Shown: piece by piece, positions 1-40,782 of the stretch
How positions within the stretch are numbered: the first letter of the stretch is position 1
Layout: each line of letters starts with the position of its first letter
Assembly: GCA_964359725.1 (NCBI GenBank)
Contig: CAYHTT010000003.1
Location: 1 to 40,782, forward strand
Length of the DNA stretch: 40,782 bases
Origin: Candidatus Woesearchaeota archaeon
GTDB lineage: Archaea > Nanobdellota > Nanobdellia > SCGC-AAA011-G17 > GW2011-AR20
Direction of reading: 5' to 3'
Program-made: the position numbers and the translations under genes
Notes under the pieces: model-generated
Databases searched by the model: none
Seen by the model: only the letters and a program-made list of their open reading frames with translations
What the model was told of the DNA's origin: nothing

Positions 1-2
1 AA

Positions 3-275
3 GATTTACCACAGAACTATTCCTTAAAACAGAACTACCCGAACCCTTTCAATCCCTCGACAACGATTGAATTTGAAATCCCAAATATAAGTTATACAAC
101 TTTAAAGATATTTAATATCTTAGGTGGGGAATTAGAAACATTAGTTAATAAAGAACTTTCTCCTGGAAGTTATAAAGTAAATTGGGATGCTAAAAATTTA
201 TCAAGCGGTATTTACTTTTATCAATTAAAGACTAATGATTATATAAATACAAAAAAAATGCTCCTTTTAAAATAA
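3..275 (+). CDS. 5'-truncated CDS; C-terminal ~90 aa is a type IX secretion (Por) C-terminal sorting domain-like module
   Basis: Manual translation from position 3: DLPQNYSLKQNYPNPFNPSTTIEFEIPNISYTTLKIFNILGGELETLVNKELSPGSYKVNWDAKNLSSGIYFYQLKTNDYINTKKMLLLK*. Has the NYPNPFNP, ..IFNILG, LSSGIYFY and KKMLLLK-stop hallmarks. Absent from the ORF track because its start lies outside the window. Confidence 0.9.
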   Translation, partial: DLPQNYSLKQNYPNPFNPSTTIEFEIPNISYTTLKIFNILGGELETLVNKELSPGSYKVNWDAKNLSSGIYFYQLKTNDYINTKKMLLLK

Positions 276-444
276 TTAATAAAAAGTTTTAAATTCATAA
301 TCCTAGAAAGAATAAATTTTGTAGCCCATAACAATATCATTAAGCATCTAAAAAATTATTTATAAATTGTTTAATCTAATTTTAAAAAACTAAATAACAT
401 AAATTTTATATACAGTCTATTGTTTATAATTTAAAGGTGATATT

Positions 445-1956
445 GTGAAAGTTTATGGTAATTTTATAAATGGAAAATTTGTTAAGCCATTATCTAAAAA
501 ATATCTTAATGTTATTAATCCTTATAATGAAAAAACTATAGCGAAAGTTCCTGATTCTAATAAAAAAGATGTTGATCTAACTGTAAATGCTGCAAGAAAA
601 TCATTTGACTCAGGAATATGGAATGAGATGACTGTTGGAGAAAGAAGTTCTTATTTATTAAAATTAGCTGATTTAATTGAAAAAAATTTACTTAAAATTG
701 CAAAGCTTGAATCAATGAATCAAGGTAAAACAATTAAAATGGCTCGTGATTCGGATATACCTTTTGCAATTGATAATTTAAGATTTTTTGCAGGTGCTGC
801 TCGTTCAATGAAAGATGTAACACCACAAGAATATATTGATTATCATGAGAAAAGAAAACATAAACCTCTAGGCACAAGTTTAATTAAACGTGAACCTATT
901 GGAGTTGTAGCAAGTATTACACCATGGAATTATCCTTTTATGATGGCTATATGGAAAATTGGACCTGCATTAGCAATGGGTAATACAGTTGTAATTAAAC
1001 CAGCTTCTACTACTCCATTAACAACTTTAGAATTAGCAATATTGGCAAAAAAAGTTGGAATTCCAGATGGTGTATTAAATGTCGTTACAGGTTCTGGACA
1101 AGTGGTTGGCGCTGCTCTTGCATCACATGAAAAAGTTGATATGATTTCTTTAACAGGAAATACAGAAACTGGAAAAGAAATTCAAAAACTTGCAACTAGC
1201 AATTTAAAAAAATTACATCTTGAGCTTGGGGGAAAAGCTCCATTTATTGTTTTAGAGGATGCTGATTTAGAAGCTGCTGCTGAAGGTGCTATTGTAGCTA
1301 GCATAGTTAATAGTGGACAAGATTGTACTGCTGCTGCTCGCATCTATGTACATAGTAAAATTCATAATCAATTTATAGAAAAATTAAAACATAAAGCTAT
1401 GAAAGTTCGTTTAGGCAACCCATTAAAAGAAACTACAGATTTAGGACCTTTAAACAGCAAAACCCATTTAGAACGTGTACAAAATTTTGTTAAAATTGGA
1501 AAAAAAGAAGGTGCAAGAATTTATTATCAAGGTAAAAAACCAAAAGGTAAAGGCTATTTTATGCCTATTCACATAATGACAAATGTAAATCAAAAATCTA
1601 ATTTATGCCAGCAAGAAATTTTCGGTCCAATACTTAATGTTCTTAAATTTAATAATACACAAGATGTTATTCAAAAAGCAAATGATGTTGATTATGGTTT
1701 AGCAAGTAGCGTATGGACAAAAGATATTAAAAAAGCTTTTATTGTAGCAAATAAATTAAAATTTGGTGAAGTTTGGATTAATGATCATTTACCTTTAGTA
1801 AGTGAGATGCCTCATGGGGGAGTAAAACAAACAGGCCATGGAAGAGATTTAAGTGTGTATGCATTAGAAGAATATAGTAATGTTAAGCATGTTTATATTG
1901 ATTTAAGTGGGAAAGCAAGAAAACCTTGGCATTATACTGTTTATGGTAAAAAATAA
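445..1956 (+). CDS. NAD-dependent aldehyde dehydrogenase, probably aminobutyraldehyde/betaine-aldehyde type
   Basis: PWNYP, KPAS, TGNTETG, LELGGKAP (catalytic Glu), NSGQDC (catalytic Cys), EIFGP. GTG start preceded by SD-like AAGGTGA. Confidence 0.93.
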   Translation: MKVYGNFINGKFVKPLSKKYLNVINPYNEKTIAKVPDSNKKDVDLTVNAARKSFDSGIWNEMTVGERSSYLLKLADLIEKNLLKIAKLESMNQGKTIKMARDSDIPFAIDNLRFFAGAARSMKDVTPQEYIDYHEKRKHKPLGTSLIKREPIGVVASITPWNYPFMMAIWKIGPALAMGNTVVIKPASTTPLTTLELAILAKKVGIPDGVLNVVTGSGQVVGAALASHEKVDMISLTGNTETGKEIQKLATSNLKKLHLELGGKAPFIVLEDADLEAAAEGAIVASIVNSGQDCTAAARIYVHSKIHNQFIEKLKHKAMKVRLGNPLKETTDLGPLNSKTHLERVQNFVKIGKKEGARIYYQGKKPKGKGYFMPIHIMTNVNQKSNLCQQEIFGPILNVLKFNNTQDVIQKANDVDYGLASSVWTKDIKKAFIVANKLKFGEVWINDHLPLVSEMPHGGVKQTGHGRDLSVYALEEYSNVKHVYIDLSGKARKPWHYTVYGKK

Positions 1957-1997
1957 TTCTTAGTAAACTTTTTAAATATTTTTATTAGAATAAAGAT

Positions 1998-2699
1998 ATG
2001 GAAGTTAGAGGAAAATTAATACATTGTGTAGATATTGTAAAATGTGAAGAACCAAAAGAAGAGATTAATTATTACTTAGAAGAGAATGAACTAGATTTTA
2101 ATTCTTTTAGAAATATTTTCTTTAAAGATTTTAATTTGCAATATATTTTATATTATGCTATTGATCGTAATATTCATCTGCATATAGCAACACACTCAAA
2201 AGCAACAAGTACTTGCGAAGAAAAATCTCAAATAACAGGATTGCCATTAGAAAGGGTAATTAAAGGAGTTTATTTAGAGGATACTAAAGAAGAAAAAACC
2301 TATGCAATTTCAATACCTGGAACAAAACATTCTTCTGATATTAGATTAAAGCTTGCAAATTTTCTTGGAATAAATGATTACGAAATTATAAAAGATAATA
2401 GAATAAGAAAAGCGAGAAAAGAATTTTTACCAGTAAATATAGAATATGGAACAGTCCATCCTATTGTAAATTTAGAAAGTTTTACCCCAAACGGAAAATT
2501 AGAATTAATATTATTTGATAAAAAATATTTAGAAAAGAGAAGATTAGAAAATGGTTTAGACGATTTCTCATTTACAACACACCCAAGTACTGGTTACGAC
2601 AATCATAGAATTTCATTACAAATAAATTATGCAAGCTTATTTGAAATTTTAAGATTTACATTTGGGGATGAAAAAGTAAAAACTATTGATTTAATTTAA
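1998..2699 (+). CDS. Divergent YbaK/ProX-like aminoacyl-tRNA editing-domain protein
   Basis: Pattern T.EE....G....VIK..YL......AISIPG....LA.FLG....R.A and a GxxxP motif (YGTVHP) resemble the YbaK/INS fold; N- and C-terminal extensions. Confidence 0.55.
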   Translation: MEVRGKLIHCVDIVKCEEPKEEINYYLEENELDFNSFRNIFFKDFNLQYILYYAIDRNIHLHIATHSKATSTCEEKSQITGLPLERVIKGVYLEDTKEEKTYAISIPGTKHSSDIRLKLANFLGINDYEIIKDNRIRKARKEFLPVNIEYGTVHPIVNLESFTPNGKLELILFDKKYLEKRRLENGLDDFSFTTHPSTGYDNHRISLQINYASLFEILRFTFGDEKVKTIDLI

Positions 2700-3904
2700 T
2701 GTTTAACATTTAAAACATAACTATATTTCCTTGATAAATATCTAAACATTATTGGGCTAATTAAAGTTGTTAGAAAACTCATTAATATTATAGATGAGTA
2801 CATTGCTATTGTGAATAATCCAGCTTGTAATGCTAATGAGGATATTACGATTTCTATGTCTCCCCTAGAACTAATACCAAATCCAACTGTTAATCCTTCT
2901 TTAAAACTACCTTTGCTTAACATCACCCCTAAAATACTTCCACCTAATGTTCCTAGTAAAGCTATTGCCAAAAATATAATTGCTAAATTAATATTTGAAG
3001 TAATGGAAAATAAATCTGTTCTTAAACCAGCTGAAACAAAAAATATTGGTACTAAAAATCCAAAAGAAATTAAATGAACAGATTTTGCTATGCTATGTTC
3101 TTCCCATGGCTTAGGATGCTTACCGGTAAGTAAAATTTGTCTTATAATTAAGCCAGAGAATAATGCTCCAATAAATATTCCTAATCCAAGTAAATTAGAT
3201 AATGTTGCTGTTAATAAAGCAATAATAATTGCACCGGAAAATAAACTTGTATTAGATTTAGCAGATTCAAAAAATCTTAAAATATGCGGGAAAATTAAAA
3301 ATCTTAACAATATCAAAGCTACTACAAAAATTAAGATGTTTGTTACCGAGATATAAATTCCTTTTAATGGTGTTGCAGAACTTATTAATGCTAATATTAT
3401 GCTAACTAAAATTAATTCAAATACATCATTAGCTGCTCCGCTCATAACAATTAAATTACCGACTCTTGTCTTTAATATTTTAAGACCCTCAAGTAAATCA
3501 ACTGCAATAACTTGGGAAGTTGCTGCAAGAGCAATTCCAATTATTATACTAGTTAATACTTCAAAATTAAAAATAAATCTAAATATCAAAAATCCTGCTG
3601 TTAAAGGTAATAAGAAATTAAATAAAGAAACTAGAAATGATTCTTTTAAATTAAATTTAAATTCTCTTAAATTAATATTTAATCCAATAAAGAAAAATAA
3701 TAACACTATGCCAATCTCTGCTAAAGAATTTATAATAGTTAATGAATCTTGGGTAAATAATTTATCCCTTATAATAGGAAATCCAAAAAATAATCCTACA
3801 AATAAATGTCCAATAACACGAGGAACTTTAATTAGCTTGCATACCTCACCAAAAAGAAAGGTTGCAATTATAATCAAACCAATAACAAATAGTTCACTTG
3901 CCAA
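2696..3904 (-). CDS. Cation:proton antiporter (CPA2/Kef-NapA type)
   Basis: Many TM segments; LAEIGIVLLFFFIGL, AANDV, FLVPIFFVSAG, SRGDI motifs. TTG start with GAGGTT upstream. Confidence 0.9.
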   Translation of the reverse strand: MASELFVIGLIIIATFLFGEVCKLIKVPRVIGHLFVGLFFGFPIIRDKLFTQDSLTIINSLAEIGIVLLFFFIGLNINLREFKFNLKESFLVSLFNFLLPLTAGFLIFRFIFNFEVLTSIIIGIALAATSQVIAVDLLEGLKILKTRVGNLIVMSGAANDVFELILVSIILALISSATPLKGIYISVTNILIFVVALILLRFLIFPHILRFFESAKSNTSLFSGAIIIALLTATLSNLLGLGIFIGALFSGLIIRQILLTGKHPKPWEEHSIAKSVHLISFGFLVPIFFVSAGLRTDLFSITSNINLAIIFLAIALLGTLGGSILGVMLSKGSFKEGLTVGFGISSRGDIEIVISSLALQAGLFTIAMYSSIILMSFLTTLISPIMFRYLSRKYSYVLNVKH

Positions 3905-3954
3905 AATATCAACCTCTTTTAAATTTTAAAGAATTTTTAAGTATTTAAATATTA

Positions 3955-4281
3955 TTAATTATTTAGATAGACTGAAACTCTTCCACTAACATAAAATATA
4001 TCACTGCAAGTTCCAGTTTCCAAAAGATTCTCATGGTGATATGGATAAAGAGTTATTGAAAAATTTTTAGCGTTTCCAAAATAAAGATTAAATGGCTCGT
4101 GATAAACATCAATAGTTTCCTTATCATCTTTGGTTAATTTCAATGTAAATGGAATTTGTCTTTTAGCTCCATCATAATCTTTAAAATTTAATATACCTTC
4201 CAAATCTTGTTTTCGTAATTTTAATGCTTCTTTTTTAGAAAGATGGACTTTTATTTTTAAACCTGTTGAGGAAGCTTTCAT
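3955..4281 (-). CDS. Hypothetical protein
   Basis: 108-aa ORF filling the gap downstream of asnS; no recognised motif. Confidence 0.6.
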   Translation of the reverse strand: MKASSTGLKIKVHLSKKEALKLRKQDLEGILNFKDYDGAKRQIPFTLKLTKDDKETIDVYHEPFNLYFGNAKNFSITLYPYHHENLLETGTCSDIFYVSGRVSVYLNN

Positions 4282-4315
4282 AATACTAAAAATTAGATAA
4301 AATTTATAAAACTAC

Positions 4316-5605
4316 TTAAGGTGTATAGCGCAACATTGTTCTTGGAAATGGAATAGCATCCTTAATATTATCTAATTTACACAACCATGCAACTACTCTT
4401 TCTACACCTAAACCATAACCAGCATGTGGTACACTTCCATATTTTCTAGTATCAAAATACCATTCATAATTCTCAGCTTTCTCACCTTGTTTTTTTAACC
4501 ATTTCTTTAATTCATTAATATTTATATCACGTTGACTCCCTCCAATAAGTTCTCCATAGCCTTCTGGAGCAAGCATATCAAAACAAAGAGCTTCTTTAGG
4601 ATTTTTTGTATCTACTGGTTTGTAAAATGCCATTATTTCTTTTGGATAATGGGTAACGATTAATGGTTTGTCAAAATGTTTCATAATTAAATCCTCTTCT
4701 ATTGTTCTTAAATCTTTACCAAACGGGATATTAATTTTTTCTTTTTCTTTAAGCATTTTTAATACTTCGGCATATTTTAATCTAGGAAATGGTGGTTTAA
4801 TTTTCTTTAATTTTTCAATATCTTGCCCTAGTAATTTTAATTCTTTAGAATTTTCTTTAACAACACTTTGCACAATATAAGCAACACATTCTTCTGCTGA
4901 TTTTACTAAATCATTTAAGTTATACCAAGCAGCTTCCATCTCAGCCATCCAAAATTCTGCTAAATGTCTGCTTGTCTTGCTTCTTTCTGCGCGAAAACAT
5001 GGTGAAATACAAAATATTTTTTCTAAAGCAAATATTGCAGCTTCAGCATAAAGTTGCCAAGATTGTGTAAGATAAACTTTTTTATCAAAATATTTTACTT
5101 CAAATAATGTTGCACCTCCTTCACTTGCTAAAGGCGTGAATATTGGTGGTGCCATTTCATAAAATCCTTGTTTATAATAATAATCCCGGAAAGCTTTCAT
5201 AACTGTGCTGCGTATTTTCATTACCGCAGTTAAATTTCTACTTCTAATCCATAAATGTCTTTTATCGAGTAAAAACTCGGGACTTTGATCTTTTTTTATT
5301 GGAAATACATCTGCAAATTGTATTACCTTTAGTTTAGAAACTTGTATTTCATATCCAGTAGGAGCTCTTTTATCTTGTTCTAATATGCCTTCTAGTTCAA
5401 CAGAACTTTCAATTAATAATTTATTAGCATCTTCCCATTCTTTCTTGCTTACTTTATCTTGCTTTACTACGCATTGAATTATATTACTAGAATCACGAAT
5501 AACTAAAAAAACCATATCTTTTTGTTTTCTTTCACGATAAACCCAACCACGAATTGGGACTTTTCCTTTCCTTTTCTTTAGTACTTCTTCTATTGAAATA
5601 AACAT
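4316..5605 (-). CDS. asnS: Asparagine--tRNA ligase
   Basis: OB-fold start IRGWVYR, LLDKRHLWIRS, EGGATLF, YLTQSWQLY, motif 2 FRAERSKTSRHLAEFW, GELIGGSQR, motif 3 YGSVPHAGYGLGVER. Confidence 0.93.
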   Translation of the reverse strand: MFISIEEVLKKRKGKVPIRGWVYRERKQKDMVFLVIRDSSNIIQCVVKQDKVSKKEWEDANKLLIESSVELEGILEQDKRAPTGYEIQVSKLKVIQFADVFPIKKDQSPEFLLDKRHLWIRSRNLTAVMKIRSTVMKAFRDYYYKQGFYEMAPPIFTPLASEGGATLFEVKYFDKKVYLTQSWQLYAEAAIFALEKIFCISPCFRAERSKTSRHLAEFWMAEMEAAWYNLNDLVKSAEECVAYIVQSVVKENSKELKLLGQDIEKLKKIKPPFPRLKYAEVLKMLKEKEKINIPFGKDLRTIEEDLIMKHFDKPLIVTHYPKEIMAFYKPVDTKNPKEALCFDMLAPEGYGELIGGSQRDININELKKWLKKQGEKAENYEWYFDTRKYGSVPHAGYGLGVERVVAWLCKLDNIKDAIPFPRTMLRYTP

Positions 5606-5686
5606 AAAATTATTAATAATCAGCTATATTAAAATATTGTGTTTTAGAAGCATTTTTAATTTTAACTATTACAATTATATTTTCTT

Positions 5687-6094
5687 ATGGTAAATATTTA
5701 TAAAAAAACTAAAAATGTATTTTATTATAGTTTGCTCTCTTTAATTCTTGGTTGCAATACAGAATTAACTTTGCCAGATAATATTCCACCTTACACAAAA
5801 ATTATAAAACCAGATAATAACGAGGTATTTAATACAGATTCTGTAGAAGTAGAATGGGATGGTTATGATGTAGATGGCAAAGTTATTGGTTATTTTCACA
5901 GATTAGATAATAATATTAATATTTATCCACTAACTGAGAGAATAGTTATTACAGATTCTACCCAAGATAAGAAAAAGTTGTTTACCAACTTAAGAAATGG
6001 TTATTATAGATTTGAAGTAAAAGCCCAAGATGATTATGGTGATTATGATCCTATACCTGAAATAAGATATTTTCTTATTGATGTTAAAAAATAA
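5687..6094 (+). CDS. Predicted lipoprotein with a single Ig/FN3-like beta-sandwich
   Basis: Signal ending LILG-C; pattern N.PP.T.I..P...V.W.G.D.DG...Y..LD...F..L..G.Y.FEVKA.D..G..DP.P typical of FN3-like/Y_Y_Y extracellular domains. Confidence 0.65.
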   Translation: MVNIYKKTKNVFYYSLLSLILGCNTELTLPDNIPPYTKIIKPDNNEVFNTDSVEVEWDGYDVDGKVIGYFHRLDNNINIYPLTERIVITDSTQDKKKLFTNLRNGYYRFEVKAQDDYGDYDPIPEIRYFLIDVKK

Positions 6095-6134
6095 TATAGA
6101 AAGGCTTTTATATTTTAATTAATTTTTAATTTTA

Positions 6135-7583
6135 ATGTTAGAAGATATTTTAAATTCTGGTAGTGATAGAAGAAATTTCCTAAAACAAATTTCAATCGTA
6201 GGAGGCTCTTTATTTTTACCAAATATTTTAGGATGTGGTGATGGTGGTACATCAACCAGTCCTGTAATTAGCGAGCCTAAAAAACCTGCCACAACTCAAA
6301 ATCATGGAAATTATGAATCATTTCAAAGTTCTACTAACAATGATGGTATTATAAATTTAGTTAATAAAAATGGTGAAGATGTAACAATTAGGGTAATTAA
6401 TGAACAAGGTCAAGAAGTCGGGGGAGGCATAGGAGTAACATATTATGAAAATAATAATGGGAATATATTTATTGGAACCGTGGATCCGTTACAGCAATAT
6501 CTCCCTGGTTTTAGATCTATAGGTGGTTTGGGTAAATATGGGCTTAACAAGCAACAAGGATTAATAGAAGTAGTAAATTATCTCCTTAATACAAATAAGT
6601 ATGTAAACCTAGCTTATAAATTTTTTAGGGATGATAAATTTAATTTTAGACATAGAGATATCTTGATAAGGATACCCGGGGTTCAACATTGGGGAGATTT
6701 TAGTTTTAATGATATAAGAAATTTTAATTTAATTTTGAATAGAACTGGAGCAATTATATTTCCAGTATTTCCAGAAATTGGTGGACCTTTAGTTGCTGCT
6801 ACTACTACAGTTGAAAATATAATAAAATACACAGATGAGTTTATAGATATATTAAATACTTTTGGATTAGAAATAGATAAGAATGAGCAATTTGAATTTT
6901 ATTATTTATTCCCACCATTTAATATGCTTTTCTTTTTCATGCCAAAAATAAGCTCTAATATACGAGATTATGTTGACCTTAGTCAAGGTAATTGGTGGAA
7001 ATACAAAGTACCAGGGCAATCGAGTTTATTAGAAGTAAAAGTCGAGGGGTATAGGAATATAGATGGTAAAAATGTTCCTGCTCTAAAACAATCTAATGGT
7101 ATTACAGCATACCAAGGTTATGATGGTAATGAATTCAAAACATATGGTCTTGAATTTGCTGGTAATTTCATAAAATTTACAAATCCCATTGTAGTTGGGG
7201 ATAGTTCATTAGAGCTAAATAAAAATTATACCACCACCACAGGCATTAGTGGTATTCCGGGTTATAGTGAAACACATAGTTATACATATGAAAAACTTAA
7301 AGTTTTAGCTGCAAAAAAGGACTTATCTTATAGATGTTGGCAGGCTAAAGTTGAACTTAGAAATTCTAATGGTGCTTACGCTTACTCAAATACATGGTTT
7401 GCTAAGGGTATCGGACAAATAAAAATCTATGATCCTAACTCTGGGGATATAAGATTAGTAGAGGCTTATATAAATGGTAGACATCATACTGGATTTACTG
7501 ATACCCTCATGGCAAAAACAGAAGGTAAATCTGCAGAAAAAATTTTAATTGGTGCTTCTTTATTTAATTATAAATTGCCGTAG
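6135..7583 (+). CDS. Predicted Tat-exported lipoprotein, unknown function
   Basis: Twin-arginine motif DRRNFLK, hydrophobic stretch, ILG-C lipobox, S/T/P linker; beta-rich C-terminal domain (GNWWKY ... TWFAKGIGQIK). Confidence 0.7.
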   Translation: MLEDILNSGSDRRNFLKQISIVGGSLFLPNILGCGDGGTSTSPVISEPKKPATTQNHGNYESFQSSTNNDGIINLVNKNGEDVTIRVINEQGQEVGGGIGVTYYENNNGNIFIGTVDPLQQYLPGFRSIGGLGKYGLNKQQGLIEVVNYLLNTNKYVNLAYKFFRDDKFNFRHRDILIRIPGVQHWGDFSFNDIRNFNLILNRTGAIIFPVFPEIGGPLVAATTTVENIIKYTDEFIDILNTFGLEIDKNEQFEFYYLFPPFNMLFFFMPKISSNIRDYVDLSQGNWWKYKVPGQSSLLEVKVEGYRNIDGKNVPALKQSNGITAYQGYDGNEFKTYGLEFAGNFIKFTNPIVVGDSSLELNKNYTTTTGISGIPGYSETHSYTYEKLKVLAAKKDLSYRCWQAKVELRNSNGAYAYSNTWFAKGIGQIKIYDPNSGDIRLVEAYINGRHHTGFTDTLMAKTEGKSAEKILIGASLFNYKLP

Positions 7584-7585
7584 TA

Positions 7586-8884
7586 TCAAGGTGTTAATCT
7601 TTCTCTATCTCTTGGAAATAAACAAGCTTCTCTAATATTATCTAATTTTAATAATGCCATCGTAAATCTTTCAAGACCGATGGACCAGCCAGAATGGGGT
7701 GCACCACCGTAGCGAAATGCATTTACATAAAATTCAAAATCTTTTGGGTTTAATCCTTGTAATTTTAATCTCCTAATTAATAATTCGGGTAAATGTACAC
7801 GTTGTCCACCAGAACTAATCTCGATTCCATTATATAAAGCATCAAATCCTTTACTTAGTTTTTCATTATCTTTTAAGCTAGCTGGCATAATATAAAAAGG
7901 TTTTAAGCTTAAAGGCCATGCATAAATGAATACAATATTATTAGAATAAATCCCCCCTAATTTTTTTTCAGCTTCTGGTGTTAAATCTTCTCCATATTTA
8001 ATATTCATTTTATTTTTGCTAAGAATTTTTAAAGTTTCATCATAACTCAAATATTTAGCTTTAGGGATTTTTAACTTTAAATTTAACATCTCAAGCTCTT
8101 CTTTACAATTTTTAATAACATTTTTAATAATGTATTGAACTGCTTGCTCTAAGTATTTCATAACTTGAAAATCATCATTAAATGCAACTTCAATATCCAT
8201 TTGTCTTGATTCATTTAAATGCCTAACTGTATTATGTTTTTCAGCTCTCCAAACTGGGGTTATTGTAAATACTTTTTCTAAGGAAATAGCACATAATTGT
8301 TTATATAATTGAGGACTTTGAGCTAAGTAAGCCTGTTTTTCAAAATATTTTACAGAAAATAATTCTGTACCTCCTTCACTTGCACTTGCTATAATACTCG
8401 GACATTGAATCTCAATAAAATCATTCTTCTTAAAAAATTCTTTAAATAAAGTAGAAATTTCGCTTTGTATTTTAAATATTGCTTGTGTTCTTTTTTTTCT
8501 TAAATCTAAACTTCTATTATCTAATCTTACACTTAAATCTGTTACAATACTTTTATCTTTTTCATAAACTTGCATTGGTAATTTCTCTGCTTTACTTATT
8601 AACTCTAAATTATTAACCTCAACTTCATAATTTTTAATACTTAATTCAGGACTAGTAAGTTTAGCTTGCTTAACTTTACCTGCAATTGAAATTACACTTT
8701 CTAAGCTTAATTTAGAAATATTATTAAAAGCTTTATTTTCAGGCTTAACAACGCATTGTACTACACCAGTAATATCTCTTAACAAAATAAATTTAGCTTT
8801 TGGTAGCTCACGAATATCATGGACCCAACCTTGTAAAAAAACTTCTTTTTTTCCTTTAATATCATTAACATAAGTACGTTGCAT
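7586..8884 (-). CDS. aspS: Aspartate--tRNA ligase, archaeal type
   Basis: LQGWVHDIR, RLDNRSLDLR, SEGGTELF, YLAQSPQLYKQ, WRAEKHNTVRHLNE, EISSGGQR, PHSGWSIGLER, LFPRD; 432 aa, with no bacterial insertion. Confidence 0.95.
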   Translation of the reverse strand: MQRTYVNDIKGKKEVFLQGWVHDIRELPKAKFILLRDITGVVQCVVKPENKAFNNISKLSLESVISIAGKVKQAKLTSPELSIKNYEVEVNNLELISKAEKLPMQVYEKDKSIVTDLSVRLDNRSLDLRKKRTQAIFKIQSEISTLFKEFFKKNDFIEIQCPSIIASASEGGTELFSVKYFEKQAYLAQSPQLYKQLCAISLEKVFTITPVWRAEKHNTVRHLNESRQMDIEVAFNDDFQVMKYLEQAVQYIIKNVIKNCKEELEMLNLKLKIPKAKYLSYDETLKILSKNKMNIKYGEDLTPEAEKKLGGIYSNNIVFIYAWPLSLKPFYIMPASLKDNEKLSKGFDALYNGIEISSGGQRVHLPELLIRRLKLQGLNPKDFEFYVNAFRYGGAPHSGWSIGLERFTMALLKLDNIREACLFPRDRERLTP

Positions 8885-8958
8885 TAATTTAATAACTAAA
8901 ATAGAATTATATAAATGTTACCATAACCTATTTAAATCAAGCTCATTTCTTAGTAATT

Positions 8959-10359
8959 ATGTACGAGGACTTAGCAGATTTTTCATTAAAGCAACTCGAG
9001 AAATTAGGAGCAAGTTATGCAGAAGCTAGATTAGAAGAAATTAAAGGTTCTGGTTTTATATTAAAAAATGGTAATGTTGAAATTTCTGGTTTTGATCGTG
9101 TTAATGGTTTAGGTTTAAGGTTTATTATTAATAATACATTAGGATTTGTTTCAATAAATGATTTTAATAAGGAAAAAATAAATTATTTAATTAGAAAATC
9201 TTTTAACTTAACTAAAAACTCTAGCAAAATAGGAAACAAAGTTAAACTATCAGAAGAAAAAACAGTTAAAGCAAATTATAAAGTTAAACAAAAAATAAAA
9301 TTAGATAATATAAACCCGGAGGAAAAATTAAAATTTTTACTTGATTTAGATAAAAGTGTAAATAAAAAATATTTCAGATTTTTTTCTTTAGGTGATAATG
9401 TAGAAAGAAAATATTATATTAATTCAGAGGGTACTAAATTTGTATCTGAAATCCCAAGAATTGGATTTTATTATTTTATCACAATTATATCAAATAATAA
9501 ATCAATGCAGCGTTACTTGCCTTATGGCAGCACAGGTGGTTGGGAAATTATAAAAAAATGGAATGTAAAACAAAATTTACTTAATGAAATTAAAGCTTTG
9601 GAAAATGTTCTTAAACATGGTGTTAAAGCTCCTCATGGTAAAATTGATTTAGTTATAGGACCAGAAGTTACTGGAATAGCTACTCATGAAGGTGTTGGCC
9701 ATCCTTATGAAGCAGACAGAATTCTTGGAAGAGAGGCAGCTCAAGCAGGCGAATCTTTTATTACTTCAAAAATGATTAATACCAAGATTGCAAACGAAGT
9801 TGTAACTCTGGTAGATGATCCAACTTTGCCAGGAAGTAATGGTTTTTATTTATATGATGATGAGGGTGTTAAAGCGAGAAGAAAATTCTTAATTAAAAAT
9901 GGGAAGATTACAGAATTTTTACATAATCGTGAGACAGCTGCTGAAATGAATGTTAAGAGTAATGCTGCTTCTCGTGCTTCAGAATATGATAAAGAAACTA
10001 TGGTAAGAATGAGCAACACTTTTGTCTTGCCGGGTAAATATAAAGAAGAAGAATTATTTGAGGATATTAAACTTGGGGTATATATGAAAACATTTATGGA
10101 ATGGAATATAGATGATAAAAGATTTCATCAAAAATATACAGGAGCAGAAGCATATTTAATTAAAAATGGTAAAATAACTAAGCCAGTAATAAATCCTATA
10201 CTTGAGATAACAACACCTGCTTTATGGCAATCAGTAGATGCTTTAAGTAATAAAATTGAGTTTGTTGCTGGTTCATGCGGAAAGGGAGAGCCTATGCAAT
10301 CTATACCAGTATGGTTCGGAGGCCCACATATGAGATTAAGAAATATAATTATGAGATAA
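8959..10359 (+). CDS. tldD: TldD family metalloprotease, catalytic subunit
   Basis: HEGVGHPYEAD zinc motif, DDPT, YDDEG, RMSNT, C-terminal CGKG..Q. Confidence 0.93.
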   Translation: MYEDLADFSLKQLEKLGASYAEARLEEIKGSGFILKNGNVEISGFDRVNGLGLRFIINNTLGFVSINDFNKEKINYLIRKSFNLTKNSSKIGNKVKLSEEKTVKANYKVKQKIKLDNINPEEKLKFLLDLDKSVNKKYFRFFSLGDNVERKYYINSEGTKFVSEIPRIGFYYFITIISNNKSMQRYLPYGSTGGWEIIKKWNVKQNLLNEIKALENVLKHGVKAPHGKIDLVIGPEVTGIATHEGVGHPYEADRILGREAAQAGESFITSKMINTKIANEVVTLVDDPTLPGSNGFYLYDDEGVKARRKFLIKNGKITEFLHNRETAAEMNVKSNAASRASEYDKETMVRMSNTFVLPGKYKEEELFEDIKLGVYMKTFMEWNIDDKRFHQKYTGAEAYLIKNGKITKPVINPILEITTPALWQSVDALSNKIEFVAGSCGKGEPMQSIPVWFGGPHMRLRNIIMR

Positions 10360-10360
10360 A

Positions 10361-11659
10361 ATGGAAATAGCTTATTACATATTAAAAGAATTAAAGAAAA
10401 AGGGTGCAGATGATGTTGTTATAGAATTTAGTAAAGACGAATCTAGTCAAATTAAATTTTCTAATAATAAAATTGTAAAAACTGGCAGTGAGATCTTATA
10501 TAACTTAGGAATATTTATGGTTAAAGATAAAAGAATTGTAACAACTACATTAAAAGATTTTAATAAAAAAGATGCTGATAAAGTCATTAATAATTTAATT
10601 AAATTCTCTAAAAATGTTAAACCAAATTTGCAATACAATGGAATAGCAGAAGGATCATTTAAATATAAAGAAATTAAAAATGGTTATGATAAAAATGTTC
10701 TTAATATGAATGAATTTGATTTAGTTGAAAAAGGCATTAATAAAGTTTTAGAGAAAGTAAAAAGAGCAGATGGAATTTTTGAAAAACATGTTAACGAAAA
10801 TTTATTGTTAACTTCAAATAATGTTCATGCTGAAGATAAAGCTACAAATTTATATTTTTCAATAAGAGCATTTGCTAGTAAAGAAGCTTCTGGTCATATG
10901 AATTCTTGTTCGAGAATGTTAAGTAAGCTTGAGGTAGAACAAGCAGCTGGAAAAGCTAGTGAGATAGCAAAACAATCTTTAAATCCTATTCCAGGAACAG
11001 CAGGGAAATATGATGTTGTTTTTAGTTATATGCCAATGGCTGCTTTATTAAATGAGATTATGAATGCTGCCTCAATATTTGAGGTTGAAGCTGGATTAAG
11101 TTTTCTTGCTAACAAATTAAATAAAAAACTTGGTAACTTTACATTAATAGATAACGGAACATTAGAAAATGGTTTTAACTCAAGTAAATTTGATTCGGAA
11201 GGAGTTCCTAGCCAGTGTAATTTTGTAATTAAAAATGGTGTATTAAAAACTTATTTGCATAATACTTCTACTGCTAAACGTTATAAAACAAAAACAACTG
11301 TAAATGCTGGTTTAATTGCACCTGTTCCAAATAATATTATCTTACAAGGCAAAAAAGGAAATGTATTTGGTATAAAACGTGGATTGTATATTACAAATGT
11401 ATGGTATACTCGTTATCAAAATCATCTTACAGGAGATTTCTCCACTATACCAAGAGATGGTATTTTTTTAATTGAAAACGGCGAAATAACAAAATCATTA
11501 AAAAACTTAAGAGTAAGTGAGAATTTTAATAACATAATGAAAAATATTTCTTTAGTAAGTAAGCAAAATAAACAATTAAAATCTTGGGAAGCTAATACAC
11601 CGGTAATTACACCAGAAGTTTTAATTAAAAACGTTAATATTACGAAACCAAAACTTTAA
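10361..11659 (+). CDS. pmbA: TldE/PmbA family protein
   Basis: Immediately follows tldD; FDSEG, NGVLKTYLHN, TGDFS motifs; no HExxH. Confidence 0.88.
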   Translation: MEIAYYILKELKKKGADDVVIEFSKDESSQIKFSNNKIVKTGSEILYNLGIFMVKDKRIVTTTLKDFNKKDADKVINNLIKFSKNVKPNLQYNGIAEGSFKYKEIKNGYDKNVLNMNEFDLVEKGINKVLEKVKRADGIFEKHVNENLLLTSNNVHAEDKATNLYFSIRAFASKEASGHMNSCSRMLSKLEVEQAAGKASEIAKQSLNPIPGTAGKYDVVFSYMPMAALLNEIMNAASIFEVEAGLSFLANKLNKKLGNFTLIDNGTLENGFNSSKFDSEGVPSQCNFVIKNGVLKTYLHNTSTAKRYKTKTTVNAGLIAPVPNNIILQGKKGNVFGIKRGLYITNVWYTRYQNHLTGDFSTIPRDGIFLIENGEITKSLKNLRVSENFNNIMKNISLVSKQNKQLKSWEANTPVITPEVLIKNVNITKPKL

Positions 11660-12507
11660 ATCCTTGATAATTCTAAAAATGAATGTGTTGTTTTTGGCAA
11701 ATGTAAACTTCTAACAAAATAATACATTGCAAATAACTCCCAGGCAAAAGGTCCATATCCAAGATAACCAAGAATAGGCATTTCAAATATTTTAAAAAAT
11801 CCGACAAAAGGAATTTCATAATACCATTTTATTATAGCATAATAATTCCAAAATTCCCATAATAATCCTGCAATTGTTCCTGTAACAAATAATGCTATTG
11901 GAATTTTAATATTTCCTGATTTCCAATAACCAATGATACTTGGCTGATTATGTAAGTAATTTATTGGATCTAGGATAAAGAAAAAAGCTAACCACATAAA
12001 TGGAAAGAAATATTTTGGCCAAGCAACTGTTAAAATTAACATTATTGCGCCAATATAAATCATTCCACGCAAAAATTTATATGTAATTTTATGATGCTCA
12101 ATTAACTTAACATGATTAATGAATTTAAATGTTTTAACTAATTCCAAAGTTTCTATAACTGCTGGTAACACAGTTGAAAATGCGATACTAGCTTTAATTA
12201 TTCCAAATAAACTAAATAACCTTCCATATGTATTAATCCCGTAATTCCAATTTAAAGTTTTCAAATTTATTAATTCAAAAATCCACCATATTAAAGCAGA
12301 AAGTAATAATGCTTTAACAAATTGTTCTTTTCTAGACATTATTAAAGAATGTCCTTTTAATTTGTAGATGATAGCATCTACTAAAAATATATAACCAAAC
12401 CAAATTATTGGAAAATACCAAGAAGCAAATGGCTCTATTTTAAAATAAAAATTTAATTCTGTAAATAAAATCATTACCATGCCAAGTATTCCGTAAAACT
12501 TAAACAA
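11656..12507 (-). CDS. Multi-pass membrane protein of unknown function
   Basis: About 8 TM segments with an apparent internal repeat (WWIFELIN...W.Y / WEFWNY...KWYY) and KIFEMPILGYLGY. TTG start with AGGTGA SD. Confidence 0.75.
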   Translation of the reverse strand: MFKFYGILGMVMILFTELNFYFKIEPFASWYFPIIWFGYIFLVDAIIYKLKGHSLIMSRKEQFVKALLLSALIWWIFELINLKTLNWNYGINTYGRLFSLFGIIKASIAFSTVLPAVIETLELVKTFKFINHVKLIEHHKITYKFLRGMIYIGAIMLILTVAWPKYFFPFMWLAFFFILDPINYLHNQPSIIGYWKSGNIKIPIALFVTGTIAGLLWEFWNYYAIIKWYYEIPFVGFFKIFEMPILGYLGYGPFAWELFAMYYFVRSLHLPKTTHSFLELSRI

Positions 12508-12933
12508 TTATCTCACCTTTTTATTTTTATCATTTCTATCAATAATACCTTTACAGGATTTCGAACCACAATTACATTTAAATTCTCCTCTATTGCCAGG
12601 AATTGCCTTATAGTCATAGGTTATTTCTTCACCATTTTTTATGTCCCTTATAGCAATATCAACATTTCCAAAATTTAAAACATTTGGCTCACAACTATGA
12701 TTAAAGTATTTTGTATCATCAGTTGGGTATACAAAAAATCCATCTTCCCAATAACCAAACTTATCTAAAAGTTCTCTATAACGTTTACTAAAATTTTTAT
12801 ACTGTTCAACTGTATAATGATGCTCTTTGCTACCAGTTCTAACAACAATTTTGCCTTTCTTAATCTCCCTTGTAGCAAAAACGCCTAAACCATTGATTTT
12901 ACTTCTCTTGACATAAACCGGTACAGTAATCAT
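12508..12933 (-). CDS. SET-domain protein-lysine methyltransferase with post-SET cysteines
   Basis: S.I.GLGVFA..I.KG, YFNHSCEPN, RDI..GEEITYDY, CNCGSKSCKG. Confidence 0.93.
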   Translation of the reverse strand: MITVPVYVKRSKINGLGVFATREIKKGKIVVRTGSKEHHYTVEQYKNFSKRYRELLDKFGYWEDGFFVYPTDDTKYFNHSCEPNVLNFGNVDIAIRDIKNGEEITYDYKAIPGNRGEFKCNCGSKSCKGIIDRNDKNKKVR

Positions 12934-13496
12934 TTTTTAAAATAAATTTTATAACTAATAAATCCTAATACTAATCCTGCTAATGTATCTAATAAATAAT
13001 GTTGTTTAATAAATAATGTTGATAATGCACTTAAAATAAATGCAATTAAAATTATTATTCTTAAATCTTTTTTAAATTTTGAAATTATTAAAAATGCTAG
13101 AAATGTCATTGAAACATGCAAACTCGGAAATAGATTTACTGGCTTATCTAAAACATAAATTAAATTTAATATGTAACTAGAAAAATTATCTACAATTAAT
13201 TCTGGTCTTATTATTCTAGCAGGAAGTAAAATAAAAAATAAATCACTTATAACAATTATAAAAATATTAGCTTTAACAATCTTTAAAAAATTTTTATTAT
13301 CTTTTATAATTAAAAATGGTATTAATATTAAAGGAAAATATAAAATATAAAAGAAAATAAATTCTGGAATTAAGGGAATTAAATTATCTAAACTTATGCT
13401 TAAATTAAATGCTTGTCTAGTTGCATTAGTATAATTTATAAAAAAATATGTTGACCACATTACCAAGAATAATATAAAATATTTTAATTTAGACAT
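12930..13496 (-). CDS. PAP2-superfamily membrane phosphatase/phosphotransferase (Aur1/IPC-synthase-like)
   Basis: RP motif, D.P.NLFPSLHV, STLFIKQHYLLD..AG; multiple TMs. Confidence 0.85.
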   Translation of the reverse strand: MSKLKYFILFLVMWSTYFFINYTNATRQAFNLSISLDNLIPLIPEFIFFYILYFPLILIPFLIIKDNKNFLKIVKANIFIIVISDLFFILLPARIIRPELIVDNFSSYILNLIYVLDKPVNLFPSLHVSMTFLAFLIISKFKKDLRIIILIAFILSALSTLFIKQHYLLDTLAGLVLGFISYKIYFKK

Positions 13497-14343
13497 TTTT
13501 TATAAATTGATAACCTCTTTGTTTTAATAATTCTTTATCCTCTCTTACAATATTTATATGGGTTGAGCTCCTAAGCCATAAAATATTTTTATTTTCTGAA
13601 TTAACATTATCTAATATTATAACTGCGCTTTCTGGCTCAACAACATCATCATTTATTGATTGAATTACTAATATGGGCTCATTTATATTATTTAAATCAT
13701 CTTTTACTATATTAATATAACTAACTAATTGACCAACTGTTTTTATTGGCACTGAGTTATACAAGCGAAGCTGACTTGCTATAGGTAATTCCTCTAGCCC
13801 AATAAAACCACGAATATGGTATCTTTCAACTAAATAAATTAAAGGCAATATATCAATAATGCCACTTTTTGATTCTATTGGTGTATTAATTAAAACTATG
13901 GCATCAACATCATATTTACTACCCAAATCTAAAGCTAATAAACCACCTAATGAGGTCCCAACAATGTAAACTTTTGTATGATTTTCTTTTAATTGCAAAT
14001 AAGCTTGCTCCGCATAATTTTGCCAATCTAAATAAGTTACCTTTTCTAAATCAAATACACTTGTTCCATGCCCCGGCAATAGAGGAGCATAAACAGTATA
14101 ACCTTTAGTAGCTAAAAAATTGTTTATCTCACGTATAGAATAAGGAGAAGCTCCAAAACCATGTAAAACAAGTACAGCTTCTTTACCTTGCTCAATATAA
14201 TAAGGCTCTGCTCCGATTATAACTCCATTCTCACGTTCATGTTTTAAATCAAGAAATTTGGCAACATATGTATTAAGATAGCGTGCTATTATAATCAATA
14301 ATATTAAAATTAATATAGTAATGATAATTTTCTTAAATTTCAT
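13489..14343 (-). CDS. Membrane-anchored alpha/beta hydrolase (carboxylesterase/monoacylglycerol lipase-like)
   Basis: N-terminal TM; LHGFG, LPGHGT, nucleophile elbow GTSLGG, DDVV, C-terminal His (SSTH). Confidence 0.9.
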   Translation of the reverse strand: MKFKKIIITILILILLIIIARYLNTYVAKFLDLKHERENGVIIGAEPYYIEQGKEAVLVLHGFGASPYSIREINNFLATKGYTVYAPLLPGHGTSVFDLEKVTYLDWQNYAEQAYLQLKENHTKVYIVGTSLGGLLALDLGSKYDVDAIVLINTPIESKSGIIDILPLIYLVERYHIRGFIGLEELPIASQLRLYNSVPIKTVGQLVSYINIVKDDLNNINEPILVIQSINDDVVEPESAVIILDNVNSENKNILWLRSSTHINIVREDKELLKQRGYQFIKNV

Positions 14344-14399
14344 AAATCCTGAAAGAATTTTAGTTTATTAAAGTTTAACTATTAATTTAAAAGTAATAA

Positions 14400-15797
14400 T
14401 TATTTTTTATATTTTTGTATTAACCCAATTAATTTATTGCCACTTATTTTACCTTTATATCTACTCATTAAAATTCCCATTATAGCATTTACACTTAAAT
14501 CCTTTTTTTCTTGAATAATTTTTTTAATTTCTTTTTCAATCTGAGAATAATCTACTACCTTATATTTTTCTAGATTAATTTTTTTACCTTCTCTTAAATC
14601 ATTTAATATTTCATTAATAACATCTTTTGTTATCTTGCCAGAATTTAATGCATTTAAAACAAATTCTAAATTTTCTTTTTTCTCTTTATTATAATTTATT
14701 AATGTACTAGCTAATAAACCCTTACTAATATTTTTATATTTACTAGCATAATAATTAAAATCAATATTTTGTTTGATTAACTGACTACCAGACACATAAC
14801 TTAAGTTAAATTCATTTTGTAATTCTTTAATTTTTTCTGGAATTAATTTTGGTAAGATAATATCTTTAGCTAAACTTTGTGTTTTTATAGCTAAAATATC
14901 CGTGTCTGGATAAAGTCGTGCTGCTCCGGGTAATGGTCTTAAGAAACTTGTTGTACCATCGTCATTAGCCTTTCTTACTTCTTCTTCAACTTTTTTGCCT
15001 TGTTTTATAATGTTAAGTTGTCTTTGAATTTCATATTCAATAACTTTAGGCATAATTCTTATATCTTGAAACCCTTTTATCTCAACTCTTGCACCATTTT
15101 TAATACTTAAGTTTACATCTTGCCTTATTGTTCCAATACCTCGTAAAACATTTTCAAAACTTCTTAAAATCATCCCAATTTTTTCTGCAATTTCTTTAGC
15201 ATGTTCTGGAGTTTTTATATCTGGTTCTGTTCTTATTTCTAAGAGGGGTATTCCCTGACGCGACAAAGAATAATATACCTTATTTCCTTCTATTTTTTCA
15301 ATTTTACAAGCATCTTCTTCTAAACATAAACTTGTAATTCTAACTTTTCCTAAAGAAGTTTCAATAAAAGAATCTTTAGTTTCAGTTCCAATTAAAGCTG
15401 TTCTCTGAAAAGAACTACAAGCACTTCCATCAGCTATAACTTTTCTCATTACTATAATTTCATCTGAAATTCTAAGTTTGAATAATTTTGCAACAGATAA
15501 AGCAGTAATTAAAGCATCTTGATTAATTTCATAGGGAGGCTGATCATCGCAATCTACAAGGCAATACTCATTTTTATAACCATGATAAAAAAATTCACGA
15601 TCTCTTGATTGTTCAAATTCTGCTGCAACATCAACATAACCTAGCTCCCCTGCAGAAGCCTTTAATTTTCTTAAGAACTCTAATTCTAAATCTTTCTCTT
15701 TAAACTGAGTTGAGCATTTACAAAAAAGTTTTTGGCTAGAAATTTGCTGGTGAATTTCCAAACCTATTCTAAGTCCTAATTCTTTATAGTCTAACAT
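14400..15797 (-). CDS. gatE: Glu-tRNA(Gln) amidotransferase subunit E, short form
   Basis: DYKELGLRIGLEIHQQ, KLFCKC, MRK...DGS..S.FQRT, LEEDAC, GIPLLEI, RGIGTIRQDVNLSI, RPLPGAARLYP; 465 aa. Confidence 0.95.
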   Translation of the reverse strand: MLDYKELGLRIGLEIHQQISSQKLFCKCSTQFKEKDLELEFLRKLKASAGELGYVDVAAEFEQSRDREFFYHGYKNEYCLVDCDDQPPYEINQDALITALSVAKLFKLRISDEIIVMRKVIADGSACSSFQRTALIGTETKDSFIETSLGKVRITSLCLEEDACKIEKIEGNKVYYSLSRQGIPLLEIRTEPDIKTPEHAKEIAEKIGMILRSFENVLRGIGTIRQDVNLSIKNGARVEIKGFQDIRIMPKVIEYEIQRQLNIIKQGKKVEEEVRKANDDGTTSFLRPLPGAARLYPDTDILAIKTQSLAKDIILPKLIPEKIKELQNEFNLSYVSGSQLIKQNIDFNYYASKYKNISKGLLASTLINYNKEKKENLEFVLNALNSGKITKDVINEILNDLREGKKINLEKYKVVDYSQIEKEIKKIIQEKKDLSVNAIMGILMSRYKGKISGNKLIGLIQKYKK

Positions 15798-16974
15798 TTT
15801 GTTTAATGGGTAAATTATTGGTGTTTAAATTTTGAGGATGTCTAATTGCTCTAGCAAAAAATATCCCTAAAACTCCATTAGGATAAATGGGTTCTCCTTT
15901 TCCAGTAAAAGTTGGTTTAGTTTTAAAGATTTTATTTATTTTAAAAATAATTTTATTGTAATCTAAATTTAAAAGTTTAGAATAGTTTCTTGAGATTATC
16001 AATCCATATGGTATCGGTCTAACAATTCTAGAAATTTCATAAAGATTTTTGTTAAATTTATATGGAAGAATAACACTATACTTAGAACCTTTACCCATTT
16101 TTAATTTGAAATTAGACAAATTCTTATAAATACTTTTTTTGTTTAATCCTTTAGATTCTAAAAGCTTATACAATCTACTAAATTTTACATTCTTCCTATT
16201 CCTATAAAATCCATTTATAATCTTATATTTTTTAATAAGATCTAAACCATTTTCTACGTAAGCATTAGTATTGAATAGAAATTTTTTATAGTCTAAATAA
16301 TTATTTTTATATAGTTTATTAAAATTTATTATATTCCTTTTATAAAATTCTTTTTTTACATGTTTTTCTATCCAAAGTTTTTTCCTTGGATGTGTAAAAC
16401 TCAATTTTTTATAATAATCCCTAATATAAAAAGAGGGTATTGTAACCCTAAAATAAGTGCGTTTGTTAATTATCCTCTCAGAATATTTAAACCCAATATT
16501 CTCTTTTAATAAAAAAGTCTTAAAAGAATTTATTAATTTTTTAGCGCAAACATCTAGTACAACCTTTCTAGAGTTTCTAGCAACCATTCCATCACAATCC
16601 ATAAATCCCAACCAAAAATATTTTTCTAAACTGGTTTTTTTATAAATTTTTGGTAGATCGACAATTAATGCCTTTTTTCCAGGATTTATATTAAAACACT
16701 TTATTAAAATATGACCAAATTCTTTACTTTTGAAGTACAAAACATACAAATTTCCTCTTTTTCTCATATGTAAATTAATTCTAAAATAGTTTGATAAAAT
16801 TCGTTTAATATTATTTAAATGTTTTAATGAGTATTTTAATTCATTTTTTACAGAAGTACCATCATAAAATTCGAAGGCATAATATTTTTTTTCTTTTAGA
16901 TAAAAACATCCATCTGCCATAAACACTCCTATTAAATATGCAAAATCTGGCTCTTTTATTTGCAGTTCTTTCAT
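15784..16974 (-). CDS. Free-standing double-motif LAGLIDADG endonuclease-like protein
   Basis: Two LAGLIDADG helices, AYLIGVFMADG and FWLGFMDCDG; very Lys-rich. ATG at 16974 forms an ATGA overlap with the upstream stop (ORF track start 16986 is the alternative). Confidence 0.82.
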   Translation of the reverse strand: MKELQIKEPDFAYLIGVFMADGCFYLKEKKYYAFEFYDGTSVKNELKYSLKHLNNIKRILSNYFRINLHMRKRGNLYVLYFKSKEFGHILIKCFNINPGKKALIVDLPKIYKKTSLEKYFWLGFMDCDGMVARNSRKVVLDVCAKKLINSFKTFLLKENIGFKYSERIINKRTYFRVTIPSFYIRDYYKKLSFTHPRKKLWIEKHVKKEFYKRNIINFNKLYKNNYLDYKKFLFNTNAYVENGLDLIKKYKIINGFYRNRKNVKFSRLYKLLESKGLNKKSIYKNLSNFKLKMGKGSKYSVILPYKFNKNLYEISRIVRPIPYGLIISRNYSKLLNLDYNKIIFKINKIFKTKPTFTGKGEPIYPNGVLGIFFARAIRHPQNLNTNNLPIKQNVRL

Positions 16975-17693
16975 CTTCGGTTCCATATTGAGTGAAAATA
17001 TTCTTTAAATTTATTTGCAATATCCTTTGAAGTTATTAAAGTTGCTAATGGTTTATCTTTGAATGAAGTAAATAAAACTTTGTCTTCATGTATATCTATG
17101 TTGCCCGGGATTGGAAAATCTACGTATTTCATTTTGAATGATGTTTTTTTAATAAATTTTGATTTTTTATAATGTATATTAGCTATTCCTTTAACTCTGT
17201 GATTTTTAAATTTATTGTATAAACGCATCCAAAATTTGTCTATTTCTTCATAATCTTGTTCTGCAATATAAAAAAATAAATATTCCTCTTTATTATCACC
17301 TTCCATCAGTCTTTCATAAGCTGTCTTTACTCCATTAAAACCAATAAAGACTTCTGCTTCTTGCTTTTCCTGTAGTTTTTGCAATCTCTCTAAATCTGGG
17401 ATTAATTTTTTCAATGATAATTTTTCTTTTTCTATTTTTTGTTCTTTTTTGTCTAAATATTCATTTAATGGTGAAAAACTAGTAACTTGGAAATATTTTG
17501 TCTTTTCTTTAATTATGAACGAGATTAAGCCTTTTTCAAGTAATCTATTTAAAATTTCATAAATGTTTGAGTAAGCAACTTTAGCTTCTTTAACTATTGG
17601 CCCCACTGTTGAACTGCCTAATTTAGTTAAAGCTAAGTAAACTTTTGCTTCTCCATCTGTTAATCCTAAATTCATTAATAATTCTTTTTCCAT
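16971..17693 (-). CDS. TrmB-family transcriptional regulator
   Basis: LGLTDGEAKVYLAL..LG, IYEILNRLLEKGLI wHTH; G..GVK linker; C-terminal effector domain ending F..YF.SIW. Confidence 0.9.
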   Translation of the reverse strand: MEKELLMNLGLTDGEAKVYLALTKLGSSTVGPIVKEAKVAYSNIYEILNRLLEKGLISFIIKEKTKYFQVTSFSPLNEYLDKKEQKIEKEKLSLKKLIPDLERLQKLQEKQEAEVFIGFNGVKTAYERLMEGDNKEEYLFFYIAEQDYEEIDKFWMRLYNKFKNHRVKGIANIHYKKSKFIKKTSFKMKYVDFPIPGNIDIHEDKVLFTSFKDKPLATLITSKDIANKFKEYFHSIWNRR

Positions 17694-17737
17694 AATTTTA
17701 ATCTAATTTTATAGTATTTAAATGTTATTATTATACA

Positions 17738-17749
17738 CCTTGTACAGGG
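17738..17749. promoter_or_regulatory. Near-palindrome between divergent genes, candidate operator
   Basis: CCTTGTACAGGG (one mismatch from a perfect palindrome), GC-rich in an AT-rich 121-bp gap flanked by TATA-like elements. Confidence 0.3.
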
Positions 17750-17814
17750 GAGATAAATTATAAATGTTTTAAAAGTGTTCTATAGGATATAACATTTCAA
17801 GGAGGATAAATAAG

Positions 17815-18207
17815 ATGCCAATATGTGGATTTAATCAAAAAATGCTTGAAGGATTAATTCAATTCCATGAAGGTTTAGTGGAACATGGATTAATCGAACG
17901 CTCAAAGAAAAAGAATCAAACAATCGATGAAACATTAAATCATGAATTTGATGATATGAGCAGATTCTTAATAGAAACAGAAAAAATAACAAATCCAGAG
18001 ATGAGAGAAGTAATAGAGGCTTTAACAAGATATGCTAAGGCTTTCTATAGTCTAGTAAGGAAAAATGGTGTTAATAACTATAAACAAACTATTAGAGCTT
18101 TAAATGAATTTTATGTTGAAATGGATAATAAATATTATTCAGATCTAGAAGGCAAACCAAAAGATATGAAACAATTAGTGGAGTATTTAAATAGTGTAGA
18201 GGTTTGA
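17815..18207 (+). CDS. Hypothetical alpha-helical protein
   Basis: Strong SD AGGAGG upstream; 130-aa ORF beginning MPICGFNQKM; divergent from the TrmB gene. Confidence 0.75.
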   Translation: MPICGFNQKMLEGLIQFHEGLVEHGLIERSKKKNQTIDETLNHEFDDMSRFLIETEKITNPEMREVIEALTRYAKAFYSLVRKNGVNNYKQTIRALNEFYVEMDNKYYSDLEGKPKDMKQLVEYLNSVEV

Positions 18208-18209
18208 TT

Positions 18210-18431
18210 TTAACGCTTCCATATTATTTTATTATTTTTCCTAATTTCTTTAATTCTATGCAATGGTATTTCCTTATCTTGTAAGCTAATAAAGTTTTTG
18301 CTTATTTCCTTAATTTCATTAAACTTAATTTCTACTTTTTTATTAAAATCAAGGTAAATTAAACTATATTCATTTGGATTAAGAGCTTTATCCCATTTAA
18401 TTTTATTTAGAACATTAAAGCAAGAGATCAT
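18210..18431 (-). CDS. DUF504/MJ1316-family small protein (putative RNA-end recognition)
   Basis: VLNKIKWD...Y.D ... IPLHRIKEI.....IIWKR signature. Confidence 0.85.
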   Translation of the reverse strand: MISCFNVLNKIKWDKALNPNEYSLIYLDFNKKVEIKFNEIKEISKNFISLQDKEIPLHRIKEIRKNNKIIWKR

Positions 18432-18438
18432 TTCATTT

Positions 18439-19734
18439 TTAATCTAGAAACTCGTTGCTTAATTTTTCATTTATTTCCCCACGTAAATTCTTTCCAACTA
18501 ACTGCTTAACATGATCTTTTTTATAATTACTAAGTAGCCAAGCTATTTTAATAAATGCTGTTTCTGGCAATATATCAGTATAATTACCAAGTATACCTAA
18601 TTGTTGTAATATTCTGCCAGTAGAATAAACATTCATATTTATATTACCAAATAATGTTTGAGTGGTCATTACTATAGGAATTTTTTTGGCTAATTTCTTA
18701 AGTTCATTTAATATAGCTTTATGTTCTTTTGTAAATTTATCTATTGCATTAATAGGCATATGCCCTAAACCAGTTCCCTCAATAACTAATCCATTAAAAT
18801 TAGAGTAAGCTTTTATTTCAGAAGCATACATATTAGGATGTACTTTTAGTAAACCAATCTTAAGCTTTTCATTAATTAACTTTAATTTTAAACTTTTATT
18901 GCTTCTTTTCTCATAGTTTGATAAGAATTCTATATTGCCATCTTTACTAACTCTTGCTATTGGCTTAGCATTAATAACTTTAAATGCATCTCTTCTACTT
19001 GAATGTAACTTCCGAGTCTTTAATCCAGGCAAGATTAAACATGCATTATCTGACATTGATTCATGCATACAAATAGCTACACCGGAAAAATCTGTTTTAG
19101 TTATAAAATAAGATGCACATAGTAGATTTAATTTCGAATCACTTGAACCACGATCAGAACTTCTTTGAGCACCAACTAATATTACTGGAATTCCTAAATC
19201 CTCTAAAATAAAAGATAATGCAGCAGAAGTATAATGCATTGTATCAGTACCATGAGTAATAATTATGCCAGAAACTTTTTTCTTAACCTCTTTTTCAATT
19301 TCTTTAGCTATTAAATTATAATGACTAAATCTCATATCTTCAGAAAACATGTTACTAATTAATTTGGAATTAATATTTGCGATATCTTTAAGCTCTGGAA
19401 ACATTTCTAAAATTTCTTCAGCTGTAAATTTTGCTGAAACAGCTCCTGTCTCATAACTTATTCTAGAAGCTAAAGTTCCACCGGTATGCAAAATAGAAAT
19501 TGTGGGTAGATTTTTCTTATACACAATTTTTTGTGTTTTAGCTTTTTCTTGTTTAAATTTTTTTAATAAAATAATTTTTTTTATTTTACTTTTCTTTATA
19601 CCAATGTTGTAACCAGAGTTTAATTTTATTACTAGCGTATCGGGATTTACCGACGGTATTAAACGTCCAGAAAAAGTTTCTTTATCTGTATTAACTTGAA
19701 CTAAATCACCAAAATCATACTTATTTTTAGTCAT
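18439..19734 (-). CDS. gatD: Glu-tRNA(Gln) amidotransferase subunit D
   Basis: N-terminal KLNSGYNIGI, TGGTLASR..Y.TGAV, HGTDTMHY, GAQRSSDRGSSD, KLHSSRRDAF, GTGLGH. Confidence 0.97.
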   Translation of the reverse strand: MTKNKYDFGDLVQVNTDKETFSGRLIPSVNPDTLVIKLNSGYNIGIKKSKIKKIILLKKFKQEKAKTQKIVYKKNLPTISILHTGGTLASRISYETGAVSAKFTAEEILEMFPELKDIANINSKLISNMFSEDMRFSHYNLIAKEIEKEVKKKVSGIIITHGTDTMHYTSAALSFILEDLGIPVILVGAQRSSDRGSSDSKLNLLCASYFITKTDFSGVAICMHESMSDNACLILPGLKTRKLHSSRRDAFKVINAKPIARVSKDGNIEFLSNYEKRSNKSLKLKLINEKLKIGLLKVHPNMYASEIKAYSNFNGLVIEGTGLGHMPINAIDKFTKEHKAILNELKKLAKKIPIVMTTQTLFGNINMNVYSTGRILQQLGILGNYTDILPETAFIKIAWLLSNYKKDHVKQLVGKNLRGEINEKLSNEFLD

Positions 19735-19837
19735 TAAATCAATTAAAATTACATAATTAAATAAGATTTATATTGTAGAAAGTATATTTTGTAATTTAAA
19801 AAGATTTAAATATTAGTTAAATATAAAAGAAATACTT

Positions 19838-19955
19838 AAAAAGTTTGTGTTTGATTTTGTTTGGCGACAAAATCAAATTGGCAATATTAAAAGGGAAAAC
19901 TTTTTCTCAAGTTTTCGTATAGATTGAAAAGTTTTATTTGGCGATAAACTTTTTC
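19838..19955. repeat. Intergenic multi-hairpin element with two TTGGCG-loop inverted repeats
   Basis: TTTGATTTTGT-TTGGCG-ACAAAATCAAA (19850-19877, perfect 11 bp); GAAAACTT-TTTCTC-AAGTTTTC (19895-19916, perfect 8 bp); GAAAAGTTTTAT-TTGGCG-ATAAACTTTTTC (19926-19955, imperfect). Confidence 0.75.
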
Positions 19956-20059
19956 TAAAGGGTATGTATTAAAACTAGTATATAAACTTTATGCTACTAA
20001 AGTATATACCTTTAATGATTAAAAAATGGAGAAAAAAATAAGAAAACGGGGGATGTGAA

Positions 20060-21142
20060 ATGGATTTTATAATACAAAGTGCTTTAGAGGGTTCTAAACA
20101 AAACAAATACGATAATGTTAAAATTGGACAGGCTAATATAAAGGTTTTTGGTGTTGGTGGTGCTGGCAATAATATGGTTTCTTGGTTATATAGAAAAGGA
20201 ATACAAGGAGCAGAGATTATTGCTGCTAATACTGATAAGCAACATTTGGATATTTCTGAGGCAGATCATAAAGTTTTACTTGGAGCAGATTTGACTCGTG
20301 GTCTAGGTTGTGGTGGTTATCCACAAAAAGGTGCAGAAGCAACAAAAGAAAGTTTACATGATTTAAAAGAAGTACTAAAAGATGCAGATATGGTCTTCAT
20401 TTGTGCGGGAATGGGAGGTGGTACAGGAACTGGTGGCAGTCCTGTTGTAGCAAAACTAGGTAAAGAGATGGATGCTATTGTTATAGGAACAGTAACAATG
20501 CCACTTGATATTGAAAAAGCTCGTGTAGATAAAGCAGAGTTTGGATTACAACAATTAAGACAAGCATGTGATACAGTAATTGTAATTGATAATAATAGGT
20601 TAGTACAAATTGCAGGAAATTTACCATTGAAGCAAGCATTTGCTGTAGCTAATGAATTAGTTTCAACAATGATTAAGGGCATAGTTGAAACAATAGCTGT
20701 ACCAAGTTTAGTTAATTTGGATTATGCAGATGTTAAAGCAATAATGCAAGGTGGTGGTGTTTCTGTTATTGGGATTGGTGAAAGTGATACAGAACATAGA
20801 GTAGAGGAAGCTGTTAAGAGAGCATTAAGCAACCCATTATTAGATGTAACTTATGAAGGAGCAACTGGTGCATTAATACATATTACAGGTGGAGAGGATT
20901 TAACTTTAGATGAAGTCAATAAAATTGGTGAGATAGTAACAGAAGCTCTTGATCCAGATGCTCAAGTAATATGGGGTGCTAGAATTTCAGAAGATATGAA
21001 CAACAGATTAAGAGTAATGACAATTATTACAGGTGTGAATTCACCATATGTGCTTGGTAAAGTTGATCATAGTAAACCAAGTGCTGAAAGCAGAAGAATG
21101 TCAGATGAACTTGGCATAGAAATGGTACATACTAGGAGGTAA
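20060..21142 (+). CDS. ftsZ: Cell division protein FtsZ (FtsZ2-like)
   Basis: GVGGAGNN, ANTD, GMGGGTGTG tubulin signature, IDNNRL, PSLVNLDYADV, VIWGARI. Confidence 0.98.
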   Translation: MDFIIQSALEGSKQNKYDNVKIGQANIKVFGVGGAGNNMVSWLYRKGIQGAEIIAANTDKQHLDISEADHKVLLGADLTRGLGCGGYPQKGAEATKESLHDLKEVLKDADMVFICAGMGGGTGTGGSPVVAKLGKEMDAIVIGTVTMPLDIEKARVDKAEFGLQQLRQACDTVIVIDNNRLVQIAGNLPLKQAFAVANELVSTMIKGIVETIAVPSLVNLDYADVKAIMQGGGVSVIGIGESDTEHRVEEAVKRALSNPLLDVTYEGATGALIHITGGEDLTLDEVNKIGEIVTEALDPDAQVIWGARISEDMNNRLRVMTIITGVNSPYVLGKVDHSKPSAESRRMSDELGIEMVHTRR

Positions 21143-21251
21143 TCCTCTTATTTTTTTATTTTTAAAATGATAATCCTCCTTTCACAAAGTTTACAGAATT
21201 CATGCTTAGGGCAAAGTAGACTTCTTTAACCCCCTTGAAATGCCCTTTTGT

Positions 21252-21280
21252 GGCTGCTGAATAAGCAGCCTACTTTTTTT
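21252..21280 (+). terminator. GC-rich hairpin followed by a T tract between convergent genes
   Basis: GGCTGCT-GAATA-AGCAGCC (perfect 7-bp stem, 21252-21270), then TACTTTTTTT. Confidence 0.5.
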
Positions 21281-21749
21281 AATTTATTATAAACAAGATG
21301 TCTTTATAACAATCAACTTCTCTAAATCTAAAATATTTCTTAAGTAAATTTCTAAACTCGTTTAACTTAGAAGATTTTTTTAAGAATGTAACTGCTATAT
21401 TATTATTTCTAGAAACTCGTTTGATTTCTTTTAATGCTTTTTCCATATTTTTGAAATTATGAAAACTAGTTACACTAATTACTGTATTAAAAGATTTATC
21501 TTTAAAAGATAATTTCTCAGCGTTACCATAAATCAAATTATTATAATATTTTTTTCCTTCATCAATCATCTCTTTACAATTATCTATCCCAATAGCTTTA
21601 ATATTAAAATAATTTGTACTTATTCCAATACCACAACCTATATCAAGTAAAGGTGGAATTATATTAATATTTTTCTCAATAATTTCTAATTTTTTAGTTT
21701 GTTCTTCTTTATAAAGTTCATTATAGGAATTAGCTATTTTATTATACAT
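21279..21749 (-). CDS. Class I SAM-dependent methyltransferase
   Basis: LLDIGCGIG motif I, GID, GNAEKLSFKDKSFNTV, ALKEIKRV. Confidence 0.9.
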   Translation of the reverse strand: MYNKIANSYNELYKEEQTKKLEIIEKNINIIPPLLDIGCGIGISTNYFNIKAIGIDNCKEMIDEGKKYYNNLIYGNAEKLSFKDKSFNTVISVTSFHNFKNMEKALKEIKRVSRNNNIAVTFLKKSSKLNEFRNLLKKYFRFREVDCYKDILFIIN

Positions 21750-22094
21750 TTACCAACAAGAATCTGGGTATAAGTTTTCTTTTAATCGTGTTAAATATTT
21801 TTGACTTAAAGTTCCTAATTCTTCAATTAAATATCTTAGGGTTACCTTAGGAACTGTTTTGCCGTCTCTTAGTTCAACAAGAGGTTGTAATAAATGATAA
21901 TCAGTCATTTTATTTTTAATACATAGGTTTATTATTTCTTGATAAGAATCCTTTCTTTTATCTTCAACAATATTTCTTGTTCTGAATTGTTCTAGATGCA
22001 CTAAATCTTCAATTATAAGGTTTATAGAAAATCCTTTACTAAAACTTTCAGTCATCGTTTCGAATCTATTTTCGAGTGGATTGCATGAAGTCAT
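21750..22094 (-). CDS. Hypothetical protein
   Basis: 114-aa ORF abutting the methyltransferase start; no motif recognised. Confidence 0.6.
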   Translation of the reverse strand: MTSCNPLENRFETMTESFSKGFSINLIIEDLVHLEQFRTRNIVEDKRKDSYQEIINLCIKNKMTDYHLLQPLVELRDGKTVPKVTLRYLIEELGTLSQKYLTRLKENLYPDSCW

Positions 22095-22136
22095 ATTTCT
22101 TAAATAAAATGGTAAGATATAAAATACTTTCTTTCC

Positions 22137-23075
22137 TTAAGCTTTAACTTGCTTATCTTTATTCTTTATTAACTCAACAATTTTACAAGTTTGGCATATT
22201 TTTTGAGAACATGGTTCTCCACAAATCTCACAATTATTTATAGGCATATAATTTTTATAATGCTCGCGTAATAATGGTAACATCTCTATAAAACTAGTAA
22301 TTATACTATGTTTTGTTCCAGGATACTTAGCTTCAAAATTATTTAACATTTCTTGAACCTCACCCCTATAACTGTCTGTGCTATGTGGACATTCAACAAA
22401 CTCATTAGTCAAACCTTTTAAAAAAGCGTAAGTAGCAACTTCTTTTTGTGTCATAAAGTATAATGGTTTAATTCTTCTAATAAAACGTTTATCTTTCACA
22501 ACTCCTGTTATAGGCCCTAGTCTTGCGCTTGTTTCAATATTCCTTCTAAAATAATTCATCATTATTGTTTGTGCTTCATCATCTAAATTATGGCCTGTAG
22601 CCAATTTAGTAAAACCAAGTTCTTTACTTTTCTTATTTAACAAATATCTTCTAAATGGACCGCACATAGAACAAGCTTTCATTTTTGTTTTTTTAAGCAT
22701 ATTATCTAAAGTATCACCAAATTCATCTTTATAAGAAAAAATATGCAATTTAATATCATGCTCTTGGCAATATTTTTCGGCATCTTGTAATGTTTTGTCT
22801 CTATATCCAGAAATGCCCTCATCTATTGCTATAGCTTCTATCTCAAATTTTTTTGTTTTCTCCTTTAACATATTTAAAATATTTAAAACAGTTAAAGAAT
22901 CTTTACCACCAGAAACAGCTACTCCAATTCTATCTTCTTTTTCAATTAACTTATAATTATGAACAGCATTAAGAACTTTTCTTTCAAAATATCTAATAAA
23001 ATGTTTTTTACAAAGTTGAATATTAGTATTTGTAAGTTTAATTACAGGTTTCTCAGCACAATTTTTACATGGCAT
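22137..23075 (-). CDS. ttuA: tRNA 2-thiolation protein, TtuA/Ncs6 family
   Basis: N-terminal CxxC...CxxH, PP-loop SGGKDS, CSMC, ATGHNLDDEAQT, IKPL, ECP, C-terminal CxxC...CxxC. Confidence 0.92.
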   Translation of the reverse strand: MPCKNCAEKPVIKLTNTNIQLCKKHFIRYFERKVLNAVHNYKLIEKEDRIGVAVSGGKDSLTVLNILNMLKEKTKKFEIEAIAIDEGISGYRDKTLQDAEKYCQEHDIKLHIFSYKDEFGDTLDNMLKKTKMKACSMCGPFRRYLLNKKSKELGFTKLATGHNLDDEAQTIMMNYFRRNIETSARLGPITGVVKDKRFIRRIKPLYFMTQKEVATYAFLKGLTNEFVECPHSTDSYRGEVQEMLNNFEAKYPGTKHSIITSFIEMLPLLREHYKNYMPINNCEICGEPCSQKICQTCKIVELIKNKDKQVKA

Positions 23076-23109
23076 AATTATAATAATTTAGCTAGGATTA
23101 TAAAATTTT

Positions 23110-23307
23110 CTAACCACCAGAAATAACACTTAAAAACTTTAAATCATCATTATCATTTAGATTTTCCTCAGCCAATATTAGTTCATTATTTTTAATTATT
23201 AAAACAGTTTCTGGATTGATATTAAGTATTTGCATAACTTGTTCAGCGTTTCTAGCTTTAACATTTTTTACAAATTTATTCTCACGCTCAATAAATACAT
23301 TTACCAT
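23110..23307 (-). CDS. Ubiquitin-like sulfur carrier (ThiS/MoaD/SAMP/TtuB-like)
   Basis: 65 aa ending in VISGG-stop; directly upstream of ttuA. Confidence 0.9.
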   Translation of the reverse strand: MVNVFIERENKFVKNVKARNAEQVMQILNINPETVLIIKNNELILAEENLNDNDDLKFLSVISGG

Positions 23308-23359
23308 AATTTAAAGTGTAGAAAGATATTTAAATAGCTTACCATTTTTCCCTTGTGTA

Positions 23360-24007
23360 ATGAAAGCAATAGTAATTAAAAAAGGGGCTAATGAAGATAA
23401 AGCAATAATAAAAGCCTCTAAGATACTAAAAAAAACTTTAAAAAAAGGGGACATAATTCTCACAAGCCCCAGGCTTAATAATATTAAATTAAAAGTTATG
23501 CATCTCCCTTCTTTTATAATAAGCAAATTATCTCGTGGCATTACTCATTCTTGTTTATATTTAGGGAAAGGTAATATATTAGAAATAGGTCATACATTAT
23601 ATGATTCAAAAATTAAAAAAATTAAAATAGAGGATTTATTGAAAAATAAAATAGGAATGTTTAGAGGTATTACAGTTTATGTTGTACAACCTAAATATTA
23701 TAAACCAAAACATAGAAACTTGGTATTAAAAGTCGCAATAAATAATTTCTTGAACAAAAGTAAGAGTTTAGCATTTTCTTATAGAAATATGTTTTATCTC
23801 TGGATGAAGTTGATATTTAAGAAAAATAAGTTTAGTAAAAAAGAAAAATTACACTTCAAAAAAAATTGGAATTGTAGTGAACTAACCGCTTATATATTAA
23901 AAAAAGCTGGTATAAAAATTGGAACAAGAAAAACAATATTCTTTTTACCAAGTACATTTATATTCAGTAAACATTTTAAAGCAAAGAAAAAAATAATTCT
24001 TAAATAA
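23360..24007 (+). CDS. Permuted papain-like (NlpC/P60, YiiX/YebB-type) amidase/peptidase
   Basis: LKKGDIILT, THSCLYLG (His before Cys) and late NCSEL..Y..KKAGI give the circularly permuted order. Confidence 0.85.
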   Translation: MKAIVIKKGANEDKAIIKASKILKKTLKKGDIILTSPRLNNIKLKVMHLPSFIISKLSRGITHSCLYLGKGNILEIGHTLYDSKIKKIKIEDLLKNKIGMFRGITVYVVQPKYYKPKHRNLVLKVAINNFLNKSKSLAFSYRNMFYLWMKLIFKKNKFSKKEKLHFKKNWNCSELTAYILKKAGIKIGTRKTIFFLPSTFIFSKHFKAKKKIILK

Positions 24008-24010
24008 AAA

Positions 24011-24955
24011 TTATTTTCCCACATTATAAATCTTATTAGCTATATTCATAATTTTATTTTCATCTTTTAATGTTTTAAAAATAATTTCACCTTGATTATT
24101 AATTATAACTTGCTCATCATCAACCTCAATTAATAAAGTTATATTAGCATCTCTTAATACACCAAAATTATCCTTTATTTTTTCTAGATTTAATTTCTTA
24201 TTGGTTTTAACTGTAAATGTATTACCTGTTTGGCATAAAGTTAAATCAAATTTTTTCTTAATTATTTTACCTTGACAAATCTCGCAATTATTATTTTTAT
24301 TAACTTTAATTTTCTCAATATTATTATTTGTAATGTTTACCCTAATAAAATTTTCTTCTGCTTCTTTGTTTAATAATATTTTAATAGCTTCATTTACTTG
24401 TAAGCTAGCTACTAAAGATGCAACTGTATTAAGTATGCCAATATCCTCGCATCTATCATAATCCTTTATATTATAATAAATGCAATTAAAACAAGCCCTT
24501 CCTGGCAGAACATTAAAAACTACACCTTTATCTTGGATTGCTGCTGCATGTACCCAAGGAATTCTATTATAACAATATTGATTAATTAAAAATCTTGTTT
24601 CTAAATTATCAGTACAATCTAGTATTAAATCAGAATTAATCAAATTAATATTATCCTCCGTTAATTTAACATTATAAGATTTTATATCAATATTGGAATT
24701 TACTCTAACCAAATAATCTCTTGCAACTTCCGCTTTATTTTTATTAAGATCTTGCTCAGTAAAAATAGTTTGACGTTGTAGATTACTAAGCTCAACTTTA
24801 TCATGATCAATTAAAATTAAATTAACTCCTGCTCTTGCAAGTAAATTAGCTGCATTACTTCCAAGAGCACCTAATCCAACTATTGAAATGGTTTTCTTGC
24901 CAAGCAATTCTTGATTTTCTTTTCCTAGAAAAGCTTCTTGTCTGGAGTAACGCAT
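24011..24955 (-). CDS. ThiF/MoeB/UbaA-family E1-like adenylyltransferase
   Basis: RYSRQ, GLGALGS, D.DKVELSNLQRQ, DCTDN..TR, CFNC, C.D.GIL, CEIC; extra C-terminal domain. Confidence 0.93.
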   Translation of the reverse strand: MRYSRQEAFLGKENQELLGKKTISIVGLGALGSNAANLLARAGVNLILIDHDKVELSNLQRQTIFTEQDLNKNKAEVARDYLVRVNSNIDIKSYNVKLTEDNINLINSDLILDCTDNLETRFLINQYCYNRIPWVHAAAIQDKGVVFNVLPGRACFNCIYYNIKDYDRCEDIGILNTVASLVASLQVNEAIKILLNKEAEENFIRVNITNNNIEKIKVNKNNNCEICQGKIIKKKFDLTLCQTGNTFTVKTNKKLNLEKIKDNFGVLRDANITLLIEVDDEQVIINNQGEIIFKTLKDENKIMNIANKIYNVGK

Positions 24956-25006
24956 ATTTAACTTAAGTAAAAGAAGATTTTTAAATCTATTTTCCTTAAT
25001 AATATT

Positions 25007-26884
25007 ATGCTAGAACTTATCCAAGATATTCGTGGCTATAATGAGAATGCGGACTTTGATTTAATTACTAAAGCATATGAATTTGCAAAAAAAGCTCATT
25101 CTGGACAAGTACGTGAATCAGGAGAAGAGCACATTTCTCATTTAGTTGGTGCAGCTAGAATATTAATAAAATTAAAGGTTGATGATAAAACTATTGCTGC
25201 ATGCTTATTACATGATATATTAGAAGATACAAATATTACTAAACAGCAATTAGAAAAAGAATTTGGAGAGGAGATTGCTTATTTAGTAGGGGGAGTAACT
25301 AAAATAGATAAATTAAGAATTTCTGACTTTAAAATCAGGCAGGCCGAAAGTATTAGGAAAATGTTATTTGCAACAGCTCAAGATATTAGAGTAATAATAA
25401 TTAAATTAGCTGACAGAGTAGATAATATGTTAAGCTTGCAATATTTTCAAGAGGAAAAACAAAAAAGAATTGCTCAGGAAACTCTAGATGTTTATGCACC
25501 AATTGCTTATAGACTTGGATTGTTTAATATTAAATGGCAGCTCGAAGATTTAGCATTTCGTTATTTAGAGTCTAAAATTTATCAAGAATTGAAAGAAAAA
25601 GTAGCTCAAAAAAGAGAACAACGTGAACTCTATCTAGAAAAAATAAAATCAATTTTAGAAGAACAATTAACTAAGTATAATATTAAAGCTGAAATCAGAA
25701 GCAGGCCAAAAAGTTTTTTTAGCATTTACAGAAAAATGCAGAAAAAAGAAGTTGATTTTAATAAAATATATGATTTACTTGGAATTAGAATAATTACAAA
25801 TGATGTTAAAGAATGTTATGAAGTTCTTGGAATAATTCATAATTTATGGAAACCTATACCAAGAGAATTCGATGATTATATAGCTAATCCTAAACCAAAT
25901 ATGTATCAAAGTTTACATACAGTTGTTGTTGGACCAGAAAAACAATTAATTGAATTTCAAATAAGAACTTACGAAATGGATAAAATCTCAGAAGAAGGTA
26001 TAGCTGCTCATTGGCAATATAAAGATATTAAAGGCGATTTTAAATTTGATAAACAACTTTCTTGGCTTCGAGAAGTTATTGGATTAAAGGATAAATCAAG
26101 TCAAGAATTTTTTGAAACTTTAAAATTAGATTTATTTAGCTATAATATTTATGTATTTACACCCAATGGTGATATCATTGGATTACCAAAAGACTCAACT
26201 CCAGTAGACTTTGCTTATGCTATTCACACAGATGTTGGAAGCAGGTGCAGTGGAGCAAGAGTAAATGGTAAGTATGTAAATTTAAAACATGAACTTGAGA
26301 ATGGTGATATTATAGAGATAATAACTTCAAAAAATCATATTCCTAGTAGAGACTGGCTTAAGTTTGTAAAATCTCAAAAAGCTAAAGAAAGAATAGTACA
26401 TATGCTTAAAATTCATCAAAATATTCCCGCTAAAAAATTTACTGAATTAGAAGAGATTAAACAAAGTTTAATTCAAGCTGATATTAATTTTAATGAATCT
26501 AAATTAGCTGAATGTTGTAATCCTTTACCAGGTGATATTATAGTTGGGTATGCTACTAAAAATAATAAAATTAGCATACATAAGCAAAATTGCGATAAAC
26601 TAAGTAATTTAAAATTAAAAAAAGTTAATGTGAAATGGAAAGAAATTCCTGAGTCAAGTATTAATTTAAAGATTTTAGCTTTAGATAGAGTTGGATTATT
26701 CGCGGATATTTTATATAATGTAGCTCAAATTGGTATTAATGTTGATAAAGCTAATGTTGATACAATAAATAAAGATTTGGCAGAATGTAATTTAAAACTC
26801 GAGCTAAATAAATTAGAGGATGTAAGGAAAATTGTTGAAAGGATTAAGAAGATGGCTGATGTTAAAAAAATAAGTATTAGTTAA
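25007..26884 (+). CDS. rel: Long RelA/SpoT homologue, (p)ppGpp synthetase/hydrolase (HD-SYNTH-TGS-ZFD-ACT)
   Basis: HD: AHSGQVRESGE, LLHDILEDT, GVTK, IKLADR. Synthetase: RPKS..SIYRKM, YDLLGIR, EFDDYIANPKPNMYQSLHT, EFQIRT, AAHWQYK. TGS: VFTPNGD..TPVDFAYAIHT..VNG. ZFD: CCNPLPGD...IH...C. ACT: DRVGLFADI. Confidence 0.97.
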   Translation: MLELIQDIRGYNENADFDLITKAYEFAKKAHSGQVRESGEEHISHLVGAARILIKLKVDDKTIAACLLHDILEDTNITKQQLEKEFGEEIAYLVGGVTKIDKLRISDFKIRQAESIRKMLFATAQDIRVIIIKLADRVDNMLSLQYFQEEKQKRIAQETLDVYAPIAYRLGLFNIKWQLEDLAFRYLESKIYQELKEKVAQKREQRELYLEKIKSILEEQLTKYNIKAEIRSRPKSFFSIYRKMQKKEVDFNKIYDLLGIRIITNDVKECYEVLGIIHNLWKPIPREFDDYIANPKPNMYQSLHTVVVGPEKQLIEFQIRTYEMDKISEEGIAAHWQYKDIKGDFKFDKQLSWLREVIGLKDKSSQEFFETLKLDLFSYNIYVFTPNGDIIGLPKDSTPVDFAYAIHTDVGSRCSGARVNGKYVNLKHELENGDIIEIITSKNHIPSRDWLKFVKSQKAKERIVHMLKIHQNIPAKKFTELEEIKQSLIQADINFNESKLAECCNPLPGDIIVGYATKNNKISIHKQNCDKLSNLKLKKVNVKWKEIPESSINLKILALDRVGLFADILYNVAQIGINVDKANVDTINKDLAECNLKLELNKLEDVRKIVERIKKMADVKKISIS

Positions 26885-27333
26885 ACAAAGAATAAGCCTG
26901 TGACAATATTAGCTAGCCTATAAGAAAATGATTTATTAACATTAAATTTTACATCTAATTCTCTTTCTAATATATTAATTAAAATATTACCCTTAAATGT
27001 TCTAGCCTGAATTTGAAATTTTGTAATTACTTTAGCAAGATCGTCATCTTCTTGAACACTTAATAAAGTTCTAAAATCATCTGCTGTTCCAAAAAATACT
27101 ATATCAGCTTTCCCAGAATCTTTAAGCTCTAATTTACCCTGCTTATTTAATATTAAAATGAAATTTTCATTGGTGTCAAGAGTTTTAATCCCAATTCTTA
27201 TTGGCAAAGTAAAAGAAAGTTTTCCAACCTCAACTCCCGAATAATTATTTACATATTCTGTTGTATCTTCTATTAATGCTGCATTTACAAGAGTTAATGA
27301 AAGTAAAAATATTATCAATAATTGTAATTTCAT
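26881..27333 (-). CDS. Secreted/surface hypothetical protein
   Basis: Signal peptide MKLQLLIIFLLSLTLVNA; the ADIVFFGTADDFRTLL segment weakly recalls an SCP2-like fold. Confidence 0.65.
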   Translation of the reverse strand: MKLQLLIIFLLSLTLVNAALIEDTTEYVNNYSGVEVGKLSFTLPIRIGIKTLDTNENFILILNKQGKLELKDSGKADIVFFGTADDFRTLLSVQEDDDLAKVITKFQIQARTFKGNILINILERELDVKFNVNKSFSYRLANIVTGLFFV

Positions 27334-27337
27334 TTTT

Positions 27338-27850
27338 TTATTTTAGTTGTTTTATTTTTTTTATAAGCTTTTTTGTTGCTTCTTCTACAGTTAAACCTTT
27401 TGTATTTAATATTATATTGTAAAGTTTTTTATTCCTATAATCAATACCATACTCATGTTTATAATGTTTTAATTCTTCTCGTTCCCTAGCTAAAGTTTCA
27501 TGTAAAGCTTTTTTATAACTTATTTTATCACGTCTAGCAATTCTATTAACTCGAGCTTTTAAAGGTGCGTATAAATAAATTCTAATATGAGCATTTTTAA
27601 TTAAATAAGCTCCTAATCTAGAATCAATAATACAATTTTTATTTTTCTTAGCAATTCTCTTTTGTTCTTCATCTAAGTAATTTACTAATTTCTCTTGTTT
27701 AGTTAAATCTAAAACAGAAATTTTTTTCTTTTTTGCAATACTTCTAAAAATATCACCCATTGAATAATGTTTTAAATGTAAATGTTTAGCAAGTTCTTTT
27801 GCAACAGAAGTTTTTCCAGAACCAGGTAAACCTGTAATTGTAATTATCAT
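27338..27850 (-). CDS. cmk: Cytidylate kinase, archaeal type
   Basis: IITITGLPGSGKTSVAK P-loop, SMGDIFR..A, DSRLGA, R..RIA.RD, YGID. Confidence 0.9.
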   Translation of the reverse strand: MIITITGLPGSGKTSVAKELAKHLHLKHYSMGDIFRSIAKKKKISVLDLTKQEKLVNYLDEEQKRIAKKNKNCIIDSRLGAYLIKNAHIRIYLYAPLKARVNRIARRDKISYKKALHETLAREREELKHYKHEYGIDYRNKKLYNIILNTKGLTVEEATKKLIKKIKQLK

Positions 27851-27875
27851 AAAATTAAGAAAAATTTTATCTATA

Positions 27876-29453
27876 TTAAATTATTCTTTTTCGTTCTTCA
27901 TTATTTAATAACCAAACTTTTTCACCACAAAAATGATAACCCTCAGGACAATTTCTACGAGAATCAGCTTTGTAAGCAATATCACAAGGGGCACCAAACC
28001 ATTTACCAATTAATGGATGTACTTTTGTAATCTGGTCTACTTCATCTGATGTGGCTTGCCAAATTTCTTTTTGTGCATTATAACAAAGTCTTTCAACAAA
28101 TTTTTTTCTTAAATGAAGCAAGCTTCCAGATTCTATAAATCTTATAGGATAAGCATTGGGAAGCAAATAAGCAACATATTGTGAATTAGCATTATTTTCC
28201 AATAAATAATTTATATTATTAAAAATAAGTTTCATGGTAGCTTTATATGTACTTAAAGCTTTTTCATCATCTTTTATCAAATCAGGAATAATATAATCTG
28301 GTTCTCCGAAATAATGCTGCATTATAAATGGTCTACTACCAAGAACTCCGCGATGTCTTTGATCCTGAGAATCGGCACTATGACTTAATTTTTTCTTAAA
28401 TGTATAATAAACATTATTTAAAGCCCTAGTTATCTTACTCATCATTGTAATATTTAAAGGCCCTAACAAATAAGGGTCTTTAGCCGGATTTAATAGTAAA
28501 TAAACAGCTTCTTCATCACTTAATTCTTGTTCAGTTAATCCAAATTCAGTTCTTAATGAATCACCTAAAATACGATAAGGATTATTTGGATGGTCAATTA
28601 ATTTTGATATATGATCTTTTAAAGATTCATCAAATTCTTCAACAAATTTTCTATTTCTATGAAAATCTATTTTATCCCCTTTATATTTTTCTATTAATCT
28701 ATGTTCTAAAGTATCCTCAAATTTTATTGAATTCTTAACCATTAAAATATTTGGGTCGAATTTTTTGGCTTCATTAATCATTTCATTAACAACAATTCTT
28801 GCTTCTTCTGATACATCACACATCTCTGCGCAATAATAATAACGTTGTAATGTTAAAGTATTAATCGTATGATATAAGTGAGATTTAGTTGCAATAGGTA
28901 AAACATATCTTGTTATTTCTTGGGTTTTTCTGTTTACTTCTCTATCACCTTCTTCTGTACCTTTATCTTTTGGGAATAATCTATAATATTTTTGTTCTAC
29001 AGTTGGTTTAAGCATTTCAAATAAACCATTATCAACAAGTAATTGAAATTCTAAAGTTTCTTTATACACCAAATTTAAATCATTGTTTCGAAAATCTGGG
29101 ATTACAAAATCATCTAATGTCATTTTTCTATATTTTCTATCAAATCTTTGGCTATCTTGATTAGAATTATGGAACGGTTGATCATGAAATAATGACCATA
29201 TTAATAATCTTGAAACACCGCTTATACCAAAAACAAGGTGTGCGTGGCCAAAGGGAGTGTGGTGTTCTGCGTTATATAGTTGTATTCTTAATCTATCCCA
29301 GTGTTCTCTTGTCTCACCTTTTTTAATACCAACATCTTTTGGTTTAATAAGTTCTGGGGAATAACAACTTCTAGCTGATGCAACAGCTAAATCGCTTGGA
29401 TTTTCTATTATATCAATTAGTTCTATATTTGGTTTACTTGATAAAAATACCAT
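27876..29453 (-). CDS. Long, two-domain ThyX/Thy1-like FAD-dependent thymidylate synthase
   Basis: First module AEHHTPFGH..LVFGISGVSR...SQRF...RYVLP; second module SHSADSQDQRHR...YLLPNA...RLC..AQ.EI. Confidence 0.8.
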   Translation of the reverse strand: MVFLSSKPNIELIDIIENPSDLAVASARSCYSPELIKPKDVGIKKGETREHWDRLRIQLYNAEHHTPFGHAHLVFGISGVSRLLIWSLFHDQPFHNSNQDSQRFDRKYRKMTLDDFVIPDFRNNDLNLVYKETLEFQLLVDNGLFEMLKPTVEQKYYRLFPKDKGTEEGDREVNRKTQEITRYVLPIATKSHLYHTINTLTLQRYYYCAEMCDVSEEARIVVNEMINEAKKFDPNILMVKNSIKFEDTLEHRLIEKYKGDKIDFHRNRKFVEEFDESLKDHISKLIDHPNNPYRILGDSLRTEFGLTEQELSDEEAVYLLLNPAKDPYLLGPLNITMMSKITRALNNVYYTFKKKLSHSADSQDQRHRGVLGSRPFIMQHYFGEPDYIIPDLIKDDEKALSTYKATMKLIFNNINYLLENNANSQYVAYLLPNAYPIRFIESGSLLHLRKKFVERLCYNAQKEIWQATSDEVDQITKVHPLIGKWFGAPCDIAYKADSRRNCPEGYHFCGEKVWLLNNEERKRII

Positions 29454-29566
29454 TTAACCCCAAGCTAGATAAAAAGTAAAAATATTTAAAGATTTATATA
29501 AAATAAAAACTATTTTGCATAGTAAATTTTAAAAATAGGTAGTATAACAAAACATAGGGGTTTAAT

Positions 29567-30172
29567 ATGATTAATGTTGAAAAGGCTATAAATGATTTAA
29601 AGCGAGGTAAATTTGTAGTAATTAGAGATAGTAACAATAGAGAGAATGAAGCTGATTTGACAATAGCTGCAAAATTCGTTAATAAAAAAAAATTAACTTT
29701 TTTATTAAAATATACTTGCGGACAAGTTTGCGTTCCTATGAGTTTAAAGACTTCTAAAAAATTGGGATTAAAATTAATGACTAAAATTCCGAAAAATGAT
29801 AAAAGAAGTTGTAATTTTACTATACCAGTAGATTCTAAAGAAGGTGGTACAGGAATAAGTGCTCATGATAAATATTTAACTATAAAAAATTTAGTAAATT
29901 ATGAAAAAGATAAATTAAAAACACCAGGGCATACATTTCCAGTAACTGCTAGGGATAATGGTGTATTTGAAAGACAGGGACATTCAGAGGCGTCTTTTGA
30001 TTTAATTAGGTTAAGCAAAATTGACCCAGAAATAGCTGTGATATGCGAATTGATGAATCGCAGACAGGGAAAACCATTAAGAGGCAAGCAATTAGAAGAA
30101 TTTAGTAATAGGTATAAAATCCCAATTGTAGAGGTAAATGATATTGCTAATTATCGAAAACAAAATGAATAA
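29567..30172 (+). CDS. ribB: 3,4-dihydroxy-2-butanone-4-phosphate synthase
   Basis: D..RENEADL, G.VCVP, FTIPVD, TGISAHD, PGH.FP, R.GHSEA, ICELMN. Confidence 0.93.
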   Translation: MINVEKAINDLKRGKFVVIRDSNNRENEADLTIAAKFVNKKKLTFLLKYTCGQVCVPMSLKTSKKLGLKLMTKIPKNDKRSCNFTIPVDSKEGGTGISAHDKYLTIKNLVNYEKDKLKTPGHTFPVTARDNGVFERQGHSEASFDLIRLSKIDPEIAVICELMNRRQGKPLRGKQLEEFSNRYKIPIVEVNDIANYRKQNE

Positions 30173-30467
30173 ACTAAAAAGTCCGGATAAAACAAAGACT
30201 ATAACTCAAGAAAAATTAGAAAGCTATTTTAAAATAACTAAGCAAGCAATTGAAATTGCTTCTAAAGCAAATTCTAATTTCGATATAAAAATTAAAGAAG
30301 ATTTTTTAGATATGATTACCCGTTATTATAAAGATGCTCAATATTTTAAAGAAAAAGGTGAAATAGTTAATGCGTTTGCTGCTTTAAATTATGCACATGG
30401 TTGGTTAGATGCTGGCGCAAGATTAAAAATTTTTGATGTTAAAGACTCAAGATTATTTACAGTTTAA
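30165..30467 (+). CDS. DUF357-domain protein
   Basis: M..RYY.DA.YF...G..VNAFAALNYAHGWLDAGAR signature. Start placed at the second ATG, overlapping the end of ribB. Confidence 0.88.
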   Translation: MNKLKSPDKTKTITQEKLESYFKITKQAIEIASKANSNFDIKIKEDFLDMITRYYKDAQYFKEKGEIVNAFAALNYAHGWLDAGARLKIFDVKDSRLFTV

Positions 30468-30468
30468 A

Positions 30469-30858
30469 ATGGCATGGTTAAATATTTTATTTTGTGATAC
30501 TTCTACTGAAAGAGGTTATAATATTGAAGAAATAATAAATAATTCGGATTTTTCTGAATGTACTGTTTTTATTACATCGACCAGAAATATGGCATCTGAA
30601 CTCATAGAAAGTGGTCAATTATTTAGTGTTATGATAATAGGCTATGATCTCAATAAAATTGGAGATGGTAATGACGCAATAAATTTTATTAAAAAGTATC
30701 GCAATATTCCTTCTATTTTTCTTGACAATCCTCGTGGTATAATTTCAAGAGCTGCAGAAAATTATGCGACTATAACCCTTAATAAAAATAATGTCTATTA
30801 TGGGTTAAATGAAGCTATTGTTAAGATAATAAAAGATAAAAATAATCCTGTGGATTAA
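30469..30858 (+). CDS. Degenerate stand-alone receiver (CheY-like) domain protein
   Basis: ILFCD strand 1, A.ELI....FSVMIIGYDL...DG..AI..IK...IPSIFL follows REC topology, but the phospho-acceptor Asp position appears to be Gly. Confidence 0.5.
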   Translation: MAWLNILFCDTSTERGYNIEEIINNSDFSECTVFITSTRNMASELIESGQLFSVMIIGYDLNKIGDGNDAINFIKKYRNIPSIFLDNPRGIISRAAENYATITLNKNNVYYGLNEAIVKIIKDKNNPVD

Positions 30859-30867
30859 TAAAAAATT

Positions 30868-31482
30868 TTACTCTTCTTCAGAGCCTAGTAGCTTTACTAA
30901 TTGACGCCTAATAACAGTTTCTTCTTTAGAAAATATTTTCCCTTTAAGTCCATCTATTTGACCAATTAAACCATTGTACATATCACTTCCTCGAGGATGG
31001 TGCTTTAATATTTTCATAATTCTATTTATACCTTGTAAAGTTTCTGTTATGCTCCTTTCAACATAGATATGATCTTCTATTCTTTTACCCAATTCTTGAT
31101 AAGAACATTTCCCATAATAAAATTGTACACCAAGCTCATATACTAGTTGATCCATCAAATGATTTGTTCTCATTTTAGGGTCATTAAACTTAAAGGAATT
31201 TGTTTTCATTTCTAAAGAATCTATAATTTCATTTACATTAACATTCTTTAAATCTGTTAAAATTTTAGTTAAACCTTCGGCAATCTTAACAGCATTTCCT
31301 ATTCTTAATGTAGCATCTCTTTGTGGGATATAAACAATATCTGATTTTTTTATTTCTAAAGATGTTACCACTGTATTTAATCCAATTAATTTATATCTTT
31401 TATTTTTGTTATTTACCCTTTCAGCTAATTCACGAATATTTTCTGCATTAGTTAATTTATTATAATAAATTAATTCTGGCAT
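30868..31482 (-). CDS. Hypothetical protein
   Basis: 204-aa ORF with a GGGGGT SD-like element upstream; no motif recognised. Confidence 0.65.
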   Translation of the reverse strand: MPELIYYNKLTNAENIRELAERVNNKNKRYKLIGLNTVVTSLEIKKSDIVYIPQRDATLRIGNAVKIAEGLTKILTDLKNVNVNEIIDSLEMKTNSFKFNDPKMRTNHLMDQLVYELGVQFYYGKCSYQELGKRIEDHIYVERSITETLQGINRIMKILKHHPRGSDMYNGLIGQIDGLKGKIFSKEETVIRRQLVKLLGSEEE

Positions 31483-31524
31483 TTTACCCCCAATATCAGA
31501 TATAGATAAATAGATTTAAATAGC

Positions 31525-32043
31525 TTACTTTAATTTAACTACTTTTTTAGTATCTTTAGATTCTAGAATTTTTAATTTGGCATCTTTAAATTCATAACTT
31601 AATTCTTTGCCATTATTTAATAAATGTAAAAATATAGCTAATGCTGAAACCTCTGAAATTGGTTGATGTGTTACAGCAATATTATAATCAGCTAATTTAT
31701 AATATATTGGTTCAACTTTTTCTCCTCCAACAATTATTATTAAATTTTTATTTTTTAATTTATTTACATTTTTCTCAACGTTTAGACCATAACAAGTTAA
31801 ATGAACTATTGTAAATTTATCTTTATTTTCCTTAACAAACTTTATTGGATCCTTACAATATTCTATAGTAAGTTTACCACCAAATTGTTCGCTTACTTTA
31901 TTAATACTATTTTCTAAATTAGAATCTTTTTCACCAGAATAATAAATCTTATCAGCTAAAAATGCTCTAGCAGTTAAAGCTACATGTGTCGAAATCCTTT
32001 TATCACGAAATATCCTATGATTTAATCTAAGTACAATTATCAT
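31525..32043 (-). CDS. tRNA (cytidine(56)-2'-O)-methyltransferase aTrm56 (SPOUT)
   Basis: VLRL.HR..RDKRISTHVALTARAF, VHLT.YG, VGGEKV, ADYNIAV..QP.SEVSALAIFL. Probable start 32043 (ORF track 32064). Confidence 0.95.
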   Translation of the reverse strand: MIIVLRLNHRIFRDKRISTHVALTARAFLADKIYYSGEKDSNLENSINKVSEQFGGKLTIEYCKDPIKFVKENKDKFTIVHLTCYGLNVEKNVNKLKNKNLIIIVGGEKVEPIYYKLADYNIAVTHQPISEVSALAIFLHLLNNGKELSYEFKDAKLKILESKDTKKVVKLK

Positions 32044-32103
32044 AATATTGTTAATTATTAACATTATAAAAAGATTTTTAAATTAATAAAAATGTAAAAT
32101 GCT

Positions 32104-32985
32104 ATGAATTTAGAGAATTTTTATGAAAAAAACTATAAAAAATTGATGATAATTTCATATTTGATATTATTAGTTAGTTTAGTTTTTGTTATAACTAATG
32201 TAATTAAAACAGGATATCCTTTTGATCGTGATATTAGCTTAAAGGGTGGTGTTTCTGCCACGATTTACAAAGAAGATTTAAATTTAGACGAGATAGAAGA
32301 TTTTCTTAAGCAAAATGTAAATGACTTTAATGTAAGAAGATTAACTGATTCTAATACGGGCAAGCAAACTGGTTTAATAATTGAGGTAGCTGATATTAAT
32401 GAACAAGAGCTAAAAACATTATTAGCAAAAAAGATTAACATTGATTATGAGAATAAAGATGAGTTTGATGCAAGTGCAACAAGTGAGGAATTTGGTAGAA
32501 GTTTTTATCAAGGTTTAATGATTGCTATATTATTTGCTTTTGTTTTAATGTCTATTGTTGTATTTATATCATTTAGAACTTTTATTCCTAGCATAGCTGT
32601 AATATCAGCTGCTTTAACAGATATTTTAGCAAGTTTAGTTGTAATTAATTTGCTTAATATTAAGTTATCAGCAGCTGGTGTTGTTGCTTTCTTACTTGTT
32701 ATAGGTTATTCAATTGATACAGATATCTTGCTTACAACAAGATTATTGAAAAGAAGAGAAGAAGGCAATTTATATGAAAGACTAAAACATAGCATTACAA
32801 CTGGATTAACAATGACGATAGCTGCAATTGCTGCTCTAACAACTGGATATTTTATTGCAATAAGTGAACAATTAAAACAAATTTTCTTAGTAATTATAAT
32901 TGCTTTAGTTTTTGATATAATTTCAACATACTTTGGTAATGCTGGAATATTAATCTGGTATATGAAAAAGAAAAATATAACATGA
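32104..32985 (+). CDS. secF: Protein translocase subunit SecF
   Basis: DISLKGG, FRTFIPS, IGYSIDTDILLTTR; 6 TMs; overlaps secD. Confidence 0.95.
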   Translation: MNLENFYEKNYKKLMIISYLILLVSLVFVITNVIKTGYPFDRDISLKGGVSATIYKEDLNLDEIEDFLKQNVNDFNVRRLTDSNTGKQTGLIIEVADINEQELKTLLAKKINIDYENKDEFDASATSEEFGRSFYQGLMIAILFAFVLMSIVVFISFRTFIPSIAVISAALTDILASLVVINLLNIKLSAAGVVAFLLVIGYSIDTDILLTTRLLKRREEGNLYERLKHSITTGLTMTIAAIAALTTGYFIAISEQLKQIFLVIIIALVFDIISTYFGNAGILIWYMKKKNIT

Positions 32986-34538
32986 AACTTAAAACATTAT
33001 TAAGATTTAGAGTAATTTTCTTATTATTTTTTATTATAGTAAGCATAATTGCAATAAATCCAAAATTTAATGCTGAAGGTGTGGCAATAAAAGCTGTTGA
33101 TGTAAATAGTACAGCAAGTTTAGCCGGAATTAAAGCCCAGCAAGATTTAACATTAACTAATCGTGAAATAATTAAAGCTATTAACAATATTGAAATTAAT
33201 AATTTAAATGATTATAATAAAGCTCTAAACTCAGTTAAAGATAATGAAGTAGTAAGAATTACAACCAATAAAAATCAATACATCATGCTAAAGACTGGTG
33301 ATTTGGGGTTAACAGTTGATAAAGTATCAAGTTCAAATTTAAGACGTGGTTTAGATTTACAAGGTGGTACTCGTGTTGTACTCGAGCCAGAAGAGAAGCT
33401 AAGTAAACAAGATGTTTCTGATTTAATTAAAACCATGCAAAATAGATTAAATGTTTATGGTTTAACTGATATAAAGATTAGAGAAGCTACCGACACATTA
33501 GGAAATAGTTTTATTATCGTTGAAGTTGCAGGAGCAAGTAAACAAGAAGTTCGTGATTTAATTGCTTCACAAGGTAAATTTGAAGCAAAAATCGGAAATG
33601 AAACAGTTTTTATTGGAGGCAAGAAAGATGTTATTTTTGTTTGTAGAGAAGATGCAACTTGCGCTGGAATAAGACAATGTAATCAAATTAATAATGAAGA
33701 ATGGCAATGTGTTTTTGAATTCCAGATTAAATTAAGTAATGAAGCGGCAAAGAAACATGCTCAAGTAACTGATAAATTAGATGTAAATTTAAGTGCAACT
33801 GGAAACTATCTAAGCAAGCCTTTAGATTTATATTTAGATGATAAATTAGTTGATAGCTTACAAATTTCTTCTAGCTTAAAGGGCCAAGAAGCAACTGACA
33901 TAGTAATTTCTGGACCTGGTTTTGGTGCAACAAGAGATGATGCAATAAAAGATGCTACATTAAATATGAATAAACTTCAAACTATTTTAATTACTGGAAG
34001 CTTACCTGTAAAATTAAATATTGTCAAATTTGATACAATAAGTCCTGTATTAGGAGAAGCATTTAGCAAAAATACAATTAAAGTAATTTTATTTAGTATA
34101 TTAGCTGTAGCATTAGTTATATTTATACGTTACAGAAACTTGAAAGTTGCTTTACCATTATTACTAATCTCGAGTTCAGAAATTTTAATTATACTTGGGA
34201 TATTTGCTTTAATTAAATATAATATTGATTTAGCTGCTATTGCGGGTATTATCGCAGCTGTTGGTACTGGAGTAGACGATCAGATTGTTATAGCAGATGA
34301 AATTATTTCTAGTAAAAAAAGAAAAGAAGTATTAAGCTTAAAGCAACAAATTAAAAGAGCTTTCTTTATTATAATGGTAGCTTACTTTACTGGTATAGCA
34401 TCGATGATACCATTATTCTGGGCTGGTGCTGGTTTGTTTACTGGATTTGCAATTACAACTATATTAGGAATTTCTATTGGTGTTTTTATAACTAGGCCTG
34501 CATTTGCTGCCATAGTAGAAAGTTTTGAAGAAAGTTAA
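32982..34538 (+). CDS. secD: Protein translocase subunit SecD, with a PDZ-like N-terminal insert
   Basis: GLDLQGGTR, RLNVYGL, GSLPV, IAGIIAAVGTGVDDQIVI.DE, GFAITTI.G, ITRPAF. Confidence 0.95.
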   Translation: MKLKTLLRFRVIFLLFFIIVSIIAINPKFNAEGVAIKAVDVNSTASLAGIKAQQDLTLTNREIIKAINNIEINNLNDYNKALNSVKDNEVVRITTNKNQYIMLKTGDLGLTVDKVSSSNLRRGLDLQGGTRVVLEPEEKLSKQDVSDLIKTMQNRLNVYGLTDIKIREATDTLGNSFIIVEVAGASKQEVRDLIASQGKFEAKIGNETVFIGGKKDVIFVCREDATCAGIRQCNQINNEEWQCVFEFQIKLSNEAAKKHAQVTDKLDVNLSATGNYLSKPLDLYLDDKLVDSLQISSSLKGQEATDIVISGPGFGATRDDAIKDATLNMNKLQTILITGSLPVKLNIVKFDTISPVLGEAFSKNTIKVILFSILAVALVIFIRYRNLKVALPLLLISSSEILIILGIFALIKYNIDLAAIAGIIAAVGTGVDDQIVIADEIISSKKRKEVLSLKQQIKRAFFIIMVAYFTGIASMIPLFWAGAGLFTGFAITTILGISIGVFITRPAFAAIVESFEES

Positions 34539-34632
34539 CGCCAGAGCGAGGATTCGAACCTCGAAGTCCTTTCGGACGGCAGTTTTCTTTATGAAGTTCG
34601 AGACTGCTGCAATACCGTTATGCGACCCTGGC
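34539..34632 (-). tRNA. tRNA-Ser(CGA) with a 12-nt intron at position 37/38; CCA not encoded
   Basis: Reverse complement: GCCAGGG TC GCATAACGGTATTGC A GCAGT CT CGA A [CTTCATAAAGAA] A ACTGC CGTCCGAAAGGACTT CGAGG TTCGAAT CCTCG CTCTGGC G. All stems pair, with a long variable arm and G discriminator; intron at 34585-34596. Confidence 0.93.
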
Positions 34633-34666
34633 AAAGTTTTTTAAATTAATGAAAGTTTAAAATTTT

Positions 34667-35086
34667 ATGTATTTATCCATGCATTTTATTTTAACTTTAT
34701 TATTAGCATTATTACTTTTTCCTATTTATAAATATAAAGTTTTATTATTATTTATATTCGGATTTTTTATTGACGTAGATCATTATTTATTTGACGTTGT
34801 AAAAGATAAGAAATTTAGTTTAAAAAAATCTTATTTAGCACATATGAACCTTAATATTGTTTTAAAAGATCAGCTTCATATTTTTCATGTTGTAGAGTTT
34901 TGGATTTTAGCCTTAATATTAACTTTAATTTTTTATAGTGAACTTACTTTATTATTATTTATAGGATTAATATTTCATTTATTTTTAGATTTTATTTATT
35001 GGGTTTTTAATAAAAAATATATTAGACATACAAGGGCATTATCCTTAATAGCTTGGTTAATTAGAAATAAAAAAATTAAGTTTTAA
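34667..35086 (+). CDS. Membrane-bound metal-dependent hydrolase-like protein (YdjM-like)
   Basis: TM protein with early H, IDVDH, FH..E and H...D potential metal ligands. Confidence 0.65.
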   Translation: MYLSMHFILTLLLALLLFPIYKYKVLLLFIFGFFIDVDHYLFDVVKDKKFSLKKSYLAHMNLNIVLKDQLHIFHVVEFWILALILTLIFYSELTLLLFIGLIFHLFLDFIYWVFNKKYIRHTRALSLIAWLIRNKKIKF

Positions 35087-35088
35087 TT

Positions 35089-36048
35089 TTATTTTTTTAT
35101 TAAAATTGATTTAAGTAAAGTGATAAATACGATCAAAATTAAAGGTCCAAAAAACGCACCAATAAACCCTAATAAGCTAATCCCACCAAATACTCCTAAT
35201 ACAACAAAAACAGGATGAATTTTAGATTTATAACCAATTAATTTTGGTTTAATTATTGTTTCTAATCCTGAAATAAATAAAGCGCCATAAACTAAAAGTC
35301 CAATTCCATTAAATGAATCATTATTAATTATTTTAATTACACCAATAGGACCCCAAATCAAGGTATTTCCTATTCCCGGCAAGATGCTTACTATTAATAC
35401 AAGTAAACCCCATAGTATAGGACTACTAACTTTAAATATTAAAAATCCTATTGTAGAAGTTATTCCGATTATTATTCCCGTTAAAATTAAACCGTAAACA
35501 ATTGCATGTGTAACATTTTTGAATTCACTTACAACTGTATTTTTATGTGCCTCGGTTAAGGGAATTAAACCTTTTATATCTTTGACAATTTTTTCTCCAT
35601 CTTTTAGAAAATAGAAAAACAAAAATAAAGTAATAAAAGCATTAATCAAAAATTTAGGTATCGCGATTATCAAATTAGAGCTTTCACTTATAATGAAGCG
35701 AAACACTTTATCTACAGCATCTAAAACATAACCCGGCAAATTAATTTCTCCTGATCTAAAATTATTATATAATAATAAAGATTCTTTCACAAGAGAATTA
35801 ACAACAAAAAACGTTGGTATTATTATGATAATTATTAACAAAATAGTTATTATAAAAGCTGAAATATAATCTTTTTTAATTACTGAATTAAGTTTTTTAT
35901 ACCAAGGATGAAATAAATAAGCTAAAACTAAACTACTTAATATTCCCGTTAAAAAATTTTTAACAACAAGAAATGCTAATACTGCAATTATGATAAAAGC
36001 TGCTATAAACAAATACTTAGCATACTTTTTAAGAACTTGGTCTTTCAT
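35089..36048 (-). CDS. AI-2E/PerM family transporter
   Basis: LAYLFHP, FFYFLKDG, SILP.IG..LIW.P, IKPKLIG, IHP, GVFGG...GFIG.F.GP. Confidence 0.92.
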   Translation of the reverse strand: MKDQVLKKYAKYLFIAAFIIIAVLAFLVVKNFLTGILSSLVLAYLFHPWYKKLNSVIKKDYISAFIITILLIIIIIIPTFFVVNSLVKESLLLYNNFRSGEINLPGYVLDAVDKVFRFIISESSNLIIAIPKFLINAFITLFLFFYFLKDGEKIVKDIKGLIPLTEAHKNTVVSEFKNVTHAIVYGLILTGIIIGITSTIGFLIFKVSSPILWGLLVLIVSILPGIGNTLIWGPIGVIKIINNDSFNGIGLLVYGALFISGLETIIKPKLIGYKSKIHPVFVVLGVFGGISLLGFIGAFFGPLILIVFITLLKSILIKK

Positions 36049-36195
36049 TATTTATTATAAGGAAAAATTGTTTATAAATGTTATGAAAATAAAAAACGGC
36101 TTTGCACAATTATTAAATCCTGTACAATAATTAGTCTTTCTGCACAAAAAATAATTATAAACAAGTTTTATTAATTTATTTATTATATAAAAATT

Positions 36196-36651
36196 ATGGA
36201 CATAGAACCTATAAATCTTGAAGAAGTATTCAAGTTGCACCAAAATGGTTTTAAAGTAATTTTAGGTGTTAGAACGCAACATACCACTTCTTATAACGGA
36301 AGTCCAACTGGAAATCCAGAACATTGGGATGATCCATGTATACTAGTTAATTTAGATGAAGAAGCGACCCTTATTGAAATTATCGAAGAAGATCGTACTC
36401 GATATGAATCATTAGTTGAAGAAGGCTTAGCAGAACACGATGGTTTTGGGAATAAAAATCCAATAATAGGTAAATATAGATTTATTGTTGATTTTGGAGG
36501 CATTTGGAGCGAATATTCTTGGGAGAGTTTATATGAAGATATGTATAATTTTTACTTTTTGAAAAAAAGCCTCCCTATGCCAGAACGAATAGAAGGATTT
36601 TTCTATCTTAAAAAATGTGCAGAGGTTTATTTTGCACAAAAACAGGGCTAG
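36196..36651 (+). CDS. Hypothetical acidic protein
   Basis: 151-aa ORF with AT-rich TATA-like sequence upstream; no motif recognised. Confidence 0.6.
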   Translation: MDIEPINLEEVFKLHQNGFKVILGVRTQHTTSYNGSPTGNPEHWDDPCILVNLDEEATLIEIIEEDRTRYESLVEEGLAEHDGFGNKNPIIGKYRFIVDFGGIWSEYSWESLYEDMYNFYFLKKSLPMPERIEGFFYLKKCAEVYFAQKQG

Positions 36652-36681
36652 TTAATGTGCAAAGCCATAAAAAACAATATA

Positions 36682-36742
36682 TTTATAAATGTTTTAAATT
36701 GCTAAATTTTATCCCGTTATACTACCTAGTGTAGGAGGGCAC
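36682..36742 (+). promoter_or_regulatory. TATA box plus structured 5' leader of the rpl1 operon (candidate uL1 autoregulatory site)
   Basis: TTTATAAA at 36682-36689. The leader CCCG-T-TATACT-ACCT-AGTGTA-GGAGGG folds into two helices around an asymmetric loop and includes the SD. Confidence 0.5.
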
Positions 36743-37390
36743 ATGAATAAAGAAAATTTACTTAACATAATAAAACAATTAAAGAATTCTAGTAAAAGAA
36801 AGTTTAATCAAAAAGTTGATTTAATTATTAATCTTAAGGATATTAATTTAAAAAAGCCCGAAGAAAATGTTGATTTATTTATACCATTGCCAAATAATCC
36901 TGGAAAGCAAGTAAAGATTTGTGCTTTAGTTAGCAAGGAATTAAAAGAACAAGCAAATATTTTTGATAAAGTTATTTCAAAAGAAGAATTTAATGATTAT
37001 GAAGATAAAAAAGTATTAAAAAAATTAACTAAAGAATTTGATTTCTTTGTTGCACAAGCTAATGTAATGACTGATGTCGCAAAAGTATTTGGTAAGACTT
37101 TAGGTCCTCATGGAAAAATGCCTAATCCTAAATCGGGTGCTGTTATTACCCCAACTACAAATTTAAATGAGTTAAGAGAAAAACTACAAAGAACAGCTAG
37201 ATTAAAAACAAAAAACGAGCCAATAATAAAAGCAATAGTTGGTAATCAAAATATGAAAGAAGAAGAGATTGTTGATAATATAATTATAATATATGACGCA
37301 TTAATACATAGCTTGCCTCAAGGTCAAGCAAATATTAAAGATATTATATTAAAATTAACAATGAGCAAACCAATTAAATTAGAAAAATGA
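36743..37390 (+). CDS. rpl1: 50S ribosomal protein uL1
   Basis: KRKFNQKVDLIINLK, FDFFVAQA..M, G..LGP.GKMP.P, KLTMSKP. Confidence 0.96.
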   Translation: MNKENLLNIIKQLKNSSKRKFNQKVDLIINLKDINLKKPEENVDLFIPLPNNPGKQVKICALVSKELKEQANIFDKVISKEEFNDYEDKKVLKKLTKEFDFFVAQANVMTDVAKVFGKTLGPHGKMPNPKSGAVITPTTNLNELREKLQRTARLKTKNEPIIKAIVGNQNMKEEEIVDNIIIIYDALIHSLPQGQANIKDIILKLTMSKPIKLEK

Positions 37391-38412
37391 AACATGTAAG
37401 CGAGAAAAAGAAAAAAGAATTACAATATATAAAAGAATTACTTACTCAGTACGATGTAATTGGGATAGCTGATTTAACAAATTTACCTAGTCCACAACTC
37501 CAAAAATTAAAAAAGAAATTAGAAAATAAATTAAAAATAAAGATTACTAAAAAAAGATTAATTAGCTTAGCAATTGATGAAATTAAAAATAAAAATTTAT
37601 CAGGATTAAAACCTTATCTAAATAAATCAATACCTGCATTAGTATTAAGTAATGAAGATCCTTTTAAGTTATATAAATTAATTAAAGAAAATAAATCCAC
37701 AACTACAGCTAAACCAGGTCAAATATCTCCTAAAGATTTAACAATTGAACCAGGCCCAACTAATTTTCCTCCAGGACCTGTAATAGGTGAGCTTGGTGCA
37801 ATAGGATTAAAAACAGCTGTCGAATCTGGTAAAATAGTAATTAAACAAGGCAAAACAGTAGTTAAACAAAATGAAATAATAAAACCAGAAGTAGCTGCAA
37901 TATTAGCAAAGCTTGGTTTTGAGCCAATTGAAATTAGTCTAAATTTATTAGGATTTTATTATAATAATTTAGTTTATGATAAAAGTACATTAGATATAGA
38001 TGAAGAATCTTACTTACAAAATATTAAATTAGCATATGCACAAGCTTTAAAACTTGCTGAACATATTCAATATATTAGTAAGGATAATATTAAACAATTA
38101 TTACAAAAAGCATATTTACAAGCTAAATCATTATCTTTAAAAGAAAATATTACGGTGGATGAGACTTATAAAGAAACTAAAGTTGAAAAGATTAAAGAAC
38201 AACCTCAAGAAGAGATAAAAGAAATTAAGCAAGAGGAAAAGCTAGAAAAAGAAGAATTAGAAGAGAAAGAAGAAAAGAAAGAAGTTAAAAAAGAAGACTT
38301 TGTTGGTTATAGAGAAGAAACTGTTAAAAAGGCTCAAGAAATACTAACTAAATTACAAGATGAAAAAATAAAAGAGCAAGAAAAACCCAAACATAAAAGT
38401 ATGTGGGATTAA
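37387..38412 (+). CDS. rpl10: 50S ribosomal protein uL10 (archaeal P0)
   Basis: K.....L, LPS.QLQ, DPFKL, AKPGQ..P.D..I.PGPT.F.PGP..GEL, L.KLG.EP; Glu/Lys-rich tail. Confidence 0.95.
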   Translation: MKHVSEKKKKELQYIKELLTQYDVIGIADLTNLPSPQLQKLKKKLENKLKIKITKKRLISLAIDEIKNKNLSGLKPYLNKSIPALVLSNEDPFKLYKLIKENKSTTTAKPGQISPKDLTIEPGPTNFPPGPVIGELGAIGLKTAVESGKIVIKQGKTVVKQNEIIKPEVAAILAKLGFEPIEISLNLLGFYYNNLVYDKSTLDIDEESYLQNIKLAYAQALKLAEHIQYISKDNIKQLLQKAYLQAKSLSLKENITVDETYKETKVEKIKEQPQEEIKEIKQEEKLEKEELEEKEEKKEVKKEDFVGYREETVKKAQEILTKLQDEKIKEQEKPKHKSMWD

Positions 38413-38433
38413 TGATTAAGGAGGAATAAAAAC

Positions 38434-38721
38434 ATGGAGTATATATATGGCGCTTTATTATTGCATAAAGCTGGACAGCAAATTAATGAAGCAAATGTCA
38501 AAAAAGTCTTAGAAGCAGCTGGAACTAGGGTAGATGAAACTAAGGTTAAAGCTTTAGTTATTTCATTAGAAAATGTAAATATTGAAGAAGTAATTAAAGA
38601 AGCTACAGTTACTCAAGTAGTAGCACAACCAGTAGAAGCTAAAGTAGAGAAAGAAGAGAAAAAAGAGGAAAAAGTAAGTGAAGAAACAGCAGCTGCAGGA
38701 CTCTCAAGTTTGTTTGGCTAA
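38434..38721 (+). CDS. rpl12: Ribosomal stalk protein P1/L12p
   Basis: [23 protein letters not shown]-terminal [10 protein letters not shown]; SD AGGAGG. Confidence 0.97.
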
Positions 38722-38764
38722 GGCTAAAACAAAAAATGACAATTTACAGTAATCTAGACTTAAT

Positions 38765-39640
38765 ATGGAAAAGAAAGAATTACTTAGCAAGCTTAATAAT
38801 TTAAAGAATGAAATTAATCAGTTAAGGAATAGGTTAAATAGTATTAGCAAAGATAAAGAGCTCTGGTTTAATAAAAAAGAATCATTAAAGCACGAAATTC
38901 AAAATATAATTAATGAATTTAAAACAAAAAAACAAGAAAAAGATGATTTAAATTTAGAAATAAAAAAGTCACAAGATGAAAGAGATAATTATAATAAAAA
39001 GGTTAAAGAATTAATTGAAAAGATTAAAATTCTAAATCAAAAAAAACTTGAATTTATTAAAAAACATAAAGTTAAAATTAATATTGATGTTATAAAGCAA
39101 AAGATTGAGGAATTAGAGTTTAGAATTGAGACAGAGGCTTTAAAATTAAATCGAGAAAATAGATTAATGAAGCAGATTAAAGATTTAAAAAAAATTTATA
39201 ATGAAAATTATGAACTAAAAGTTATTCTTGATGAAATCAATAGTTTAGATAAAGATATAAAAGATAATAGAAAAAAAGCAGATGAATTACATAATAAATT
39301 AAGTGAATTAAGTAAATCAAGAGGCTATGATTACTTGAGAGAGTATTCTAAAAAAATAGATGACTTAAAAAAAGTTCAGCAAGAGGCATTCAATAATTTT
39401 ATTAAGCTTAAAAATGAATTCTTACAAGTTAATAATGAATTAAAATCTAAACTTAATGAGGCTGCTTTAATAAAAAAAGAAATCGATGAAATTAATAGAA
39501 AAGATAAAATGGAAAAACAATTGAAAGCTGAAACTGAATTTAAAGAAAAGGAAAAACTAGTTGAGGAAAAACTTAAGACAAGTAAAAAACTAACAAAAGA
39601 TGATTTAATCTTTTTACAAAATGAACCCAATAATAAATGA
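38765..39640 (+). CDS. Archaeal coiled-coil protein (COG1340-like)
   Basis: Long heptad pattern; RD..N..VK, IEELEF.IET..L....E..L..QI, terminal K..KKLT.DDL..LQ. Confidence 0.7.
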   Translation: MEKKELLSKLNNLKNEINQLRNRLNSISKDKELWFNKKESLKHEIQNIINEFKTKKQEKDDLNLEIKKSQDERDNYNKKVKELIEKIKILNQKKLEFIKKHKVKINIDVIKQKIEELEFRIETEALKLNRENRLMKQIKDLKKIYNENYELKVILDEINSLDKDIKDNRKKADELHNKLSELSKSRGYDYLREYSKKIDDLKKVQQEAFNNFIKLKNEFLQVNNELKSKLNEAALIKKEIDEINRKDKMEKQLKAETEFKEKEKLVEEKLKTSKKLTKDDLIFLQNEPNNK

Positions 39641-40076
39641 AATTTTGTTAAGCTTATTACCTATTTCAGAATTACGTGGTAGTATTCCTTATGCAATTAG
39701 TCAAGGTGTTAATCCCGGATTAGCTTTTGTTGTTGGAGTAATATCAAATTTCTTAGTAGCCCCAATATTATTTTTTTTCCTAGATAATTTACATAAATAT
39801 TTTTTAAAAATCAAAACTTATGAAAAGTTATTTAATAAATATGTTGAAAGAAATAGAAAAAAATTTGAAAAGCATGTTGGAACTAAATTTGAATTTTGGG
39901 CTTTAGTAATCTTCATAGCTATACCCGCCCCATTAACCGGTGTATATTCTGCTACTATAATAGCTTGGTTTTTTAATTTGAAAAGAAGAAAATCTTATTT
40001 AGCATTATTTTTAGGTACATTAGGTGCTGGCATAATTGTTACATTAATTACTTTAGGAATAATTAGTTTATTTTAG
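39621..40076 (+). CDS. Small multidrug-export-like membrane protein (COG2426 family)
   Basis: LLPISELRGSIP and FIAIP.PLTGVYS motifs; 4 TMs. Confidence 0.88.
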   Translation: MNPIINEILLSLLPISELRGSIPYAISQGVNPGLAFVVGVISNFLVAPILFFFLDNLHKYFLKIKTYEKLFNKYVERNRKKFEKHVGTKFEFWALVIFIAIPAPLTGVYSATIIAWFFNLKRRKSYLALFLGTLGAGIIVTLITLGIISLF

Positions 40077-40110
40077 TAAGTTATTTAAGTTAAATTAATT
40101 TAACAAGATA

Positions 40111-40647
40111 ATGAAAAAATATTACTATTATTTATTTGGATTAATTGCTTTAATAATTAGTTTTATTTTTGATAAGCAAATTATTAGTTTTATTGTAGCG
40201 AATAGATTAGAATTTTTAAATAAATTTTTCATATTATTAGATTATATTAATGGATTTGTAATATTTATAATTAGTTTAGCAATATTATATTTTAATAAAG
40301 ACAAGAAAAGAATTCCTTACTTAATATTAGCATTTTTATTTTACGCTGTAATAGTATTTTTCTTAAAAGAATTTATAGCAAGACCAAGACCATATACTTT
40401 TGGTATTTATGCATTAATTCCAGATACAAATTTTAGCTTTCCAAGTGGTCATACTACTGCTATTTTTACAGCTTTGCCATTTATGAAGAAATTTAAGAAT
40501 ATTTATTATATTTATATTATATTTGCAATATTAATAGCGTTTTCAAGGATTTATCTTGGGGTACATTATTTAAGTGATGTAATAGCTGGTATTTTACTAG
40601 GATTATTAATAAGTAATTTTATATTAAAAAAAGGCAAAATATGGTAA
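40111..40647 (+). CDS. PAP2-family lipid phosphatase
   Basis: K....RPRP, SFPSGH, SRIYLGVHYLSDV.AG. Confidence 0.93.
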   Translation: MKKYYYYLFGLIALIISFIFDKQIISFIVANRLEFLNKFFILLDYINGFVIFIISLAILYFNKDKKRIPYLILAFLFYAVIVFFLKEFIARPRPYTFGIYALIPDTNFSFPSGHTTAIFTALPFMKKFKNIYYIYIIFAILIAFSRIYLGVHYLSDVIAGILLGLLISNFILKKGKIW

Positions 40648-40720
40648 GAAACACTACCGAAAGGTTTAAATATGGGTTATAACTCTCAAATAATAACATA
40701 CTTTAGGGGGTCTTAATAAA

Positions 40721-40782
40721 ATGAAAAAATTTACAATTATTAGTATATTGGTTTTATTTTTAGCTATTTTAGCATTTAATGT
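40721..40782 (+). CDS. 3'-truncated CDS beginning with a signal peptide/TM segment
   Basis: MKKFTIISILVLFLAILAFN... runs off the window; AGGGGGT SD-like element upstream. Confidence 0.6.
   Translation, partial: MKKFTIISILVLFLAILAFN

Follow-up and report, generated by a model that had tools for sequence, protein, structure and literature searches.

A horizontally acquired gene of a Woesearchaeota archaeon ends in a type A T9SS C-terminal domain

The C-terminal domains (CTDs) found on type IX secretion system (T9SS) cargo are described by three motifs, a PNPF-type motif on the N-terminal side, a G..Y strand and a basic C-terminal strand, and, as far as is known, they are recognised inside the periplasm and at the translocon rather than from the cell exterior. 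PorZ from Porphyromonas gingivalis has two propellers, is itself a component of the T9SS and retains its CTD. We know of no member with a tested function among the propeller proteins of the Ycf48/BNR/Sortilin-Vps10 type that end in a PF18962 tail. A 2025 review confines the proteins that contain such CTDs to the FCB superphylum (PMC12398890). Our search of the literature on type IX secretion in DPANN archaea returned no paper, and the main texts of two DPANN papers (PMC8204110 and PMC9938205) contain no T9SS terms. The papers retrieved for Por_Secre_tail or TIGR04183 in combination with archaea do not, as far as their titles and the first lines of their abstracts go, treat archaeal CTDs, and one of them uses the term solely for an anchoring domain of Gram-negatives. 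Database annotation already names at least one archaeal MAG protein (P0138) a T9SS type A sorting domain protein. Here we describe such a CTD on an archaeal contig: a new member of a familiar domain family, in a host where it was not expected, and one instance of a recurrent, apparently undescribed pattern in DPANN archaea.

The window analysed is a stretch of 40,782 nucleotides which constitutes the whole of contig C3 of the genome G000 (521,207 bases in 33 contigs, 89% complete, 0.29% contamination). Its host is a tiny groundwater archaeon of the Woesearchaeota. The gene content of the contig is archaeal and includes GatD, a GatE-type catalytic domain, aTrm56, TrmB, DUF357 and the ribosomal protein P0 with its RL10P insert, together with an FtsZ which is 91% identical to that of a Candidatus Woesearchaeota archaeon and whose other best matches come from Woesearchaeota, Nanoarchaeota or Nanoarchaeia. 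SecD and SecF are encoded in the window as well, and the GC content stays at ~26-27% all along the contig, first kilobase included. The features at its beginning are collected in Table 1.

Table 1. Features at the 5' end of the window (positions count from its first letter)
Feature	Position	Strand	Basis and remarks
55-base overlap with the end of contig C22 (C22:5400-5454)	1..55	.	100% identity; covers the NYPNPFN-coding stretch; leads to the upstream 464 codons
3' part of the CTD gene: end of linker and T9SS type A C-terminal domain (Ig-like beta-sandwich)	3..272	+	final 90 codons, whole gene 534 aa (or 537 aa); ORF, TIGR04183/PF18962, AlphaFold2
Core of the TIGR04183 match on the DNA	36..263	+	searching G000 itself with the profile gives 42.4 bits over positions 2-70 of 72
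TAA stop codon of the CTD gene	273..275	+	sequence
AT-rich spacer between the CTD gene and the next gene	276..444	.	bridged by X2 record 2, X3 record 9 and X5 record 18
Aldehyde dehydrogenase (ALDH) gene	445..1956	+	PF00171, 557 bits; codon fit z +0.9 (native); absent from the site in the closest genus
ORF233, 233 aa, no assigned family; synteny anchor	1998..2699	+	homologues (tblastn, 60-63% identity) lie downstream of Rrp42-RpoK in L134, L135 and L138

The window begins with a 5'-open frame on the forward strand (3..275, 90 codons and a stop), which reads ...NYPNPFNPSTTIEFEI...LSSGIYFYQLKTNDYINTKKMLLLK up to the stop codon; another excerpt of the same frame, with the same ending, is ...QNYPNPFNPSTTIEFEI...LSSGIYFYQLKTNDYINTKKMLLLK. 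It is the only ORF of at least 40 aa on either strand of positions 1-444. The first-pass annotation of this DNA, made from the letters, had recognised here a sorting domain of the form NYPNPFNP...KKMLLLK-stop which the ORF track had missed, and both statements hold. The frame is real, and it is lacking in the track because the start of the contig truncates it. TIGR04183 (Por_Secre_tail, NCBIfam), the profile on which that annotation had staked its claim, matches residues 12-87 of the frame with an E-value of 2.5e-11 and 43.4 bits for a curated cut-off of 23, covering profile positions 2-70 of 72, and PF18962 matches residues 12-86 with an E-value of 2.1e-11 and 44.4 bits (Pfam cut-off of 27). 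As the HMM match stops just 3-4 residues short of the stop codon, the domain is truly C-terminal. Two further Pfam families, CHU_C (20.3 bits) and FlgD_ig (18.4 bits), stay under their cut-off of 27, and the remaining three NCBIfam matches, to T9SS-dependent M36 and M6-like peptidases and to PorU, lie far under theirs, these long models aligning solely through their CTD-like ends. In an alignment of 17 CTDs (A2), the residues N14, P15, F16, G41, G55 and Y71 are invariant and this CTD is intact at all of them, while its TKKMLLLK ending fits the consensus TKKMxLxK.

Modelled alone by AlphaFold2, the 90-residue tail forms six strands with a mean pLDDT of 95.5. Ranks 3, 4 and 5 among the Foldseek matches of this model are the CTD-bearing PorZ (5m11), the NucA CTD from a T9SS substrate complex (8glk_D) and an S-layer protein domain (7ptp_A), respectively. 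The fold is right for a CTD but does not discriminate, since generic Ig-like domains score equally well. At the sequence level, a search against PDB chains gave a weak match only (E 0.18), to the C-terminal part of the ice-binding protein 5uyt.

The remainder of the gene lies on contig C22. Exact overlaps of 55 bases join 16 pairs of contig ends in this bin, with a single partner per end, and this one-to-one relation is the mark of neighbours in the assembly graph. The last frame of C22 is 3'-open, counts 464 codons and leads through its final residues ...DKDLPQNYSLKQNYPNPFN into the frame of the window, and the full gene (C22:4061/4070-5454 plus window 56-275) encodes 537 or 534 amino acids. 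The same gene was found in a public gene call, P0001, of 534 aa on a contig of 12,375 nt, which reads across the junction of the two contigs, shows 100% identity with the C22 part and closes with the window's 90 residues; its cluster mate P0217 counts 537 aa. With C22 and P0001, the upstream sequence and the complete domain architecture are recovered. Upstream of the CTD gene, C22 encodes the proteasome alpha subunit, SBDS, Rrp4, Rrp41 and Rrp42 (Pfam), followed by RpoK/Rpb6 (70 codons, PF01192 at 35.2 bits for a cut-off of 26), and the first ATG of the CTD gene is located 18 nt past the RpoK stop. Logan contigs from three runs other than the likely source, belonging to two studies, support the region between positions 275 and 445, for which the first-pass annotation had wanted read evidence: X3 record 9, with a length of 2,480 nt, spans window 1-960 and another 1,520 nt upstream of it, X2 record 2 covers window 26-694 and X5 record 18, from the second study, covers window 84-878, each with 0 differences. 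A high-GC contig of run X6 matches positions 30-61 only, that is the NYPNPFNP-coding stretch, and this shared stretch explains why the graph branches and the contig ends there; the X6 contigs leave a hole in the cover over window 336-603. The frame ends in a true type A T9SS CTD, the chromosome that bears it is archaeal beyond doubt, and the gene is intact.

The protein as a whole is predicted to be an exported BNR/Ycf48-like beta-propeller followed by the CTD. Its N-terminus MSLKNKLKTLAKYGLVLAGLTFGL... is lysine-rich and runs into a hydrophobic stretch, YGLVLAGLTFGL, with a pLDDT <50 for residues 1-45; from these features, it is probably a Sec signal peptide or a signal anchor. Asp-box repeats (pattern S-x-D-x-G-x-x-W) occupy residues ~90-440, and the profiles Sortilin-Vps10 (PF15902, 37.8 bits for a cut-off of 33) and BNR_6 (PF15899, 30.1 bits for a cut-off of 27) both match, while the F510_1955 glycosylhydrolase model of NCBIfam (NF045728) gives just 49.3 bits for a cut-off of 175. 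The full-length AlphaFold2 model (mean pLDDT of 73.3) shows an all-beta propeller, then a beta-sandwich, and its Foldseek matches are Bacteroides sensor propellers, PorZ (5m11, rank 13), sialidases, sortilin and GH74 enzymes; TM-scores normalised to the target reach 0.64 for Ycf48 (5oj3) and 0.58 for the BNR glycosyl-hydrolase-like protein 3b7f. The Pfam matches, the all-beta model and the Foldseek results place the protein among the BNR/Asp-box beta-propellers (the Ycf48/Sortilin-Vps10/GH74-like superfamily), and the propeller may be a putative glycan- or ligand-binding or hydrolase module. A second TIGR04183 match in the genome (C14:8351-8521, 24.3 bits) was rejected as a C-terminal CTD: it corresponds to residues 104-160 of a 445-aa protein which, at the protein level, stays under the cut-offs of both TIGR04183 (22.3 versus 23) and PF18962 (16.8 versus 27). 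An N-terminal leader common to the CTD protein and two C14 proteins is unsupported by tblastn (E 0.044 and 1.7).

Within its genome, the CTD gene is foreign in composition. Its GC3, 0.227 over the complete gene and 0.244 in the part within the window, contrasts with a genome mean of 0.140 +/- 0.026, and its codon fit (z about -3.5) is the worst, rank 1, of the 282 ORFs of at least 200 aa in G000 which served as baseline. Codon usage is ordinary in RpoK, Rrp42, ALDH, ORF233 and AspRS. The neighbourhood is well conserved in the family: Rrp42 is present in 25 of 27 same-family genomes (G000 counted) and is followed by RpoK in 22 of the 24 loci from the other genomes. In the 1.2-1.5 kb following, none of these 24 loci shows a homologue of the CTD protein, and none an ALDH match. 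In the three closest genomes (G491, the single-contig G184, and G487), whose Rrp42 is 75-77% identical, a homologue of ORF233 with 60-63% identity comes directly after RpoK. Compared with this sister genus, G000 carries ~3.4 kb extra between RpoK and ORF233, which contain the foreign-looking CTD gene and the native-looking ALDH gene; the CTD gene is absent from the sister syntenic site. Three independent lines of evidence, namely composition, synteny and the relatives of the protein, establish that the gene is foreign and was horizontally acquired.

As for these relatives, the cargo part has 97 homologues, among which the combination of a propeller and PF18962 is common. The best ones are 23-41% identical over partial lengths and are mostly proteins of ~700 aa with BNR/Sortilin and PF18962 matches; the best of the long alignments, to P0100, gives 31% over 429 columns, and those with names come from Lentimicrobium and from Bacteroidota, Balneolaceae and Rhodothermia MAGs. 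With a cargo just 24-31% identical to its best relatives, either its donor has not been sampled or the transfer took place some time ago. P0098-P0100 were considered as close full-length orthologues and rejected, their identity being 25-39% over the aligned parts; they outscored pure CTD matches because each has two CTD-like stretches. Searching with the CTD alone gave another picture, with up to 64-69% identity to the CTDs of unrelated cargoes, for example subtilisins. Among the 12 listed matches that bear an organism name, 7 are Ignavibacteriota-type, 3 are Bacteroidota/Bacteroidetes, 1 is 'bacterium BRH_c32' and 1 is a Kariarchaeaceae archaeon MAG. All nine CTD loci confirmed in named genomes were Ignavibacteria-type as well (37-58% identity), in a scan steered by peptide patterns of the query (e.g., DYINTKKM), which biases the donor call. 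In alignment A2, the identity to this CTD is 40-58% for seven Ignavibacteria CTDs and 32-52% for nine archaeal ones. When P0001 was compared with 151 genomes of the same order, 8 other genomes matched with 28-47% identity, almost entirely through residues ~440-534, which correspond to the CTD. By these sequence comparisons, this copy of the CTD looks like an acquisition of its own from an Ignavibacteriota-like donor, not an heirloom common to other archaea.

We looked for parts of the T9SS machinery in G000 and in three CTD-carrying relatives (G253, G329 and G039). Neither the translocon SprA/Sov (TIGR04189) nor the shuttle PorV (NF033710) gave a match in these four genomes, whereas in an Ignavibacteriaceae control (G484) SprA was over the cut-off and PorV reached 259 bits for a cut-off of 250. 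The model of the sortase PorU (NF033707) touches only the CTD itself in G000, with 21.7 bits versus a cut-off of 420. The first-pass annotation had listed these three genes, together with porK-N, for such a search. For the trans-envelope motor PorK/L/M/N (GldK/L/M/N), neither the GldK nor the GldM model matched G000, and neither matched the Ignavibacteria control. With G000 at 89% completeness, the T9SS parts are to be read as not found, which falls short of proven absence; still, an archaeal genome of 0.52 Mb is very unlikely to host a machine of some twenty components.

The CTD of G000 is not an isolated case, as a search of related DPANN genomes, also suggested by the first-pass annotation, made clear. 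TIGR04183 is over its cut-off in 55 of the 401 sampled genomes and in 39 of the 281 genera of the phylum, a count which includes G000 and the unpublished G243 (54/400 without the latter) and which may hold bin contamination, for example G329 with its 10 TIGR04183 matches, Flavobacteria-like tails and a GldM-like fragment. Other matches are found in the single-contig genomes G009, G184 and G220, or deep within long contigs (G390, G232, G039, G091, G217 and G320); the copy in G320 stands on a contig of 126,651 nt carrying ribosomal S2, RNase J and Sua5. The cargoes are diverse and of the kinds typical for surface proteins: Reg_prop propellers, Big domains, CarboxypepD_reg, beta-helix, LVIVD/LRR and Fib_succ_major. 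Of 19 loci from relatives, 13 end with the domain at the very C-terminus (0-6 residues follow), and in the other 6 it is followed by at least 300 residues or by sequence running on to the end of the locus. Several of these six present a signal peptide, the domain at ~residues 100-200 and a long C-terminal part, and G253 has two tandem paralogues of this kind; a C-terminal secretion tag could not be arranged in this way. Even the non-terminal archaeal copies have the motif of the last strand, T-K/R-K-M/I-x-L/V, so that its conservation is structural.

We consider it probable that the gene encodes a transferred surface protein from an Ignavibacteriota-like bacterium, and that its CTD is now a plain Ig-like module and not a T9SS signal. 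According to this scenario, a gene coding for an exported BNR propeller that ends in a T9SS tail would have passed from a donor of the FCB group, most likely an Ignavibacteriota bacterium, to a DPANN archaeon of the Woesearchaeota, where it would have been inserted behind the exosome/RpoK operon. In this single-membrane archaeon the gene would be expressed and the propeller protein exported by Sec; the CTD would then be left on the mature protein at the cell surface, where it may act as a stable Ig-like beta-sandwich, as a spacer or as an adhesion module. As no SprA or PorV was found and an outer membrane is presumably lacking, the CTD cannot direct T9SS export from this cell, and its function as such a signal has in all likelihood been lost. 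Every position conserved in the family is kept in this CTD, which could reflect selection for a signal function; set against that, the same motifs survive in the non-terminal archaeal copies. Of the two parts of the idea already present in the first-pass annotation, horizontal transfer with the domain retained as an Ig-like module, the transfer is borne out by codon fit and synteny, and the module role is consistent with the evidence, including the failure to find SprA and PorV.

Several other readings have to be weighed against this one, beginning with the most trivial. A bacterial fragment could have been attached to the archaeal contig through misassembly or binning: the contig ends exactly within the most conserved CTD-coding stretch, a foreign high-GC contig has positions 30-61 in common with it and the codon usage of the gene is unlike that of the rest of the genome. 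We give almost no credence to such an artefact, because archaeal genes stand on either side of the CTD gene, the RpoK ... ORF233 synteny of the sister genus spans the join, P0001 is an independent full-length gene call and three other runs, belonging to two studies, provide contigs that cross the junction as well as positions 275-445 with 0 differences; the misjoined bacterial fragment at the window start, which the first-pass annotation had kept in mind, is ruled out by these same observations. The gene could also be real and yet be recent passenger DNA awaiting purge, not expressed or without function in the archaeon, as would befit the strongest codon-usage deviation in the genome, the lack of an orthologue at the site in 24 same-family loci and a cargo with no close archaeal relative among the 151 genomes of the order. 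This is unlikely, since the frame of 534 codons is intact, with no stops or frameshifts, its covered parts are identical in contigs from runs of two studies, and its position 18 nt behind RpoK, where a core operon ends, favours transcription; besides, a genome of only 0.52 Mb would rarely be expected to retain useless DNA.

If the gene is useful, the CTD might still be read as a signal by something other than a T9SS of the cell itself. It could have been co-opted as a sorting or anchoring signal of an unknown archaeal pathway, for example for attachment to the S-layer or envelope, given that the domain sits at the extreme C-terminus of unrelated cargoes in 13/19 relatives' loci and that the S-layer protein domain 7ptp_A is among the Foldseek matches of the CTD model (rank 5). 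We find this quite improbable: the terminal position would simply be inherited if whole bacterial genes were transferred, 6/19 copies are non-terminal, no candidate reader protein was identified and the match of an Ig-like fold is generic. Alternatively, in line with the second idea of the first-pass annotation, the CTD may have been kept as a T9SS-type tag read by a bacterial partner, docking on the PorV/attachment complex of an Ignavibacteriota-like host, so that the archaeon would be tethered or the surface-anchoring step of the host hijacked. Speaking for such a tag are the nearest CTDs, which are Ignavibacteriota-type and reach 64-69% identity versus ~30% for the cargo to anything, the intact state of all family-conserved CTD positions and the occurrence of the domain in 55/401 genomes of a phylum of presumed symbionts. 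Simple transfer accounts equally well for the Ignavibacteriota-type similarity, though, and Ignavibacteriota-type CTDs on unrelated cargoes are just as similar to this one, so that its high identity needs no special selection. The known recognition of CTDs within the periplasm and at the translocon also speaks against docking from the outside. Moreover, a domain that is internal or near-N-terminal in 6/19 archaeal loci cannot be a C-terminal tag there, and the conserved last strand, which persists in non-terminal copies, is structural; a partner tag is in our view very unlikely. More improbable still is the full form of this idea, in which the orphan CTD is an interface to bacteria, the Woesearchaeote living on or beside T9SS-bearing Ignavibacteriota and its propeller protein being captured by the PorV/attachment complex of the partner. 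If true, a DPANN archaeon would be making use of the secretion and anchoring system of bacteria, and a bacterium would be indicated as its host.

The reading of a transferred surface protein whose CTD is now an Ig-like module has consequences of its own. The CTD gene is a clean counter-example to a distribution limited to the FCB superphylum, with proof at the chromosome level from the archaeal genes on both sides, from synteny and from independent contigs. It records a flow of genes from what appear to be Ignavibacteriota-type bacteria into groundwater DPANN archaea, and suggests that a bacterial sorting domain can be reused as a surface module, at times in a non-terminal position. For annotation, the label 'T9SS type A sorting domain-containing protein' in an archaeal genome should be taken as evidence neither of a T9SS nor of contamination.

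Compared with the known systems, the protein resembles most in its tail the type A T9SS CTD cargo of Ignavibacteriota and Bacteroidota: it is alike in family scores, extreme C-terminal position, conserved positions and Ig-like fold, and may share the N-terminal export leader. The difference lies in the host, here a single-membrane DPANN archaeon in which no SprA or PorV was found, so that there the CTD would mediate neither outer-membrane translocation, nor PorU cleavage, nor A-LPS anchoring. The Por_Secre_tail-like domains of other DPANN archaea (Nanoarchaeota-type) match the same HMM over its cut-off and also sit on varied surface-type cargoes, but they are 32-52% identical to this CTD, with bacterial CTDs being closer, their cargo differs and the domain is non-terminal in 6/19 loci. 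With PorZ (PDB 5m11), the protein shares the succession of propeller(s) and T9SS CTD, and PorZ is matched by both the full-length and the CTD models; the sequence identity is 13-18%, with no sign of orthology. Finally, the bacterial 'photosystem II stability/assembly factor-like' propellers with a PF18962 tail (P0100, P0002 and P0016) have the same order of (in the archaeal protein putative) leader, BNR/Asp-box propeller and CTD, from which the archaeal protein departs by its shorter length (534 aa versus ~700 aa for most of them) and its highly diverged propeller.

The domain found at the end of the contig-terminal gene, the type A T9SS C-terminal domain (CTD), or at least its fold, occurs in other settings within the same genome and in its archaeal relatives. 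A predicted exported protein encoded on another contig of the Woesearchaeota draft genome (G000) contains an internal Ig-like domain which matches the profile models weakly, under their cut-offs at the protein level, and which is a second copy of the CTD fold in this genome, decayed or distant. In a relative of the same order (G253), two tandem paralogues both begin with a signal peptide. Roughly residues 117-192 form a domain of Por_Secre_tail/FlgD_ig type, and the remaining 300 or so residues contain an HExxH motif; in these proteins the nominally "C-terminal" domain occupies a near-N-terminal place. Three public gene calls matching the CTD protein (P0098, P0099 and P0100) each present a CTD-like stretch near the N-terminus, an apparent new signal peptide behind it and a second CTD at the end, and they may represent a fusion, by read-through, of an adjacent gene pair, or else reflect a problem with a stop codon in the source.

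Features discussed in the text and their locations
Feature	Location	Strand	Remarks
Predicted exported protein, 445 aa	G000:C14:8042-9379 (L008)		Internal Por_Secre_tail/CHU_C-like Ig domain, residues 104-160
G253 paralogue 1, 496 aa	L131 (G253:C6) 8608-10098	-	Same-order archaeon
G253 paralogue 2, 492 aa	L131 (G253:C6) 10128-11606	-	Tandem with paralogue 1
G329 sites concerned	G329:C7:2990-3547; contigs C2, C6, C11, C19
Class II tRNA synthetase, Asp/Lys/Asn type	Window 4316-5605	-
Class II tRNA synthetase, Asp/Lys/Asn type	Window 7586-8884	-	Paralogue of 4316-5605
GatE-type (GatB_N) gene	Window 14400-15797	-
LAGLIDADG ORF, 400 aa	Window 15784-16986	-	LAGLIDADG_3, 31.1 bits
RelA/SpoT homologue, bacterial-type, full-length	Window 25007-26884	+	Domains HD_4, RelA_SpoT, TGS, ACT
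ThyX, 525 aa	Window 27876-29453	-	Two Thy1 stretches
tRNA, 94 nt	Window 34539-34632	-	Rfam, 39.9 bits

The "archaeal" bin G329, another CTD-carrying genome, yielded 10 TIGR04183 matches with Flavobacteria-like tails, together with a fragment resembling the T9SS motor component GldM, which scores 85.7 bits where the cut-off is 180. The bin is possibly contaminated by Bacteroidota, and phylum-level tallies of TIGR04183 therefore require per-contig checks. As for G000 itself, a comparison of the ends of all its contigs gives 16 pairs joined by exact 55-base overlaps (e.g., the chain C22-C3-C7-C29-C14), and since each of these ends has a single partner, these overlaps alone could scaffold much of the draft.

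Several other genes of the window deserve mention. The two paralogous synthetases are spaced by 2 kb, GatD and GatE are encoded elsewhere in the window, and together they bear on the route to Asn- and Gln-tRNA in this archaeon. The tRNA was detected by Rfam and not found by ARAGORN, and therefore probably contains an intron. The LAGLIDADG ORF, which also gives weaker WhiA-type and LAGLIDADG_2 matches, is preceded by a TrmB-type regulator and shares 14 nt with the start of the GatE-type gene; possible identities are a free-standing homing endonuclease and an intein remnant. Finally, this DPANN genome of 0.52 Mb encodes a complete RelA/SpoT homologue of bacterial type, and its ThyX is about twice the usual length.

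What the first reader, a model, noticed from the sequence alone, without database searches (positions are those of the whole stretch)
25007..26884. Complete long RelA/SpoT homologue in an archaeal genome: candidate archaeal (p)ppGpp stringent-response system
Seen: all five long-RSH domains, with HD (HDILED) and synthetase motifs (RPKS, YD..GIR, YQSLHT, EFQIRT, AAHWQYK) present. The gene lies between an E1-like gene and archaeal cmk, on a contig with gatDE, aTrm56 and P0/P1, and its composition looks like its neighbours'. Established: long ribosome-associated RSHs are a hallmark of bacteria and plastids, and characterised archaea are generally regarded as lacking (p)ppGpp stringent control. Inference: this lineage may sense uncharged tRNA on an archaeal ribosome via TGS/ZFD/ACT and make an alarmone with unknown archaeal targets (translation GTPases, purine enzymes, primase), perhaps for host-free dormancy.
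Basis: partly seen in the sequence, partly recalled or inferred. Interest (0 to 1): 0.9.

Follow-up and report, generated by a model that had tools for sequence, protein, structure and literature searches.

The report
Archaeal RelA/SpoT alarmone enzyme, shortened form
A small groundwater archaeon carries an intact copy of the enzyme bacteria use to make and destroy the starvation signal (p)ppGpp; the gene is real and widespread in its lineage, its presence there is already in print, and it has a shortened sensor region and has never been tested at the bench.

Summary
Window 25007-26884 (+) is an intact 625-aa long RelA/SpoT homologue (TIGR00691 688.6 bits, cut-off 499.2) on a clearly archaeal contig. 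It is not an assembly artefact. Its composition matches its neighbours. Both gene junctions recur in other genomes and in assemblies from two studies.

The gene is a lineage feature. 136 of 301 sampled genomes of the phylum carry it, and all sampled archaeal copies form one clade.

- A 2021 DPANN comparative-genomics paper (PMC8407392) already reports RelA/SpoT in these lineages and predicts a bacterial origin.
- The domain set is not complete. The whole archaeal clade lacks about 80 residues of the Helical domain, which in B. subtilis Rel is needed with TGS for stable binding of deacylated tRNA.

I did not find the following in print:
- The clade-wide Helical-domain deletion.
- Near-complete invariance of synthetase, tRNA-CCA-histidine and zinc-finger residues in 130 sequences (one substitution at one site).
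- Whole lineages with a degenerate hydrolase motif and no separate RSH-type hydrolase.
- Uncoupling of the EXDD/RXKD motif from hydrolase status.

Alarmone synthesis is likely. Activation by an archaeal ribosome is plausible but untested. Verdict: a new variant of a known kind, of moderate to high interest.

The parts
25007..26884 (+). Long RelA/SpoT homologue, 625 aa, of the archaeal short-linker form
   Evidence: ORF; Pfam domains; TIGR00691 688.6 bits; PDB best match B. subtilis Rel 6yxa, E 8.5e-152
25073..25522 (+). HD (hydrolase) domain, residues 23-172, with an intact HDXXED motif (H69 D70 E73 D74 = HDILED)
   Evidence: PF13328 E 6.1e-47; residue table. The motif's meaning is taken from PMC2666561
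25700..26026 (+). SYNTH (synthetase) domain, residues 232-340. D256 aligns with B. subtilis Rel D264. An EFDD (EXDD-type) motif sits at residues 287-290
   Evidence: PF04607 E 4.1e-43; alignment to 6yxa; synthetase sites invariant or nearly so in 130 archaeal-type sequences; motif counts
26147..26326 (+). TGS domain, residues 381-440. H407 aligns with B. subtilis Rel H420, the histidine that reads the tRNA CCA end
   Evidence: PF02824 E 4.3e-24; alignment; H407 130/130; role of H420 from PMC7797070
26327..26470 (+). Remnant of the Helical domain, residues 441-488: a short turn, one helix (457-471) and a disordered stretch (472-488). About 80 residues are missing relative to bacterial Rel
   Evidence: Alignment A1; linker lengths 56-72 in 57 archaeal against 119-158 in 94 bacterial copies; AlphaFold secondary structure and pLDDT below 50 at 477-485; PF19296 absent
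26471..26659 (+). Zinc-finger / RIS domain, about residues 489-551, with ligands C503 C504 H525 C529
   Evidence: PF28438 in the precomputed domains of P0001; ligands 130/130; beta-strands in the model
26660..26872 (+). ACT / RRM domain, residues 552-622
   Evidence: PF13291 E 2e-09; beta-alpha-beta-beta-alpha-beta pattern in the model
24011..24955 (-). ThiF/MoeB/E1-like adenylyltransferase, transcribed divergently from the RSH. It is context, not shown to be functionally linked
   Evidence: PF00899 E 3.3e-59; adjacency to the RSH kept in 12 of 36 archaeal loci
27338..27850 (-). Archaeal-type (d)CMP kinase; a marker of the downstream junction
   Evidence: TIGR02173 140.1 bits against a cut-off of 102.1; adjacency kept in 6 of 36 loci, all of the same family

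Best explanation
The gene encodes a native, long-resident archaeal long RSH ('archaeal Rel').

Shown:
- It is intact and matches its neighbours in composition.
- It is present in about 45% of sampled genomes of its phylum.
- All sampled archaeal copies form one clade, set apart from bacterial Rel by a single branch and by a deletion of about 80 residues in the Helical domain.
- In this protein both active sites carry the residues that define a bifunctional enzyme. The tRNA-CCA histidine, the four zinc ligands and the ACT/RRM fold are conserved across the clade.

Inferred:
- It synthesises (p)ppGpp (perhaps also pGpp, given its EXDD motif) from ATP and GTP/GDP, and hydrolyses it.
- It rests in a compact, SpoT-like, hydrolase-favouring state.
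- It switches to synthesis when the TGS domain meets an uncharged tRNA 3' end while ZFD/RRM dock on the archaeal ribosome's A-site-finger region. The shortened TGS-ZFD spacer would mean a docking geometry different from bacterial RelA/Rel.
- The gene most likely entered an early ancestor of this archaeal class once, from a bacterium. It was then inherited vertically, with losses in some families.
For: Real and archaeal:
- GatD, GatE, archaeal L1/P0/P1, SecDF, cmk and aTrm56 lie on the same contig.
- GC and GC3 equal those of the neighbours.
- Full-length copies (E <= 1e-140) occur in 16 of 41 genomes including the window's own, plus one contig-edge fragment. G006, a one-contig genome, is among them.
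- 136 of 301 genomes carry it phylum-wide, 135 of 300 among high-quality genomes. Presence is family-specific: f4 14/14 and f32 34/36, against f24 0/24 and f19 0/9.
- The junctions recur: E1-RSH in 12 of 36 loci, RSH-cmk in 6 of 36.
- Contigs from two studies bridge both junctions with 0 differences.

One clade:
- 57 archaeal against 94 bacterial rows are split by one branch, support 99 (FastTree).
- 30 against 43 rows, SH-aLRT 99, under LG+C20.
- 130 short-linker against 123 long-linker rows are split by one branch, support 99.

Function:
- R233, K235, K243, D256, R261, Y300, E316 and Q318 are each 130/130; H304 is 129/130.
- TGS H407 is 130/130, and C503/C504/H525/C529 are 130/130.
- D256 and H407 align with B. 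subtilis D264 and H420, whose substitutions impair synthesis and CCA recognition respectively (PMC7797070).
- The model has pLDDT 81.7 and pTM 0.75. Its best global match is full-length SpoT 7qpr, TMq 0.58-0.60.
- Bacterial origin agrees with PMC8407392, and the best pairwise hits are Bacillota Rel.
Against: - No enzyme assay, no alarmone measurement and no RNA evidence exist for any member. [quoted passage not shown]
- The Helical domain is largely gone. In B. subtilis Rel, TGS alone gives no stable tRNA complex; TGS plus Helical is needed (PMC7797070). Bacterial-style tRNA locking may therefore not work.
- The predicted fold is the compact, off-ribosome form.
- Typical Firmicute-type targets (Gmk, PRTases) were not found in this genome.
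- The hydrolase motif is not exact HDxxED in 24 of 130 archaeal-type copies. Ten of ten such genomes lack a second HD_4 protein. That is hard to square with a strongly active synthetase.
- The donor is unresolved. The free tree puts the clade outside the Terrabacteria-like group (support 97), but holding it together with Bacillota is not rejected (p-AU 0.359).
- CPR bacteria, Spirochaetota, several other bacterial phyla and all other archaeal phyla were not sampled.
- The nearest Atlas clusters, 606-638 aa, are labelled mostly 'Bacteria' on the few members that have a record.
Confidence: 0.6

Rival explanations
1. The enzyme is a real alarmone synthetase/hydrolase but is ribosome-independent. 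Having lost the Helical domain, it is regulated like SpoT, by small-molecule binding to ACT, by protein partners, or simply by substrate levels. It does not sense uncharged tRNA on the ribosome.
For: - The Helical-domain deletion is clade-wide.
- TGS alone does not stably bind tRNA in B. subtilis Rel (PMC7797070).
- The model resembles compact full-length SpoT and not ribosome-bound RelA, whose rmsd is about 37 A.
Against: - The CCA-stacking histidine and all four zinc-finger ligands are invariant in 130 of 130 sequences. These are the parts that contact the tRNA 3' end and the A-site finger in bacteria (PMC5829649; PMC7797070). Such constraint is hard to explain if they are idle.
- AlphaFold would be expected to return the closed form in any case.
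Confidence: 0.3
2. The gene is ancestral: vertical descent from the common ancestor of Archaea and Bacteria and not a transfer. In the tree the archaeal clade sits outside every sampled bacterial phylum, between a Gracilicutes-like and a Terrabacteria-like half.
For: - Archaea and bacteria are split by one branch, and the archaeal clade is not nested in any sampled phylum.
- Divergence within the archaeal clade is comparable to that among the bacterial phyla in the same trees.
Against: - It would require loss in nearly all other archaea. Long RSHs were not found in archaea in the 2011 census (PMC3153485).
- Grouping with Bacillota is not rejected (p-AU 0.359).
- DPANN sequences evolve fast, the tree is unrooted, and sampling is incomplete.
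- PMC8407392 predicts a bacterial origin.
Confidence: 0.06
3. Artefact: a bacterial gene brought onto an archaeal contig by mis-assembly or binning contamination, or a decaying recent transfer.
For: The family is overwhelmingly bacterial, and the best pairwise database hits outside the clade are Bacillota.
Against: - The same gene sits in the same neighbourhood in independent genomes, including a one-contig genome.
- Contigs from two studies bridge both junctions without a difference.
- GC3 is identical to that of the neighbours.
- The frame is intact and the catalytic residues are conserved.
- 136 of 301 genomes of the phylum carry it.
Confidence: 0.02

Closest known systems
Bifunctional Rel of Bacillota (B. 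subtilis Rel; PDB 6yxa, 6htq)
   Same: - HD, SYNTH, TGS, ZFD and RRM/ACT occur in the same order.
- It is the best PDB sequence match: E 8.5e-152 over residues 4-471, with 48% identity in the Foldseek alignment.
- HDXXED is intact, and the equivalents of D264 and H420 are conserved.
   Different: - About 80 residues of the Helical domain are missing. By the boundaries in PMC7797070 the B. subtilis Helical domain is 470-583; the window protein keeps only the first helix.
- It carries EFDD in place of RFKD.
- Its host has an archaeal ribosome.
Monofunctional RelA of Gamma/Betaproteobacteria (E. coli RelA; PDB 5iqr, 5kpv)
   Same: - EXDD-type motif in the synthetase domain (PMC2666561).
- Same CTD sensor elements: the TGS histidine and ZFD/RRM, which bind the CCA end and the A-site finger (PMC5829649).
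- Some archaeal sister lineages (f32, f18, f46) have a degenerate hydrolase motif, as RelA does.
   Different: - The window protein keeps an intact hydrolase motif.
- The NF008124 RelA equivalog scores 438 bits against a cut-off of 728.
- It lacks the Helical domain.
Full-length SpoT (PDB 7qpr)
   Same: It is the best global structural match to the predicted model (TMq 0.58-0.60), that is, the compact arrangement in which the CTD packs on the catalytic core.
   Different: - 24-25% identity in the structural alignment.
- The NF008303 SpoT equivalog scores 521 bits against a cut-off of 947.
- SpoT has the full Helical domain.
RelA/SpoT genes reported in DPANN genomes (PMC8407392, mSystems 2021)
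   Same: This is the same gene family in the same lineages. That paper gives occurrence percentages and predicts a bacterial origin (passages read).
   Different: In the passages I read, the paper gives one sentence of annotation, with no domain analysis, catalytic-residue analysis or biochemistry. Its tree (Fig. S34, external file) could not be seen.
Small RSHs previously listed in archaea (divRel SAS in Methanosarcina acetivorans; SAHs in Methanococcoides, Natronomonas)
   Same: RSH superfamily members in archaea, attributed to transfer from bacteria (PMC3153485).
   Different: Those are single-domain and sporadic. This one is a multi-domain long RSH, widespread and forming one clade within a whole archaeal class.

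Membership tests
Long RSH (RelA/SpoT family, TIGR00691) | Whole-protein score above the curated cut-off | tested here: met
   688.6 bits against 499.2
Long RSH (RelA/SpoT family, TIGR00691) | N-terminal HD (hydrolase) plus SYNTH (synthetase) domains | tested here: met
   PF13328 at 23-172 and PF04607 at 232-340; fold matches to Rel NTD structures, TMt up to 0.84 for 6s2u
Long RSH (RelA/SpoT family, TIGR00691) | TGS domain with the CCA-reading histidine | tested here: met
   PF02824 at 381-440; H407 aligns with B. subtilis H420; 130/130 conserved
Long RSH (RelA/SpoT family, TIGR00691) | Helical (alpha-helical) domain between TGS and ZFD | tested here: not met
   PF19296 absent; spacing of 62 residues against 119-158 in 94 bacterial Rel; one helix only in the model
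Long RSH (RelA/SpoT family, TIGR00691) | ZFD/RIS zinc finger with conserved Cys/His ligands | tested here: met
   PF28438 in the precomputed domains; C503 C504 H525 C529 invariant in 130/130
Long RSH (RelA/SpoT family, TIGR00691) | C-terminal ACT/RRM domain | tested here: met
   PF13291 at 552-622; beta-alpha-beta-beta-alpha-beta pattern in the model
Long RSH (RelA/SpoT family, TIGR00691) | (p)ppGpp synthesis and/or hydrolysis activity | not testable with these tools
   Only residue conservation is available
Bifunctional Rel/SpoT class | Intact HDXXED hydrolase motif (PMC2666561) | tested here: met
   HDILED at residues 69-74. 106 of 130 archaeal-type copies keep the exact H-D-x-x-E-D
Bifunctional Rel/SpoT class | RXKD motif in the synthetase domain (PMC2666561) | tested here: not met
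   EFDD at 287-290. In the archaeal clade: EXDD 45, RXKD 38, other 47 of 130. In sampled bacteria: RXKD 111 of 123
Monofunctional RelA class | Degenerate hydrolase motif together with EXDD; RelA equivalog score | tested here: not met
   The hydrolase motif is intact. NF008124 scores 438 bits, below its cut-off of 728. EXDD alone is met
Stringent response (ribosome- and deacylated-tRNA-activated alarmone signalling) | Activation by stalled ribosomes carrying uncharged A-site tRNA, and alarmone-responsive targets | not testable with these tools
   The sensor residues are conserved and uL11 is present in the genome, but the Helical domain is missing and no targets were identified

The most novel reading that the evidence does not exclude
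This is a distinct, archaea-adapted subfamily of long RSH. It docks on archaeal ribosomes through TGS and ZFD/RRM joined by a drastically shortened spacer. It reads uncharged tRNA and produces (p)ppGpp or pGpp, which would be the first true stringent-type alarmone system in Archaea, present in nearly half of a major DPANN class. In some lineages it has become synthetase-only with no RSH-family hydrolase in the genome, which implies a non-canonical route of alarmone removal, or an alarmone that acts on the host.
Probability: 0.35. Interest if true: 0.85.

Novelty: new variant of a known kind. Interest (0 to 1): 0.62.

Why it matters
Textbooks and the RSH literature treat long RSHs and (p)ppGpp control as bacterial and plastid traits. 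No archaeon has been shown to make the alarmone (PMC3153485; PMC8646023).

Here is a conserved candidate carried by 136 of 301 sampled genomes of a large, mostly uncultivated archaeal phylum. That makes the old question 'do any archaea use (p)ppGpp?' directly testable with one recombinant protein.

The natural loss of the Helical domain, with the CCA-reading histidine and the zinc finger retained, is also a ready-made experiment. It shows which parts of the sensor are indispensable and how the sensor could fit a non-bacterial ribosome.

The value is tempered in two ways. The gene's presence in DPANN is already published and is annotated in public records. Everything about its activity is inference.

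Tried and rejected
Chimeric assembly or contamination: rejected.

Origin inside Bacillota, the best pairwise hits:
- The free trees place the archaeal clade outside the Terrabacteria-like group.
- The AU test does not reject holding it together with Bacillota (p-AU 0.359, delta lnL 6.55).
- So the donor is left open.

Short-linker forms in bacteria:
- The Atlas lists nearest clusters of 606-638 aa labelled mostly 'Bacteria', on few members with a record.
- In a search with residues 441-625 alone, the top 44 of 120 listed hits all lacked PF19296. The only organism names among them were 'Nanoarchaeota archaeon'.
- Ranks 45-120 all carried PF19296.
- No bacterial short form was found this way, but the Atlas labels remain unexplained.

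Expression: no RNA holder was listed for the stretch. Nothing follows from this. Read laying used Logan contigs only, so it shows bridging, not depth or transcripts. A few low-depth pieces with foreign letters between two sides (table 5c) and loose ends were taken as other strains or organisms and not pursued.

Targets: Gmk (PF00625) and PRTase (PF00156) were not found in the 89%-complete genome. The Gmk model also fails to ring in the four archaeal control genomes, so its absence says little.

Alternative hydrolases in the hydrolase-degenerate lineages: Nudix was found in 4 of 5 f32 genomes and Ppx-GppA in 0 of 5. No specific candidate was identified.

Other archaeal phyla (for example Diapherotrites, reported in PMC8407392) could not be reached.

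Literature:
- Searches found no biochemical or structural study of an archaeal long RSH and no description of the Helical-domain deletion. One search was mostly noise, because 'rela' and 'spot' matched as word starts.
Fig. S34 and the tables of PMC8407392, and the supplementary tables of the 2019 RSH census preprint (10.1101/575399, passage read), may list or place these proteins. I could not see them.

Rows dropped:
- L001, a duplicate of the window.
- Bacterial open frames under 600 aa (L039 and L070).
- P proteins under 560 aa, and P0001 (identical to the window).
- The 73-row subset was hand-picked to span the groups seen. That was after the first tree had been seen, which weakens the AU test.

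Residue roles other than D264 and H420 (B. subtilis numbering) and the HDXXED, EXDD and RXKD motifs are recalled from memory of RelSeq work. They come from no call.
Full report
**Observation**

An ATG-started ORF runs from 25007 to 26884 on the + strand and encodes 625 residues.

- Pfam finds HD_4 (23-172, E 6.1e-47), RelA_SpoT (232-340, E 4.1e-43), TGS (381-440, E 4.3e-24) and ACT_4 (552-622, E 2e-09).
- NCBIfam TIGR00691 (RelA/SpoT family) scores 688.6 bits against a cut-off of 499.2.
- The SpoT equivalog (521 against 947) and the RelA equivalog (438 against 728) both fall short of their cut-offs.
- The best solved relative is B. subtilis Rel, PDB 6yxa: E 8.5e-152 over residues 4-471.

**The contig is archaeal and the gene belongs to it**

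- The window encodes GatD and GatE, archaeal-type AspRS, FtsZ, archaeal SecF/SecD, archaeal L1 and P0, archaeal-type cmk, ThyX, aTrm56 and a P1 stalk protein ending GLSSLFG.
- GC is flat at about 0.23-0.35 across the window.
- The RSH gene has GC 0.276 and GC3 0.142, against 0.270 +/- 0.028 and 0.144 +/- 0.024 for 28 other ORFs.
- The genome is 521 kb in 33 contigs, 89% complete, and holds one RSH.
- Among 41 genomes (the window's own plus 40 relatives), 16 have a match at E <= 1e-140. One more has a fragment at a contig edge. G006, a genome of one contig, is among the 16.
- tblastn of the window's neighbours against 36 archaeal RSH loci, each with about 1.5 kb of flank, finds the E1-like gene next to the RSH in 12 and cmk in 6.
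- Logan contigs from runs of two studies bridge both junctions with no differences. Examples: X4 24810-25634 and 26408-27445; X6 24930-25293 and 25966-27203.

**Distribution**

In an even sample of 301 genomes of the phylum, 136 have a match at E <= 1e-30. That is 135 of 300 high-quality genomes and 107 of 225 genera.

Presence is strongly family-specific:
- Present: f4 14/14, f32 34/36, f18 9/10, f29 7/7, f23 6/6.
- Not found: f24 0/24, f19 0/9. Rare: f35 1/12.

This is the pattern of an old, vertically inherited gene with lineage losses. The few organism names attached to close database homologues all read 'Nanoarchaeota archaeon'.

**A clade-wide change of architecture**

Alignment with the best bacterial hits shows a clean gap in all archaeal sequences between the TGS domain and the zinc finger.

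- From TGS end (residue 440) to the first zinc-finger cysteine (503), 57 archaeal copies have 56-72 residues (median 67). 94 bacterial copies have 119-158 (median 145). The ranges do not overlap.
- Adding 73 short and 29 long database proteins gives the same split.
- The precomputed Pfam strings agree. Archaeal-type proteins carry PF28438 (RelA_RIS, named) but not PF19296. Bacterial ones carry both.
- The AlphaFold2 model, built from a 61-sequence archaeal alignment (pLDDT 81.7, pTM 0.75), shows one helix (457-471) and a disordered stretch (472-488, pLDDT below 50 at 477-485) between TGS and the zinc finger.
- By the domain boundaries given for B. subtilis Rel (TGS 374-469, TGS-Helical 374-583; PMC7797070), the archaeal protein keeps roughly the first helix of a Helical domain of about 114 residues.
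- So 'all five domains' is right under the older five-domain scheme. 'Complete' is not right under the current six-domain scheme.

**Phylogeny**

The linker columns were removed before tree building.

- FastTree on 151 rows separates all 57 archaeal from all 94 bacterial sequences by one branch, support 99.
- IQ-TREE with LG+C20+F+G4 (PMSF, quick search) on a 73-row subset gives the same split: SH-aLRT 99, 30 against 43 rows.
- On 253 rows, short linker against long linker (130 against 123) is one change on the tree, support 99. The unnamed short database proteins interleave with the genome-derived archaeal ones.
- Inside the archaeal clade, rows cluster by the genome-taxonomy family codes (f1, f4, f9, f16, f18, f23, f32, f66), consistent with vertical descent.
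- The archaeal clade is not nested in any sampled bacterial phylum. It attaches between a group of Latescibacterota, Gemmatimonadota, Nitrospirota, Desulfobacterota, Myxococcota, Pseudomonadota and Acidobacteriota, and a group of Chloroflexota, Actinomycetota, Bacillota and Eremiobacterota (supports 95 and 97; 97 for the second group).
- The placement is not firm. A tree that holds the archaeal clade together with Bacillota is only 6.55 log-likelihood units worse and is not rejected (p-AU 0.359). The groups for that test were also chosen after the first tree had been seen.
- CPR bacteria, Spirochaetota and other archaeal phyla were not in the sample.
- I therefore accept one origin for the sampled archaeal copies and leave the donor open. 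A bacterial source remains the most economical reading, given the absence of long RSHs from other archaea (PMC3153485). It is also what PMC8407392 predicts.

**Conservation of functional residues across 130 archaeal-type sequences**

- Synthetase positions R233, K235, K243, D256, R261, Y300, E316 and Q318 are each 130/130. H304 is 129/130.
- TGS H407 is 130/130.
- The zinc-finger ligands C503, C504, H525 and C529 are 130/130.
- D256 and H407 align with B. subtilis D264 and H420. In that enzyme D264G compromises synthesis, and H420E abolishes recognition of the tRNA CCA end (PMC7797070).
- The hydrolase motif is less constrained: H69 121/130, D70 115/130, E73 116/130, D74 107/130.
- The window's own protein has the intact motif HDILED.

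Hydrolase-degenerate copies:
- They are concentrated in whole lineages: f32 7 of 7 sampled, f18 4 of 4, f46 2 of 2, and one row each from f35 and f31.
- In 10 of 10 such genomes, the only HD_4 match above cut-off is the RSH's own domain. No small alarmone hydrolase was found.
- Nudix genes exist in 4 of 5 f32 genomes and Ppx-GppA in 0 of 5.
- How those lineages would remove the alarmone is unexplained.

**The EXDD/RXKD motif**

In bacteria, RXKD goes with bifunctional enzymes and EXDD with monofunctional ones. A bifunctional Rel mutated to EXDD made pGpp (PMC2666561, abstract and introduction).

- The window protein combines an intact HDXXED with EFDD.
- Across the archaeal clade the two features are uncoupled: 43 HDxxED + EXDD, 19 HDxxED + RXKD, 19 degenerate + RXKD, 2 degenerate + EXDD.
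- In the sampled bacteria, 111 of 123 are HDxxED + RXKD.

**How it most likely works**

Shown: an intact, constrained long RSH with both catalytic centres and three of the four regulatory modules.

Inferred: it makes and degrades (p)ppGpp, and possibly pGpp.

- The predicted structure is closest to compact full-length SpoT (7qpr, TMq 0.58-0.60). It is far from extended, ribosome-bound RelA (rmsd about 37 A). This fits a resting, hydrolase-favouring state, although a predictor would be expected to give that state anyway.
- In bacteria the TGS domain wraps the CCA end of the A/R tRNA, and ZFD/RRM bind the A-site finger of 23S rRNA (PMC5829649).
- The perfect conservation of exactly those contact elements argues that tRNA and ribosome sensing is kept.
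- Against this, TGS alone does not stably bind tRNA in B. subtilis Rel, whereas TGS-Helical does (PMC7797070). The archaeal enzyme must therefore either compensate for the lost Helical domain or be regulated differently.
- I put alarmone synthesis at roughly 0.75. I put ribosome/tRNA activation at roughly 0.45. I put a SpoT-like, ribosome-independent mode at roughly 0.3.
- uL11 is present in the genome.
- Gmk and PRTase families were not found. Translation GTPases remain the obvious candidates, by inference only.

**Novelty**

- The presence of RelA/SpoT in DPANN archaea, with percentages per phylum and a predicted bacterial origin, is in print (PMC8407392, passages). Public records already name such proteins.
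- I found no paper that characterises the protein, describes the Helical-domain deletion, notes the hydrolase-degenerate lineages or tests activity.
- The finding is best filed as a new variant of a known kind: a long RSH subfamily restricted, as far as sampled, to one archaeal class, with a distinctive sensor architecture.

**Verdict**

The finding is still of moderate to high interest, because one recombinant protein could settle whether any archaeon makes (p)ppGpp.

Noticed in passing
L119-L135 (RSH loci of G084, G079, G121, G162, G231, G191, G206, G257, G270, G222, G245, G065, G187, G050, G144): Whole archaeal lineages (f32, f18, f46, f35, f31) carry a long RSH with a degenerate hydrolase motif but fully conserved synthetase residues. 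In 10 of 10 genomes tested, no second HD_4 protein is present. Nudix is in 4 of 5 f32 genomes and Ppx-GppA in 0 of 5. How the alarmone would be removed is unexplained.
   Followed up: partly
window 34539-34632 (-): Rfam finds a tRNA spanning 94 nt (39.9 bits, full model 1-71) that ARAGORN does not report. It is probably an intron-containing archaeal tRNA.
   Followed up: no
window 27876-29453 (-): The ThyX ORF is 525 aa and matches the Thy1 family in two stretches, about twice the length of the 191-position Thy1 profile. It looks like a tandem-duplicated or fused form.
   Followed up: no
window 14400-16986 (-): A 400-aa ORF with LAGLIDADG domains (15784-16986) overlaps by 14 nt the start of a GatE that is short, at 465 aa against a profile of about 620-630 positions and matched in two stretches.
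   Followed up: no
window 36196-36651 (+); G000:C13:6976-7179: The 151-aa ORF just upstream of L1-P0-P1, where I recall archaeal uL11 usually lies, has no Pfam or NCBIfam match. The genome's uL11 match is on another contig.
   Followed up: partly
whole genome G000: No member of the phosphoribosyltransferase family PF00156 was found in this 89%-complete genome, although all 14 control genomes have it. This fits an organism with almost no nucleotide salvage through PRPP.
   Followed up: no
window 22137-24955 (-): A TtuA-like PP-loop tRNA thiolation enzyme (22137-23075) and an E1-like ThiF/MoeB/UbaA protein (24011-24955) lie close together. The divergent E1-RSH pairing is kept in 12 of 36 archaeal loci, including other families of the order. 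Whether this is more than retained gene order is unknown.
   Followed up: partly
G170 (C13:2721-4352 and C49:5221-7059): One f32 genome holds two long RSH matches, at 48% and 40% identity to the query. This may be a paralogue pair comparable to RelA plus SpoT.
   Followed up: no
window 25007-26884, Atlas neighbours: The nearest ESM Atlas clusters (score 0.97-0.98, 606-638 aa) are labelled 68-86% 'Bacteria' (Pseudomonadota or Spirochaetota commonest) on the few members that have a record. A search with the C-terminal region alone found no bacterial short-linker form. The labels remain unexplained.
   Followed up: partly
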